Assembly: GCA_025558095.1 (NCBI GenBank)
Contig: JAIVFI010000038.1
Location: 124,001 to 188,000, forward strand
Source of the DNA: Hyaloraphidium curvatum SAG 235-1
Lineage: Eukaryota; Fungi; Monoblepharomycota
Reading direction: 5' to 3'
Length of the DNA stretch: 64,000 nt
Numbering within the stretch: position 1 is the stretch's first letter; every line of letters starts with the position of its first letter. Shown in pieces: positions 1-64,000 of the stretch. The position numbers were made by a program, and so were the translations under genes. The notes below the pieces were generated by a model that saw only the letters and a list, made by a program, of their open reading frames with translations, made no database searches and was not told the origin of the DNA.

Positions 1-1051
1 GTGACCAGCGGGTTCAAGAGCATCACCCTCTTCACCCCCTTCGAGTCACCGTACGAGGTCTCCCGGGCCTTTGTCGACGACTGGGTGAAGCTATTCCCCC
101 GCACGGCCCTGGTCTTCATCACGAGGAAGGACGCGGCCAAGAGTGCCTGGTGGCGGAGCACCGCGGACGGGAACGAGACTCTGGCGCGGCAGGCGGCCTC
201 GTTCGTGACGTTCAAGGCCGAGGTGGACGAGGGGCGCTACGCTAGGGAGGAGTTTCCCGGGGCCGCAGTTGCGACGGCGTGGTTGGACTACGAGGACGTC
301 ATCAAGTGCCGTCACGGGCCCGGTACGCCGCTCGCAGGGCTATACGAGCTACTCGGGGAGACCTGGGATTCCGATCGTTGCAGTGCCGTGATGGAACACA
401 CTCTCGAGGACTATGGCATTGCGATGAGCGAGCTGGATTACTCGGGGATCCAGGTGGGTCGCCATTTTCGGTGCTCGAAGCTGAACCGAACTGACTTCTT
501 GACAGGGGCACAAGGGCTGGATGTACGGCTACAGGCTTATCATTCTCCCGCTGCCCGACGAAGGCAAGCCGATCGAGTTCGGCCCCTTCCACCCCATGTC
601 AGTGCAGAGAAACGTGTCGGGCATCATTCCTGACTGGACGGCGCAGCCGTTCCCCGCGGTTCCCGAGCTCATCTTGGGAGTCGCCCTGCACTTCCCCACC
701 ATCAAGGCCGGGAGGACGCGGGGCGCGGTTCCATGTCGGACATGGCGATCGGACGTCACCCTTTCCGCGTTTGCAGAGGTGACGATGCCGCCGCTCCTGG
801 CGCCCTGCAACGGCACCCATCCCCACTTTGGCTACGCCTCGGTGCTGCTCGTCAACGGGACGTACATGGCGTCTAGGAGGTTCGTCCTGGGCAGCGAAGG
901 CGGGAGCTTCAAGGTCGCGCTGGATCTTACGGTCGGGACCGAGGTGGAGCTCTGCGTGCTCCCCGACGTCCGAGGAACGGTGGGACCTACAGGGCTCTGT
1001 CAGCCTGCCCTCTCTCTCCTCTCTGTGATCAGGGCGGGCGGGAAAGGATAA
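1..1051 (+). CDS. 5'-truncated gene, sulfotransferase-like (Sulfotransfer_3-type C-terminal half) plus an unknown beta-rich C-terminal domain
   Basis: Frame 1 reads SGFKSI..FPRTALVFITR..AKSAWW..WLDYEDV..LAGLYELLGETWD, resembling the GFKEI/FP.ARFIF.TR/SxWW/YED/LF.FLGE pattern of bacterial-type sulfotransferases. A predicted intron at 454-505 (GTGGGT..CTGAC..CAG) joins it in frame to ORF 521-1051. Confidence 0.5.
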
Positions 1052-1086
1052 GGCGAAATCTAGCGTCTATCCCGTGGTCTGCATAT

Positions 1087-1780
1087 CTACAGCCGCGCCG
1101 CGGTCTTCTGGTCCGAATGGGAAGCCAAAACGGGGGCGTCGATGAACAAAGCGTCCAATTCCACGGCGTACTTCCGCGCTCGCTTGCCCTTCGGGTTCCC
1201 CGAGGCTTTGTCTTCCGGATCCGTATCGTACCACTGGTCCACCCCGTCCACATCCTCGACCTCAAAAATACCTCCACGGAGGAAGACCTTTCTACCCTCC
1301 TTCTTCAGAATGACGATGTTGAAGCCATATGTGGTCTCAAGCTTGACACCCCGACGGTAGGTGAGGTTGAAGAGGAACGTCCGGCAGTTTCCACGCTTCC
1401 ACTTCCTCCAATCGTCGTCGAGAGGGTGCGAGTTTGAAACCACTACGTTGACAACCATGCCGCAGATGGAATCCAGTGCCGCCGCGCTGATGCCCCCGTG
1501 GGCATGTCCGTGCGGTCCCATTCCGCCCGGCCCAAAGCGCAGCGCCCCGCACACAAAGAGAGGGACGTCGGCGCCGACCGAAGGTCCGGGAGTGAAAAAA
1601 GTGAACGCCCAGTTTCGATCCCTCAGGAACCATTGACCCTGGAGACACAGATGTGGGCGAATGGTGGGTTTCCGATTTCGTCCAGACTTATGAAGCACGT
1701 ACCCCATAGTAGGTTCCGTTGTTCGGATCGAGGCTGTCGATCAGATCCCAATCGTATCTATAGTGATGTTTCTCTGCCTG
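1087..1780 (-). CDS. Hotdog-fold acyl-CoA thioesterase (THEM4/PaaI-like) with C-terminal PTS1 (-ARL); 5' end uncertain
   Basis: FGPGGMGPHGHAHGGISAAALDSICG motif, then LTYRRGV and KEGRKVFL strands. A probable intron at about 1640-1701 (GTACGT..CAG) and an upstream exon KHHYRYDWDLIDSLDPNNGTYYG. The true start lies further upstream and is unresolved. Confidence 0.8.
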
Positions 1781-2335
1781 TCAGCGGAGTTTCGTGGCAG
1801 GATCGTCGGAGGAGACCCCACGAGATGATCCGCAGCTGTTGTTGCTCATGCAGCGACAGCAGGCGCGACAGGACGGGATCCTTGAAGGGAAAGAGGCTGC
1901 GAGCGCGTGGCTGGAGCCGCTCCAGGAGTAGAAACAGCGAATCGTCGACGTTCGGCGCCATTCCGTTTGCCGAAAGTTGAGCCGCGAGGCGAACAAGCAA
2001 ACACGCCCGATCGCAATCGGCCACGGTCGGATCGGCATCAGGGAGGCCTGGGAAGAGACCAAGCTAAATCAATGTCTGTCGTGGATGCGGCAGATAAGAT
2101 CATTTGAAGATGACCACGGACCTCTCGATTGACTTGATCGTTTTGCCACACGTGGGGTCGGATCGGGAGACGCCGGTCCCTGAAACCCTGAATCCCGCTC
2201 GCGCAATCAATCGGGCCGACGTCGGATCTCCCCCATGGCGGACGAGAAGGGTGCGCAACCATGTGCGCGCTCCTGTCCCGCGACGGGAGCGCTGATTTCT
2301 TCTCGCCTCGCTCGAAACATCGCAACTGTCACCCC

Positions 2336-3426
2336 ATGACTACAACCGCGGACAACACATCGGCCGTCACCCATACCGACCCGCTCCGTCGTCGTTCTCG
2401 TTGATGATTGGGACACTCACTTGCTCGGAAACCGCCCTAACTAACGGGCGAATGGCCGAACACTTCTTCTTGCCGCGCACACTTTCCAATCACTGCCTCT
2501 TGTCGCGAACAAGACTCCGCTGCTCAGAAGGCGCTGGAGCGCGCCGAGGACGCTCTCACGGCTACTGCTGAGAAGGCCAAGCAGGTTGGCGCCGCCGTCA
2601 GGGACAAAGTTAGCGATCTGGTCCCGGACGCGATCGAGAACCAAGTTGCGAATGTCACCAAGCATGCTGGATCGCTCTTCAGCGACTTCTTCGCCTTCAT
2701 CAACCGCGGAAGGTAAAGGAGCTACGGATGCTCTTGATTCCTACTCTCTGACTCTGGTTGTCTGAAGTGTTTTGGACCTCGCGATCGGTGTCATTATCGG
2801 CGGTGGGTGCCCTCGTGCCTTCTGCCAACTCGCACAATTCAAACCTAAAATTAGGTAACTTTACTGCCATCGTAAACGCTACGATTGAGGACCTTCTCTC
2901 GCCTGTGATCGCCTTCTTCAGTCCCTCGGGGGTGCGTTTCCCGTGGAAGAGTGTTGATCTCGCCCCACTAACATGACCGCTGGCTCCTGTCACCGTAGTC
3001 GACGCTCGGCAACAGGATCAAAGTTCTCCGCCCTGGTAAATCGGGCAAAACGACATACGAGACCCTCGAGCTCGCCAAGGCTGATGGTGCCATCGCTCTG
3101 GCCTACGGACACTGGCTGCAGGTTGTGCTCAACTTCTTCAGCGTCGGTCGGTGTCGCGCTTACAATCCAGCATCCTATCTCGCTGATCGCCAATCGAACA
3201 GCTCCCGTGCTCTTCTTGATCGTCAAGGCGTTCACCGCCAGCCAGCAGCGTTTCCTCGCTGCCAAGGCCGAAGAAGCAGCTGCCGTTGCTCCCACGACCA
3301 AGGCCTGTCCCGGCTGTTTGGAAGACGTCAAGGGTAGGAGACTTTGCCCGTTGATCGTTCCCCGTCTCACAGTGTCGCCGGTCAGTTGGCGCCAAGCGCT
3401 GCAAGTTCTGCGGAGGCGACGTGTAG
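2336..3426 (+). CDS. mscL: Large-conductance mechanosensitive channel MscL, multi-intron, with N-terminal extension and C-terminal CxxC..CxxC tail
   Basis: The spliced product reads FSDFFAFINRG-SVLDLAIGVIIGG-NFTAIVNATIEDLLSPVIA..YETLELAKADGAIALAYGHWLQVVLNF..LFLIVKA..TKACPGCLEDVK-VGAKRCKFCGGDV*. Predicted introns include 2713-2767, 2803-2854 and 3334-3385. The start ATG at 2336 is tentative. Confidence 0.9.
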
Positions 3427-3605
3427 GGATCTTCAAGTATCGTATGGATCTTCGTCTGTAGCTCTGGTAGAAGAAGGAAGACACTGGGCCTTGATTTGAG
3501 CGGGAGAAATGAAGGGGCTTGATGATCGCGTTGCTTCGCGGACGCCCGCATTCCGCCGCCCCGTCGCGTCGCGCCCGACTTTCTTCCTTCGTCATTCAGG
3601 CCACG

Positions 3606-5040
3606 ATGCCGCCTGGAGACCGCTTTAGCGGCCTTGCTCCCTACATTGTCATTCCGCTCGTCACCACGCTCTTTGTGTACGCGACCCTGCCGCGACCTGA
3701 AGCTTCTCCTCCTTCCGCTGGTACATATCTCGCGTGGGCCCGGACTTCCGAAAGCTTCACCTAAACTGAACGCCCGGACCATTTTCCTCCAATGGTGCTT
3801 CGTCGTCATGTAGCCCTCTCTCTACCTCAGACGTCTTTCGCGGACGCCAACGTCGACTCGCGGATACGGGAGGCGGTGGAGTGCCTCAAGGCTCACGGAA
3901 ACTTCAAGGATGGGTGCTGGTGGAAGCTTCGGCGTGACGTCGCCTTTGCCGTGTGTTGCGCAACGCGTCAGCGCCTCTACGGGCCACATTGACGCGTGGA
4001 CCCCGGCAGGCGCTGGAACACCTCGCGTCCCTGCCACCGGCGGAGCTTGCGGAATTCTCGTTTGTCAACTCGGGCAAGACGGACCCGTCGGGAGGGTTTT
4101 ACGGATGGACATCGATGGACCTTCTCGTACCGACCTACGAGTGCAACTTCAACACTCTTCGCAGGTTCGGGGAGACGGCCGAGTACAAGACCGGGGACGG
4201 CGGGAAGTGGATGTGCGGTGATCTGAACCAGATCGTTCGGAACATCGTGCAGTCGCGCAACCGCCCGGCAGAGGGAGAGAAGGCCAACCACGCGCCGTGC
4301 ATCGTCTACTCCCTCGGGTCCAATAATCAGTTCGGCTTCGAGGAGAGCGTGAAGAAGATGACTGGAGCCTTGTGCGACGTTCACACGTTCGACTGCACCG
4401 GAGCCTGGACGAATCCGTCGACGACGTTCCACAGCTGGTGCCTGGGAATCGCTCCCAAAACTCCCATGGTTGCCAATGGGAGGGAGGTTCCGGCGTCGAG
4501 CTACAAGAATCTTGTTGAAATCACGTCGGAGCTGAAGCACGAATACGTTACGATCCTGAAGATGGGTAGGTTGAGCCGCGTCAAGCGCTGCAGACGGTAT
4601 CTCACCCAACTTGTGCCTTCTTTTGCTCAGACATCGAAGGTGCTGAGTATACCGTCTTTGACTCCCTTCTCGTTCCCGAGAGCTCGCATCTCCTGCCCGT
4701 CGTCATCTTTGTCGAGCTCCACACGCATCTCATCGCCAAACTCGACGAGTTTCTCCCAGAGCGCTACGTGCAGCAGCAAAACTGGGTCAAGCCTCTGTGG
4801 GAGCTCTACAAGAAGCTCGATGCATACGGATACGCTTTGGTGGCGAAAGAACGGAACGAATGGAGCCCAAGGGACAGCAAGTGCTGCACCGAGTACCTCT
4901 TTATGCGCATCAAGGAGGTGCAGGGGATCGACTTGGGGACTTTGCGAGGCTTTGGTTCGGCGTGGAGGTCGGGGAAGGGAGGAGCCGACGGCGATGCGGT
5001 GGCCAGCCGGCTTGGAATCTCGGAAAAGTACCCTGGTTGA
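3606..5040 (+). CDS. Membrane-anchored SAM-dependent methyltransferase (METTL24/Methyltransf_22-like)
   Basis: N-terminal signal anchor (LAPYIVIPLVTTLFVYATL). Motifs GDGGKWMCG, CIVYSLGSNNQFGFE, DVHTFDC, and spliced ILKM-DIEGAEY, then VELH and CCTEYLF. Confidence 0.85.
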
Positions 5041-5230
5041 ATGCCTCCCCTTCCCCCCCCTTCCCCTTCCCCCCCTCGTCTTTGTCACTTGGTGTATACC
5101 CTCGATGAATCTACTCTTGCGGTGGAAGAAGTCTAGCAGATGCGCGCGGATCAATTTGATTGGATTCCATTGAGGTTTTCGCTTTACATTGCCTCCCTTT
5201 CACTCCTCATGCAAGACGCTCGTCCGTCCC

Positions 5231-6305
5231 TCACAACGCCGGGTTGCCTAGCTCGGCCAGCGGGATGGTGGCTACGCACAGGCCCCTGAACGACCCGATC
5301 CACAGCTCATTGCCGACGACGATGGCGCTCGTGCCGCCACCAAAGTCTTTGGTGTGCTGCTCGACCAGGACCACCTTGGTGTCGAGGGTCTCGGCGTCGA
5401 CGTGCGAGACGGCAGTAGGGAGCGGGGCCGTAAGGATCGTCTCGGAGCCGACGACCTGGAAAAGCATCGTTGATGACGACGGAAGACTTGCGCGACGCGC
5501 CGATCGCCCCCACCTTCATGACCATGTCGACGGTGGTGGCCGGGTGGCCCGTGACCAGCAACCCGCCGGACGGCGAGAAGCGCACGTTGTCCGGGAAGAA
5601 GCCCACGGGAGCGGCCGACCGCTGGTACGGCGTGCGGCCGCGCGACAGCTTGTGGAGCTTGCCGTCAAAGTAGCCGCAGATGTACAGCCACTTCCCGTCT
5701 ACCGAAGCAACCAGACCGTTGTCGCCGCCGATCTCCGAGCCGGGCACGAGCGACCAGCCGCGGGCCGGATCCCACTCGAACACGAAGCCGCAGGGCTGCA
5801 GGGCGCGCGCCTTGTCGAGCACGTGCGGGTCCTCGGCATCAACAGTGACGGTGACCGCGAAGCCGCCGCCGGGCAGGTGTGCGACGGCGTTGCCGGACTG
5901 GTTGTGCGGGAGCTCGACGCCTCCGATCCAGACCATGGTCGGCGCGGCGCCGGCGAGGTCGAGCTCGAACGCCTCGACCGAATGGCGGCCGCCGTGGTTG
6001 ACGGCGAGTACGTGGTACTTCTTGCTGCCGAGCGGCTGCACCGCGATGCCGTGCGACGAGAAGCGGTCAACCGGGGGTGGTTGCGCGCCCTCGAACGGCG
6101 CCTTCGCGGGCTTGGAGAAATCAGCGACGAGCGGCTGCGCCTTTTTCGACGCGATGTCGATGAGATGGAAGCCCCCCGCCACCCATCCATGCCCGCCCAT
6201 GTTCGAGGCCAGCACCACGCCGCTGCCCTCGAGGACAAGGAGGTCCTCGGGGTTGTTGAGCTCGCGGATCAGAGTGAACCGTCCCTGCTTGTCGCTGCTG
6301 GCCAT
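5231..6305 (-). CDS. Six-bladed beta-propeller lactonase/arylesterase (paraoxonase/SMP-30-gluconolactonase-like)
   Basis: NPEDL, FSSHGI, LAVNHG, GNAVA, GDNGL, FFPDNV and ELWIGSF motifs. One intron at 5456-5513 joins ORFs 5307-6305 and 5231-5467. Confidence 0.85.
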
Positions 6306-6791
6306 CGTTCGCGCGGTACCTATTTGTTGATGGATGTGGGAAGCTTTCTTCGCACGGTCGGACAGGGCAACCTGCTTCGACAGAGTGGTGTTTTGTCTCC
6401 CGTGTGGCTACGTGGGGCGATGTGGCGAAGTCGGGCTGGCCTAACGGAGTCAAGGTCAGCGCTCGACGCAATCGGGCGAGGAATCATCTCTAGGTGTACA
6501 ATGCTCGGTGGTATCCTATGTTATCACTGCCGCTCAATCCGTGCCGCGATACCCGTTCTCGATGGCGGTCAGCACCGTCCCGAAGCCGGAGGGCGTCGTC
6601 CCGCCGATCCACAGCTCCCCGCCTACAAAAGACAAGCGTATGTTGTTGGGCGACATCTATACATGTCATTTGGATGTATACCTACGACGAATCAACTCTT
6701 GCGGTGAGGACGGCGAGCAGCGGCCCAACTCGATTGGCTCCGCGGGCGACCTCGTCACTCGGCCGGCAACATCTCCCGTCCTCGCACAAAG

Positions 6792-9700
6792 ATGGCGCAC
6801 AGGGCGTCGAAAGACCGCATCGACGCCGTGACGCGGCAGCTCATCGGCGGGCAGGCTCGTCCCGCCGCGTCGCCCGTGGCTGGCGCGCCTGTCGCGGCAG
6901 GACGCGCCGCGCACCGGCTCCTGATTGCCAATCGCGGGGAGATCGCGATTCGCGTCATTCGAGCGGCCAAAGCGTACTCGCGCGTCGCTGATGGAGCTTC
7001 CGGCATCGTGACCATAGCGATCTACACCGCGGAGGATACGAAGGACGCCCTGTTCGCGCACACCGCGGACGAGGCCCACGAAGTCACATCGTACACAGAT
7101 GCGGCGGCCATCGTTGGGCTCGCAAAAGGTGTGGGCGCCACCGCTGTTCATCCCGGCTACGGATTCCTGAGCGAGGACGCGACGTTCGCGCGCCTTGTCG
7201 TCGACGCTGGCTTGACCTGGATTGGACCGTCTCCCGCACTCCTTGAGCTATTCGGGGACAAAGTTCGGGCCAAGAAACTGGCTAAAAAGGCAGCTGTCCC
7301 TGTGACTCGAGGGTCGGATCGCTCTTTCTCGGACTTCCCGTCTTTGCAGTCGTGGTTGGACGGGCGACCTGCCGAAGAGCGCCTTCGCTTTCCGCTCATC
7401 CTCAAGTCGACCACCGGCGGAGGCGGCCGCGGTATCCGTCCCGTCTTCCAAGCCGAAGAATTGCCTTCCGTGTTCGATCAGACTCTGAGGGAAGCCACAG
7501 CCTTCACGACGACTCCTTCCGTCTTTGTCGAGGAGTTCCTGCCTTCGCCCAAACATCTCGAAGTCCAGTTTTTGGGCGACGCCAAGGGCATCCGCACCGT
7601 CGGACCTCCGAGAGATTGTTCCATTCAGCGGCGGAGGCAGAAGGTGGTCGAGTTCTGCCCCCCGGTCGGACTCCATCCCCAGCTCGCGCAGCGATTGGAC
7701 CTCTACGCTGCGCAGCTTCTAGAGCACCTCGACGAACCGTACTTGGGCGCCGGGACCGTCGAATTCCTCCTCCCAGGACCTTTGGACGATCCAGATACCC
7801 CGATATTCTTCACAGAGCTGAATCCGCGGATCCAAGTCGAGCACACAGTGACCGAGATGGTGACGGGAATCGATCTCGTGTTGTGTCAACTCAGGCTTTG
7901 TCTAGATGGTGCTTTGTTGCTGTCTTTGCTCCCGCCATCCCTCCAGGCAACTGGAACGGCCATTCAGGCGCGTATTAACCTCCATCCCTCGACTGAGGGC
8001 GGTTCGGTCGTGGAGACCTACGTGGAGCCGATCGGTGCCGGCGTTCGTGTCGACTCGGGACTCGCCGTGGGCATGAAAATCAGCACTGCGTACGATCCCA
8101 TGGTGGCCAAGCTCATCGTTTGGACGGACCAGTTGGAACAGCCCGAACAGACTTCGGCCCAGAAGCGGCAGGGAGTCGTCCCGAAATCTACATCATTCGA
8201 GGCCGCGCGAAGGAAATTAGTCGCTGCTCTGGATCAGCTGGTCATTTCGGGCAAAGGTGTGCGGACGAACGTGGGGTATTTGAAGCAGCTCCTGAACGTC
8301 GAAGAGTATGTTCATGGCGACGCGCGCACGGATCTACTCGAAGACGACGCGTTGGAGGAGGTTTTGTGGCTGCTCAGTTCGACAGATCTCGATTCGGGCG
8401 ATCTGACCGTGGCGGACGGCGAGGACGTTGCGGAACCGGAGGTTGGGAGTGTCGTCGAAGTCAAGTCCGCCATTGCTGGCTCAATCACGGCTTCGTTCGT
8501 CGAGCGGGATCGCCCTTTCCGGAAGGGACAGCCGCTGCTGGTGCTGACTAGCATGAAGATGGAGAGCTTCGTGGTAGCGCCCAGCGACGGCTACGTGGTT
8601 GAAGCCGGTCGTGTCGGCAAAGGCCACGTCGTGAAGGTTGGCGATCTGGTTTGCTCTTTCCGCCCCGCTACTTTGGACGCGTCTATTCCTGCGGTTTCAT
8701 CGGATCCGCAGGAATCCTGGGCAAAGGAGCTGGAAGAGATCGATCGTCGGCGGGAACTTGGACGCCGCCTGGGCGGGCCAAAGGCGGTCGAGGCGCAAAG
8801 GGCCGCGGGTCGGCTGAATCTGCGCGAAAGAATCGATCTGCTGCTTGACCGGGGTACCTTTTTCGAGTTTGGGAAGACAGCCGGCCAGGGGTTCAAAGAT
8901 CCCGAGTCGGGGGCGCTCCAAGATGTCATCCCCGGCAACTTCATTCTCGGGACGGGCGAAATCGAGAAGCGGCGAGTCGTTGTCGGCGGAGAGGACTTCT
9001 CGATCCAGGGCGGGTCCCCGAACCTCGCCGGGCTTCGAAAGTCGATCTACACCGAGACCCTTGCCCTCGACTTGCTTTGTCCGCTCGTTCGTCTTCACGA
9101 AGGCGGCGGCGGCTCTGTCGGCGGTGCGGACAACCGCAGGGACCAGAGCAACGCCAATCAGTACCGGTCTCCACCGTCGTCGGCGTTTGAGATTCCGAGA
9201 TTCCAATCTGTGGCGCAGGTTCTCAGTCGGGTTCCTGTCGTCAGCGCAGCAATGGGCACGGTGGCAGGGCTTCCAGCAAGCCGCTTTGCCGCGTCGCACT
9301 TCTGCGTCATGGTCGCGAACGGCAACGCTCAGGTGATCACGGCCGGGCCGAAGGTTGTCGAGCGCGCGTTGGGCTACGTCACGACCAAGCAGGAACTCGG
9401 GGGTCCGGCGATGCATGAGCTCTCGGGTGTCGTGGACAATTTCGCGGGTTCTGAAGAGGACGCACTCCGTCAGATCAGGCGCTTTCTTTCCTTCCTCCCC
9501 TCCAATGTCTTTGAGCTTCCACCGAGGACGGCAGAAGTTGCCTCGCGGCCTCCTTCCGAACTGCGGGAGCTGGACTCGATTGTGCCACGGTCTCGGAGAC
9601 AAACTTTTGACATGCGTCGAGTCTTGCAACTCACCTTCGACGAGAACACTTTCTTCGAGATCGGAGCTGGTCCAAAGTGGGGCCAGACACAGATCACGGG

Positions 9701-10420
9701 TCTCGCGCGTCTCAATGGCTACCCTGTGGCGGTGATGGCAAACGATTGCCGCTTCCTGGCTGGCGCCATGACGGCTGATGGTGCCCAGAAGGTCTGGTTT
9801 TGCACTTGCACCTGGATTGCCGAAGACTTAGCCGATTCGCAGGTGACCCGCTTCATTGAGTTTGCCCACCAGTTCCGCCTTCCAATGATCTCGTTCGTGG
9901 ACGAACCGGGCTTCGATATTGGTCTCGATGCCGAGCGGGCCGGGACAATTCGATGGGGCACGAAAGCCGTCTTGACGGCGCAGAATGCTCGCATCCCTTG
10001 GTGAGGACTGCTGATTATGTGGTTGAAACCACATTCCTCACGTGTTTCTTGTGACCCAGGTGCTCGGTCATCGTGCGCAAGCTTTACGGGGTCGCTGGGG
10101 CGGTCCACTTTGCGCCGAAGGGCTACATCCTCACCTGGCCCTCATTCGAAAGCGGGGCTTTGCCTTTGGAATCGGGTGTCGCGGTTGCCTTTGCGAAGCA
10201 GATCGCGGCGTCTCCAGATCCCGAGAAGACCCGGATGGAGCTCGAGGCCCGCTTCTCGCGCGGACTGAGCCCGTTTCCCAGCGCAGAAGTCTTCGGACAA
10301 CATGATCTCGTCAGGCCCGCGGAGACCAGGGAGTACCTGGTTGCCTGGATCCATCGAAGCTGGCCGCTTTTGTCGCGCCTGGATCCGGAGACGGTCGGAC
10401 TGTTCGGGTACCGTGGATGA
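6792..10420 (+). CDS. Single-chain biotin-dependent acyl-CoA carboxylase (biotin carboxylase + BCCP + carboxyltransferase), about 1170 aa, with N-terminal PTS2
   Basis: BC motifs LIANRGEIA, HPGYGFLSE, GGGGRG, RDCSIQRRRQK and ELNPRIQVEH. Biotinyl motif SMKME. CT motifs RERIDLLLD, GEDFSIQGGS, AGPKVV, ELGG and FVDEPGF. Introns at 9792-9842 and about 10000-10058. Confidence 0.93.
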
Positions 10421-10461
10421 CGGTCGTGAGAATGATCATTCTATCAATCACATCTAGCACT

Positions 10462-13400
10462 CTAGTCCGTCTTCCTCGTGGCGGCCTTCCGTTCGGCAGC
10501 CTTTTGTGCCATTTCGATCAGTATCGGCGCCTGCTCGGGACCCGTTTGGTCCACCAAGGCCCTGAAGCTTCCATCCGGCTTGGAGACGAGCTCCGCAGGT
10601 GAGCCGAACTCCAGAATCTCTCCATGTGAGAGGACGACGATCTTGTCGTAGTCAATTATCGTAAGCAGACGGTGCGCGATCGTCAAAATGGACGTGCCGC
10701 GGAACCGCTCGTCTTCGCGCAAAGTCCGTTGAATCGCGCTGTCCGTGTCCGCGTCGGCCGATGCTGTAGCCTCGTCCAGCACGACAATCCTCGAGCGACG
10801 GAGCTAAGACTGGTGAGAACTGTTGCGGGACAAGGCGCGCCACGAGAACTTACCATCACGCGCGCCAACGAGACAAGCTGCCGTTGCCCATTCGACAGCG
10901 ACTCTCCATTTTCGCTGATGGGCAGCAGCAAGCCATCCGGATGAGAAAGCACGAGCTCCTTGATGTTGCCCGCGTGCTCCAAGACGTCCATGATCTCCTG
11001 GTCACTGTACAGCTTAAACCTGCAAGATGGAGGTTGGAAACCGAAGTCGGTCACCACGAGCCCAAAACGACTGCCGGTCTGCACTCACGGGTCGAGATTG
11101 AAGCGCAGGGTTCCGCTGAACAACACGCTGTCCTGAGTTATGATAGAGAGCCGCGTTCGTACGTCGTCCAGGCCGATCTTCGTGTGGTCGATACCGTCGA
11201 TCGTGATCTTGCCACCGCACGGTTCCACGAGCCTAGCAACAGAATCAGCAATCAAATAACAAAGCGAATCGTCTCGTCCTTACCTGAAGAGAGCGTTCGT
11301 GATTGACGACTTGCCGGCACCAGTCCGACCGACGATCCCAACCCGCTCGCCAGGCTGGACAACGAAAGAAACCCCCTTCAGCACCAACGGCAGATCCGGA
11401 GCGTAGCGCATTTCCAGATCCTGGAAGTCTACGGCGCCTGCACTGGGCCATTCAGGCGGCGGGCGCACATCCGTGATCGCAGGAGCTTCTTGAGGCAGCT
11501 CTTCTGCGTAGGACAATAAACGCTCCGCAGCAATCATCTGCGTCTCGATTTCGGAGCCGAGTTCGACAACGTCTGTGCAGGAAGACGTGCATTAGCATTC
11601 GGATAAGCAACTGCGCGTGCGAGTGCCGCTTCGCAAAAGCGCCGATGCTCACAGTTCAGCACGAAAGATATCTGAGAACGAAATGAGAAGGCGATGCAAA
11701 ACAACGCACGAGCTTCTCCTTACCTGCATGGCGTTGGTGACGGCGAGGCCGAGCAATCCCGGCGCGGTAGCCGACGTTTGAGACGCCAGGACCGCGAACG
11801 TTGCCGACAGCAGAACCAGAATCGACGAGATCACCTCGAGCCGGAGGCTGAGCCAGCGTACCGTGTACATCATTGCGAACCAGTAGACGTTATTGCTGTC
11901 GAGCCTGTCCTCGGCAATGTGTTGGAAGACGACCGTCTTTTGGAATGCTCTGATCGTTGCCAGACCGGCAAGGGTCTCGGAATACAGCGCGTACAGAGGT
12001 GAGCGACTGATTGCTTCCATCTACAAGAGGGCACCCTGGTCAGGCGAACAAGCGGTAGAAGATTCGCCAGCGCACGTACTCGTTTGACGTCGCGAGCCGT
12101 CGCACGATAGAAGGTCGAGATCATCAAGTAAAGAGCCGCAAGAGGAACGAGAGGGGCGGCAAAAATAGGCGTCACCTGAGGTCCGGGGCGTCAGGGTATC
12201 GAGCGCTGGGTCTGCACCGGTAGACTCACGACTATGATGAAGATGATTGTGGAAATGCACTGTCCGACCATCCTGTACGCGAGCCATCAGAAGGGTGACG
12301 CGCACCAACCGCGCTCGGCCTTACCGAATGAAGAAACGAAGGGTGTCGGGGACGAAAGTGTCGAGAGACTCGACGTCTTTGCTGAACCTGACCAAGGACG
12401 TCATTTGCCGCCCAATGAAGCCTACCGAGTGACCCACCTGTTGAGGATCCGACCAACAGGAGTGCGGTCGAAAAAGGCGACAGGTGCGCCAAAGACACGA
12501 AGGAGGGCATCGTCATGCAGCTTCTTAGCCGATCTCGCTCCTCCGGTAGCGACAAGCAAGCCGTTCGTAAGCACCAGCAGCACTTGCGCCATGCCGATTG
12601 CGACGTAGATGCCCTGGTACCCGCCCAGAGAAAGTCCAAAAGTGCCTCGGCTCCATACGGTCGCGATCCACCAGTCCGTAAGAATGCGAGAGATCTGCAT
12701 GAGGCAGAGAGAAAGGACAATGCCAAGCACGATCCCCGCGCCGCCCATGGCCTTGAAGTACTTGAGCCAAACACTCAGGGTTACGGCTCCGGAATACCTC
12801 TCCTCGTCCGCGAAGAGGGCGCGCGCAGTCCCTGGATCTTCTCCGTACTTAGCTTTGGCGTCTTTGCCCTCATCGACACTGACAACAGGAGCGTCGACCT
12901 GAGCGGTCCCAGTTTCGCTGCCCTCCGATCCGGTGGTGTCCAACACCGAGTCCGAATCCGCGATCAGGCCGTACTCCTTCACCATGCGGGCAAGGTATCC
13001 AGCGCCGCCGTCGGTAGACCCCTGGAAGCCGACGAGATCCCTGTAGCTGCCCATTTCCACGACAGCGCCGCGCTTCAAGCAGATGATCTGGTCCGCGGCC
13101 GAAAGGATGTGGAGCGCGTGCGTCGCCATGATCACGGTTTTGGACTTCAGATAACCTCGGATGCACTGCTCAAACACAAAGGCCCCCGTGTGGCTGTCAA
13201 GCGCAGAGAGGATGTCGTCCAACACGTAGACCGAAGCGTCCTGGTAGATGGCACGCGCCAGAGCCAGCCTGGCCTTTTGGCCGCCTGAAAGTGAAAGACC
13301 CTTCTCGCCTACAACCGTAAAATCACCATCCGGAAAGGTGGCGAGGTCGCGCTCTAAGCTGCAGACTCGCAAGACCTCCGCATAGCGCTCCGCATTGAAG

Positions 13401-15563
13401 GGAGCTCCGAACAAAACGTTTCCTCGAATCGAGGCGCTCTGGATCCAGGGAGACTGCGCGGCATAGGCAATGGATCCCCGCAAAGCAACGTTCCCCGACA
13501 GCAGCTTCACGTCGCCAATGAGGCCGGCCAACAGGGTCGATTTCCCGGCGCCGACCGGCCCAACGATGAGAGTCAGTGAACCAGGTGAAAACGTCACGGC
13601 GGGAAGCGACAAGGTAAATTTGGTCGCCTCGGGCTTCAAGGCCTCCTCCCCGGGGGACGGCGCCCGGTCGTCGGTTTCGGGAACGGCCTCGAGTGCCTTT
13701 GCCAAAGCATCCTTCGTGTCCGAGTTGCCGCCCGTTTGCCCCGCCGTCTCGCCTGCCCCCGGTTTCCCACGTCGACGAAAGGTGCGGTCAAGCGTCCGCC
13801 AAACAAAGTTCTTGGAGCTGCTCTTCTGATCCTTGACGGCGTCGTCGAGGGTCTCCTGGGGCGGCACGCTGTCCCATTGGAAAACAGTGTTGTCGCTCAC
13901 GGTCACGAGCCCGGGCTGCCCGTCGCCATCCGTGCTGTGTCCGCGCTCCTGTACTTCCTCTGCCTCGAAAAGCTCCTGGAACCGCCCCAAGGAGACCCAA
14001 GCGTCCACGGCCCACGACAGCGCCATCGGAAGCAGGAGCAGGGGCCAACGAATGATCTCCAGCATGGCGATCGACGAGAGGATAATCGCCGGCGTGAACT
14101 CGCCCCCGGCTGCCGAATAGCAAAGGAACATGACGATCGAGGCAATAATAGGTCCGGCCATGCTGACGAGACCGACGTAGACCCTGTAGAAAAGGATCTG
14201 GCGGACCTTGTCCATCTCGGGAGCCCGCATGTCGTCCATGATCGTGGCCGTGATCGGTTTCGTATAGCCCAAAAACTTGATTACTCGAATTCCGGACACG
14301 GCCTGCGAGAACGTTCAGCGATCCTTCAGCCAGGTGGGTTTGCAACTCACCTCGTTGGTGAACTTGGAGCGGAGGTCCGTCCACTTGGACCCTGCCGCCC
14401 TCAGCTCCCCGGCCTTCTTCATCACGAAGCCCGTGACCGGGACCATGATGAATATGAGCACGATTGCGCCGACTATAGCCGGCCAGCCGAGGTTGAGGAT
14501 GAGGAGAATGATCCCGACCGAGATCGAGATGGGCCCCGAGTACAGGGTGTGCAGCTCAGGAATGGCGCGGTCGATTCGGGTGGCATCCGTGCTGACCAGG
14601 TTCACGACGGTGCCTCCAGTGTGCTTCAGCCGGCTGCCGGAAGAGAGCTTCAGAAGCTTCGTGTACGTGTACGACATGAGCGAGGTCTTGATCTCGAATC
14701 CGATCCGCTGCGAATGCAGCCAGGTCCAGTTCATGCAGAAGGACTGGAGGACCAAAATCGCGCCCAGACCAAAGGCCATGACATATCCGCGCCACGACTC
14801 GGGCAGTGGCTGCCCCGCGGAGTACGCCGCTGAGGACTGGCTCAGGAACCCGATGAGCTGCCGCAGCACGAGCGGCGACGCGATCCCGCAAGCGTCCGCT
14901 GTGAGCCGCAGGACGGCCGCAACAAAGAACTTCTTGCGGTAGGTCCTCCAGACGGCGCGCATGAGCGACGGCCGGTTCTTCGCGTCAGAGCCGAATTCCG
15001 GCCCCGATTTGTCGTCCGCGGCGGCGGTCCCCTTCATCTCCACGGTTGCATGGGGAATGTTCGAGTCGGAAACGCCCACGATCGTCGAATTGAGGTCCAA
15101 CTCCATGGCCGCGAGCCTCTCGAGGCCGGCCGGAACGCGACCCTGTCCTCCGTGGCCGCCACTGTGTTCCGCGAGCTCCTTTTCCCATTCGACAATGAAC
15201 CGAGCTGAGCAATTGCGGGCCTCCTCGTTGCTGCATGGGGTCGAACCAAGGAACGAGACCATGGGAAGGAGCCGGGAGAGAGTCAGTGCTCCACGGAATC
15301 TTCCTGCCCCGGCGCCGGGGTACCCACGTCGGCAGCCTCCACACATCCTGCTCCGAAAGCGGCACCGCATCGGCAGCGGCGCCTGCAGCGCCGCCCCGCT
15401 TCTCCAGATCCTTGATCGCCCGCTGCACCGCGCGATGCCTGGTCCATCCGTCGATGTGCAGTCCCGTCGCCCAGTGGAAAGTCCCGAGCGACCACCACGG
15501 CGCCGTTTCCTCCGGATGAGGCAGATCGCGCCGCGAGCCCGTGCTCGGCGCCTCCTTGCCCAT
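10462..15563 (-). CDS. ABCC (MRP/YOR1-like) full-length ABC transporter without TMD0
   Basis: TMD1-NBD1-TMD2-NBD2 order. Motifs [63 protein letters not shown] and IAHRL. About 10 short introns. Confidence 0.95.
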
Positions 15564-15823
15564 CTTGGGCGTGGGAGAAAGAGGGTTGAGCGATTGGTTT
15601 TCCCGGGATCCGAAGCGCAACGCCGCCCGGCTTGCCACAGGTCCTCTGATCGGGCTATGCATGCGAATGGCACCTCTCTGATCCAAAGGCGGGATCGGCA
15701 TCCTCGGGCGTTCCCGAATATAGCCTCTGACCGTCAGCTTCTTCGTCTCTGAAGCAATCTACATCATCCCCGACATAGGCATCATCATCCGATCGTGCTC
15801 TAGCTCCCATCTCTCCCAACCCA

Positions 15824-18800
15824 TCAGCCCGCAGCGGGCGGATGCTTGGGCACCGATCCCACCCCCACCGCCGCCATCCTCGAGAGCAGCGAGCCGAAAT
15901 CCGCCGGCTGCGCCGCGCCCGCCTCGGCCACGCCGTCGACGATCGTCCCCGACGATCCGCCCGACATGAGCGAGTCCCCCGTGAAGGTCCGTGCCGGGTG
16001 GTCGCCCCGCGAAGGCCGCGACAGGCCGACGGGCGTCGGCGCCGACCCCGCCGCGTACACGGGCCTCGACGCCGCCGAGCGCCGCGGGACGCCGTCCATC
16101 CCGTCCACCGCCGCCGAATGCGCCCGGCGCATCAGCCGCGGGTCCACGGGCACCTGCAGTGGGCTGAACCCCGCGGCCGCCCTCGGGTCGGGCTTGCCGA
16201 TCGGCATCGCCGGGGGGAAGTTGAAGGCCGTCCCCACGCCCGGCGGGTTCTGGATGCCCAGCGAGGGGAGCAGGTTGGGGTCGATCAGAGCCAGGTTGGG
16301 CATCCCTTGCTTCTCGCCCGACGAGGACCAGCTCGCGCTGCTGCCGCTGGGGAACGCGATCGTCTGCGCGTCGTTGTCAAACGGCTCGGCTGGGTTCCAG
16401 TTGCCGTACCCCTGCGCCGCGGGGTGTGCATCCGCCCGGCCCTGGCCGTCGGGGTGCACCTCGGGCGCGTGCGGACCTGCGGGCGACGGGCTCGCGGGCA
16501 CGGCGGCCAGCTGCGACGCCCCCCGCTGCACCCCCGACAGCGGGCTGGGCGTGTGCCTCGGCCGGGGCGCCAGCGGCGAGCCGACCGGCGGCTCGAGCCT
16601 GCTCGCGTGCGCGCGCGCGGGCGAGGGCGGCAGCTCCCCTTCGCGCAGGGGCACCGATGCCGACCGCGGCAAGGGGGACGCGCCGGGGCTGGCGCGCGGG
16701 CGATCGTACGGCCCGATCGCCGAGTCGGACCGCGAGGGCTCCCCCGTCGCCCGCCTGGGGAGCGAGTAGTGGTGCGACTGCGCCGGCGGGGCGGGCGAGG
16801 GCTGCTGTGACGGGTCCTGCAGCGGCCCGGACCCGGCGCGCTGCGGCGCGGGCCCCGTGGGCCGCACGTCCTGCATCGCGTCCGCGTCCGTCGACGTCTT
16901 CTTGAGCCGCTGCAGGCTCTCGAGCGAGTGCCAGATGTTGGGCGTCGCCGCGGACCACGACCTCGCCACCTTGGGTGCCGGCGACCCCTGCGGCGCATCG
17001 GGCTGCGACAGCGGCATGGGCAGCGGCGCCGGCCTCGCCCCCTCCTCGTGCCCGCCCACCCACAGGTCCGCGCTCGCCGTCCTCGCCCTGTTGCTCGACC
17101 ACGGCGGCGTCTTGGACCTGCCGAACAGGTGGTACGGATGCGGCTGCACCGGCCTGCCCCTGTGCCCCGCCGAGCCGTGCACGGCGTCGTGCTGCCCCGG
17201 GCTCGCCTCGGGCCTCGGCACGCGCGGAGGGGGGGCCGGCTGCGGGGCCAGCTGCGGCGAGTAGTACTGCTGCTGCGCCGCGCGCGCTGCCCCCGCGAGG
17301 TTCGGGGAGGACGCGGCGTGGTGCACGGCGCGGTACTGCTGCGGGCCGAGGGCCGGGGATGCGTAGGGCGGCTGCGCGTAGGGCTGCGCGGGGACCTGCG
17401 CGGGGCCCAGCATGGGCGAGGGTCCGAGGCTGGGGCCGAGCAGGCCCGAGAGGATGGGGGATGCCGTCGCGGGCGCCGACGCCGAGTGCGGGCCGAGGTC
17501 GGGCGCCGAGGAGGCGTGCGGCAAGGCCAACGCGTGCGAGGGCGCGGCCCGCGGGCCGAGGTTGGGCGTCGACGCCGCCTGCGCGAGCCCGTAGTGCTGC
17601 GGGCCGAGCACCGGCGACGGCCCCAGGACCGGCTGCACCCCCGGCTGCGGCATGGGGAACGGCGGCGCCTGCGAGAACGAGCCCGTGGAAAACACGGGCA
17701 CCACCGCCTGCGGCGCCGGCACCAGGAACGACGGCGCCGGCGCCGAGAAGGCGCGCGGAGCCTGCGGCGCTGCGTCCATGGGCTGCGCCGGCGGGGGCGG
17801 CTGCGAATACGCCTTGGCCTGCGGGAACGGCTGCGCCTCCGGCGGGAACCGGAACGGCGCCGCGGCGGGGAGCGGCGGCGGCAGCGGCACGTGCTGCGCA
17901 AACACCCCCGCGGGATCCGCCGCCGCGGCAGCCGCGGGCCCCACGAGCGGCCCCGGCATCGTCACCGGGACCACCGCCCTCCCCTGCGGCGGCATGGGCG
18001 GCACCGCCCACACCCTCGCCTGCATCGGCACCTGCACCGCGTGCACCCCGGGCTCCTCGCCCCCCGCGAGCCACCTCTCGAGCGCGGGGTGCTGCTGCTC
18101 CCCGCCCGCCGCCGCGGCCTCGCCCGGCGCGGCGCCGGGGGACCGCTTGAGGAGCGCGTTGGCGATCTGCACGGCCTTTGCCGCGGCCTTCATCCGCCTC
18201 TTGAGCGAGTAGATCAGGGATTCCGAGACCTGGTCCGCAGCGGGGCTTTCGCCCATCCTCGGCCGTCCCCGCCGCGCCTTGGCGTCCACGTCCCCCAGCA
18301 CCGCCAGGTAGTCGGGCGCGACGTGCTGCCGGATCCAAGGGTGCTCGAGGGCCTGCTGCGCCGTGAGCCGGTCGCGGGGGTTGGAGCAGAGCAGCGAGCG
18401 GATGAAGGATTCGGCGGCGGGGGAGAGGCCGAGGTGCGCGGGGATGGGGGTGTAGCGGGCCTCGCGGATGCGGCGGACTGGAAGGGAGGGTGAGTGGAGG
18501 AATGGGGGGAGGAAGAGGGGGAACGTACAGAGGACGTCAAAGTCGGTACAGTCCTGGAAGGGGTTCTGGCCGACGAGCATGCAGTAGGCCGTGCATCCCA
18601 GGCTGGACGGAAGGGCGTGAGCAACGGTCTCATGAACCCCCGCCTTCCGCCGTCCAACGCACCTCCACATGTCGACCAACACCCCGTACCCCGCGCCCTG
18701 CGGCACCTTCTTGTCCGATCCGATGACGCCGAGGATCTCCGGGGCGAGGTAGAAGGGCGTGCCGATGAGCGTGCTCATGCCCCTGGCCATGATGCCGGCC

Positions 18801-19805
18801 ACGCCAAAGTCGCATATCTTGAGGAGCGACGCGGCGGCGGCGTACGAGTCCTCGGGGAGGGGGTTGCCGATGGGGAGGACGTAGAGGAGGTTCTGGGGCT
18901 TGAGGTCGCGGTGGGCTGGCGGAAAGGCCGGTGAGAAAAAAATAAGCTGGCGAGGGTGAGCAGCCACACACCGATCCCGAGGGAGTGGAGGAAGTTGACG
19001 GCGTTGAGGACGGTTGCGATGCAGTATGCCGCCTCGGCCTCGGGGTAGTGTCCCATCTGGCGGAGGGGCGAGTGAGTGTCAAAAGGGTCCAGCGGGCGGG
19101 TCCCTATGGGACGCGGGGATGGCCACCGACCTGCTCGACGCGCTCCAGCACGGTGCCGCCGCGGCACAGCTCCATGGCCACGACGAACTTGCCGCGCGTC
19201 TCGAAGGCGTCGAGGAAGCCGCAGATGTTCTCGTGCGGGTGGTTCCGGAGCACCTCGACCTCGCGCACAAACTCCTGCTGCGTGGCCGACAGCTGCGTCG
19301 ACAGCGCGGGGGTGAGCGGCAGCGGCTTCTTGATGCACTTGAGTGCGCAGGACAGCGAGGTGGGCAGGTGGATGGCCTCCTTGACGACTGCGCGCGAGCC
19401 GAAGCCGATCTCGCGGATGACCTTGTACTCCTCCTTGCGCGAGCGGCCCGAGATGCGCGTGATGAGCTGCTGGTGCTCCGAGTCCGCGTCGTCCCGTTTG
19501 CCGAAGCGGCGCAGGGAGCCGAAGCGGTCCACCGCGGCGGGGCTGTCCGGCGAGCGGGGCGTGCCGGTGCCGGGGGAGCCCGCCCCGCCGGCGCCCCCGC
19601 TGCCGCCTTGCCTGCCCAGCGAGGCCGAGGAGTGCGGGGCAGCCGGGAGCGCGGCCTGCGTGTCCAGGTTTGCCGGGCGCGCGGGCACCGCCGGCGCGGG
19701 GGCGGGCGGGGCGAGCGCCGCGCCGGCCGACCGCGTGCGCGCCCGCCCGGCGCCGCCCGCCTTCCCCGGCGGCGGAAGCCCGCCCGGCTCGCCGCCGCCG
19801 GCCAT
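15824..19805 (-). CDS. CAMK-group Ser/Thr kinase with a very long Pro/Ala/Ser/Gln-rich C-terminal tail
   Basis: IGFGSRAVV, ALKCI, HENI, HRDLKPQN, ICDFG, GTPFYLAPE, VDMW and RLTAQQALEHPW. A calmodulin-binding-like helix KRRMKAAAKAVQIANAL follows. Several introns. Confidence 0.92.
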
Positions 19806-21287
19806 CGCGGGCGGGTGAGTCCGCGGGGGGTGGTCGGGCGCGGGAGGCCCAACGCCGTCCGCGTCCCCAATGCCCCGTGCGCCCTCGCCTCTCTCGCGGC
19901 CTCTCAGCGGCTGCCTATGCCCCGCGACAAGGACTGCGGCGCGGCGGCGCGGGATCGCCGCCGCGGGGGCCCATTCGGTGGCGAGTGCCGGTTGTGCAGT
20001 GCTGCCCGTTCACCCGCTCCCCGCTGGTTCGGCCAGGCGGCGCGCACTCCCCGTTGGCCACCGCGCCCCGCGACACCGCCCGGCCGCACGATGGCATACC
20101 GTGCAAGCTAGCCGGCCCGCCTGCCGGCCGCCCCGGCGGCCCCACTGCACCAGTACGCATATCCGCAACCGGGCGATCCCCATAATGGTGACGTCACAAC
20201 CGACTCGACCGGGGACGCTACGTTGGCGGGTCCGCCCCGACACATCCGCCCGAGCGCCTCCTCCCCGCCGCGCCGCCGGATCCGTCGCCGGGGGTCTGAA
20301 CCCCCCTCGTCGACCGATCCCCCATCCCCCCTTGGCGCTCGAGTCGGGGCTTGCTCCGCCTCCCCGCCGCCGCACTGGATCCGGGACGCCGCGCGCACGT
20401 CCACCCCCGCTGCCATCCATCCTCCTCCGGATCCCGCGATGCCGCCCACGATCTCCCCAATACGGTTCCCGCCGCGCGGGGACGACCGGGATCCCGTTGC
20501 ACGGCCACCTGCCGCACAAAACACCCGCCCGGCGATCCCCCCCGGTCCCCAGCCTCCGCGCCGCAGCCAATTTCTCACCCCCTTCTGACCTACCCTCCGC
20601 GGCACCACCCCCCGAACGGCGATCCCGATCGATCCCGCGGCCGATAGGTCTGGCTGACGCGTCCTGGCGGCACCGACCCGCCGCGGTCTGGAACCCGGCG
20701 GGCCGCACGACCGCCGATAAGCGGCCCGCGGGGCGCGGGGGGGCCCGGCCGCGCCATCGCGGCCGCGGGGGGGCTATTGGGCGGACACGGGCGCGCGGTT
20801 TGGCGCGGTCGGCAGGGGGGCGGGGGGCGGGGGGAGCAGTGCCCGGCTGCGGGTGCGCACGGCGGGAACGCGGGCGGGGTTCGGGCGCAATGCCATCGGA
20901 TGCTACGGCCAGCTACGAAACAACGCCGTCTCCCGGCGGCATCAGAGCAACCTTCCGTCCTCTTTGGTGCGGACGAAATGCCCCGCCGAGGTGGTCGCGG
21001 CGGACAAGCGGCAGATGCCGCATCCGCATCCGGGGCCTGGCCCCATGCCTGAACTCTTAGGGATGCTTCGACGGGATCCGATCCGCTCCAACGGATCTCG
21101 GACGATGCAGCGCGCTTCCAGCCGGTCCATCCCGCGGCGCGGCGATCCCAACCGGACGGATGCGAAGCCACGGGGCCCCCGGCACCGACAAGCCCGAGGA
21201 CCGCTTTGCCGACGCCCGTCCCTCCCGCACAGCAGCACAGCTGGTCCCTCCACGCCCCGTCCTCCCACCCACCAATCCGCCGTCCCG

Positions 21288-22210
21288 CTAGAACCCCGTG
21301 CCGCCCCTCCACCAGGGCAGCTTCTCCCCTTTCTTCCTGCGCGCCTCGATCTCGCGGTAAAGCGTGCCGTCGTACTGTCGCCGCACGTCCTCCTTGCTCA
21401 CAAAGCCGGAGCGGTCCGCGGCGAGGAGCCAGAGGAATCCCTGCCCCGGGAGATCAGCGGAGGAAGCTGTCGGGAGAAGGCGGTGCGTACCCAGAGGAAG
21501 ACCTGGAAGATCCAGCCGACCGGGTCGAGCACGTTGCGGTTGCCCGCGACCATCGCCATGATCCCGCGGCCGTCGATGCCCCGGCGGCCCTTGGCGTCCT
21601 GCGTGCCGTACTGGGAGAAGATGTCCTCGAACTTCTGCGGCACGAACCTGTGCGAACGGTCAGGCTTACCACGCACGGGGACGGGACCCCGTGAACGCCG
21701 CGTACGCACCTCCCCGCGGCATCGTACGCCCCCGTACCGCTCCCATGCTTGGCCCTGTGCACCCTCCCGACGTCCACCCCGAACGTCGGATCGGGCATCC
21801 ACGAGCGCGAGGTCCACGGGCCGACGTGCAGGACGTTGAACGCCAGCGCGCCCACGGCGGCGATCGGCGGCATGAATCCCAAAGCGCGGAAGCCGGAGTA
21901 GGTGTCGAGGGGGGTGATCCTGCCCGTGCGGCGGCGGTCCCAGAACGAGACGTGCTGCGGTTCCGGTCCCCGCAACAGTGAGCCGAGAAGCACTCGACAC
22001 TCCCGCGGTCGGAAACCGCACCTGCTGCAGCACCGTCATCCTGCCCCTCGCCTCCTTTGCGAACCCCTCCGTGGTTCCATCGGGGTGCTCGTCGTCCGCC
22101 GCCACGTCGGCGCGGGGCACGCCGGCGTGCGGGAGGGCGGGGACGGCGGGGGGGCGGGAGGCGGTGGCGGGGACGTTGGGCAGCGTCGTGGCGAAGCCGA
22201 GGGAGGACAT
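21288..22210 (-). CDS. Caleosin/peroxygenase family protein
   Basis: Spliced product MTVLQQ-HVSFWD..ITPLDTYSGFRALGF..PDPTF..HRAKHGS..YD..RFVPQKFEDIFSQY..W.LLAAD..VSKEDVRRQYDGTLYREI. Three introns. Confidence 0.92.
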
Positions 22211-22455
22211 TTCTGCGGCGGGCGGCGGGGCGGATCGTGCCGCGGTGGATGTAACGGGCTCGCGATCCGTGTGGAGCAGAGTGATGACGGTGCGCGCTGC
22301 GCGGGGCATCGTTTCTCCGACGCCAACCGGAACATCTGGTCGACATTCCAAACAGCCTGCCGAATTCCGACGACACTCTGCCTGCTAAATCGCTTGATGG
22401 AACCTAGGGAGGTGGAGGATTGGCAGTCGGTGACGTCGCTCGGACCTCGGCTCGC

Positions 22456-22598
22456 GGTTTCACGGGCTGCATCGATCGGGGACGATGCCATCCGCAGATG
22501 CGATCGCTGCGTGGAGCTCATTGTGAGATGCCGGCTGCCTCAGTACGGACCGAAGTGATGCCAGAGCTCGTGCGCAAGTCCGGCCGGATCGTGCCTCC
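22456..22598 (+). repeat. 143-bp direct repeat, copy 1
   Basis: Aligns without gaps to 23970-24112, with 8 mismatches counted by eye (about 94% identity). Confidence 0.95.
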
Positions 22599-22864
22599 CC
22601 TGGTCAGAGACCTTCGGCGGCAAGGACGCCGTGCGGGCATTTTTCGCCCGGCTGGCGGGCGCGTTCGATGTGCTCGATTTCAAGCTGGACGCCGTGCTGG
22701 CGGACGCGGGGGAGGCCGCGGGATTGGGTTCCTTCCTGTACTGGGCAAAGGCGACGGGGAAGGAGGCGCCAACCGAGTGGGCGGCCCGGATAGCGGTCGA
22801 GGGGGGGAAGATGGCAAGGTACCAGTTTTTTGAGGATAGCTACGCGATTGCGCGGGCTTTGTGA
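22595..22864 (+). pseudogene. 5'-truncated SnoaL/NTF2-like gene fragment
   Basis: LPWSETFGGKDAVRAFFARL..KATGKEAPTEWA..GKMARYQFFEDSYAIARAL* matches the C-terminal two-thirds of SnoaL-like proteins. Upstream the frame runs into the repeat and meets TGA at 22556 with no ATG. Confidence 0.7.
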
Positions 22865-23224
22865 CGGGGGCCAAGTGGACGATCAAGCCGGAGCCCGGGG
22901 TGGAGGAGTATTCCGTGCCCATGTGACTTTAGAGTGTGGGGAAATCTTCTTGCTGTAAAAGCCTAAACGCAGAGGAGCTCAATGCCGGCATGGCGGCGTC
23001 GCGAGGCTCGAAGTTTCGTCAAGCGGACACCTCGCGGCAGTCATCAGGGTTTCCGCCACCGTCGACCAAACGTAAGCCCAGATCCGAGCATTGATGCAGG
23101 CAACGCTCTGATTCCAGTCCGCCACGCTCCCTCGCGCCCTCCCCCGCCGCGCGTCTCGCGCGCCCGCGGCCCGCACGAAAGCGCGCCGAACCCGCCCGCC
23201 GCGCCCTCTGAGCAGGCACGAACC

Positions 23225-23455
23225 ATGTCCCTCGCCAAGCTGATCCACAACATCAACAACGAGTACAACATCTCGGTCGATGCCAGCACCCCCGTCTCCT
23301 CGTTTGGGGCCACCACTGCCGTGAACACAATGGAGGGAATGGACTTCATGATAAAAGTGGAAGAGTGGTGCCACGCGCAGATCCGGGACAACCTTTTCGA
23401 GCAGTGCCAGACCGTGGGAGACATCGCGCGGCTCGTCGACGCGAACATCAGGTAA
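23225..23455 (+). CDS. Small acyl-carrier-protein-like protein (76 aa) lacking the canonical DSL serine
   Basis: AACCATG start context. The sequence ..SFGATTAVNTMEGMDFMIKVEEWCHAQIRDNLFEQCQTVGDIARLV follows the ACP helix II-IV pattern (E.vm.lEe.f...I.d...e...TVGD). Confidence 0.7.
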   Translation: MSLAKLIHNINNEYNISVDASTPVSSFGATTAVNTMEGMDFMIKVEEWCHAQIRDNLFEQCQTVGDIARLVDANIR

Positions 23456-23969
23456 CGAAGACGCGCCGTGGACGAGGTGCGTGGCGTTGCTCCCGACCAT
23501 GGCGCGGACAGCCTCTGATGCTTGTAGCCTGGCAGAGTGCTTTGAGGTCTGGCCCAACATCTATGCTCCTTTAGTAGATGCCAAGAGGCGATGTATGGAG
23601 CGCGATTTTGGGAAACCAGAGCCGGCCAAGACAACGTCCCCCGTTGCCCGTAGCAAGTCCGGAGGCGTTCGTTCGTCCACGTCCCGACCAAGGGTGGATC
23701 AGTGCTCGAAGCACGGACAAGCGGCGTCCGCCGGGAGTCGGCGACCGTGCGGGCCGATCTAGCACTTGACGATGTTCCACTCCCCTTCTCCCCGGAGACT
23801 GCTGGGCCCATTCGGACCGAATCCTCCCAACAGCTTCCTGTATTAGAGTACAAAATGCCAGAAACGGTGCCTCAGACCTTTAGCCCGTCCGAGGGCGCGG
23901 AAAGTACAACGTCGGAGTCGTTTCCCAGAGGTTAAGGATTCGTTGTTCTTCGGGTATGTAACGTGTTGA

Positions 23970-24112
23970 GGTTTCACGGGCTACGTCGATCGGGGACGAT
24001 GCCATCCACAGATGCGATCGCTGCGTGGAGCTCATTGTGAGATGCCGGCTGCGTCGGTATGGACCGAAGTGATGCCAGACCTCGTGCGAAAGTCCGGCCG
24101 GATCGTGCCTCC
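23970..24112 (+). repeat. 143-bp direct repeat, copy 2 (immediately upstream of the carboxylesterase ATG)
   Basis: Matches 22456-22598. Confidence 0.95.
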
Positions 24113-24149
24113 GTGCATGTCCCCTAACTCCCCCTCCCAACCCGCACCG

Positions 24150-25844
24150 ATGGCGCTCGTGTCCACATCCCTGGGCGTCCTCCGCGGCAACGCCACCGCA
24201 TCGTACCGCGAATTCCTCGGCATCGATTTCGCCGCGCAGCCGGTCGGCCCGCTGCGGTTCCTCCATCCGCGGCCGGCGGAAAAGTGGACCGGCGAACGCG
24301 ACGCCACGCGCAAAGGTGGGCCACTCCGTGCTTCCTGCCGCCCGGAGCGGCTCATCGCGGGATTGGCAGGCAAATGGAGCCCGCAGTTCGACCGGCCCGT
24401 CATCCGCCTGCTGGAAGAGGCCGCCTCGGAGCTGGCCGGCCCGCACGGAGTAGTGCAGGGCGAGGACTGCCTCAACCTCAACGTGTACACGCCCGCGGAC
24501 GTCGGCGCGGGCGGCCTGCCCGTGCTCGTGTGGTCGGTCCGCCCGGACGCGCTGTTGGCAGCGAGGTGCTGACTCCTCCTACCCCGCCCGCCCCGGTCAA
24601 GGATCCACGGCGGCGCGTTCAGGGGCGGATCGGGATCGATGGCCAGCTCCGACGGCCGGGCGTTTGTTTCGGCACACAGGGTGGTCCTCGTCGCCGTCAA
24701 CTACCGCCTGTCGTCGTTCGGGTTCCTGGCCTCCAAGGAGCTCATGGAGGTTTGCGGGGAGGTCAACCTCGGCCTGCTGGACCAGATCGAGGCGCTGCGC
24801 TGGGTAAAGAGGGAGATTGCTGCCTTTGGAGGCGACCCGGCCAACGTGACGGTGTTTGGAGAGTCCGCGGGGGCCATCTCGATCCACGCGCTCATGCTCT
24901 GGGGCCCGTGCGGGCTCTTCCGGCGCGCCTTCCTCGCCAGCGGCGTCATGGGGACCAATGCGCCGCCTCCGGTCTCCACAGCGCCTCAAAGGTACTTTGA
25001 CGCGCTGTGCGCCGAGCTCGGGATCAACAACAAGGCTCTATCATCGAAGGAGACGGTGGAGCGGCTCCGCGCCGTGCCGGCCGACGAGTTCTTCGCGGCG
25101 ACCGTGAAGGTCGGGGACCGGACGCGGTACGCGTTCGGGCCGGTGTGGGACGGCAAGTTCGTCTCCGGAAACTACATCCGGATGATGGATCGGAACGAGT
25201 ACGACCCCGGCGTCGAGGCAATTGTTCTCGGGGACATGGAGGACGAGGGCTCGGTGTTTGCCTTCGGCGACGGGCTGACGACGCCGGCCAAGCTCAAGGC
25301 GTTCGCTAAGGCGATCGCCGGGAAGGACGCTGCCACCGCCTCCTGGCTCGCCCAACGGTACCCCTCCACCCCCGACCCGCTGGATTCCGGGACCCGGCTG
25401 TTTGCAGACTACCTCTTCCACGCACCCACCGCCGTCGTCGCGGGGCAGCTCGCCCGCAACCCCCGCGTCAAGGTGTTCTGCTACCGCTGGGCGTGGACCT
25501 GGTCGCGGACGGCGCACCTCGGATTCGGTGCGTACCACGGCAGCGACGTGCCCTTCTTCTTCAACCAGGCCGCGCTGTGCGGGAAGAGGGAGGGGTACCT
25601 CGCCGCGGCGTTTTCGGGGGCCCTGGCGCGGTTCGCACAGGGCGGGGATCCGGGGAACGGGTGGGCAAGCTACACGAAGGACGATCCGCGCATTTTGCTG
25701 TTCGACGGGCGGGGGAGGATCCGGATGGCGGTCGAGGGGGAGATCGCGGGGCGGGGCGACCGCGGCGCGGTGGAGATGTGGGACGGGTGGGCGCGGAGGA
25801 GGCTGCAGGGCTGGGAGGCGATCGCGGCCAAGGCGCGGATGTAG
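24150..25844 (+). CDS. Type-B carboxylesterase/lipase, no signal peptide, C-terminal PTS1-like -ARM
   Basis: FLGIDFA..PVGPLRF, EDCLNLNVYTP, spliced VW-IHGG (intron 24533-24601), NYRL, FGGDPANVTVFGESAG, DEG and HGSD (catalytic triad S/E/H). Confidence 0.95.
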
Positions 25845-25973
25845 GCCTCGCTGGCACCGCTGTGACTAGGATGCGAAGTCCTCTGTTTATGTGGACGTGA
25901 CTCACATCTCCTTGGCATCCTTGCCGCGCGCACCCGCAAACAAGCTGGCTGTGCCGAATCCCAAACAGCAAAC

Positions 25974-27170
25974 ATGGCCTTACGGAGCCTTTCCGCCCTC
26001 TTCGCGCTCGTCGTCCTCTGCGCCCCCACCTGCCTGGCTTCCGCGGCCGCGCGCCGCGGCAGCATGTCCGTCTGGCGAGAGTACAACGCGACCGACCCCG
26101 CCACCGGAAGCACCGCGTGCTTCAAAGGCTGGACCACGTACGCCGGCGGCACCTCCAATTCGTGGACCGCATGCCCCGTGCCCTGCGCGGCGGACGTTTC
26201 CGCCGGGGTGGGCTCCTTCTCGTGCGCCGTGCCGAGCAACGGCATGGACGCCGCGGCCGCGCGCACCGACGGCAGCATCACGGTGCGGCAGCAGGGCCCC
26301 GGCAGCTGCCACGTCGACTGGCAGTGGCAGTACGTCGGCCCGCCGTACAGCACCGGCGAGCAGGCCGGCCGGCAGTGCCCGTTTGCGACCTGTCCGTTCG
26401 CGTACCTCGCCGCGGCCAACCCGACCAGCTTCGCCATGACGGGCCCCGATACCGGGGTGCTGCAGGGCGCCTGGGCTGGGGACGCATGCGAGGCCGTGGC
26501 GGGATGCCCGGTTCTGGACGAAAACACGCGGACGGGCTCGCAGTGGGTCGACAACACGGGCACCCTGTACGCCTGCCTGCCCGCACCCGACGCCGGCGCC
26601 GTGGGCATGAGCGTACTCGTCAAGCTGGATGCTTGGGGCGAGGTCGCGTGCGCGTCTCGCAACTCCAAGGACTGCATCTGGCTGCCCTCGACGTGCTGCG
26701 AGGTGTGGAGCCGCGGGTTCCCCCTGGGATCCGGCACGCCTTACGTGGCGTGCGGGGAATACCACAGGTCGGTGTGGGGCTCGCCCGGCTACGGCGATCC
26801 CTCCCACTGGTGCGAGAGGGGCCGCGCGCTGCTGTCGGCCAACCGCCCTCGCCAGGCGGGGCCTGGGATCGGGGTGCTTGGCCCCAACTGCAACGCCCGC
26901 AGTGCTCCCGGCACCCCGGTCGATCCCGATGCCGGGCCGTGGAAGGTTCTCGCGGACGCCCCGGGGGCCGGAGGAATCTTGGCCGTCCGAAAGTCGGGCA
27001 CCCGCACCGGATGCATGGCGGCCTCGCGGGAGGAGGGCGGCGGATGCATCAGGTTCACATCCAAGTGGTGCGCGCAGTACGCCGTGGGGACGGCCGACGC
27101 GGGAACGCCGTGGATCGAGTGCGACCTGGGCGAGGAGTGGTGCCGGATGGCGGCGGCCATATTGGCGTAG
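25974..27170 (+). CDS. Secreted Cys/Trp-rich protein of unknown function
   Basis: Intronless 398-aa ORF with signal peptide MALRSLSALFALVVLCAPTCLA, many Cys and Trp residues, and GC3-rich codons. Confidence 0.8.
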   Translation: MALRSLSALFALVVLCAPTCLASAAARRGSMSVWREYNATDPATGSTACFKGWTTYAGGTSNSWTACPVPCAADVSAGVGSFSCAVPSNGMDAAAARTDGSITVRQQGPGSCHVDWQWQYVGPPYSTGEQAGRQCPFATCPFAYLAAANPTSFAMTGPDTGVLQGAWAGDACEAVAGCPVLDENTRTGSQWVDNTGTLYACLPAPDAGAVGMSVLVKLDAWGEVACASRNSKDCIWLPSTCCEVWSRGFPLGSGTPYVACGEYHRSVWGSPGYGDPSHWCERGRALLSANRPRQAGPGIGVLGPNCNARSAPGTPVDPDAGPWKVLADAPGAGGILAVRKSGTRTGCMAASREEGGGCIRFTSKWCAQYAVGTADAGTPWIECDLGEEWCRMAAAILA

Positions 27171-27245
27171 AGGGGAAAACTAGAGCATGATATCCTTATG
27201 CAAATGGGACAGGGTCCGGCAAGCACAAGAGAAACGCTCATCGAA

Positions 27246-29620
27246 TCAATCATGGGAATCCATGCTCCTGCGTCCGTAGTAGTTCGGCGCCGCCTCGAGC
27301 ATCCATCCCATCTCGATCCGGCTCACGGTCCGCATGTACTGCCTGTTCGTGTAGAGCAGCTCGTTGTAGACGATGCAGGGCACCCTCTTGTTGTGCAGCA
27401 CCGAAGACGGGTGAATCGCAACGATCTGGGACGCCAGCAAGCGCTCAGCACAAACAGTAACAAGCCTCCCCGGACAACACACCTGATTGTTCACGACGGT
27501 CCTGTACGACCCGTCCGGCTGCCTGAACGCCACGTTCTGCACGAAGCCGCCCAGGATTGCGCGCAGGACGCGCTCCCTGTCGTCGCCCGCGGTGGCGGCG
27601 GGGTCGATTCCCGTCTCCTTGCAGAGGTCCTTGAGCTGCTCCCGGATCTGCATGGCCTGCTTCATGGCCCGGTGGTTGACAAAGTGCGCCTTGCACCACG
27701 CGGCCTTGTCGTCCGCCTCGGCCTCGTACCCGCGCGCGGCGGCGAGCAGCGTGAGATGGTCGCCGTCATAGCTGACAAACTTTGACCGGGTTTCGGCGAC
27801 CTCCTCGCGCCGGTCCGAGGGGGTGTGGAAGAGGTTTTCCACGCTGAGCATCGCCACGATGGTCACGATCTCCTCGGTGCAACCGTAGCGCGCGCTGGAA
27901 ATGACGACCTTGGCGTACGGCGGGTCCAAGGGGAAAGCAGCCATCTGCTTGCCCAGCTCCGTCAGCTTTCCGTCGTCCCCGAGGGCCCCCAGCGAGTAGA
28001 GCTGCTCCAAGGCGCGGATGAGCGCGCCGCGGCTCGGGGGGTCCATGAAATCGAACCCCTGGACGTCGTCCACGCCGCAGGCTTTGAGTTGCAGGGCGGC
28101 GCTGGCCAGGTTGACGCGCTGGATCTCGGGAACCGTGCTCTCGTCCAGCGACCCGAAATCGCGCTCCGTGTAGAGGCGGAAGCAGCATCCGGGAGCCTCG
28201 CGACCGGCGCGACCGGCTCGTTGCCTCGCAGAGGCCTTGGAGATCTCGCGGACCACGAGCGACTCGAGCCCGATCCGCGAGTCGAACGAGCGGACCTTGG
28301 CCACCCCGGTGTCGACCACGTAGCGGATCCCGGGGATGGTGACGGAGGTTTCGGCGACATTTGTCGCGATGACGCACTTGCGCATTCCGCGCGGCGTGGG
28401 CTCAAAGGCTTTGGCCTGCTGCGCCCCGGGCAGCGCGGCAAAGAGCGGCACCACCAGCAGCTTGGACTGCTCGGGCGGCAAGTAGACCGAGTTCTCGTTA
28501 AGCAGCTTCTCCAGAGCTTCGATCTCGTCCTGGCCGGACAGGAAGACCAGTATGTCCCCGGGAGCCTGCTCGCGGTGGATCTGGAACACGGCTACCATGG
28601 CGGAATCCACGTAGTCCTCCTGGGGCTCCGGCGTGTGGAACTGCTTCACTGGAAACTGCCGCCCCGCGACGTAGAGGATCCGTGCGCCTCCAAAGTAGGC
28701 CGAGAACTTCTCGGCGTCCAGGGTCGCGCTCATGACCACGATCTTGAGCTCCCCCAGCGCCTTGGCCTCGGCATCTGCCGGGTCTTTACGGCGCTTCTGG
28801 ATGTCCTTCAGCATCCCAAACAGAATGTCCGTTCGCAGCGTCCGCTCGTGGGCTTCGTCGAGGATCACGACGCGGTACGAACGCAAAAGAGGGTCCGACA
28901 GCAGCTCGCGGAGGAGCATGCCGTCTGTCGCATACTTTATCCGGGTATCGCGCGAAAACTTTGGCTCGAAGCGGACCGAGTAGCCCACGAGCCGGCCCAG
29001 GGGGACGCCGACCTCGGCGGCGACGCGGCGTGCGATCGAGGTCGCCGCCACCTTGCGGGGCTGCGTGACGGCGATTCCCGGACTATGGGGCTTCGAGCTG
29101 ACCACGTCGGCTTCCAGCAAGTATTGCGGAATTTCTGCAAGCACGGTTCCGGATCAGCAGAGCGGTGTCCATCTTCGGAGCGAGAAGACTGACGTGTGGT
29201 CTTTCCGGACCCCGTTTCTCCCACAATGACCACCGTGTCGTTCTTCTTGATCTCATCGATGATGGCGTTCCGGGCCGAAAAGATGGGCAGCGCCTCCCGC
29301 TGCTTCTTGAGCTGCCGCGCCGTCTCGCGGAGCTTGTCGCCCGCCGCGTCCGTCCCGTTCGCGCCCTGAGGCCGTTTGTGCCCCTTTTCCTCCTTGCCCA
29401 GTCCATCTCCACCATCGTCTTTCCCCTTCCGATGTTTGTTGTGGGGTAGGCTTCCGTTTGGAACCACGCCGTTGAGTCCCGCACCAGGTCCGGGTCTGTC
29501 GCGCTCGTGCCCGTCCGAGGCAGTTCCGTCGCCCTGTCCGCTCCGGCACTTCTTCCGACGCTTCTTCTTATGCGAATCCTTATGGTGCCCGTTCATCAAC
29601 GGCTCCGCACGCGGTTCCAT
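27246..29620 (-). CDS. DHR2: DEAH-box RNA helicase, DHR2/DHX33-like
   Basis: GETGSGKTT, TQPRKVAA, DEAHER, MSAT, TNVAETSVTI and QRAGRAGRE motifs with HA2/OB domains. Lys-rich N-terminus and short architecture. Introns near 29140-29195 and 27430-27482. Confidence 0.85.
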
Positions 29621-29782
29621 CGCGGAGGTCGTCAAGCGGGGTCGAAGGACTTTCCAAACAAGTCATCAAGCGGTCACGGCAAACGTCGATCCAGCGATTT
29701 TGCCCGTCTGGTTGACGGCTGCGGCACTGGTGCCTCTACAAATTGCCGATCTTAAACAAATCGACGGAAGACTGAGCGGACG

Positions 29783-31165
29783 ATGGCCTCGCCCGGCTTC
29801 CACGTTGCCGTGACCCCGGAAAAGGGCCGCGACGAGCGCGGCATCATTGCCGACCGGGCGTTCTCTCCCGGCGAGACCATTCTCTTTGAAGCGCGGCCTC
29901 TGGTTGCGGCGCCTTTCCACTGGACGGCCGTCTACTTCCCGATGTGTTCGCATTGCTGCCGGTCCATGGAACGACCGGACCGAATGCTGGCGCGGCTTGC
30001 GGGGGTCTCTGCGGACCAGGTGCGGCTCGGTTGTCTTCACGGGTTCCGGGAACACGTCATGAAAGAGAACGCCGCCTCCGGTGCTGATCCCGTTGACGCG
30101 GCGGCCGGCTTCGCCTTCGACCCGCTGAACCCGGTTCCCGTGCCGTGCACCTCCTGCCCGCTGGAGACCTACTGCTCTCCCTCGTGCCGCCAGCTGGCGT
30201 GGGACCAGCACCACCGCTTTCTGTGCCCGCGCAAGCCCATTCCGGGCAAGGACGACCCGTACGTCGCCCTGGTCGAGATGTGGAAGGAGCTCCACCCGCC
30301 CCCGGAGGCGACCACGCCGATGCTCGTCGCGAGGATCGTCTGCGACATCCGCGGGCGGATGGAGGCCGGAGCTTCGTTTGCGGAGGCGGCGGCGCCGTTT
30401 GCGGATTTCAAGCGCGCCCCGCCGGGCCCCGTCGGCGACTCTGCGATCTACAGGTTGTTTTTGAACACCCCGAACCCGGCCGCGTCGTCGTCCTCAGGCC
30501 GCCCCAACATCCTGGAGGACGTGCACGCGGCTCTGGTCCGCCTAGTCGACCACCCTTCACTGCCTCGGGAGCTCGTCTCGTTCCAGGCCTTCCTCGACCT
30601 CCTGGGGGTCGTTGCGCTCAACGGACAGGGCGTGGGTACGTCGGCGCTCGACAACTACCGCATTTTCCTCGGCGCGAACCCGTCTCCCGCGGCGTCGGCG
30701 GACCTGGAGGCGATCGACGCCCTCGCGCCGTTCGTGGAGGAGGTTTCGGCCCCTTTCCTGCGCGCCGAAGGCTCGGCACTCTACGCGACCCACCGCTTCC
30801 TCAACCATTCGTGCGATCCCAACGCCGAGTGCCGGTTCGAGGGGCCTGGCAAGGGCTACGAGGTCCGGGTGGTGTGTAAGCGGCCGATCGCGCTGGGGGA
30901 AGAGGTCACGATCGCGTACCTCGAGGAGGGCGACGAGGACGAGATGGGGTGCGGGGACTCGTGCGCCGACGACCACGAGCACGAGTGGGAGGACGTGGAT
31001 GGCGACGAGGCCATGGACGAAGGCGAGGACGGCGAGGAATCGGAAGGGGATGGAGATGGGGAGGCCGCAGAGGAGCGGCCCGGGGAGGAGAGGAGGCGGC
31101 AGCTCCGAAAGTACTACCTGTTCGACTGCCGTTGCCCGCTCTGCATCCGGGAGCTTGCTGAATAG
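29783..31165 (+). CDS. SET and MYND domain lysine methyltransferase, SMYD5-like
   Basis: Split SET with MYND (CSHC..CTSC..YCSPSCRQLAWDQHHRFLC), HPPPEATTPMLVARI, LNGQGVG, LNHSCDPN, GEEVTIAY, an acidic stretch and post-SET YLFDCRCPLC. Confidence 0.88.
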   Translation: MASPGFHVAVTPEKGRDERGIIADRAFSPGETILFEARPLVAAPFHWTAVYFPMCSHCCRSMERPDRMLARLAGVSADQVRLGCLHGFREHVMKENAASGADPVDAAAGFAFDPLNPVPVPCTSCPLETYCSPSCRQLAWDQHHRFLCPRKPIPGKDDPYVALVEMWKELHPPPEATTPMLVARIVCDIRGRMEAGASFAEAAAPFADFKRAPPGPVGDSAIYRLFLNTPNPAASSSSGRPNILEDVHAALVRLVDHPSLPRELVSFQAFLDLLGVVALNGQGVGTSALDNYRIFLGANPSPAASADLEAIDALAPFVEEVSAPFLRAEGSALYATHRFLNHSCDPNAECRFEGPGKGYEVRVVCKRPIALGEEVTIAYLEEGDEDEMGCGDSCADDHEHEWEDVDGDEAMDEGEDGEESEGDGDGEAAEERPGEERRRQLRKYYLFDCRCPLCIRELAE

Positions 31166-31319
31166 ATGGATCGGATGCTAGATTGCTCTAGAACGCCCTA
31201 ACTCCGTCCCCGGTTGAGAAGTCGGACCTGGACTCGCATGATGATATTGGTTCCGCGGTCCCAGCGTAGCGACCCGGTTGGGGAGTCCCCGACTCTTCGA
31301 GCCACCACACCCGGCGGGC

Positions 31320-34300
31320 ATGGGCCTGCCGGACAACAACCTGCAGGAGGCGCTCAGCGTCTTCCAGCGGCGGCCCGAGCACGGCGCACCGGGCAGCGCG
31401 GCGCGCGCGGGCGCCGCCGGCGGCTTCCAGTTCGGGCGGCCCGCGCAGGCCGCGTCGGGCGCCGCGTCGCCCGCGCTGTCGACTCCCGGCGCGCCGGCGG
31501 ACACGCAGCATCGCCATGCCGGCGGGGGCGCAGGCGGCGGGCCGGGCTCGGCGCACGGAGACGGGTGGGAGGGCCGCCGAGTTCCGCGGCATTCCTCGGC
31601 GCTCACCGGTGTCTTTTGGGACGGAAGCGCTGGAGCTCGCAGCGGCGGATCCTCCTCGGGGCCGTCAAAGACTTTCTCGTTCAAGATCTCCGGTGGCGGC
31701 AGCGGCGGACCGAGCAACGAGAACCTGGTGCGAACCGGCCCGGGAGCAGCCCCGCTCGGCACCCCTTCCCTGACGGAAGCTCTTCAGTACCGCCACGAGC
31801 CGGCTCGAATGCCCCAGAATGTTCGGCAACAGGCACCGACAATGCCGGCACCCGCCTATCCGGCCCCTTCTCGGCCCGCGCAGGGACCTGACAGGTGGCC
31901 CGACCCGACCCGCCCTTCCTCCTACCAGCCTGCACCGCAGAGCTGGAACCGCCCGGATCAACCTGCCCAACCTCGATACCCGTCGAATCCACCCCCCCAA
32001 CGGATGCCTCTCGCAGCACCTTCCGGCTACGGCAAGCCGGCCGCCGCGCCCGCACAGGCCGAGGACTACGAGCACGTCCGGGTCATCAAGAAGACCACCA
32101 TCGTGACCGAGACGACGGAGAGACGGCAGCTTCAGAAGCGGTCGGACAGCGGGGGAAGCACTGGGAACGCTGCCGGGCCATCGAAGTACGCCCCCGAACC
32201 CGATTTCGGTTGGTATTGGCTCTGTCCGAGGAAGCCTATACTCTGAGCTCCTTCCGCAGACGCAGGCTACGACGACGACTTCAACATGGTGGACGACGAT
32301 GCTCCCATTCCCGCGCCCGCACCGCCCCAGCGCCCGCCCCCGCCGCAGGCGCCGGCGGAAGTCTTTTCCATACCGGACTCGGACGACGACGACGAGGCTC
32401 TCCATTCGCAAGCTCCCGTGGACGCCCCGGAGCCCGAGCCGGAGCACGACGACGAGGGTGGGGAGGACGAGTACGACGAGGAGTTTGGCATTCCCGAGAC
32501 TGCGCTCTTCGATGCCCTGGTATGTCCCTTTCTTGTGCTTGTGGATCGAAACTGGAACGCTACACATTAGGACAACGTCAATCGGAACTCGGAACTCGAC
32601 CACGACGAGGATGGTCCGGACAGGCACGACGAGGGTCCGACTTTCTTCGTGGGTTTGCTTTCCGACATCATGGACGCCCAACTAACCTCTGTCGCAGGAT
32701 GGCGACGGTTTTGTGGCTCCGCCACCGTACTCCGCTCATGATCCGAATCCAAGGGCGAACCTCCATGTCGCTCCGAATCGGCAACCGGTTCCGCGCGAGG
32801 AAGATCTGTCTTCGGTAAGCTCGACATTCGAATGGATCCCCAGCACCTGATCTAATGCAACCGCAGATGACACCCCAAGAACTCCTCGCGCTCAAGAAGA
32901 AGCTCACAGACGAGGACTTCCAAGTCGTCTCGGAGCTCTTCAACGGCGATCCGTCTTTGCAGGCCCAACTCCTCGACCGTCAAGGACGCATTCGGCAGAA
33001 GCTCCTTCGCATCGACGAGGCAATCCTCAGCGCGGCAAGGCGAGGTGCTGCCGGCCCCGCCCTCGCCGCCCGAGGTGGCGCTGCTTACGGGGCGCCGGCT
33101 GCGGATCGGGCATTCGGCTACGGCAACGAGGCGAATCAGCCCGCTCCGCGCTTTTTGCCTGAACCGAGACTTAACCAGCAGCCCAATCAGAGGCCGCCTG
33201 TCCCGGCCCCGGTGGATGGTCCTCAGCGACCTCGCACGAGCTTGCCCGAAAGCAGGGCAGCCCCGGCTCCTCCCGCCCAGCAACCTCGTCTCTCCCTCCC
33301 TCCCCCGTCGCGTGCACCGCCGGGACCCGCACCGCTTCCCGTGCAGCAGGAAGAGCGCCCCGCCGAGCCGGAGAAGAAGTACGACTGGGACCGCGACGTG
33401 CTCAAGGCGCTCCGGCAGTACTTCAAGCTGGACCGGTTCCGCAGCAACCAGCTCGAGGCGATCAATGCGACGCTGTGCAAGGAGGATGTCTTTGTGCTCA
33501 TGCCCACGGGAGGCGGCAAGAGTTTGTGCTTTCAGGCAGGTTGCCTGCCGTGCCATCCTGTTCCCCGCTTACGACCCGTCTTGCAGCTGCCGGCCGTCAT
33601 CTCGAAAGCCAGGGACAATGCCATCACCTTCGTCGTCTCTCCGCTGCTGTCCCTGATCAAGGACCAGGTTTCGAAGCTTCTCTCGAACAACATCCCGACC
33701 GACAACCTCAGCGGGTCGATCACCCCTGCCAAGCAGAAGGCCATCCTTGATTGTGAGTGAAATTCCATCGCTGGCTCGCTCGCTGTTGATTTGGCGCGCA
33801 CAAAAGCGCTTCTGAACCCCAACTGCACGACCGTCCTCGTTTACACCACCCCCGAGATGCTGGTCAAGTCGGACCGCCTCAAGAGCGTCCTCCAAGCCCT
33901 CTACAAGCAGAACCGTCTCGCACGGTTCGTCGTCGATGAGGCGCACTGCGGTGAGCTTCTCCGTGCCTTTTGTCACTCGAGTGCCTCAATCTGCTTCTAC
34001 TCAGTGTCGCAGTGGGGACACGATTTCCGTCCCGACTACAAGGAACTCGGGTTCTTCAAGCGGTGCATATGTCGCGATGCTCGACCCAGCAGTGGCGCTG
34101 ATCCGCACCTCGCAGAGACTATCCCCGCACTCCGGTCATGGCATTGACGGCGACGGCCAACCTGCAAGTGCGCGGTGGGTGCCGGTGCTTTCTGTGTTCG
34201 GAGACGGTACGCCTGAACCTTCGTCTTGCAGCTGACATCAAGCACGTGCTTGCGATCCGGCCCCGGGAGATCGTGCAGTCCTTCAACCGGCCGAACCTCT

Positions 34301-36280
34301 CCTACACGGTCCGCCCCAAGCCCAAGAACGTCGACGCCGACATGGTCTCGTGGATCAACACTCACTATCCCGGGAACGTCTGCGGTATCATCTACTGCAC
34401 GAGCCAGCGGGCGTGCGACGAGGTCAGCGACCGGCTCAAGGTGGAGCTCGCATGCAGTCCGCCCTTTCGTCTGCTGACCAGCGTTCGGTACAGAACAAAT
34501 ACGGCCTCAAGACGAGCTCGTACCACGCCGGCATGGACAAGAAGGACAGGTCTCGCATCCAGGAGGAGTGGATCAAGGGCGTTTTCAACATCATCGTCGC
34601 AACCGTCGCTTTCGGAATGGGTTCGTTTGCATTCGGCCAATGTGTCGCCGAGCTCACCATCCCTTGTCCCAGGAATCGACAAGCCCGATGTCCGATTCAT
34701 CATCCACTACTCGCTCCCGCAGTCTATGGAAGGCTACTACCAGGAGACCGGGCGCGCGGGTCGAGATGGGAAGGAATCCAAGTGCATCCTGTTCTACTCG
34801 TTCAAGGACAAGGGCACTGTGCGTGCGGGCATTCGGCTGTCCTCTTTTGTTGCTCAGACTGGCCCCACAGATCGAGTTCCTCATCGACAAGGGGCAGGGC
34901 AACGCGGACCAGAAGGAACGACAACGGACCGCCCTTCGGCGGGTGCTCGGTTACTGCGAGAACCGCACCGACTGCCGCAAGGTCGAGCTGCTGCGCTACT
35001 TCAACGAAACCAACAAGCGGCCCGAGGATGTCTGCCGCGGCCGCTGCGACAACTGCCTCGTGAACCAGGAGCTGGGTCCCCCCGAGGTGCTGGACCTGAC
35101 CGAGGCGGCGAGGACCCTCATCCAGCTCGGTGCGTCCTTCGCGGCGCACGTTCGCATTCCGTGCTCACTGTGGGCTCCCTGCAGTGGACACGGTCGGCCA
35201 CCGCAAGGTGACGGCGGTTCAGTGCGTCGACATCTGGCGCGGCGCCAAGGCGGCGCGGATCGACGGCATCCCCGGCTTCGGCGCCGGCAAGGACTTTTCC
35301 AAGACGGACGCCGAGCGCATCATTCACCAGCTCATCATCGAGGACCTGGTGGGGGAGTCGGTGGAGAAGAACACGCACCAGTTCATCACGAGCTACGTCA
35401 AGGTGCGTTGTGTTGCGGGGCTCGAAGCCGGCGTGTGCTGCGGGGCTCGAAGCCGGCGTGTGCTCATCGTCCCGCCGCTGCAGCCGACCAACGCCGGCAT
35501 GCGCTTCCTCAACAATCCCCGAGCCGAGTTCAAGATGGGCATGAACCGGCCGCGGGCAAAGCGGCAGCCCGCGGACGGCGACGGCAAAAAGGGCGCGGGC
35601 AAGGCCGCCAAGGCGCCGGCCAAGCGGAAGCGGTCGGACCCCGGGCCGGAGGACGAGACGGACGAGGAGCCGACGCAGCGGATCAGGGTCAGCGACGAGA
35701 TCGCGAAGCGGTGCTTCGACGAGATGAGGGCGCTGCGGACCTCCGTGGGTATTGATCGCTTGGACGGCATTTGCTATTTCTGATCACGGCCGTGCAGATC
35801 TGCCAGCAGCAGAAGCTGCAGAACAAGACCGTCTTCACGGACATGCAGCTCAGGGAGATTGTGGGCCTTGAACTTGCAATTCAAAGCTCCTGCTGACGGC
35901 ATACTCCTCGCAGGCGAAGCTCCTCCCTGCCAACGACTCGGAATTCCGCAAGCTCTCGTGGCTCAAGGACGTCCAGCACCAGAAGTTCGGCATGCCCTTC
36001 CTCGCGATCGCGCAAAAGTACCGCCGCGAGCAGGAGGCCGAGAACGAGGATCGGGAGAGGGGAAGCAAGCCGGCCAAGCGGCTGTCGAAGTTGGTGTCTT
36101 TTGGCAGCGGGGTTCTGATGGTGGGAATGCTGACGGTTCCGCCGCAGCGGCAAGGCCCAGAAGGACCGCGCCTCGCTCGACGACTTCCGCTACGGCTCGA
36201 AAAAGGACTCGAACTCCAAGAGGGATTCCGGCGGCAGGGGCGACGACGGCATCATGGGCATGCCGGCCGTCCGACGCTAG
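31320..36280 (+). CDS. SGS1: RecQ family DNA helicase SGS1/BLM
   Basis: [64 protein letters not shown] and [15 protein letters not shown] Zn site (CRK..CDNC), winged helix and HRDC, with a long disordered N-terminus. More than 12 introns. Predicted stop TAG at 36278-36280. Confidence 0.95.
35414..35463. repeat. Perfect 2 x 25-bp tandem duplication inside an SGS1 intron
   Basis: TGCGGGGCTCGAAGCCGGCGTGTGC occurs twice in tandem. Confidence 0.9.
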
Positions 36281-36338
36281 CACGCTCCCGCTATGGCTCT
36301 GATCTGACTCGTGGTCATTACACCTCTGGCTCTGCACA

Positions 36339-36851
36339 TCACCCCGCTTCGCCCCGCGTCAGTCCCAAGCCCGCGTCCTGGATGATGTGTTCCACCCGCG
36401 ATATCTCGAGCTCCTGCCTCAGGTCCGCGAGGAAGGCCGCGGGGTCCTGCTCGGCGGTTGTGGCGCCTCCGGAGTTGGCGGAGGATCGTGTGGAGCGCAC
36501 CGAGGCTGCGGTGCTCGTCCCGGAAACGCTCCCCGGGGGTTTCGACGCCACCGACGCCGGAGACGGCGGGGTCGTCTGAGCACGAGTCTGAGGGCGGGGC
36601 TCGTCCTGCGGAGGCGCGGCCGTCTCGCCGTCGTGGCCGTAGCCGTACTGCCCCGTCCCCGCCTTCTTGGACGCCCGGGATCGGTGGTGCAGGAGGATTG
36701 CCAGGGCGGCGAGGACGACGAGGGCCAGGGCGACGACGCCGACGGTGACGGTGATGGCGAGGCTCGCGGCGTCCGAGGGCGAAGGGGTTGTGGTGGGGTA
36801 GGTGATCGTTGCCGTCTGGGGCCTGGACGAGGACGAGGATGGAGAGGCCAT
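36339..36851 (-). CDS. Small single-pass membrane protein, unknown function
   Basis: Ser/Thr-rich N-terminus, hydrophobic helix LAITVTVGVVALALVVLAALAILL, then a basic stop-transfer segment. Confidence 0.65.
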   Translation of the reverse strand: MASPSSSSSRPQTATITYPTTTPSPSDAASLAITVTVGVVALALVVLAALAILLHHRSRASKKAGTGQYGYGHDGETAAPPQDEPRPQTRAQTTPPSPASVASKPPGSVSGTSTAASVRSTRSSANSGGATTAEQDPAAFLADLRQELEISRVEHIIQDAGLGLTRGEAG

Positions 36852-37170
36852 TCTTTGGGAGCAGAGATGAACGTGGCGCTGGTTGAGCGGGGGAGATGCT
36901 GGACTCGGGCGACAGATAACGCCTCACGCGGCGGTGGGGGCGGCAGGTCGCACCAGGCCCGCGGCGGCAGGATGCCGCGCTCCGGAAACCCCTGTTCCTG
37001 GGCGTGCTGTTAACGACCATGCTGCCGGGCTCTCCGAATGCGCGAATGCAATGTTCGCTGAGCTGTCCAGCGCGAGGCTTCCGGGACCGCTGCGGCGAGC
37101 GCCCTTGCCACGCACAACTCTCTAGCCGCGCCCTCCGTGTTATGCGCCGCCGAGGGCGCCGACGAAGATA

Positions 37171-38975
37171 ATGAAACGCACCGGGCCGCAGTCGGCGGCG
37201 CGGTGGACGCTGAGCCTGCGGGCGCGGCGGCGGCTGTCCGCGCTGCTCGCGGCGGCCGCGCTGCTCGCGCTGGCGGCCGTCGCGTGGGCGACGAGCGGCG
37301 GCGGCGGCGAGTGCCCCGAGCTGCCCGCGGACGCCGGCGGGGACGACCTCGAAAGGCTGCGCACCGCCGACGTGCCCGAGCGCTGCCGCAGGAGGGCGCC
37401 GAGCCCCGGGTTTCTCTACTGGTTCACAAAGGTCGTGTCGTCGCCAGAGCACAGGCTGCGCGACCGCAGGAAGGCGGAGGCGGCGGGGGGCGGCAGTATG
37501 GACGGGCAGAGGGACGGTTCCGGGGCACCCGGGGAACTCGAACAGGAACGGGAGCGCGCTCCCGAGGCGCCCCCAGAGCCGCCGCCCGGCCCGCCGCCGG
37601 ACCCCCCGCCCGCGAAGCGGCGCGGCCCAGACCCGGAGGACATTTTGCGCCCCATCGTGGCCGAGCTGCGCGGGCGGCAGGAGCGTGACCTGCGCGCCGA
37701 CGAGCGCTACTTCCTCGAGACGCTGCCGGCGGACAGGAGGCGCTTCGACAGGGACATGGAGGAGTTTACCTACCGGAAGCGGAAGCACGACGCCGCCATG
37801 GAGGCGTGGCGGGAGAAGCAGAAAGCGGAGGGGCCCGAGGCCGCCGGCGCGCAGCCGCCGCGGCTGGACGTGGCCCCGCCCATGGCCCCGCTCTCCGTAA
37901 ACGACACCGTCGTCGGTGCGCTCCTGGAGCGCTTCAGGGACGTGGCTGCGGGGAAGTACCGCTTCGAGCCCGGGCACGCGATCGCCATCTTTGGCCTTCC
38001 GCGGAGCGGCTCCACCGTGCTCTTCAACATGGTCCGGCTGCTGGTGCGCGACGTGGATCCCAACGTCGTGTCGGGGTTCTCGGTACCGTTCGACAAGATC
38101 CTCGAGTGGAAGAAGGTCAGCGTGAGCGTGGTGACCAAGCTGCACGAGCTCGCCAAGCCCAAGAAGCTGGAGAGCGGCGAGGAGGACCTCGAGGGCTTTT
38201 ACCGGGAGCACGAGGTGCTGGACGGCGTCGTCTTTAGCCACCGGAATCCGGGCGGGCTGGTATGCAGCTGGTGCCACCTCCTAGGCGACGAAAAGTGCAG
38301 GCCGCCAAAGGACGAGGACGAAAAGAGCGCCAAGCTGTCCATCTTCAAGGCCAGCACGCGGCAAAAGTGCCGCAGGTGAGTTGCTCCATGACGGGCGCCC
38401 GGTTCCATGTCCTCACGCCGCGTTCGCAGGATCATGTCGATCCAGAACAACCTGTACCGCAACCTATACCCCCTCGTCCTCTACGACTTCAACTACGAGA
38501 CCGAGATCGCCGCCCGCCCCACCTCCCCAAACGGCACCGCCGTCTTCGACCCCGTCGGCAACGCCGACCACCGCCGCGTGCTCTCGACCCTGGCGCACCT
38601 GCGCCTGCTCCTGGGGCTCGACGACCGCGTGGACGACTGGACGCTGGTCAAGCTGGCGCGGGAGATGGTGATGATCCGGGCCGTGAGCATCCCCGTCAAG
38701 GGGAAGCACCCCGCGGACTGGGAGCATCCCACCACCCTCATGCACGTGGGTTCCCCGCGCCCGACCGCCCGGGATCAGGCTGACGTTCGTCTTCGGGCCT
38801 GCAGCACAACCACGTCTCGGCCTACGCGCCCGGGCAGGACCTCGCGGGCGTCTCCAACGCCCTGGTGCCGTCCAAGATCGCCAAGGAGGACTGCAAGGAG
38901 ATCGGGAAGGCGTTGACACTGGACCGCAACTGCAACATCTGGATGACGCGGAACGGGAGGTGGATCGGGGTCTGA
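37171..38975 (+). CDS. Type II membrane protein with a sulfotransferase-like P-loop domain
   Basis: RRR plus TM anchor, Pro-rich stem, then IAIFGLPRSGSTVLFNMVRLL (5'-PSB-like), VTKLH, FSHRNP, FNYE and HPTTLM-HNHV. Introns at about 38376-38429 and 38745-38804. Confidence 0.7.
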
Positions 38976-39022
38976 GTTCGCTCGGAAGGCTTTGTCGCGC
39001 ATGTACGGTGCGCATCTAATCT

Positions 39023-39607
39023 TCATCGGGATACCTGGTCTCCAGCGGTGCTCGCCGTTCCGCCCTCGAGCGACATGCGGAAGTAGATCGCGTCCAGCAT
39101 CGGAATCCCGTTCTCGTACACCTCCTCGCCCGGTTTCCACCCATACCGCTTGGGGAAAAAGTCCTGCTCGATGTGGTCCATCCGGAACCCCCTCCTGAGG
39201 TAGAAGCGGATGTTGTCGATGGCGCAGTCCGCCGTGCCGACCAGCAGCGCCTTCTTCCCCCTGCGTTTGGCCTCCTCCACGACGTGCCGGACCAGGGCGA
39301 CCCCCGCCCCTTTCCCCTGGTGCGCCTCCGCGACCGCGAGGTGCAAAAGCTCCGCTTCCCCGTCCGGCATGTCGAAATCGACCGTCGCGGCGCCGACCGT
39401 CTCCCCCGTGGCATCGCAGGCCGCAAACAGCCCGCCTTCCCGGACGCGTTCGGCGACGACGCGTTCGAGGACGTCGTCCTGTTCCTCGGTCAGGCGGAGG
39501 ATCGGGACGAGCGACGGGAGCGTGGAGAGGGCCACGGCGCGGACCGTGGTGCCGCTTCCAGGTGCTTGAAGTTGGGAGGAAGGGGTGGGAGGCGGTCGTT
39601 CTGCCAT
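39023..39607 (-). CDS. GNAT acetyltransferase, bacterial-like, intronless
   Basis: ELLHLAVAEAHQGKGAG (motif A) and LLVGTADCAIDNIRFYLRRGFRMDHIEQDFF..YENGIPMLD. Confidence 0.88.
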   Translation of the reverse strand: MAERPPPTPSSQLQAPGSGTTVRAVALSTLPSLVPILRLTEEQDDVLERVVAERVREGGLFAACDATGETVGAATVDFDMPDGEAELLHLAVAEAHQGKGAGVALVRHVVEEAKRRGKKALLVGTADCAIDNIRFYLRRGFRMDHIEQDFFPKRYGWKPGEEVYENGIPMLDAIYFRMSLEGGTASTAGDQVSR

Positions 39608-39716
39608 CCTCAGACCGGGAAGGAATGGGAGACTCTGGATCGTTGCTTCTGGGATGGATGACGTCGGATACCCGGCCCGAGGGAATCGCTATACTGGAAT
39701 CCAATTCCTGCACCTT

Positions 39717-40826
39717 CTACAAGATCTCCAGCTCCCGATCACCGAAGCCGAACCGGCCCTTGTTCCTCTCGAACACACCCCTGACCGCCTCCACGTATCT
39801 TCCGTGCCACAAGTCGATGTCCTCCACCGTCGGCTGCTCGATCGTCGGCAGCTTGAGCGGCGCTCCCCAGACGGTGTCCAGCGCCACCGGCAGCGGCACG
39901 AAGGGTGAAAAGAAGCCGAACACCAGGGGAACGATGATCTTGGTCCGGCGGAGGAGGTCCAGCCTGAACTTTGTCAAAAGAGGCTTCGGTGGGGTCCAAT
40001 AGGTATCGGATTCAGAGAAGGCATATCCCGGCACGATTGTGTACCCGTGTTGAAGTGAGTATTTGATGAAACCCTTCCGCTTCTTGAGGTAGATGCGCTC
40101 TCTGCCCTTAGTAAGGATGATGATCTCCTCCGATCCTCCCGGCAGGAGCCCGAACGGGACCCTTTCCCTCAGGAGCGCCTTGAAGCTCTCCCTCGCAGCC
40201 GGCCGAACGCACCCGAAAAGTTGGAGGAACGTCCGGATAAAGGGCAGATACCAGAGAAGGGGCTCGGCCACTCCTGTGGGCGTATAACCTTTCCCGCGCA
40301 GCATGCCGGGGACAAAGTCCTTCTCCGCGCCGGCAAAGAAGCGGGCGGCGCCGTTGAGCACGAAGGAGTAAGGAATCAGCCCATGGGGATGGAGCGCCCA
40401 CAGACTGCCGGGGCCTGCACCGCGTCGCGATGGTCAGCACGGAAAATCTTCATCGGCAATGAGGCACATACCTCCCAACGCCTCCTCCACCTCCTTCTCG
40501 ACGTGCATCGTGGCGTGGCGGAACCAGTGCGACATAAACAAGATCCATCTTGTGAACTTCGGCTCTTGATCGAAGTCAACGGCATACGACGCGACGACGC
40601 CGCCGAGGAGTGCTCCGAAGGCAAACTTCCAACGCAGCCAGAAGAATATGGCCAGCATCGGCGGGAAGAAGATCCCGCAAAACCACGTTGCCAGGAGGGT
40701 CAGGAGCGCGACCAGGCCGAGGAATCGGTCGCCCAGGGAGCCGGAGCCCTTGAGCGTCGAGGAGTAGAAGTCATCGGCGTCCGATTCGGCGGCTTTCGCG
40801 GACTGCGACCGCGTTTTCGGGGGCAT
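39717..40826 (-). CDS. Diacylglycerol/monoacylglycerol acyltransferase (DGAT2/DAGAT family)
   Basis: N-terminal TM hairpin, spliced LWALHPHGL, LLPGGSEE, RKGFIKYSLQHG, IVPGYAFSESD, PLP..VWGAP and HGRYVEAV. Confidence 0.9.
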
Positions 40827-41870
40827 TTTTTGTCGTTGCAATTGTGTGCGGTCTGCGCCGCGATCACCTGCTGCCGCCTGTCCACCTCACATCGATCGGC
40901 CGGCCACCACGTCTCACAACTCGTTTCGCCTGCTGTGATCCACGAGAACACGCCAATGCTCTTCTCTTCTTCTTCATCACCAGGGGCTTTGGCATTTTGA
41001 TGTTGTGGCGGGCGACGAGAGACAATCGGTACCGAGGCCGAGAAAAAGCGGACACCACCAATTTCGGGGATGGACAACTAGCGTCGTAGTGTGCCTCCAT
41101 AAGGTCTCCCACGAACAAAGCCAGACTCGGATTTGGTGCTGGGCCCTCGTTGAGGTCGGTGGCAAATTGGGTGGAAGATCCTCACTCGGGTTCCAGCAAC
41201 CGCTTTTCAGGGCGAAAGTCTCCTGACAAGCTTCTTCCATCGATTGCCGACTACTCTCATAGTCCCACCCAATCAATAGCTTGCTGCCTGCGGGTTGCGA
41301 GACTGCGATGTTCGTCGGAGACCCTGAACTTTGAGGCGGGACACGAGTTCCAGATCAGCAGATGTCGCACGTATTCGTCCGGAAACCCATCAAGGAAAGC
41401 TCGTGATGGGCACATGGGGCAGGGGAAACGCGTTGGCACTCCGTCGCTGCTAGTCTTGCAATGCGAGTGCGATCCAGGCTCGCGCTTCTCGATGGAAGCC
41501 TGACCGCCTTCGGGTCCTGCCGCCACCCGAGAGTGGGACACCCCTTGCTAATTCCGGGCCCGAGCGTCGGACTGGGCCGCGCAGCTTCCGCACGATTCCT
41601 TGCGGTTCCCCGGACTTGCCGGCGTGCCCCGGCGCGAGGCGTTCGACGGGGCGGGGATATCCTCCGCGCCAGCCGGCCCGCGCATCGCCGCACTCGTCGT
41701 CGCCACCATCACTGCTCGGCCACTCGGGCCGCGGGACCGCGTGTCGCCGACCGCGTACGCCCGACGATCGACGCCCAAGCGTATCGCGCGGGGCTTCTGG
41801 GCCGCGGCCGCCGCCGCTGAGCCGAGACCGCCGACCGCCCGTGACCGCCCGCCGACGCCCAGTCACGCCA

Positions 41871-43346
41871 ATGAGCGGCGACGGCGGGCCGCCCCCCGCC
41901 TCGCACACGTGGCCGCCGTACTTCCCGCCGCCCAACGGCGCGGAGCCGCCGGTGCCGCCCCCTTGGGACTATGGCCGCCCGTACTACCCGTACCCACAAC
42001 CCGGCTCACGCTCTTGGCCGGGCTACGGCCCGCCGCAGCAGCAGCCCTACCCCGTGCCCATAAAGACGGAGCCTGGCACGGGGCCGCAGGGAGATGGGGC
42101 CAACGGTTCGCCGGTGTCAAAGACACCGGCGGTGGGGCCGGAGCTCGCCACCGTGCTGGAGCAGTTTGCGCGCAATGATCCGAGCCCGTCAGTCACGACC
42201 ATTGCTCAGATGGCTGCGGATTTGAACGAGGACGAGGAGGTGGGTTCCGATTTTGGGCATCTCCGGAGGTCGCCGCGTGCCGGGTTTTGTTTGCAACGGG
42301 ACAGACCTCTCTTCGACGCGTCCTCGGCTCGTTATGGAGCTGCTACGTGTCGTGAAAAGAGAGCTGACCCCCTTTTTCTGGTTGTCGGCGTGGACTGCGT
42401 GGCGTTAGGAGACGATTGGCGTTACCTCGGGGACTGGCCGCGGCACCGTCACTCACCCTTCCTCGCACCGCAGAAAATCTCCGAATGGTTCGCGGCTCGC
42501 CAACGTGGTCGAAAGGAAGCTTTGCCGCCGACGGACGTCCCACTTCAACCCCCCCGATCGGACTATGCGGCCGCACCCGCTTCCGCGGGTCCGCCGCCGT
42601 TGTACCAACCCCAGGCACCGCAGCCGATTGGCCCGCCATCCTCCTCGTCGTATCCCCAGCCGTATCCTCCGCGACAGCCGCCACCTCTGCAACCCATGCA
42701 GCAGCCGCCGCATGCCCTTGCTCAGCAGCCGCCTCCAACCCAGCTCGTGAACCCGCCAATGCCCCCGAGCATGCCGCCAAGCATGCCTCCACCCGCTTCC
42801 ATATCGGCACCTATTCAGCGACAGGTATACAGCTTTTCCCCTTACGCGCCTTCGGCTCCTTCGATTCCCAACCCGTCCCAGCCGCCCATGGCGCTCCAGC
42901 AACCCCTCTACCATTCTCAATCGGCCCCCCTGCCCCAAATGACGCAATCCGCCCCCCTGCCGATCCAGACGGGCCGCCCGCAATCACCGGCCCAACCGCG
43001 CGGGCAGTTCCGGAGCCCGCCGGGCCCGCAGCGGCGGTCCAAGTTCCTGCGGGCGGCGGGCGTCGTCGTGGACCTGGAAAACATCCAGTTCGTGTCGCCG
43101 CTCAACGGGGTGCTCAAGGCAATGCGGGACAGGATATGGGAGCTGGAGGGGGAGAACGCGCGGTTGCTGGCGGAGAGGGAAATACTCGGGCGCCCCGGGG
43201 GATCGCCCGGGGGCATCCTGCAACCCGTGACAAAAGAGGAGGAGCTGGACACGCCGCAGCAGCAGCCGAGAATGCTGCCGCCGAGGGCAGCGAAGCGGAA
43301 TGCTCCCGAGGATGAGGACGAAGGGGAGGAGGGCGAGGACGAGTGA
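41871..43346 (+). CDS. Divergent homeodomain protein with a Pro/Gln-rich region and a C-terminal coiled coil
   Basis: After removing intron 42240-42473 the protein reads LATVLEQFARNDPSPSVTTIAQMAADLNEDEE-KISEWFAARQRGRK, which fits the helix 1-3 spacing and the WF motif. Confidence 0.7.
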   Translation: MSGDGGPPPASHTWPPYFPPPNGAEPPVPPPWDYGRPYYPYPQPGSRSWPGYGPPQQQPYPVPIKTEPGTGPQGDGANGSPVSKTPAVGPELATVLEQFARNDPSPSVTTIAQMAADLNEDEEVGSDFGHLRRSPRAGFCLQRDRPLFDASSARYGAATCREKRADPLFLVVGVDCVALGDDWRYLGDWPRHRHSPFLAPQKISEWFAARQRGRKEALPPTDVPLQPPRSDYAAAPASAGPPPLYQPQAPQPIGPPSSSSYPQPYPPRQPPPLQPMQQPPHALAQQPPPTQLVNPPMPPSMPPSMPPPASISAPIQRQVYSFSPYAPSAPSIPNPSQPPMALQQPLYHSQSAPLPQMTQSAPLPIQTGRPQSPAQPRGQFRSPPGPQRRSKFLRAAGVVVDLENIQFVSPLNGVLKAMRDRIWELEGENARLLAEREILGRPGGSPGGILQPVTKEEELDTPQQQPRMLPPRAAKRNAPEDEDEGEEGEDE

Positions 43347-43560
43347 CACGGCGATGTTGGAGTCGCTCTTTGCCAGCGTTCGCGCTCAGTCTTTGAGATT
43401 ACGGTGTAGCTATAGGCGCGGTGCGCGGCGGTAGACGGTCTTTCGGTGCACTTCTATACGATCGAATGCTTCCATGGCAATCAGTCGTCATCCATGTCCT
43501 GTTGCGCGCCGCCACGAGCGCCCCACGCTGTGTTGGGCGCAAGCCTGCAATGCGACGGCG

Positions 43561-46500
43561 TCAATCACGGAACTGGTGGCACTCGGGCGCACAAGAACCG
43601 TACCTCGGGGCCGGGGCCGAGGAAGAACCAAAGATGCTCGCCGCACTGTCGTCGCGAGGGACGGCGCCGAAACCTGCTGTGGATCCCGACGCCGTCGCGC
43701 CGAAGCCTCCGAAGCCGCCGCCGGTCCCCGCTGTGGAACCGAAGGTGGAAGTTGCCTGGCTGCCGAAGGCGCCGAAGCCCGTCGACGGTTTCCTGAGCAA
43801 GACCACGGTAAATCACCGCGATCCGGGATGTGGGGGGAATTCACTTACGCCGGGCTCGCACCAAATGCGGAAGCGCCTCCAAGCTGTGATGTCGCGCCGA
43901 AGCCTGCGCCGCCCAGCTGTGAAGTCGCGCCAAAACCGGATCCCGATCCCAGCTGCGATGGTGTGCCGAAGCCAGACTGGCCAAAGGCCGATTGCCCGAA
44001 AGCTGTCGGGCGGCCAAAGGATGACTGGCCGAAAGCGGACGTCTGGGCGGGTCTCGCCGCGGCCAAGGGCGAAGTCTGGCCGAAGGCCGAGGTGCTGCCA
44101 AAGGTCGATTGCGGCTGCGACGGGGTTCCGAATGCTGACGCCTGGCCGAATCCAGTGCTTTGCCCAAAGGCAGGTTTGCCTCCAAACGCCGACGGGGAGC
44201 TGGTCGCGCCGAACGCAGAAGGCGTGCCTCCGCTGCCGAAGGCCGACGGCGTCGCCGCACCGCCGAATGCTGAGGAAGTGCTGGTGGATCCAAAAGCGGA
44301 AGACTGCGCTGCTGCGCCGAATCCTGTCGTTCCGAAGCCAGTCGGCGTGCTGCCGCTCTGGCTTGTCGTGCCGAACCCACCAAGAGCCCCTGCCGAAAAG
44401 AGACCTCCGCCCGTCTGGGGTTTGGCCGCGCTCGCTTGGGCTGCGGGGGGTGGATGGCTTAGGTCGAGGTGCGAGGAGCGATCGAACGAAGGAAGCAAAC
44501 CTGGAGGTGTGGCAAACGACCCAAACATTGCGGAAACACCGCCCTGCTTGCTCGGCGTGCTTGAGCTGCCGCCCAGTCCGCCAAGCATCGACCCGAATCC
44601 GCTGAGGCCAGACACGGTCTGACCTGAGGAAGTGGTCGCTGGCGGCGGCGCCTCCTCCGCAGCTTCGTCCATCATTTCCTCCTCGGCCTGCTCCGGTTGC
44701 TGCAACGCAGCTGCTGGTTCCTGAATAGCAGGATTCTGCACTGCCGGTGTCGAAGGCACTGGAGCAGGTTGCGCGGTTGACGGCGGTGGGGGAGCAGGTG
44801 CGGGTTCCTGCGGTTCTGGGCCCTTTTCTTTCGAAGGTGGCTCCTTGGCGGCCTCCGGTTCTGGTTTCGCTGCAGGCTTCTCAGTATCCGAGGGCGCCTG
44901 TTGCACCGAAGCTTCTTCGGACTTCTTATCCTCGGACGATGCAGCTGGAGCGGGTTCATTGGAGTCGGCTGGTGCAGTTTTGGTTTCCGCTGGTGCAGGT
45001 GCCGGAGCTGGAGAGACGCCGAAAGTGAAACCGCCAGGTGGTTTGGCGGCCGACGAAGGAGTAGCCGACGCGGCTGCCGCCGCAGCTCCGAAACTGAAGG
45101 AAGGCTTCGAAGGCGTGGAAGAGGTCGAAGTGCCAAAGGTGAATCCGCCGGTTGAAGGTGCAACCGCGGTCTTCGCCGGCGCAGCGCCGGGTTTTGGAGT
45201 CTCGCATGAAGCACATTTTGCGTCCGCGTCCTTGTTGGAGACCATGCACGTGGGGCACTTCCAGGTGTCCTTTTCGGCCGTGGGCGCCTTCATGCCCGCT
45301 GCAGCCCAGTTGAAACCACCAGAAGATGCCGGAGGGCCTGCGGCAGACGCGGCTGCCTTGCCGGGTTTCGGCGCTTCGCAGGAAACGCATTTTTCGTCCG
45401 CATCCTTGTTCATGACCATGCACGTTGGGCACTTCCATTGCTCGGCACTTTCTCCCGGCGGCTTGACACCGGCGGCTGCCCAGTTGAAACCACCCGACAA
45501 CGCGGCGGCCGGCTTGGCGGCGGCCTCGGCTTCGCCAGGCTTGACTGCAGAACTGTCCGTTCCCGCCTTCGCGGCGGCGGGCCCCGGCCGCGGTGCTTCA
45601 CAAGCTGCGCACTTCGTGGCATCGGCCGCGTTCCGAACCATGCACGTGGTGCACTCCCATCCACCAGCCGGTGCGATCGGCTTCGCAATTCCAGCAGCTG
45701 CCCAATTGAAGCCTTGGGAAGGAGTGGACGCCGCAGCAGCCGCGTCCTTGGACTCCTTCCGTCCTGCGGCAGCGTCATCCTTGGGGGCCTCGGGTTTCGC
45801 CTCCTCCACTTTCGAGGGCTGCTGCGACTCCGGCGTCTTGGCTGGGACGGCACCAGCAAACGTGAATCCGCCAGGTTTCGCGGCCGCCGCCGCACCGCCG
45901 AAAGTGAAGCCTCCAACAGGCTTGGGCTCGGCGGCCGGCGTTGTCGAGCCCGCACCTTCCTCCTTCTGTGCTTTTGCGGCCGCGCCGAAACTGAACCCAC
46001 TGACCTGTGTCGCCGATCCAGCCGGTTTGCCCGCATCGTCAGCTTTGGAAGCAGTTTGCGAACCGCCAAAAACGAAACCAGAGGGAGCTTTCGACGGCGT
46101 CGCCTCTTTGCCCTTGTCCGTCGCACCAGCCGCGGTCGAGGTTGCAGCTGCGGCTGCGCCGAAAGAGAATCCGCCGGCAGGCTTAGGCGGGGGAGCGGAA
46201 GCGGTCGCTGCAGGCTTCTCCTCTTCCTGAGGTTTGGAGCTGACCTGCGCCGCCGCACCGAAAGAGAATCCGGAAGCGGGCTTGGAGAAGGTTGGCAACG
46301 CGGGCGCCGATGAAGTTGGCGTCGCGGGCCCAAAGGGCTTCGCACTCCCTGCCGCCGCTGCGAATCCAAATCCTGCAGCAGGCTTGGCGAAGGAGAATGC
46401 CGGCACGGCCTTCTTCGGATCCTCGGCCGGGGGCTCAGTCGGGGACTCGTCCTCGAGCCCCGCGCCCTCCCCGAAATCGCCTTCTTGGTACTCGTCCTCC

Positions 46501-49500
46501 TCCCCTTCTCCTTCATCCTCTTCCTCCAACTCCCCTTCCTCGAACTCTTCTTCCGGATTGTCTCCACCATCTCCCTCTTCGACCCATTCCTCCTCGTCGA
46601 CATCCGATTCATCTTCCGATTCGGTTGCGCTGGCGTCCTGCACCGCGATCGCCGCCGGAGCGGGAGCTTTTTCGACCTGCTGCCACCCGGCCTCCTCGGG
46701 CTCCTCGTTCTCGGGTTCGCGCTTCGCGTGCACGCCCGAGCCCTCGGCAGGGAAGTGATCATCGTGCCTCCTCCCAGGCGACGGGTGCTCCGCGCGGTGG
46801 CCCCTCCGGCGCGGCAAACGCGCGACACCGCCGCCCCGGTGGCCTCCGTCGTCCTCCTCGTCGTGGTCTTCGACGGACGACGGCTCGTAGACAACCTGCG
46901 GGATCTGCGTCATGGTTTGGAATCGCGGCGGCGAGATTTGGGCAGGCAGCGGAGCCGGTTTCGGCACGGGGAGCGCAGCCAGCCCAGGGAAAGAAGGTGG
47001 TGCAACGGGGGCCTGTGCCCGCGATTTTTCCAAGAAAACGTCCGGCGACGCAGCTTTCGGAGGTGTCGAGTCCAGACTGGGAGGCTGCTGTAAAGCAAAC
47101 GGCGGTGTGGGCGGCGATGGCGCGGCTGGAAGCGCGGCTGGAACCGTGGGCAACGGAGCCGGCACCTCGGGTGGGGGAGGTTTCGGCCGGCGCTCCCGGA
47201 ACCGCTCCCGCGCCGCGATCACGATCCCGCTCCCGCCGTCCGTGAGCCTCAGCGACGGGCTTTCCTCCGGGTTCTGCAGCTTCACCTCGCCGCGCTCGGC
47301 GAGGGACGCCTGCATGGTCCGCGCGAGCTGGCGCTGGTCCTCCCAGGCGTCGAGCACGTCCTGCACGTCGGGCGCGATCGCTTCCTCCTGCTCGCTCTCG
47401 AGGTTCAGGCCCTCGAGCTCGTCGATGAGGCCGAAGACGCCGGTCCCGAGCGACTTGCGCGGGTCGAAGCTGCGCCCCGGAGCACCGTGCTGCCGGAGCT
47501 GCCGCCGGATGTCGTCGAGGTCGCGGGCGAGATCGGCAATCTGCTTGGTCTTTGCCCGGGCCGTCCTCGTGATGTGGGAAATCGACGTCAGGATGGCTTC
47601 CGTGTCCGTCATTCTGATGGACGATGAGCGTGAGATCGGTGGAGGGTGTAGCGGGCAACGTACCGCGACGGTCGGTCCTTGCCGGACGCGATCCGCTCCA
47701 GGTTGGCCCGCATGAACTCGAGATGCTTGCTGATGTCGCGGATCTGCGTCTCGATCATCTGCACACCAAGATCAGGCACGCGCCGCGCAGCAGCAAGGAT
47801 GGCCACGAACCGCCTTCTTGCTCCGCACGTCGGCCCTCATCTCCTCCGCCTCGGGCCCCAGCCCCTTCATCTGCATCCTCCTCGCCGCCTTGTCGTCCTT
47901 GCCCGCCTTGAGCAGCACCCTCGCGTACTCGGCCTTCTGCTGGATGTCGGGCAGCTTGGCCGTGAGCTCGGCGCGCAGCTCGGCGCGGGCGAGGTTGCCG
48001 TCCTCGACCTCGCGGAGCTCCTGCGAGATCTCTTCGACGGTGCGGTCGAGGTCCGTCGGGGGCCGCGACTCCGAAGCGGCGGCGGAGACCTCGTCCGCAA
48101 ACGCTGCCAGCTCGGCGATCTCGGCGCGGAAGTCGGCGACGATGGCGCGGTACGAGCGGACGATATTGTTGGCCGGCTCGGGCTCGGGTTCCGCAGGTGC
48201 CGGTGCGGGTTTGTCCGCGGGCCTCTTGGCTGCCGCAGCGGGTGCCGGGCCTGCCGGGGCTTTGCTGGGAGGCTGGGTGGAGAGCACTTGGCTGCTGGCT
48301 GCTGGAGCGACGCCCTTGGACGACGTCCCACCCGCATCAACCGCCGCCTTGGCTGCGGTTGCGGAAAGATCGAGCGGCTTCCCGATCGAGACCGCACTCG
48401 CCGACGACGCAGGCTTGCCAAAGGTGGGTATAGGAAGCGGGGCACCGGCAGCCGGCGTCGCGGCCTTCTCCGGCGCCTTCTGTCCAATCTTGTCCGCCGC
48501 AGCCGTGGGAGTCTTGCCGAAGCCAAAGGCTGGTTGCGCAGGGGTTGTCGTCGCTCCGGCCGACGCGGCCGGCGCTGCAGCCCCAAAGGAGAACGAAGGT
48601 TGCGCGGGCTTCGCAGCCGCGGATCCGCCAGAAGCGCCGAACAGGGGCTTCGCATCGCCCGGGCCCGAGGAAGCCGGTGCCGCGCCAAAGAGTCCGCCGG
48701 GCTTGGGCGCCTCCTTCGCAGGCTGTCCAAACAGCGGCTTAACCCCGTCCGCGGCGGGCGCCAAGCCAAAGAGTGGCTTGGACACGTCCGAAGAGGGTGC
48801 GCCAAAGAGTGGCGCTGCCGGCTTCGCCGCGTTTCCGCCGGACGGAGTGCCGAAGAGGCCGCCGGGCTTGGGCACCGGCGCCGCGGGCGTGCCGAAAACC
48901 CCGCCCGGCTTGCCCGCGTCCGCCGCCGGCGTTCCGAAAAGGCCGCCCGGCTTCGTGCCGTCCTTTGCCGCGCCGCCAAACGAGAACGACGGCGCCCCGT
49001 CCGTCTTGGCGGCCGGAGGCGCGACGGCCCCGAAAGAGAGGCCCGGCTGGGCCGCCTCCCCCGCCTTGCCCGCCGCGGGCTTGGGCACCTCCGCCCCCTT
49101 CTTCACCCCCGCATGCACCTGCCCGGCATCCACCACCTCCCACTCGAGCAGCTGCCCCGCGTCGTTCAGGATCGCGAGCACCGGCACCGGCGGCCCGGAC
49201 GGCTTGTCCTCCCCCGGCGCGGGGGGCAGCGGTTCCTCCGAGGTCATGTCCACCGCGATGCCCAGCGCCCCCGTGTCGCGCTCTTCGCCGTCCGGGGGTG
49301 CGAAGCGCGGGAGGACGGCGCTGGCCGCCTCGTCGGGCTTCCAGATCTGCCAGTCGGGGCCGTCCCGGCCCAGGACGACCACGTCGAAGCTGGTGGTCGA
49401 GGCGAGGACGAGGAGGCAGGGGTGCGAGCCGTAGTCTTTGATCGCAGCGGCGTGGTAGCGGGTGCGGAAGGGGGAGTCGTTGGGGAAGAAGGGGTTGGGG

Positions 49501-50517
49501 ATGGGGTGGAAGGTGCGCGAGTGCGCGCCGGTGCCGACGAGGTAGAGCTCGTCCTGGGTATCGTCCGAGTCGAGGAGGTACGAGACGAAGAAGGTGTCGG
49601 CGTCGACCGTGTAGATCTGCGACACGGCTGGCAACCACGCGCGTTAGCGCCGCTCCCGGTCCATGGGCTCCTCCCAGAAGCTCACCTCCGGCGTTTTCCG
49701 GCGGCGAAACCAGCGTTGTGTGCTTCAGATCCTCGGACATCCGCAGAATATCGCCCGTGGAAAGGCCGACGACCAGACCGTCGCCCGACGCGGACCATGC
49801 CAGCGCGGTGAAGGTCGCCCCGCCTTCGGGCGGCGGCACCGGCGTTGCCGTGCCGTCCGCGGAGCATCGGAAAAGCTTGCCGTCCGAGAAAAGCACGGCG
49901 GCCTTTGCGGGATCGACCGGGCTCGGGGCGAGGTCGCGCACGACGGCCGAGGGGCTCGACGCGACCTGCGTCGGATCCGCGCCGGCGGGCTGCGAATGAA
50001 AAGCGGGACGTGCGTCAGAGGGTCAATGAGACTCGGAGGGCGGCAGGAGAGGGCCACCCACCTCGTGCACGAGCCGCGGGACGCTGTAGGCCCGCACGGT
50101 CGCGCCGCCCGACTTTGAGGCGGCGGCGCACCACAGCGTCAGCTCGTCCGCGGACAGCGCGAGGTGCGTGACTGTGCCCGTGCGGACCGCGACTTTTGCT
50201 GCGTCCGGCGTGCCGAGGTCCACGGTCCCCAGCTTGCCCGCCCCGCGCAGCCTCCCGCGCACGGCGGCGGTGGGCAGCCGCACGAAGCCTGGCGCGTCCG
50301 CGGCGTCCGCGGGGGCGGCCGCGCGTCCCGCGAGAGCCGCACCGCCGTCCGCCGCGGCAAAGAGCAGCCCGAAGCGGCGCGCGATGGCCAGCCGCGACGC
50401 GGGCGACAGCGCGCCGCTCAGCGCGTCGCGGGGCGGCGGCGGCGACACCGCGCCCGCCGCGCCGCCCAGCTGCGGCAGCCGCAGGAAGTCCGCGGAGATC
50501 TCCGCCACGTCCGCCAT
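43561..50517 (-). CDS. NUP159: Nucleoporin Nup159/Nup214-like (beta-propeller, FG repeats, coiled coil, acidic region, 3 RanBP2 zinc fingers, C-terminal FG repeats)
   Basis: Propeller N-terminus (LAIARRFGLLFAA, ALAWSASGDGLVVGL, LGIAVDMT), LFG/FSFG repeats, coiled coil with LGPEAEEMRADVR, and SAFG/PAFG repeats. About 5 introns. Confidence 0.85.
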
Positions 50518-50617
50518 GGCGGCGACGCGCGACGCCCTCTGACTGACCACCGACGGGCAACGGTGACTGATCACTCGCACCCGACTCGCACCTGCAGGCA
50601 ACCACCCCCGCCACACG

Positions 50618-51039
50618 ATGCTGGCGGCTCTCCGCCGGGCAATCCTCCCGGCGCTGCGGTCAACCGCGCTGCGAACGCCCGCGCCCGCCGCCCCCGCGAT
50701 GGCGCGCCGCGGCCTCGCGCTGCTGCCCCGCCCCGCCGCGCCGCGCCGCCCCGCCCTCCTCCCGGACTCGCTGCCGCGCCTCGCCTTCCCGGTCGGCCAG
50801 CGCCGCTCCATCTACCAGCTGCCGCGGCGGAGGCGGAAAACGCAGATCCAGAAGGTCGCTTTCAAGGCGCGTACCCCCCATCGTTGCGCCCCTCCCCACG
50901 GTGCTGACCCGCGATGCAGGCAAAGCGGCGACGGCTAAAGGCAAACAAGCCGAACCAGACCCCGCTGAAGGGTGCGTGGACGGGCCGCGCTCGCTCATCC
51001 GACTCTGGCTGACCTCGCCCGGCAGTGTACTACGGATGA
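50618..51039 (+). CDS. Small basic protein with a mitochondrial-presequence-like N-terminus (possibly mitoribosomal)
   Basis: Arg/Ala/Leu-rich leader ending QRRS, then IYQLPRRRRKTQIQKVAFK-AKRRRLKANKPNQTPLK-VYYG*. This needs two short introns, the first with a GC donor. Confidence 0.5.
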
Positions 51040-51083
51040 GGCAGACGCGCTCCAGAAGCCGTTGCCGGTCGGACGATACACGA

Positions 51084-51887
51084 TCAGTAATCGTACTCCT
51101 CCTCGTCGCCCCCGGCGGCCCCACGGGACCGCGCCAGCTCGAGCCGCGCCCGCTTGACCGCCCGGTCGCCGCCGGCCGGCCCGTCCCTCCCCCCCTCCGC
51201 CTCATCGCCCGACCCCGCGCCCTCGGATTCATCGGCATCAAAGTACGCGTCCTGGATGTCCTGCTCGACGATCCGCGGGTCGTCGTTGGCCGGATCCAGG
51301 TCCACCGCGCCGTAGTCAAAGTGCGGGTCCTTGCCCGCGAGCCAGCGGAGCTCCGTCTGCCGGGTGAACTCGCTGACCTCCTCCGGCGTGCCCTCGTCGT
51401 CGCCTTCGTCTTCTTCCCCGTCGTCCTCGTCCTCGGGCGCATCGTCCGCGCCGGAATCGCTGTCACTCTCGAACTCCTCCTCCGTCTCCCTCGCCGCCGC
51501 CTTTGCACGCGCCACCTCGCGCTGGTAGTCCGCCCGGTCGATCCCGGCGTAGATCGAGTCCACGATCGACTGGTTGGCCGCTTGCTTCTCGTGCTCCCGG
51601 GCCTCGGCGCGCTGCCGCTTGCCCTCGGCGAGCTTCTCCAGGAACTCGGTCTCGTAATACGCCGGTTCCCGGTGTCTGATCTCTTCTAGACTGAAGTAGT
51701 CCTTGCTCCGCAGCACGTTGGTGAGGTAGAACAGCCGACGGCTCCGGACACGCTTCGCCGAGACCGGGGACGGGTCGGACGGTTCCGCGGGCCCGTTCGC
51801 GTCGGGCGGAGCCGCGGACGATGCGGAGGGCACGCTCCGGCTCCCGTCTGCCGATTCATCGGGCCCATTCGCCGCGGTGGTGGGCAT
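51084..51887 (-). CDS. CCDC97-like (DUF2052) protein
   Basis: VRSRRLFYL, YFSLEEIRHREPAYYE, acidic linker, then EFTRQTELRWLAGKDPHFDYGAVD..DD..EQDIQDAYFD. Confidence 0.85.
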   Translation of the reverse strand: MPTTAANGPDESADGSRSVPSASSAAPPDANGPAEPSDPSPVSAKRVRSRRLFYLTNVLRSKDYFSLEEIRHREPAYYETEFLEKLAEGKRQRAEAREHEKQAANQSIVDSIYAGIDRADYQREVARAKAAARETEEEFESDSDSGADDAPEDEDDGEEDEGDDEGTPEEVSEFTRQTELRWLAGKDPHFDYGAVDLDPANDDPRIVEQDIQDAYFDADESEGAGSGDEAEGGRDGPAGGDRAVKRARLELARSRGAAGGDEEEYDY

Positions 51888-51904
51888 CGTGTTGAAGTGT
51901 GATG

Positions 51905-54600
51905 TCACCTCCGCTTCGAAACCTTGCCGCCCTTCGCCTTGAAAGGCTTCCCGCCGCCCGGCTTCCCGCCCTTCTTCGCCTTGTTCCCGTGGCGCCCCGT
52001 CTTTTCCCTCCTCTTCTCCTTGAGCTTGCGCTGCTTCATGATCTCCTGCGCCGTGCGCAGCTCCCTCTTGGCGCTCGCCGGCCTCTCGCCGGCCTCGGCA
52101 CCCTTGCCCTTGCGCGCCTGGGACCGCTTCGAGTTGGGGTCCGGCGCCCAGACCTTGTTGTGCCGGTACTTGCGCGCGCCGGGGGCCTGCTGCGCGCCGG
52201 GCGCCGAGTCCAGTTCGCGTTCGCCCGAGCGGGGCAGGGCGATCTTCGTCTTTTTCTGCCACTCCGCGAACCTGCGGGGCGGAAGGCGTCAGATACCGTG
52301 AACGCACGGCGCAGCGACGTAGAATCTCCCGCGGTTTAGTAACCCCGCGCGCGACGTCCCCGAAAGGCCGCGCGGGGGCTAATTGCCGCGGTTCACGCCT
52401 CTTTCCCCACAACCACGCACCTGTTGGACTTGAAGCTCGCCGGCACCCGCTGCCCCGATTCGGTCCGGATCCGCTTGACGTTGTCGCTCCCGACCGTGTC
52501 GCGGACAAAGTTCTTCTTGGCCTTGTCCCACACGAGCTTCCCCTTGCGGGCGCGCGGGTCGGCGAGATCGTCACCGACCAAGTCCGTCGTGGCCGTCGTG
52601 AGCTCGTCGGCAAAGTGCCCGCCGCCGGAGCGGCCGGCCATGGCGTACCCCCGCTCCGTGTCGGCGTCCGGCGCCGAGTAGGAGAGGTAGAAGTCGGGAT
52701 CGCGGAAGGAAGCCGCGGTCTCCGCGGGGTCCGCCTGCTCCAGTTCCGCGAGCGGCGCCGCCCCAGACGGCAAATCCTCCTCCGCCACGGCGGCCTCGGC
52801 GGCCTGGGCCTTTGCCTTGCCGATCACTTTCGAGACGGCCTTGCGGCGGTTCGCCATGACCTGGTTGGTGCCTCGCTTCCCGATCTCAAAGACCGTTTCG
52901 GCAGGGCGAAACTTGGAGATGGATGAAACCAACTCGATGCGGCTCTGCTCAGCCGCATCCATCTTCTCCCGGAAAAGCGGATGTATCGGAAGCTCCTTCA
53001 TCTCCTTGGCGCGCCGAAAAGACTCTTTCGACGCCGCAGGCCGAGTCTTGACGTAGAGTCCGTAGGCCTTGCCGGCCACCCCGACGAGGTTGGAGAGCGT
53101 CGCGTCGGAAGCGATCAGCTTGAGGACGTACTCCGACTCCTGGTCCAGCAACGACTGCGGGACCGTGCCAATGACCAGGTCCTGCGTGTAGTCCGGATCG
53201 TCGGCCATCTCGGCCGCGCGGTGGACGAGCCTCCGGCCCAGGAAAAGCTGCAGGTCCACGAAAAAGGGGACCTCGTCGGGGCTGACCAACGAAAAGGCCC
53301 GCCCGCGTCGTCCGGCCCTGGCAACCCTGCCCACGCGGTGGACAAAGGTCTTTGAGCTCGGGGGAAAGTCGTAGTTGATCACGTTGTCCAGCAGCGGGAT
53401 GTCCACCCCGCGCGCCGCCACGTCCGTGACAATGAGCACCCGCACCTGGCTCTGGCGGAAGCGGGCGAGGTTGGCCTTCCTGGCGGTCTGGTCGAGGCTC
53501 CCGTAGATGTAAGAGTTGGACACGCCCGCGTGGCCCAGCAAAGTCTGCAGGAGCTCGACGTGGTGCTTGGTCGAGACAAACACGATGGTGGACTCCGATT
53601 CCGGAATGATGTAACGGAGCAGATAGACCAACACCGCAGCGCGGGACGAGGGTGGTACGCTGAGGAATAGGCACTCGAGGTCCGGAGACACCTTGGTCTC
53701 GAGGTCGAGACGAACGAGGGTGGGATCGTTCAATCCCGCCTTGGCAAAGTCCGCGAGTATCTTCGGGAGCGTCGCCGAGAAAAGCAGCGTCTGCCTGGTC
53801 GGCGGCAGCTTGTGCAGGATCTCCGTGAGCTGCTGCGAAAATCCGAGCTCGAAAAGCCGGTCCGCCTCGTCAAAGACAACGTACTCCACGGTCTTCAGGT
53901 CCAGGTTCATTTCGATGATCAGGTGCATGAAGCGACCGGGGGTGGCGACGATGCTGGCCGAGAAGCAGTGTCACAACGATGTGCCTCCGGAAGACGAGGC
54001 ACCCTCACATGTCCGGGTTTGTCGCCAGGGCAGCGAACTGCTCCTCCATCCCGTCGCCTCCGACCAGCATGCACGATCTTAAATCGGTGTGCTTGCTCAG
54101 CTCCTTGACGACCTTCAGCGTTTGCAGCGCCAGCTCCCGCGACGGCGACAGGATCAGTCCCCGGGCCCCGACCTGGGCCGAGTGCGCCTTCAGCCGCTCC
54201 ACCATGGGGATGACGAAAGCGGCCGTCTTGCCGCTGCCCGTCCTGGCCATGCCGACGACGTCGCGGCCCTCGAGAACGAGCGGAACTGCTTTCCTCTGGA
54301 TTGGAGTTGGCAGCTTGTACCCCTTCTTCGAGATTGACTTGAGCATTCCATGGCTGAGTCCTTTGGTAGACTTGTCAGCGGTCTTCGCCGGGTAGGAGAG
54401 GTAGAAGACCCACCGAAAGCCGCGAAACCGCCCTGCTTTGCCTGTTTCTTCTTCCGCTGCGGCCGGCCCTCGTCCTCCGAGCTTCCCGGGCCGGCGCCAT
54501 CGCTCCCGCCCGCATCGAGCTCCGTTTCCTCTTCCTCCTGCTCGGGAAGCTCTTCAAAGCGAGGCCTCGAATCCCTCTTCCGCTTCTTCTGGGCAGGCAT
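51905..54600 (-). CDS. DBP10: DEAD-box RNA helicase DBP10/DDX54
   Basis: [52 protein letters not shown] and [13 protein letters not shown]10 C-terminal motif [26 protein letters not shown]. Confidence 0.95.
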
Positions 54601-54758
54601 GGTTGGGGTGTCGTCGATCGCGCGCAGGACAACAACGCAGACAACAACGCAACAATCGCGCCTCGGGACGCTCTCTGGACGGCCTTGGCCTCGGCATCGC
54701 CTTGAATTGCATCGCACCAGGAATTTTGTAGTGTCTGCATGCTTTGCTGGGATCGGAC

Positions 54759-55865
54759 ATGGGAAGACCGGCGGGAACCAGCGTCCGTGACGAGGCTATT
54801 GCGGGGCTCGGGGCCGGAGCGATCTCCACCTTGCTTCTCCATCCGTTGGACCTCATAAAGACTAGGCTTCAAAGTGCGTCCTTCTATCTCTTTGTGGCGG
54901 CCTCATTTTCTCATTCGCGGCTTTGGTGCTTGACGTGGGTTAGTCGATTCCAGCTCCTCGCGGAGGCAGAGGATCGGGGGCACCATGCGCGCCATACGAT
55001 CCGTCCTGGCGGCCGAAGGATCAAGGGGACTGTACCAGGGCTTCTCGCCCAACGTTGTTGGAGCAGCGGTGTCCTGGGGCGTCTATTTCGGGTGGTACGA
55101 GTACGCAAAGGGGCAGTTGCGGGCGCGGAGCGGCGAGGAGCTGTCCATGCCCGAACACTTGGTGGCTGCCGGGGTCGCGGGATGTCTCACCCAAGTCTTC
55201 GTGAATCCCATTTGGGTCGTGAAGACTCGCATGTGCGCGCAAAAGGTCACCGACCCGGACCGCTATCGCAGCCTAGCCGGTAGGAAGTCTCTGGGACCGC
55301 CATTCTTTCTGCAAGCTGACTGGAACGCTCAGATGCCTTTGTGCGGATGTACCGAGGCGAGGGTTTCCTCACCTTTTACCGCGGCCTCATCCCGGCTCTC
55401 GCTGGGACTGCCCACGGGGCGTTGCAGTTTTCCGTGTACGAGGAGCTCAAAGTGCGGGCACGGAGATGGAAGGGCAGCAGAGGGGGTGGCGACTCGCTGG
55501 TGGGTTACGTTACAGGAGCCGGTTTCACCGCATTCCTTTGCTCAAGTGCAAACTCGTCGCAGAACACCGTCGACAACGCCTTGATCGCTGCGGCTTCGAA
55601 AACGGCCGCGACCACCATAACGTACCCGACCCAGGTTCTGCGAAGCAGGCTGCAGGTGCAGCAGGGATCTCTGACGGACGAGTACGCCGGACTGGTCGAT
55701 TTGGTTCGGAAGACGGCCCGGAGGGAAGGCCTCTATGGCTTCTACAAGGGTTTCGCCGCCAACCTGATCCGGGTACTCCCGGGTTCGGTAGTGACATTGG
55801 GAGCGTACGAAGTGATTTCGCGCGCTCTCAGGGCAAGAGGCGCCAGCGAGGCCAGACTTGCATAG
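54759..55865 (+). CDS. FLX1: Mitochondrial FAD/folate carrier (SLC25A32/FLX1-like)
   Basis: Three carrier repeats (HPLDLIKTRLQ, NPIWVVKTRM, YPTQVLRSRLQ), plus SWGVYFGWYE and HGALQFSVYEELK. Three introns. Confidence 0.9.
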
Positions 55866-56808
55866 AGGTATCAGTTACCGCCCCGATCCGGCCGGCTTTT
55901 GTTCGCGATCCGCGCGGGTGGTAGTGCTAAGAGTGGGTCAAGCCCGATCTGGGGCAAGCCAGCCAAGGGAAGGCGTGGGGGAGAGCCGGGGTAGCGATCC
56001 GAGGGCACATCGCCCGTCCACCCCCCGATGCCCGACGTCCGCCGCCGTCCGCCGCCGTCCGCCCGCGGACACCCGCCGTCCGCGCGGAAAAATGCCCAAA
56101 GATAGCGCTGCCGCGTTGGAAGCAGGTCGACATCGTGCTCCTGGTGTGGGAAGGCGGTGGCCAGCGAGGCCCCGACCCGCCCGCTCCCACCCCCCATCGC
56201 GCGCAGACCGCGCACCGTACGACCCCGCTGGCCGTACCGACGACTGCGCACGATATGTCTGCGGGTTCCGGAGGCCGCGGCGGACCCTCGGGTGGCCCCC
56301 GCCGCCCGCCGACCCGGCCGTCCCCCACCGCAGTTACCGGTCTCCCACCACCAGTGCATTTCCCCGCGGCGGTTTTTGCGCCAAATGCATCCGTTCGAAT
56401 GCCCCGTGCTCCAGCCGGCGGCCGGCGGGCTCCCGTTCGCCCCCCGGCGAGAGATGAACGGTTGGCGGAATTGCCCGCGCCGGCCAGGGTAGGGCCGAGC
56501 ACAAAGGCGTCCAAACAAACGCGCTCCGCGCGCAACAACCCCTCGCTGTCGCTCGGGGGCCGCTCCGCGGCCGCGCTGATGCGCGAAGCTACATGTGGAC
56601 AGCGGCGGGGGTACGGGCCTGCGGCGGGCAACGTGCCCGCTGCCGCGGGGCTCGCTAGCGCTCGCGGGCCGCTCCGCGGCAAAGCTACATGGGAAAGGGC
56701 GGCGGGAACGCGGTCGGAATCACTGCTGCGGGGAACGCATCACCTTTTCGCCGCGCGGTTAGAGTCAGTGTCCGTTCGCGCACCAATGTAGAGTCACAGC
56801 GGTGCCAG

Positions 56809-57975
56809 CTACAATGTCATGTCCTGCATCAGGCGGTCCATTTGCTTCTTCTTTCGCTGCGCTTCCTTTTTGGCGCGATCGGCGATCGTTTGCTCCAGGT
56901 CGGGCTTGTACTCCCTGGGGGGGTCGTCATCAATCAGATCGCACCACCGAGTCCCGGCTTCCCGCACCTGAAGTACTCCTCCCTCGCTTCCTGTACCTTT
57001 TCCAAGAGCTCGTCCATCCCGGCGCCCGTCACTGCCGACACGCCGCAGACCCGCAGAGCGTTGTAGAACTCCTCCAGGACCAAGCACATGGAATTGATCA
57101 GCGACGACATGTACGTCGTATCTTCCTGCAGCGCCGCCTGAAAGGTTTCGTAGTCCTTCATCCATTCGAGCGCAAACTCGTGCGAGACCACGTCGGTCTT
57201 GTTGAACACGAGGACGAACGGGAGCTTGGTCTTGTAAAGGATGCTGCAGGCGTACAGCATGTTGGACATGAACGTTGCCGGGCTGGTCGACCGCGGGGTA
57301 TCGATGATGTACGCCACGACGGTGGGGTACGTTGCCGCGAGCGTCTCCGTGATGATGGCCCCCGAGGCCGACCACGTAAAGATCTCGATCTGTCCCGGGG
57401 TGTCGATGAGAATGTGCCTAGACCAGAGACAAGCGCTCAGCAAGGCCGTCTGGGCGGCGCAACCAATATGGGAACGCCTCACGAAAGGTTCGGCGCGCGT
57501 TTCGCGAGGAGATCCAGGACCTGGTCAAACTTGGTCGTGAAGAGGTTGAGGGACGTGAGAATGCCTCCGTTCGGGCCGAGATTGTATCTGGATCCGTTCC
57601 ACGCGCAGCAATGAGCAGTGCGATAGCCACGTCGGTGAAGTGCGAGGCCCCACTGCTTCATGACCTCCTTGTAGTTGATGGTGTCACGAATGTCGATGTT
57701 GGCAGAGTACGGGACCGTTCGAACCGCTGGGTCCAAATTGACCAGGTAGTCCGCTTTCGAAATCGTATGCAGGTGCGAATTGAGCCTCTGCGCGGTTGCC
57801 ACGCGTCAAAGGCGCGTCCGAGAAGGGGGCACCCTCCAAGCACCTGCATGAACGTGGTCTTTCCGCTGCCGGCCATCCCGATCACGAGCAACACAGTCGG
57901 CAGCGCGGCATCTCCCGTTTCTGCTGCAGACGACGAGCTAGGGCCGGCTTCCCCGGGTCCTCCCAGAGAAGACAT
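56809..57975 (-). CDS. NPA3: GPN-loop GTPase 1
   Basis: [64 protein letters not shown] and NKTD. Four introns. Confidence 0.95.
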
Positions 57976-58078
57976 GTTGCTCCTTGTTTATCCTTGTTGA
58001 TCGTCGTCCACTCGAGTCCGAGCAGCGCTGCGCGCGGAACCCCGCCCTTTTCGTTCCCCGGTGGCGGCGGGAGCCGAA

Positions 58079-58567
58079 ATGACGAGCAACGGAAGAGTGC
58101 CGAGTCTGAGGACCCTGTGCCTGCATGCGATTCGGCGCAATCTGAGCATCTTCGACGACTTTGGTGCTGTCCCGTTGGCCCTGCTCAAGCCCGCGTTGGT
58201 GGAGGCGAAAGCGGACAAACTGCGATCCTTGGAGTCGGCCAACGGGTGGTCTGCCGCAGAAGAGCCGGACGTGGACGATCTCTGGGCGGGACTTCTCTGC
58301 CGCGACTTCCCGTCCACCCCGCGACCGGCCAAAGGACACGCGCAGGACGTTTATCTCGCGCAGGAAGCAGCACGGGAAGATCGGCTCAGAATGGTCAAGG
58401 ATAAGCTGCACAAGGAATACGGTTCGAAGGAGCGCGAAAAGCTGGCCCGGCGAACCGTCGAGATCGCGCCTCCGACATCGCGCAAGGCGCGGGCGACAAA
58501 GGTGGACAAGAAAAAAGCGCCCCTGTTTGCGAAAGCTCTGGCGCAGGCACGGCTTGCGATGCGATGA
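58079..58567 (+). CDS. ELA1: Elongin A-like protein
   Basis: BC-box-like VPSLRTLCLHAI, then DFGAVPLALLKPAL..LRSLE..DDLW..RDF and a basic tail. Confidence 0.75.
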   Translation: MTSNGRVPSLRTLCLHAIRRNLSIFDDFGAVPLALLKPALVEAKADKLRSLESANGWSAAEEPDVDDLWAGLLCRDFPSTPRPAKGHAQDVYLAQEAAREDRLRMVKDKLHKEYGSKEREKLARRTVEIAPPTSRKARATKVDKKKAPLFAKALAQARLAMR

Positions 58568-58571
58568 CGCT

Positions 58572-61417
58572 CTACAATGACGTATTGCTCAGCTGCGCCG
58601 CAACGAGCAGGAGGATCTGCTGCTTCGTCTTGCCGACGTTCGCCGTCGCTTTGGCGGTCGGCGCCCATACCTCGCCGTACTTGGGTTCTGCGGCCGTGCA
58701 TTGGTCGATGACGTCCTTTTGCTGCTCCGAGGTGCCGTGCTGCAGCTCGAAAGTGTACCACCAGGCCCAACCGTCGCCCCAATGCGGATCCGTCTTGGTC
58801 GTGCGCTGGAACCAGTTTCGCGCCTTGTCCACCTTGCGCTCGGCCCAGAACAGGCGGGCAATAACGCACACCACGTGCGCATCGTTCTCGCACTTTTTGA
58901 GCGCATCGGCCGACTTGGATTTCCGCAAGGGCCGGGGCTCCATCAGGATAGCCTCTGCCCAGAGGGCGCCGGCAGACGGGCACTCCTGAAGCGCTTTCGC
59001 AAGCAAAGCTTTGGCCATCGCAGCGTTGTTGCCGCGGACTTCCAGCTTCACGGCCTCCAACCAAAGCTCCGGCACCTTGGGGTTGAGCAGTCGGGCGCGC
59101 TCCAAAAGCGCACGCCCGCGAATGAGAAGGCCTGCTTTCTCCTCCAGGCGCGACGCCAGAATCCAAAGCGGAATAGACTTGGGGCACGCCTTGACGGCCC
59201 TTGCGTAGGTCTCCCGGCCCCTGTTTAGGTCCCCAAGATCGTCCGACTCGATCTGCCCCTTGATCATCCAAAGCTTGTCGAAATCAGGGTACTTTTCGAT
59301 CGCACTGTCGAGCAGCTCCAGGGCCGCCTCGTAACGCTTTTGCGTCCGCTCAAAGACGGCGGATTTCATCCAAACGCGCCGGGTAGAGGCCTGTTCCCGC
59401 GCCCTGGTCAGCAACGTCCTGGCGCGCTCAACCTCGCCGTTCTCGCTTTCCAGCTTCACCGCGGCGAGCCAAATGTCTTCGGAATCCGGATTGGCCCGGA
59501 AAGCCTCGGCCAGGATGACCCTGGCGCCCGCGACGTCCCCTCCCAGCCACTTCTCCTTGGCCGCCATAAGCCACAGCACTTCCGCCTGCGGGCAGTAGCC
59601 CACAGCCCGCTGCAAGAGCTCCTCCAGGCTCTCGCGCGTCCCGTGCTGCTTCTCGAGGAACGCTGCTTTCTGCCACACTTCCTTGCGATTGGGGTAGGTT
59701 TTCAGCGTGTGGGCGTAGATTGTCCGGGCGGTTTCGACGGCGTTGGAAGCGAGGAAACGCTCGGCATCGTCCATCCACGTTCTCCTCTGGTCTGCGTCCT
59801 CGATGTCCAGGCCGATGGTGGCCCTCACAATCGCCTGGCATGTGACCGGGTAACCCTCTTTCTCGCTCCTTTCCGCCTCCGCAAGCCACTGATCCCGGTC
59901 CAGCACGGTGCCTTTCTGCGAAAGGGCAGTTACGGCGCGGCTGATGATCGTGTCGACCATCTTCATGTTCTGTTGCTGCTCCTCCAAGCGCGCTGCGGCA
60001 ATCCAGATCTCGTGGCTCGTGGGAATTGCGGCGCGGCCTCTGTTCAGCACCTTCTTGGCGCTGTCGTACGTTTCCAGCCGTGCGAGTGCGAGCCACAGGT
60101 CCACAGAGATCGGAACGCATTCCACCGCACGCGACAGCAGGATCCTCGCATCTTCCGGGTCCTCCTCCAGCGACACCGCAGACTTCCACAGCGAAACGGA
60201 GTTGGGGATGAACTCGAGCGCGCGGCGGATAACTCGCTTCTTGCTCTTTACGTCGTGCTCGAAATCCATCGCCTTCAGCCAGATTCGCACCGACTGCGGC
60301 AGATGACGCACGGCGTTGGCGAGTATGATCTTGGCGTTCTCCGGGGTGTTGAGGCGCGCCGCCTCGAGCCAAACGTCTTCCGACTTGGGGCACTCCTCGC
60401 AGCCTTTGGCAATGATCTCCCTGGCCCCGATCAGCTTGCCCATGATCTCTTCAAGGCGCGCTGCGGCGATCCAGCCAGGAGCGTGCTTCGGGTTTGTTGT
60501 GATGACGGATTTGAGCAGCGTGCGGGCCTTCTTGTAGTCGGAAATGTCCGCATCCGACTTGATTTGGATGGAGCTCAGGTCCGTGAGGTAGCCTTTGGGA
60601 TCGACGGTGGTCTTTCCGCTGACCGAGTCCGATACCTGGTCCAGCTTTAGACCGAGGACCTGCCCTCGGGCCTGTCCGAACTGGACAAAGTCCGTGAGCG
60701 TCCCGTCCGGCGCTGGCGTCGCGATGCCACCAAGCCCTTGCTGGCGTGCATCCAAACTAGTTTCGTAGTCGTTCTGGCCCTGGGCTCTGAGCAACACGGC
60801 GTCGGGAACGGGGGTGAAGCGCTCCTTCTGGTTCGTCTTCTGGACCCCCTTCCTGCGGCTCAGATCCGAGGCTTCCGGTATCGCGGCCCACTCGTCCTCC
60901 GTAAGATCCGCCAAAGATCGCTTGATGTCGGCAAACTGTTGCTGGATCTTCGGCTTCTCTGCCCGCATCTTCTCCAGCTCCTCCTTCTCGCGCGCTTCCC
61001 GACGGGCCTTGCGCCGCTCGTCCATTTTGCGATCCACCATCTCCCAGATGCGGTCAGCTTCCTCATCGTCTGCCGATGGTTCGACCGCGATGGTGAGTGC
61101 CTGCGAAAGCGCAGCAGCGCGTCACTCTCACCGGCTTCGTAGGTGCCGCCCGCAAAGAGCCCCGTCTCGTTGTCCGGATCATTGTTTTCGTAGCGTTCTT
61201 CGTCCGCTGCTCCTCCACCTGCATCCGCGCCGCCTTCGTCGTCCCCATCGCGCTTCCGCTTCCTGTCCTCTAGGCCCTCCCCACGGCCGGCCGACTCGCG
61301 CGCCGGACCGATGTCGGAACGTGTCGTGAAGCCAGTTGCCCCACGGCCGAGGCCGGCAACGTAGCCGATTGGCGCAGGCTTGGACAGGAAGTCCTTGACC
61401 TTGACGTACTCGCTCAT
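58572..61417 (-). CDS. PRP6: Pre-mRNA splicing factor PRP6 (HAT repeats)
   Basis: [48 protein letters not shown] and [16 protein letters not shown]. One intron at about 61070-61131. Confidence 0.97.
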
Positions 61418-61537
61418 TGCGCGCGGCAGGGAGCAAGGCGGCCGGCGCGCCGTGTCATCATCCGCCCTCTTTCAAGTCAGGATGGCCAACCAACAGGATA
61501 CTTTGGATTGCTAACGTTCCGATATGACGGCGTCTAG

Positions 61538-63356
61538 CTACTTGTAGCGCTCCACGTCCTTCAGTTCCTTCATCGACTCCTGCACCCTCTTGATCATGCT
61601 CTCCTCCGCCTTGCGAACCCAGACCTACAGACGTGGACACATTAGCTCCGCAAAGGCCAACACCTAAAGGACGGTTCCTCACCCTGGGGTCGTCTGGATT
61701 TGATGATTGCGTGCGCAGCGGAGTGAGCTTCGTTCGGAACGGGCAAAGGCGGCGCTACCCACAGTACTTCTTGTTGGGCTTGTCCTCACCCTCGGGGTTG
61801 CCGATCTGGCCCTGGAGATAAGCCTTCTTGGACTCTGCAAACGCGGGTCCGTTGAGTAAGGATCAACCGACCGGGGACGCTGCCAAATGGTACCGTAGAA
61901 GTTCTTGAGGCCCTCCCTGAGCAAGGCATAGTAGGTCAGAGACTCAAATAGTAGAACGAGGTTGGAAGCAAACAACGCACCAGTACGCCCACTGGGTGTC
62001 GGTGTCAACGTTCATCTGCGCAGGGGGGGAAACAAGGGTTGATCCCAAGATGGGTGGGAGTGACAAACGCCTCACCTTCACAACGCCGTTCTTCAGCGCT
62101 TCCTGGATCTCGGCGGGCAGCGAACCGGAACCTCCGTGGAAAACGAACTTGACGGGGTGCTTGTCCTTGAGGCCCTTCTTTTCCGCGACAAATGCCTGGT
62201 GCTTGCCGAGCAGCTCGGGGTGCAGCTTGACGTTGCCGGCCTTGTAAACGCCGTGCACGTTGCCGAAAGCGGCAGCGATGGTGAAGAGGTCCGTAACCTG
62301 AATTGCAAGCCGGTAAGCACGATGGAGCGTTCCTCCGGCACCTCGCCCACCGGAGTAAAGGCATCGTAAATGTCAAGGATGTCCTGCGGCTGCGTGTACA
62401 GGGCAGCGTTGTCGACGTCCTCGTTGTTGACACCGTCCTCCTCGCCGCCAGTGATGCCGATCTCCATCTCCAGGAGGCAATCCATGGGCGCCATGCGCTT
62501 CAGGTACTTGAGGCAGATCTCGATGTTCTCCGCCTTGGGCTCCTCGGACAAGTCGAGCATGTGCGAGCTGAACAGAGGCTCGCCGTGCGCCTTGAAGTAC
62601 TCCTCGTCGGCGGCCAGCATGCCGTCGAACCACGGAAGGAGCTTCTTGGCGCAGTGGTCCGAGTGGACTGGGACGGATGTAAGGCCAACGCAAGGCCAAG
62701 CAGCGAGCCGAACCAACCAAAGACCGGGATGCCGTAGGCCGGCGCGACCGCGCGCACCAAATGAGCACCAGCAACGGCGCCGAGAATGGAGGCCTGCTGC
62801 TTGCTGTTGTCCAGACCCTTTCCGGCCATGAACTGCGCGCCACCGTTAGAGAACTGAATCATCACGGGGGAGTTGAGGTCCCGGGCGGCTTCCAACACGG
62901 CGTTGATGGTCGAGCTCGAGGTGCAGTTGAACGCCGGGATGGCGTATCCGTTCTGCCGAAGGGCGGTCAGTTCGGCCACGTCCAATCAGCCATCCCGGCC
63001 GCTCGGTGTTCCTCACGTCCTGCGCATGCTTGAGAACCGTCCTGGATGGGGTCGCAGACGGGATGTGAGGCGCGGTCGACCCCGAGCCTCCGCGACCCTT
63101 ACCGGACGTTCTTGCCCGTGATGACGCCGGCGGGGACGCCGAGCTCGGCGAGCTTGGAAGCAGCTCCAGCAGACGACCTGTATGGAAAGGCGGGCGCGTC
63201 AGCGCCGAATACAGGTCGCGGTGTTGAGCTCCGAAGATGCGGCGCCACTGGAGAGGCATGTCCCCCAGGCCGCCAACGGCCGGCGAGACGCGCCGGACGA
63301 TGCGCCGGCCGTGGCGGCGCAGCTCAGAAGGCCACCTGAGTAGGATTCACGCACAT
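61538..63356 (-). CDS. FBA1: Class II fructose-bisphosphate aldolase
   Basis: AIPAFN, IQFSNGG, HSDHC, HMLDLSEE, LEMEIGITGGEEDG, FGNVHGVYK, VFHGGSG and NVDTDTQWAY. About 10 introns. Confidence 0.96.
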
Positions 63357-63498
63357 TGTTTGGCCGCGCGGTCGGTTCGTGAGCGAAGATCGGGGTCCAC
63401 GCAGACGTGGCGTCCGTCACTCGTCAAGGGCCCCCGCACTCTTCAGGACCCAAGTCTGTACCTTCCCCAGGGGCCCGAAAAACAATCTAAGTTAAAGG

Positions 63499-64000
63499 AT
63501 GCCGACCTCTGTTGCTGTCATCGGCGCCGGGAGCGTTGGAGCCACAGCAGCCTGGTGAGCAGCGCGACCTGCTTCCGTCGAGTCAGGGCCTCACCGAATC
63601 CCCGGCCGCAGTGCGTGTTACAGCTCGGGCGGCCATGTCTTGGCCGCCTCCGATTCATGCATGTACGATTGGCTGATTCCGTGCCCTCCGACGCGTCTGC
63701 AGATGCCTGCGTGCTCGGGGGAGTTGGTGCCGAGGTCATCATGGTCGATGTCATGCCCGAGGTCGCCAAGGGCCAAGTTCTGGATCTCTCCGACGCCTCG
63801 TTCGTGAAGGGGGTCGACGTCAAGTTCGGCACCCTGCAGGATGCCGGTCAGGCATCGATCATTGTGGTGCGTAGCTTGACCCCTCGATTCAACCCCTTGA
63901 CCCCTGGTTACTGCTCCGCAGGTCACCGCAGGGGCTCGGCAAAAGGAAGGCGAAACTCGCATCGACGTAAAGTGGCCCGTAGCCCGTGCCATCCGTGGTG
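63499..64000 (+). CDS. ldh: L-lactate dehydrogenase (3'-truncated by the window end)
   Basis: VAVIGAGSVGATAA Rossmann motif, GQVLDLSDA, and spliced VTAGARQKEGETRID. The Gln at the specificity position indicates LDH rather than MDH. Confidence 0.9.

Follow-up and report, generated by a model that had tools for sequence, protein, structure and literature searches.

A probably chimeric single-chain acyl-CoA carboxylase with a predicted peroxisomal targeting signal in the fungus Hyaloraphidium curvatum

Gene structure, transcription and genomic context

The gene studied here spans positions 6792-10420 on the forward strand of the window, i.e. the whole stretch of 64,000 nucleotides that was analysed (contig JAIVFI010000038.1 of H. 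curvatum SAG 235-1, positions 124,001 to 188,000). It encodes a protein of 1172 aa in three exons (Table 1), and exon-by-exon translation reproduced the public H. curvatum protein KAI9004379.1 (P0001), which was used for all whole-protein analyses. The raw open reading frame (ORF) extends from 6792 to 10004, with an additional in-frame segment up to 10420; it runs through intron 1 because this intron is in frame and free of stop codons. Both introns are absent from RNA-derived contigs of run X1, in which the exons are joined at GT..AG borders. Altogether, this is a nuclear, intron-bearing and transcribed H. curvatum gene, covered by X1 contigs from position 6975 onward. In X1, the only run that contains this stretch, the contig begins at 6975, where it meets adapter sequence, and leaves 6443-6974 without coverage, including the start codon and the codons of the N-terminal targeting motif described below. 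An in-frame stop codon lies 29 codons upstream of 6792, and up to about residue 355 there is no further Met. Thus, translation of the biotin carboxylase domain must start at 6792, barring an unseen upstream exon.

Table 1 Features of the carboxylase gene in window coordinates
Feature	Position	Strand	Residues	Details
Exon 1	6792..9791	+	1-1000	PTS2 leader, BC, BCCP and the larger part of CT; matches P0001 1-1000; X1 contig spans 6975-9789
PTS2 nonapeptide R-I-D-A-V-T-R-Q-L	6816..6842	+	9-17	regex match to R-[LVI]-x5-[HQ]-[LA]
Ala/Pro/Gly-rich linker between PTS2 and BC	6843..6911	+	18-40	unconserved in the L001 orthologue
Biotin carboxylase (BC, ATP-grasp)	6912..8351	+	41-520	PF00289, PF02786, PF02785; NCBIfam BC models, E down to 1e-101
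Biotinyl carrier (BCCP)	8433..8654	+	548-621	PF00364
Carboxyltransferase (CT), first part	8709..9791	+	640-1000	PF01039
Intron 1	9792..9842	+		51 nt, GT..AG; joint in X1 contig; stretch missing from P0001
Exon 2	9843..10000	+		CT continued; terminates in split Trp codon TG/G; X1 contig and translation
Intron 2	10001..10059	+		59 nt, GTGAGG..CCCAG; joint in X1 contig
Exon 3	10060..10420	+		C-terminal end of CT; stop TGA 10418-10420

The gene resides on a contig of 516 kb and is followed downstream by an ABC transporter gene with ABC_tran and ABC_membrane domains. Upstream, a 332-aa ORF (5307-6305, reverse strand) had no Pfam hit and its matches to paraoxonases were non-significant (E about 0.9). 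Co-transfer of this neighbour with the carboxylase was considered and rejected, as the ORF is unlike the SGL-family gene that lies beside one bacterial CT (E 0.17). Elsewhere in the window, a thioesterase-like ORF ends in -ARL.

Two environmental orthologues were recovered. The position of intron 2, directly after the residues IPW, is common to the orthologues in loci L001 and L002, whose protein models (P0002, P0003) run into unspliced sequence directly after IPW. The ABC transporter also adjoins the L001 orthologue, where it is 56% identical. The same intron position together with the same downstream neighbour indicates common descent with the L001 orthologue.

Domain architecture and catalytic motifs

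Pfam placed Biotin_carb_N at residues 41-149, the ATP-grasp domain at 156-372, Biotin_carb_C from 406, the biotinyl domain at 548-621 and Carboxyl_trans from 669 to the end. Characteristic BC motifs were found intact (GGGGRG at 209, RDCSIQRR at 274, ELNPRIQVEH at 342). Biotin is predicted to be attached to K589 (nt 8556-8558), within an SMKME motif that is invariant in both orthologues. In the CT, both oxyanion-hole glycine motifs are present, FGG aligning with QGG of PccB and FAG with LAG, and the start of this domain coincides with residue 2 (S-W-..) of stand-alone bacterial CTs. Judged by these domains and motifs, the protein is a single-chain biotin-dependent acyl-CoA carboxylase in the order BC, BCCP, CT, with predicted activity. 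The first-pass annotation, which had read all three carboxylase modules in one polypeptide, is confirmed in this respect.

The N-terminal leader carries a conserved PTS2-type nonapeptide

The BC domain is preceded by a leader of 40 aa that is absent from the bacterial relatives, which begin at the BC domain. The leader contains the only match to the peroxisomal targeting pattern PTS2 in the whole protein, RIDAVTRQL, as the earlier reading had proposed; the C-terminus (...GYRG) is not a PTS1. A refined PTS2 consensus reads R-[LVIQ]-x-x-[LVIH]-[LSGA]-x-[HQ]-[LA]. The nonapeptide fits it at positions 1, 2, 5, 8 and 9, whereas Thr at position 6 falls outside [LSGA]; the L001 orthologue has Ala there.

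Short patterns of this kind also arise by chance. When the 40-aa leader of the protein was shuffled, the motif appeared in 1.8% of cases, and in the H. curvatum DNA examined it was found in 9 of 628 ATG-initiated ORFs of at least 100 aa (1.4%, true PTS2 genes included). With a chance rate of 1-2%, a lone match would be weak; what lifts it above chance is its conservation. At residues 14-22 of the L001 orthologue (L001:5237..; 66% identical) the sequence is RLDAVAAQL, and an ASKD common to both proteins precedes it. Six of the nine residues are identical and the I/L exchange is conservative, while the linker that follows could not be aligned. Conservation was thus read from one orthologue N-terminus, the single recoverable one, since P0003 (L002, L003) is cut at a contig end. 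A word search for further orthologue N-termini, run with residues 1-330, retrieved only generic BC proteins of at most 46% identity, and a metagenome scan for orthologues using clade-specific peptides gave nothing above 38% identity.

PTS2-type leaders recur in the H. curvatum genome

The peroxisomal 3-ketoacyl-CoA thiolase, a classical PTS2 cargo, provides a reference within the same genome. The H. curvatum orthologue (G000:C44, locus L004) begins MASRVEQVASHL, a canonical PTS2, and in the PDB it scores best against peroxisomal thiolases from human, plant and yeast. As in the carboxylase, its N-terminus (MASRVEQVASHLAGG) combines a nonapeptide of the form R-[LVI]-x5-[HQ]-L near the start Met with a subsequent Gly/Ser/Ala/Pro stretch. 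The two enzymes are unrelated and have the targeting signal alone in common.

PTS2-type leaders were also detected on at least eight other carboxylase or CT genes, encoding single-chain enzymes on C7, C4 and C12 and CT-only proteins on C40, C39, C41, C3 and C25. On the CT tree these paralogues form two further lineages, each with different bacterial relatives, so that together with the lineage of the gene described here (C38) the tag recurs in three lineages. A retained thiolase PTS2 and at least eight tagged paralogues suggest that H. curvatum uses the PTS2 route. When the genome was scanned with a WD40 profile for the receptor PEX7, 149 matches across dozens of genes were obtained, which were not distinguishable from one another.

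These observations bear on the possibility that the 40 added residues act as a mitochondrial presequence, either exclusively or with dual targeting, the PTS2 match being incidental and the protein an extra mitochondrial carboxylase. The familiar eukaryotic propionyl-CoA and methylcrotonyl-CoA carboxylases (PCC, MCC) are mitochondrial, and the genome encodes one methylmalonyl-CoA mutase (besides one malonyl-CoA decarboxylase, ending -ALK in raw frames). The leader is also net positive (6 Arg+Lys vs 2 Asp in 40 residues) and rich in Arg, Ala and Pro after the motif, hence a mitochondrial predictor might score it too. However, both Asp lie among the first 11 residues, and in the L001 leader three residues are acidic and the net charge is small. 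It is precisely the nonapeptide that the orthologues conserve, not a basic amphipathic stretch. Moreover, the mitochondrial-type genes of this genome that served as controls (PCCB-like, MCCB-like and the C28 BC) have acid-free Arg/Ala/Ser leaders without a PTS2, while the motif recurs on the paralogues and on the peroxisomal thiolase. Mitochondrial import is therefore considered unlikely.

A lower probability still is assigned to a cytosolic enzyme, in which the motif would be unused or the real N-terminus would differ from the annotated one. The late start of the RNA contigs and the chance rate of the pattern in comparable leaders would be compatible with it. Against this, 6792 is the first ATG past the in-frame stop, and lack of a further Met before residue ~355 leaves the BC untranslatable without the leader. 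In addition, the motif is kept at 66% overall identity although its flanks have diverged, in an extension that bacterial relatives do not have.

The carboxyltransferase is of the PccB class

The CT domain sets the reaction chemistry (PMC6491548). Among solved structures, the CT of the H. curvatum protein matched PccB/PCC-beta best (E 1e-64), followed by the CT of LCC, the bacterial carboxylase of long-chain acyl-CoAs (4e-41), MCC-beta (4e-41) and GCC-beta (3e-39). The best match, PccB of Streptomyces coelicolor (PDB 1XNV, 3IBB), is however a separate subunit. In the alignment, Thr occupies the position of the PccB specificity residue D422, so propionyl-CoA specificity should not be assumed.

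In the first-pass annotation the enzyme was proposed to act like geranyl-CoA carboxylase of the bacterial Atu pathway. It would then catalyse the gamma-carboxylation of beta-methyl-branched enoyl-CoAs typical of MCC and geranyl-CoA carboxylase (GCC), and thereby unblock peroxisomal beta-oxidation of isoprenoids. Branched-chain acyl-CoAs are indeed handled by peroxisomes, and the thioesterase-like ORF with its -ARL end may be counted in favour. Yet geranyl-CoA and 3-methylcrotonyl-CoA carboxylases (PDB 5IKL, 3U9R), though likewise biotin-dependent acyl-CoA carboxylases, are two-subunit enzymes with a different CT class. The E values given above rank their CTs far behind PccB, and the MCCB-like rows (P0107 of Namystynia and C40a of H. 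curvatum) fall outside the large CT-tree clade that contains the C38 protein. A PccB-like rather than MCC/GCC-like CT argues against geranyl-CoA-type chemistry, and the proposed role is judged very improbable.

BC and CT probably have different origins

The nearest relatives of both halves of the protein are bacterial, apart from the two environmental orthologues. Its CT is 53-59% identical, over the full length, to stand-alone bacterial CTs of 515-520 aa, as compared with 35-39% overall identity to fused bacterial carboxylases. On the CT tree, the C38 clade (SH-aLRT 100) is nested inside the stand-alone bacterial CTs (97, 96), which, with P0246, P0256 and P0292 among them, are not fused to BC-BCCP and form its sister group. 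The BC, on the other hand, groups with BCs of single-chain carboxylases, at an SH-aLRT of 90 that is below the 95 mark and in a rapidly built tree in which some rows are partial. The two trees thus derive the CT from stand-alone carboxyltransferases of bacteria, of a PccB/AccD type, and probably place the BC with LCC-like single-chain BCs, which would make the protein chimeric.

The kinship with bacterial LCC suggested by the first-pass annotation therefore held for the layout and not for the CT. LCC (PDB 4RCN) is likewise a single chain of ~1100-1200 aa with BC, BCCP and CT in this order, and the alignment was colinear (query 42-1146 vs chain 4-1069, E 1e-106). In contrast, the H. curvatum CT is nearer to PccB than to the LCC CT, and the gene is eukaryotic and intron-bearing and encodes a 40-aa PTS2 leader. 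LCC itself forms homohexamers and accepts C2-C16 acyl-CoAs, with a far lower Km for palmitoyl-CoA (PMC6491548). Another single-polypeptide carboxylase, SACE_4237 of Saccharopolyspora erythraea, acts on acetyl- and propionyl-CoA and not on palmitoyl-CoA (PMC6491548); it is a homodimer of ~190 kDa of the eukaryotic-ACC type.

The stand-alone CT relatives come from SAR324, Hyphomicrobiaceae and other Pseudomonadota and are labelled 'propionyl-CoA carboxylase'. Over five loci, no conserved operon and no substrate clue were found around them. Their neighbours include acyl-CoA dehydrogenases, malonyl-CoA decarboxylase and a small biotinyl carrier; the carrier gene (71-73 aa) adjoins the CT at two of the five loci, with no BC gene there.

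An origin from contaminating bacteria or from misassembly of a bacterial gene, to which the bacterial affinity of both halves might point, was ruled out by the two GT..AG introns spliced out in X1 contigs, the length of the contig, the synteny with a second, intron-bearing eukaryotic contig that has the same ABC transporter neighbour, and the eukaryote-specific leader.

A predicted peroxisomal carboxylation module

Altogether, we consider it probable (roughly 70%) that H. curvatum imports a PTS2-tagged, chimeric single-chain acyl-CoA carboxylase into peroxisomes, as one of at least nine tagged proteins, a peroxisomal reading with good in silico support. The enzyme would be biotinylated and folded in the cytosol, and the receptor Pex7 would bind the nonapeptide and mediate import. 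Inside the peroxisome, ATP and bicarbonate would serve to alpha-carboxylate a saturated acyl-CoA with a short or medium chain, of the acetyl, propionyl or butyryl type.

A broader proposal, to which we give about even odds, is that H. curvatum peroxisomes harbour an entire module for acyl-CoA carboxylation, derived from bacteria. This module would consist of four single-chain enzymes (C38, C4, C7, C12) and at least four to five CT-only proteins (C40, C39, C41, C3 and perhaps C25) from the three PTS2-bearing lineages. C38 would then be a chimera made in a eukaryote from a single-chain-type BC-BCCP and a horizontally acquired CT.

To our knowledge, biotin-dependent carboxylases have been described only from the cytosol, mitochondria and plastids, and no publication on a peroxisomal one turned up in full-text literature searches. 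If the peroxisomal assignment is true, ATP- and bicarbonate-dependent carboxylation of acyl-CoAs in the peroxisomes of an early-diverging fungus would be a new class of peroxisomal reaction. Inside the organelle, such an enzyme might process short acyl-CoAs released by beta-oxidation, propionyl-CoA among them, or supply malonyl-type extender units. It would also mean that the PTS2 route imports an enzyme that is large, already biotinylated and probably oligomeric. The probable chimeric architecture implies that single-chain BC-BCCP-CT enzymes arose more than once. Finally, bacterial genes would have been domesticated repeatedly in one genome, through gain of introns, fusion and acquisition of a targeting signal.

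Gene structure, expression and domain organisation

In the translated ORF list, a single long plus-strand frame opens at the ATG at position 6792 and is followed by an in-frame piece ending at 10420. A word search matched the product to the H. curvatum protein KAI9004379.1 (here P0001; 1172 aa, annotated as 'carboxyl transferase domain-containing protein'), the gene of which is carried by a 516-kb contig. Exon-by-exon translation reproduced P0001, and this stored sequence, not self-joined exons, was used for whole-protein analyses. Intron 1 keeps the frame and contains no stop codon, so the raw ORF continues across it. Both introns have GT..AG borders and are skipped in contigs of the sole public run that holds the stretch; the run is therefore RNA-like in behaviour, which shows the gene to be expressed and spliced. 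The RNA contig reaches its 5' limit at 6975, abutting adapter sequence, and its coverage falls short of the start codon and the PTS2 codons. An in-frame stop lies 29 codons before the ATG and the next Met occurs only at about residue 355; thus, barring an upstream exon, the biotin carboxylase (BC) domain can be made only with the leader.

The first-pass annotation had described a single chain of about 1170 aa with three modules, and this was correct: Pfam and NCBIfam placed the BC, biotinyl carrier (BCCP) and carboxyltransferase (CT) domains in this order. The BC motifs GGGGRG, RDCSIQRR and ELNPRIQVEH are all intact, and both CT oxyanion-hole motifs align with those of PccB.

Among the neighbours (see table), the 332-aa ORF and the carboxylase gene are divergently oriented, and their ATGs lie about 490 bp apart; an RNA contig extends to 6442. 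This ORF had no Pfam match and its similarity to paraoxonase was non-significant. The 206-aa ORF matched 4HBT (hotdog thioesterase) weakly (E 0.005, below the Pfam cut-off) and ends with the PTS1-like tripeptide -ARL. A single RNA-derived contig spans the 3' ends of both the carboxylase gene and the tail-to-tail ABC transporter gene.

Features of the carboxylase gene, its window neighbours and other PTS2-bearing genes of H. curvatum (CT-only, gene with a CT domain only)
Feature	Location	Strand	Details
Exons of the carboxylase	6792-9791, 9843-10000, 10060-10420	+	translation = P0001
Intron 1	9792-9842	+	51 nt, in frame, stop-free
PTS2 nonapeptide	residues 9-17, nt 6816-6842	+	RIDAVTRQL, sole PTS2-pattern match in the protein
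BC domain	residues 41-520	+	Pfam, NCBIfam
BCCP domain	residues 548-621	+	SMKME with K589; Pfam, NCBIfam
CT domain	residue 669 to end	+	Pfam, NCBIfam
206-aa ORF	1087-1707	-	weak 4HBT match
ORF	3953-5173	+	Methyltransf_22 domain, E 3e-15
332-aa ORF	5307-6305	-	
Large ABC transporter gene	10462-15700	-	ABC_tran and ABC_membrane domains
Peroxisomal 3-ketoacyl-CoA thiolase orthologue, contig C44	L004 (G000:C44:194764-198555), ATG at 2512	-	short first exon
BC-BCCP-CT, contig C7	L038, start near 5459+	-	N-terminus MAERRRLGVIAGHL; PTS2 RLGVIAGHL
BC-BCCP-CT, contig C4	L036:1549..		N-terminus MKVSW...SSRLGAIAGHLAK; PTS2 RLGAIAGHL
BC-BCCP-CT, contig C12	L037:1608..		MKVSW...SRVSAIASHLAK on separate first exon; PTS2 RVSAIASHL
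CT-only, contig C40	L040		N-terminus ...AERLRRVALHF
CT-only, contig C39	L041		N-terminus ...GRARLEALSAQL
CT-only, contig C41	L042		N-terminus ...KDRVDLVRSHL
CT-only, contig C3	L044		N-terminus ...EKRVASVASHL
CT-only, contig C25	L043		N-terminus ...TARISQLSSHL; tentative model with halves 4.5 kb apart

The PTS2 nonapeptide is retained in an orthologue

Taken alone, the PTS2 match would be weak evidence of import: when the 40-aa leader of this protein is shuffled, 1.8% of the resulting sequences show the pattern, and 1.4% of the H. curvatum ATG-ORFs of at least 100 aa examined have it within their first 40 residues, real cases included. Conservation in orthologues had been set as a test beforehand. 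Only two close relatives were found among 5.8 billion proteins (66% and 68% identity), both environmental. The first sits on a 26.9-kb intron-bearing contig (L001), and its first exon reads MASKDQSNTSTKRRLDAVAAQLGVEG; the N-terminus of the second is lost at its contig end, and further searches gave no more orthologue N-termini.

In the sole recoverable orthologue N-terminus the nonapeptide was kept, reading RLDAVAAQL at residues 14-22, with 'ASKD' before it common to both proteins. Pairwise alignment gave 6/9 identical residues and a conservative I/L change, whereas the linker of 23-30 residues that follows is essentially unalignable up to the start of the BC domain. The two genes have in common the position of an intron after 'IPW', and the same convergent ABC transporter lies downstream of both (L001:9066-13830, minus strand; 56% identity); the leader is thus ancestral to the two.

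PTS2 leaders occur on other H. curvatum proteins

Among solved structures, the thiolase on contig C44 is best matched by the peroxisomal thiolases of human, plants and yeast. It opens with MASRVEQVASHLAGG, after which come an intron and the usual KSPDDVV...; its short first exon carries the canonical PTS2 MASRVEQVASHL. Searches with the CT family and P0001 revealed many paralogues in the genome, including the single-chain and CT-only genes with PTS2 motifs listed in the table. The C4 and C12 proteins have the 'MKVSW' start in common, with the PTS2 about 40 residues in, and in all tagged paralogues the motif is followed by a Pro/Ala/Ser-rich linker as in P0001. Numerous short introns interrupt the tagged CT-only genes, and a PTS2-tagged stand-alone BC-BCCP partner for them was not seen among the H. 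curvatum loci examined. For a further CT gene on contig C27 (L039) the N-terminus was not found. PCCB-like, MCCB-like and contig C28 BC genes served as internal mitochondrial controls; these have long Arg/Ala/Ser leaders devoid of acidic residues and of the PTS2 motif. Judged from these leaders, H. curvatum appears to use PTS2, on this carboxylase class too.

The carboxylase is probably a chimera

The whole chain is colinear with 4RCN, the long-chain acyl-CoA carboxylase from a mycobacterium (E 1e-106), and shares 35-39% identity with numerous single-chain carboxylases of bacteria. With stand-alone bacterial carboxyltransferases (515-520 aa), the CT domain shares 53-59% identity in alignments that take in these proteins entirely, from residue 2 on. 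Trees were built for the CT domain with IQ-TREE (SH-aLRT support) and for the BC domain; several paralogue rows are partial, single-exon pieces. In the CT tree the protein and its two orthologues form one clade (SH-aLRT 100), nested within the stand-alone CTs (97, 96) with P0246, P0256 and P0292 as sister group (91). The PTS2-bearing CT-only paralogues fall together with the CTs of bacterial single-chain carboxylases (96); the C4, C7 and C12 proteins cluster with P0112, another fused protein from bacteria (100). The BC domain groups with those of single-chain carboxylases (90), with a diplonemid protein as sister (94).

The simplest reading is that the protein would be a chimera of a single-chain-type BC-BCCP half, for which support is moderate, and a horizontally acquired stand-alone CT. 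In any case, putative PTS2 leaders are present on three CT lineages, each with different bacterial relatives.

The nearest non-orthologous relative of the BC domain on the tree, P0107 from the diplonemid Namystynia karyoxenos (EukProt), is a 1160-aa single-chain carboxylase with an MCCB-like CT. It starts MAHRVGVLQTHC, a near-PTS2 (R-V-x5-H-C) resembling the C7 and C4 leaders. The diplonemid lineage of P0107 has glycosomes.

Predicted chemistry

Substrate chemistry is set by the CT domain (PMC6491548). Among solved structures, PccB and PCC-beta come closest to this CT (E 1e-64 to 1e-61), and it is clearly more distant from the CT of LCC (4e-41), MCC-beta (4e-41) and GCC-beta (3e-39). This closeness makes alpha-carboxylation the favoured prediction, with a saturated acyl-CoA of short or medium chain length as substrate, and the gap between PccB (1e-64) and MCC-beta or GCC-beta argues against the geranyl-CoA/Atu-type gamma-carboxylation suggested by the first-pass annotation. 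The PccB specificity residue D422 is replaced by Thr, and therefore no particular substrate is called.

The bacterial CT relatives were found in five contexts unrelated to one another; a biotinyl carrier gene of 71-73 aa follows the CT in two of these and a BC gene is adjacent in none. At L046:9001-10797 and in the P0325 context, a stand-alone CT of the donor-like family is directly followed by such a carrier gene with no BC nearby. A CT plus small biotinyl carrier without BC may be a sign of a system resembling a decarboxylase or transcarboxylase.

For the H. curvatum enzyme, biotinylation and folding would take place in the cytosol, Pex7 would mediate import via the nonapeptide, and carboxylation would proceed inside peroxisomes using imported ATP and bicarbonate.

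Relation to known enzymes

Full-text literature searches found nothing relevant on PTS2 in connection with biotin carboxylases or on a peroxisomal acyl-, propionyl- or acetyl-CoA carboxylase. Pyruvate carboxylase and MCC appear in a proximity-labelling paper on the Histoplasma peroxisome from 2026, but only as endogenously biotinylated normalisation proteins. The enzyme class is already known; novelty lies in its architecture as a probable chimera, its presence in a eukaryote and the compartment predicted for it.
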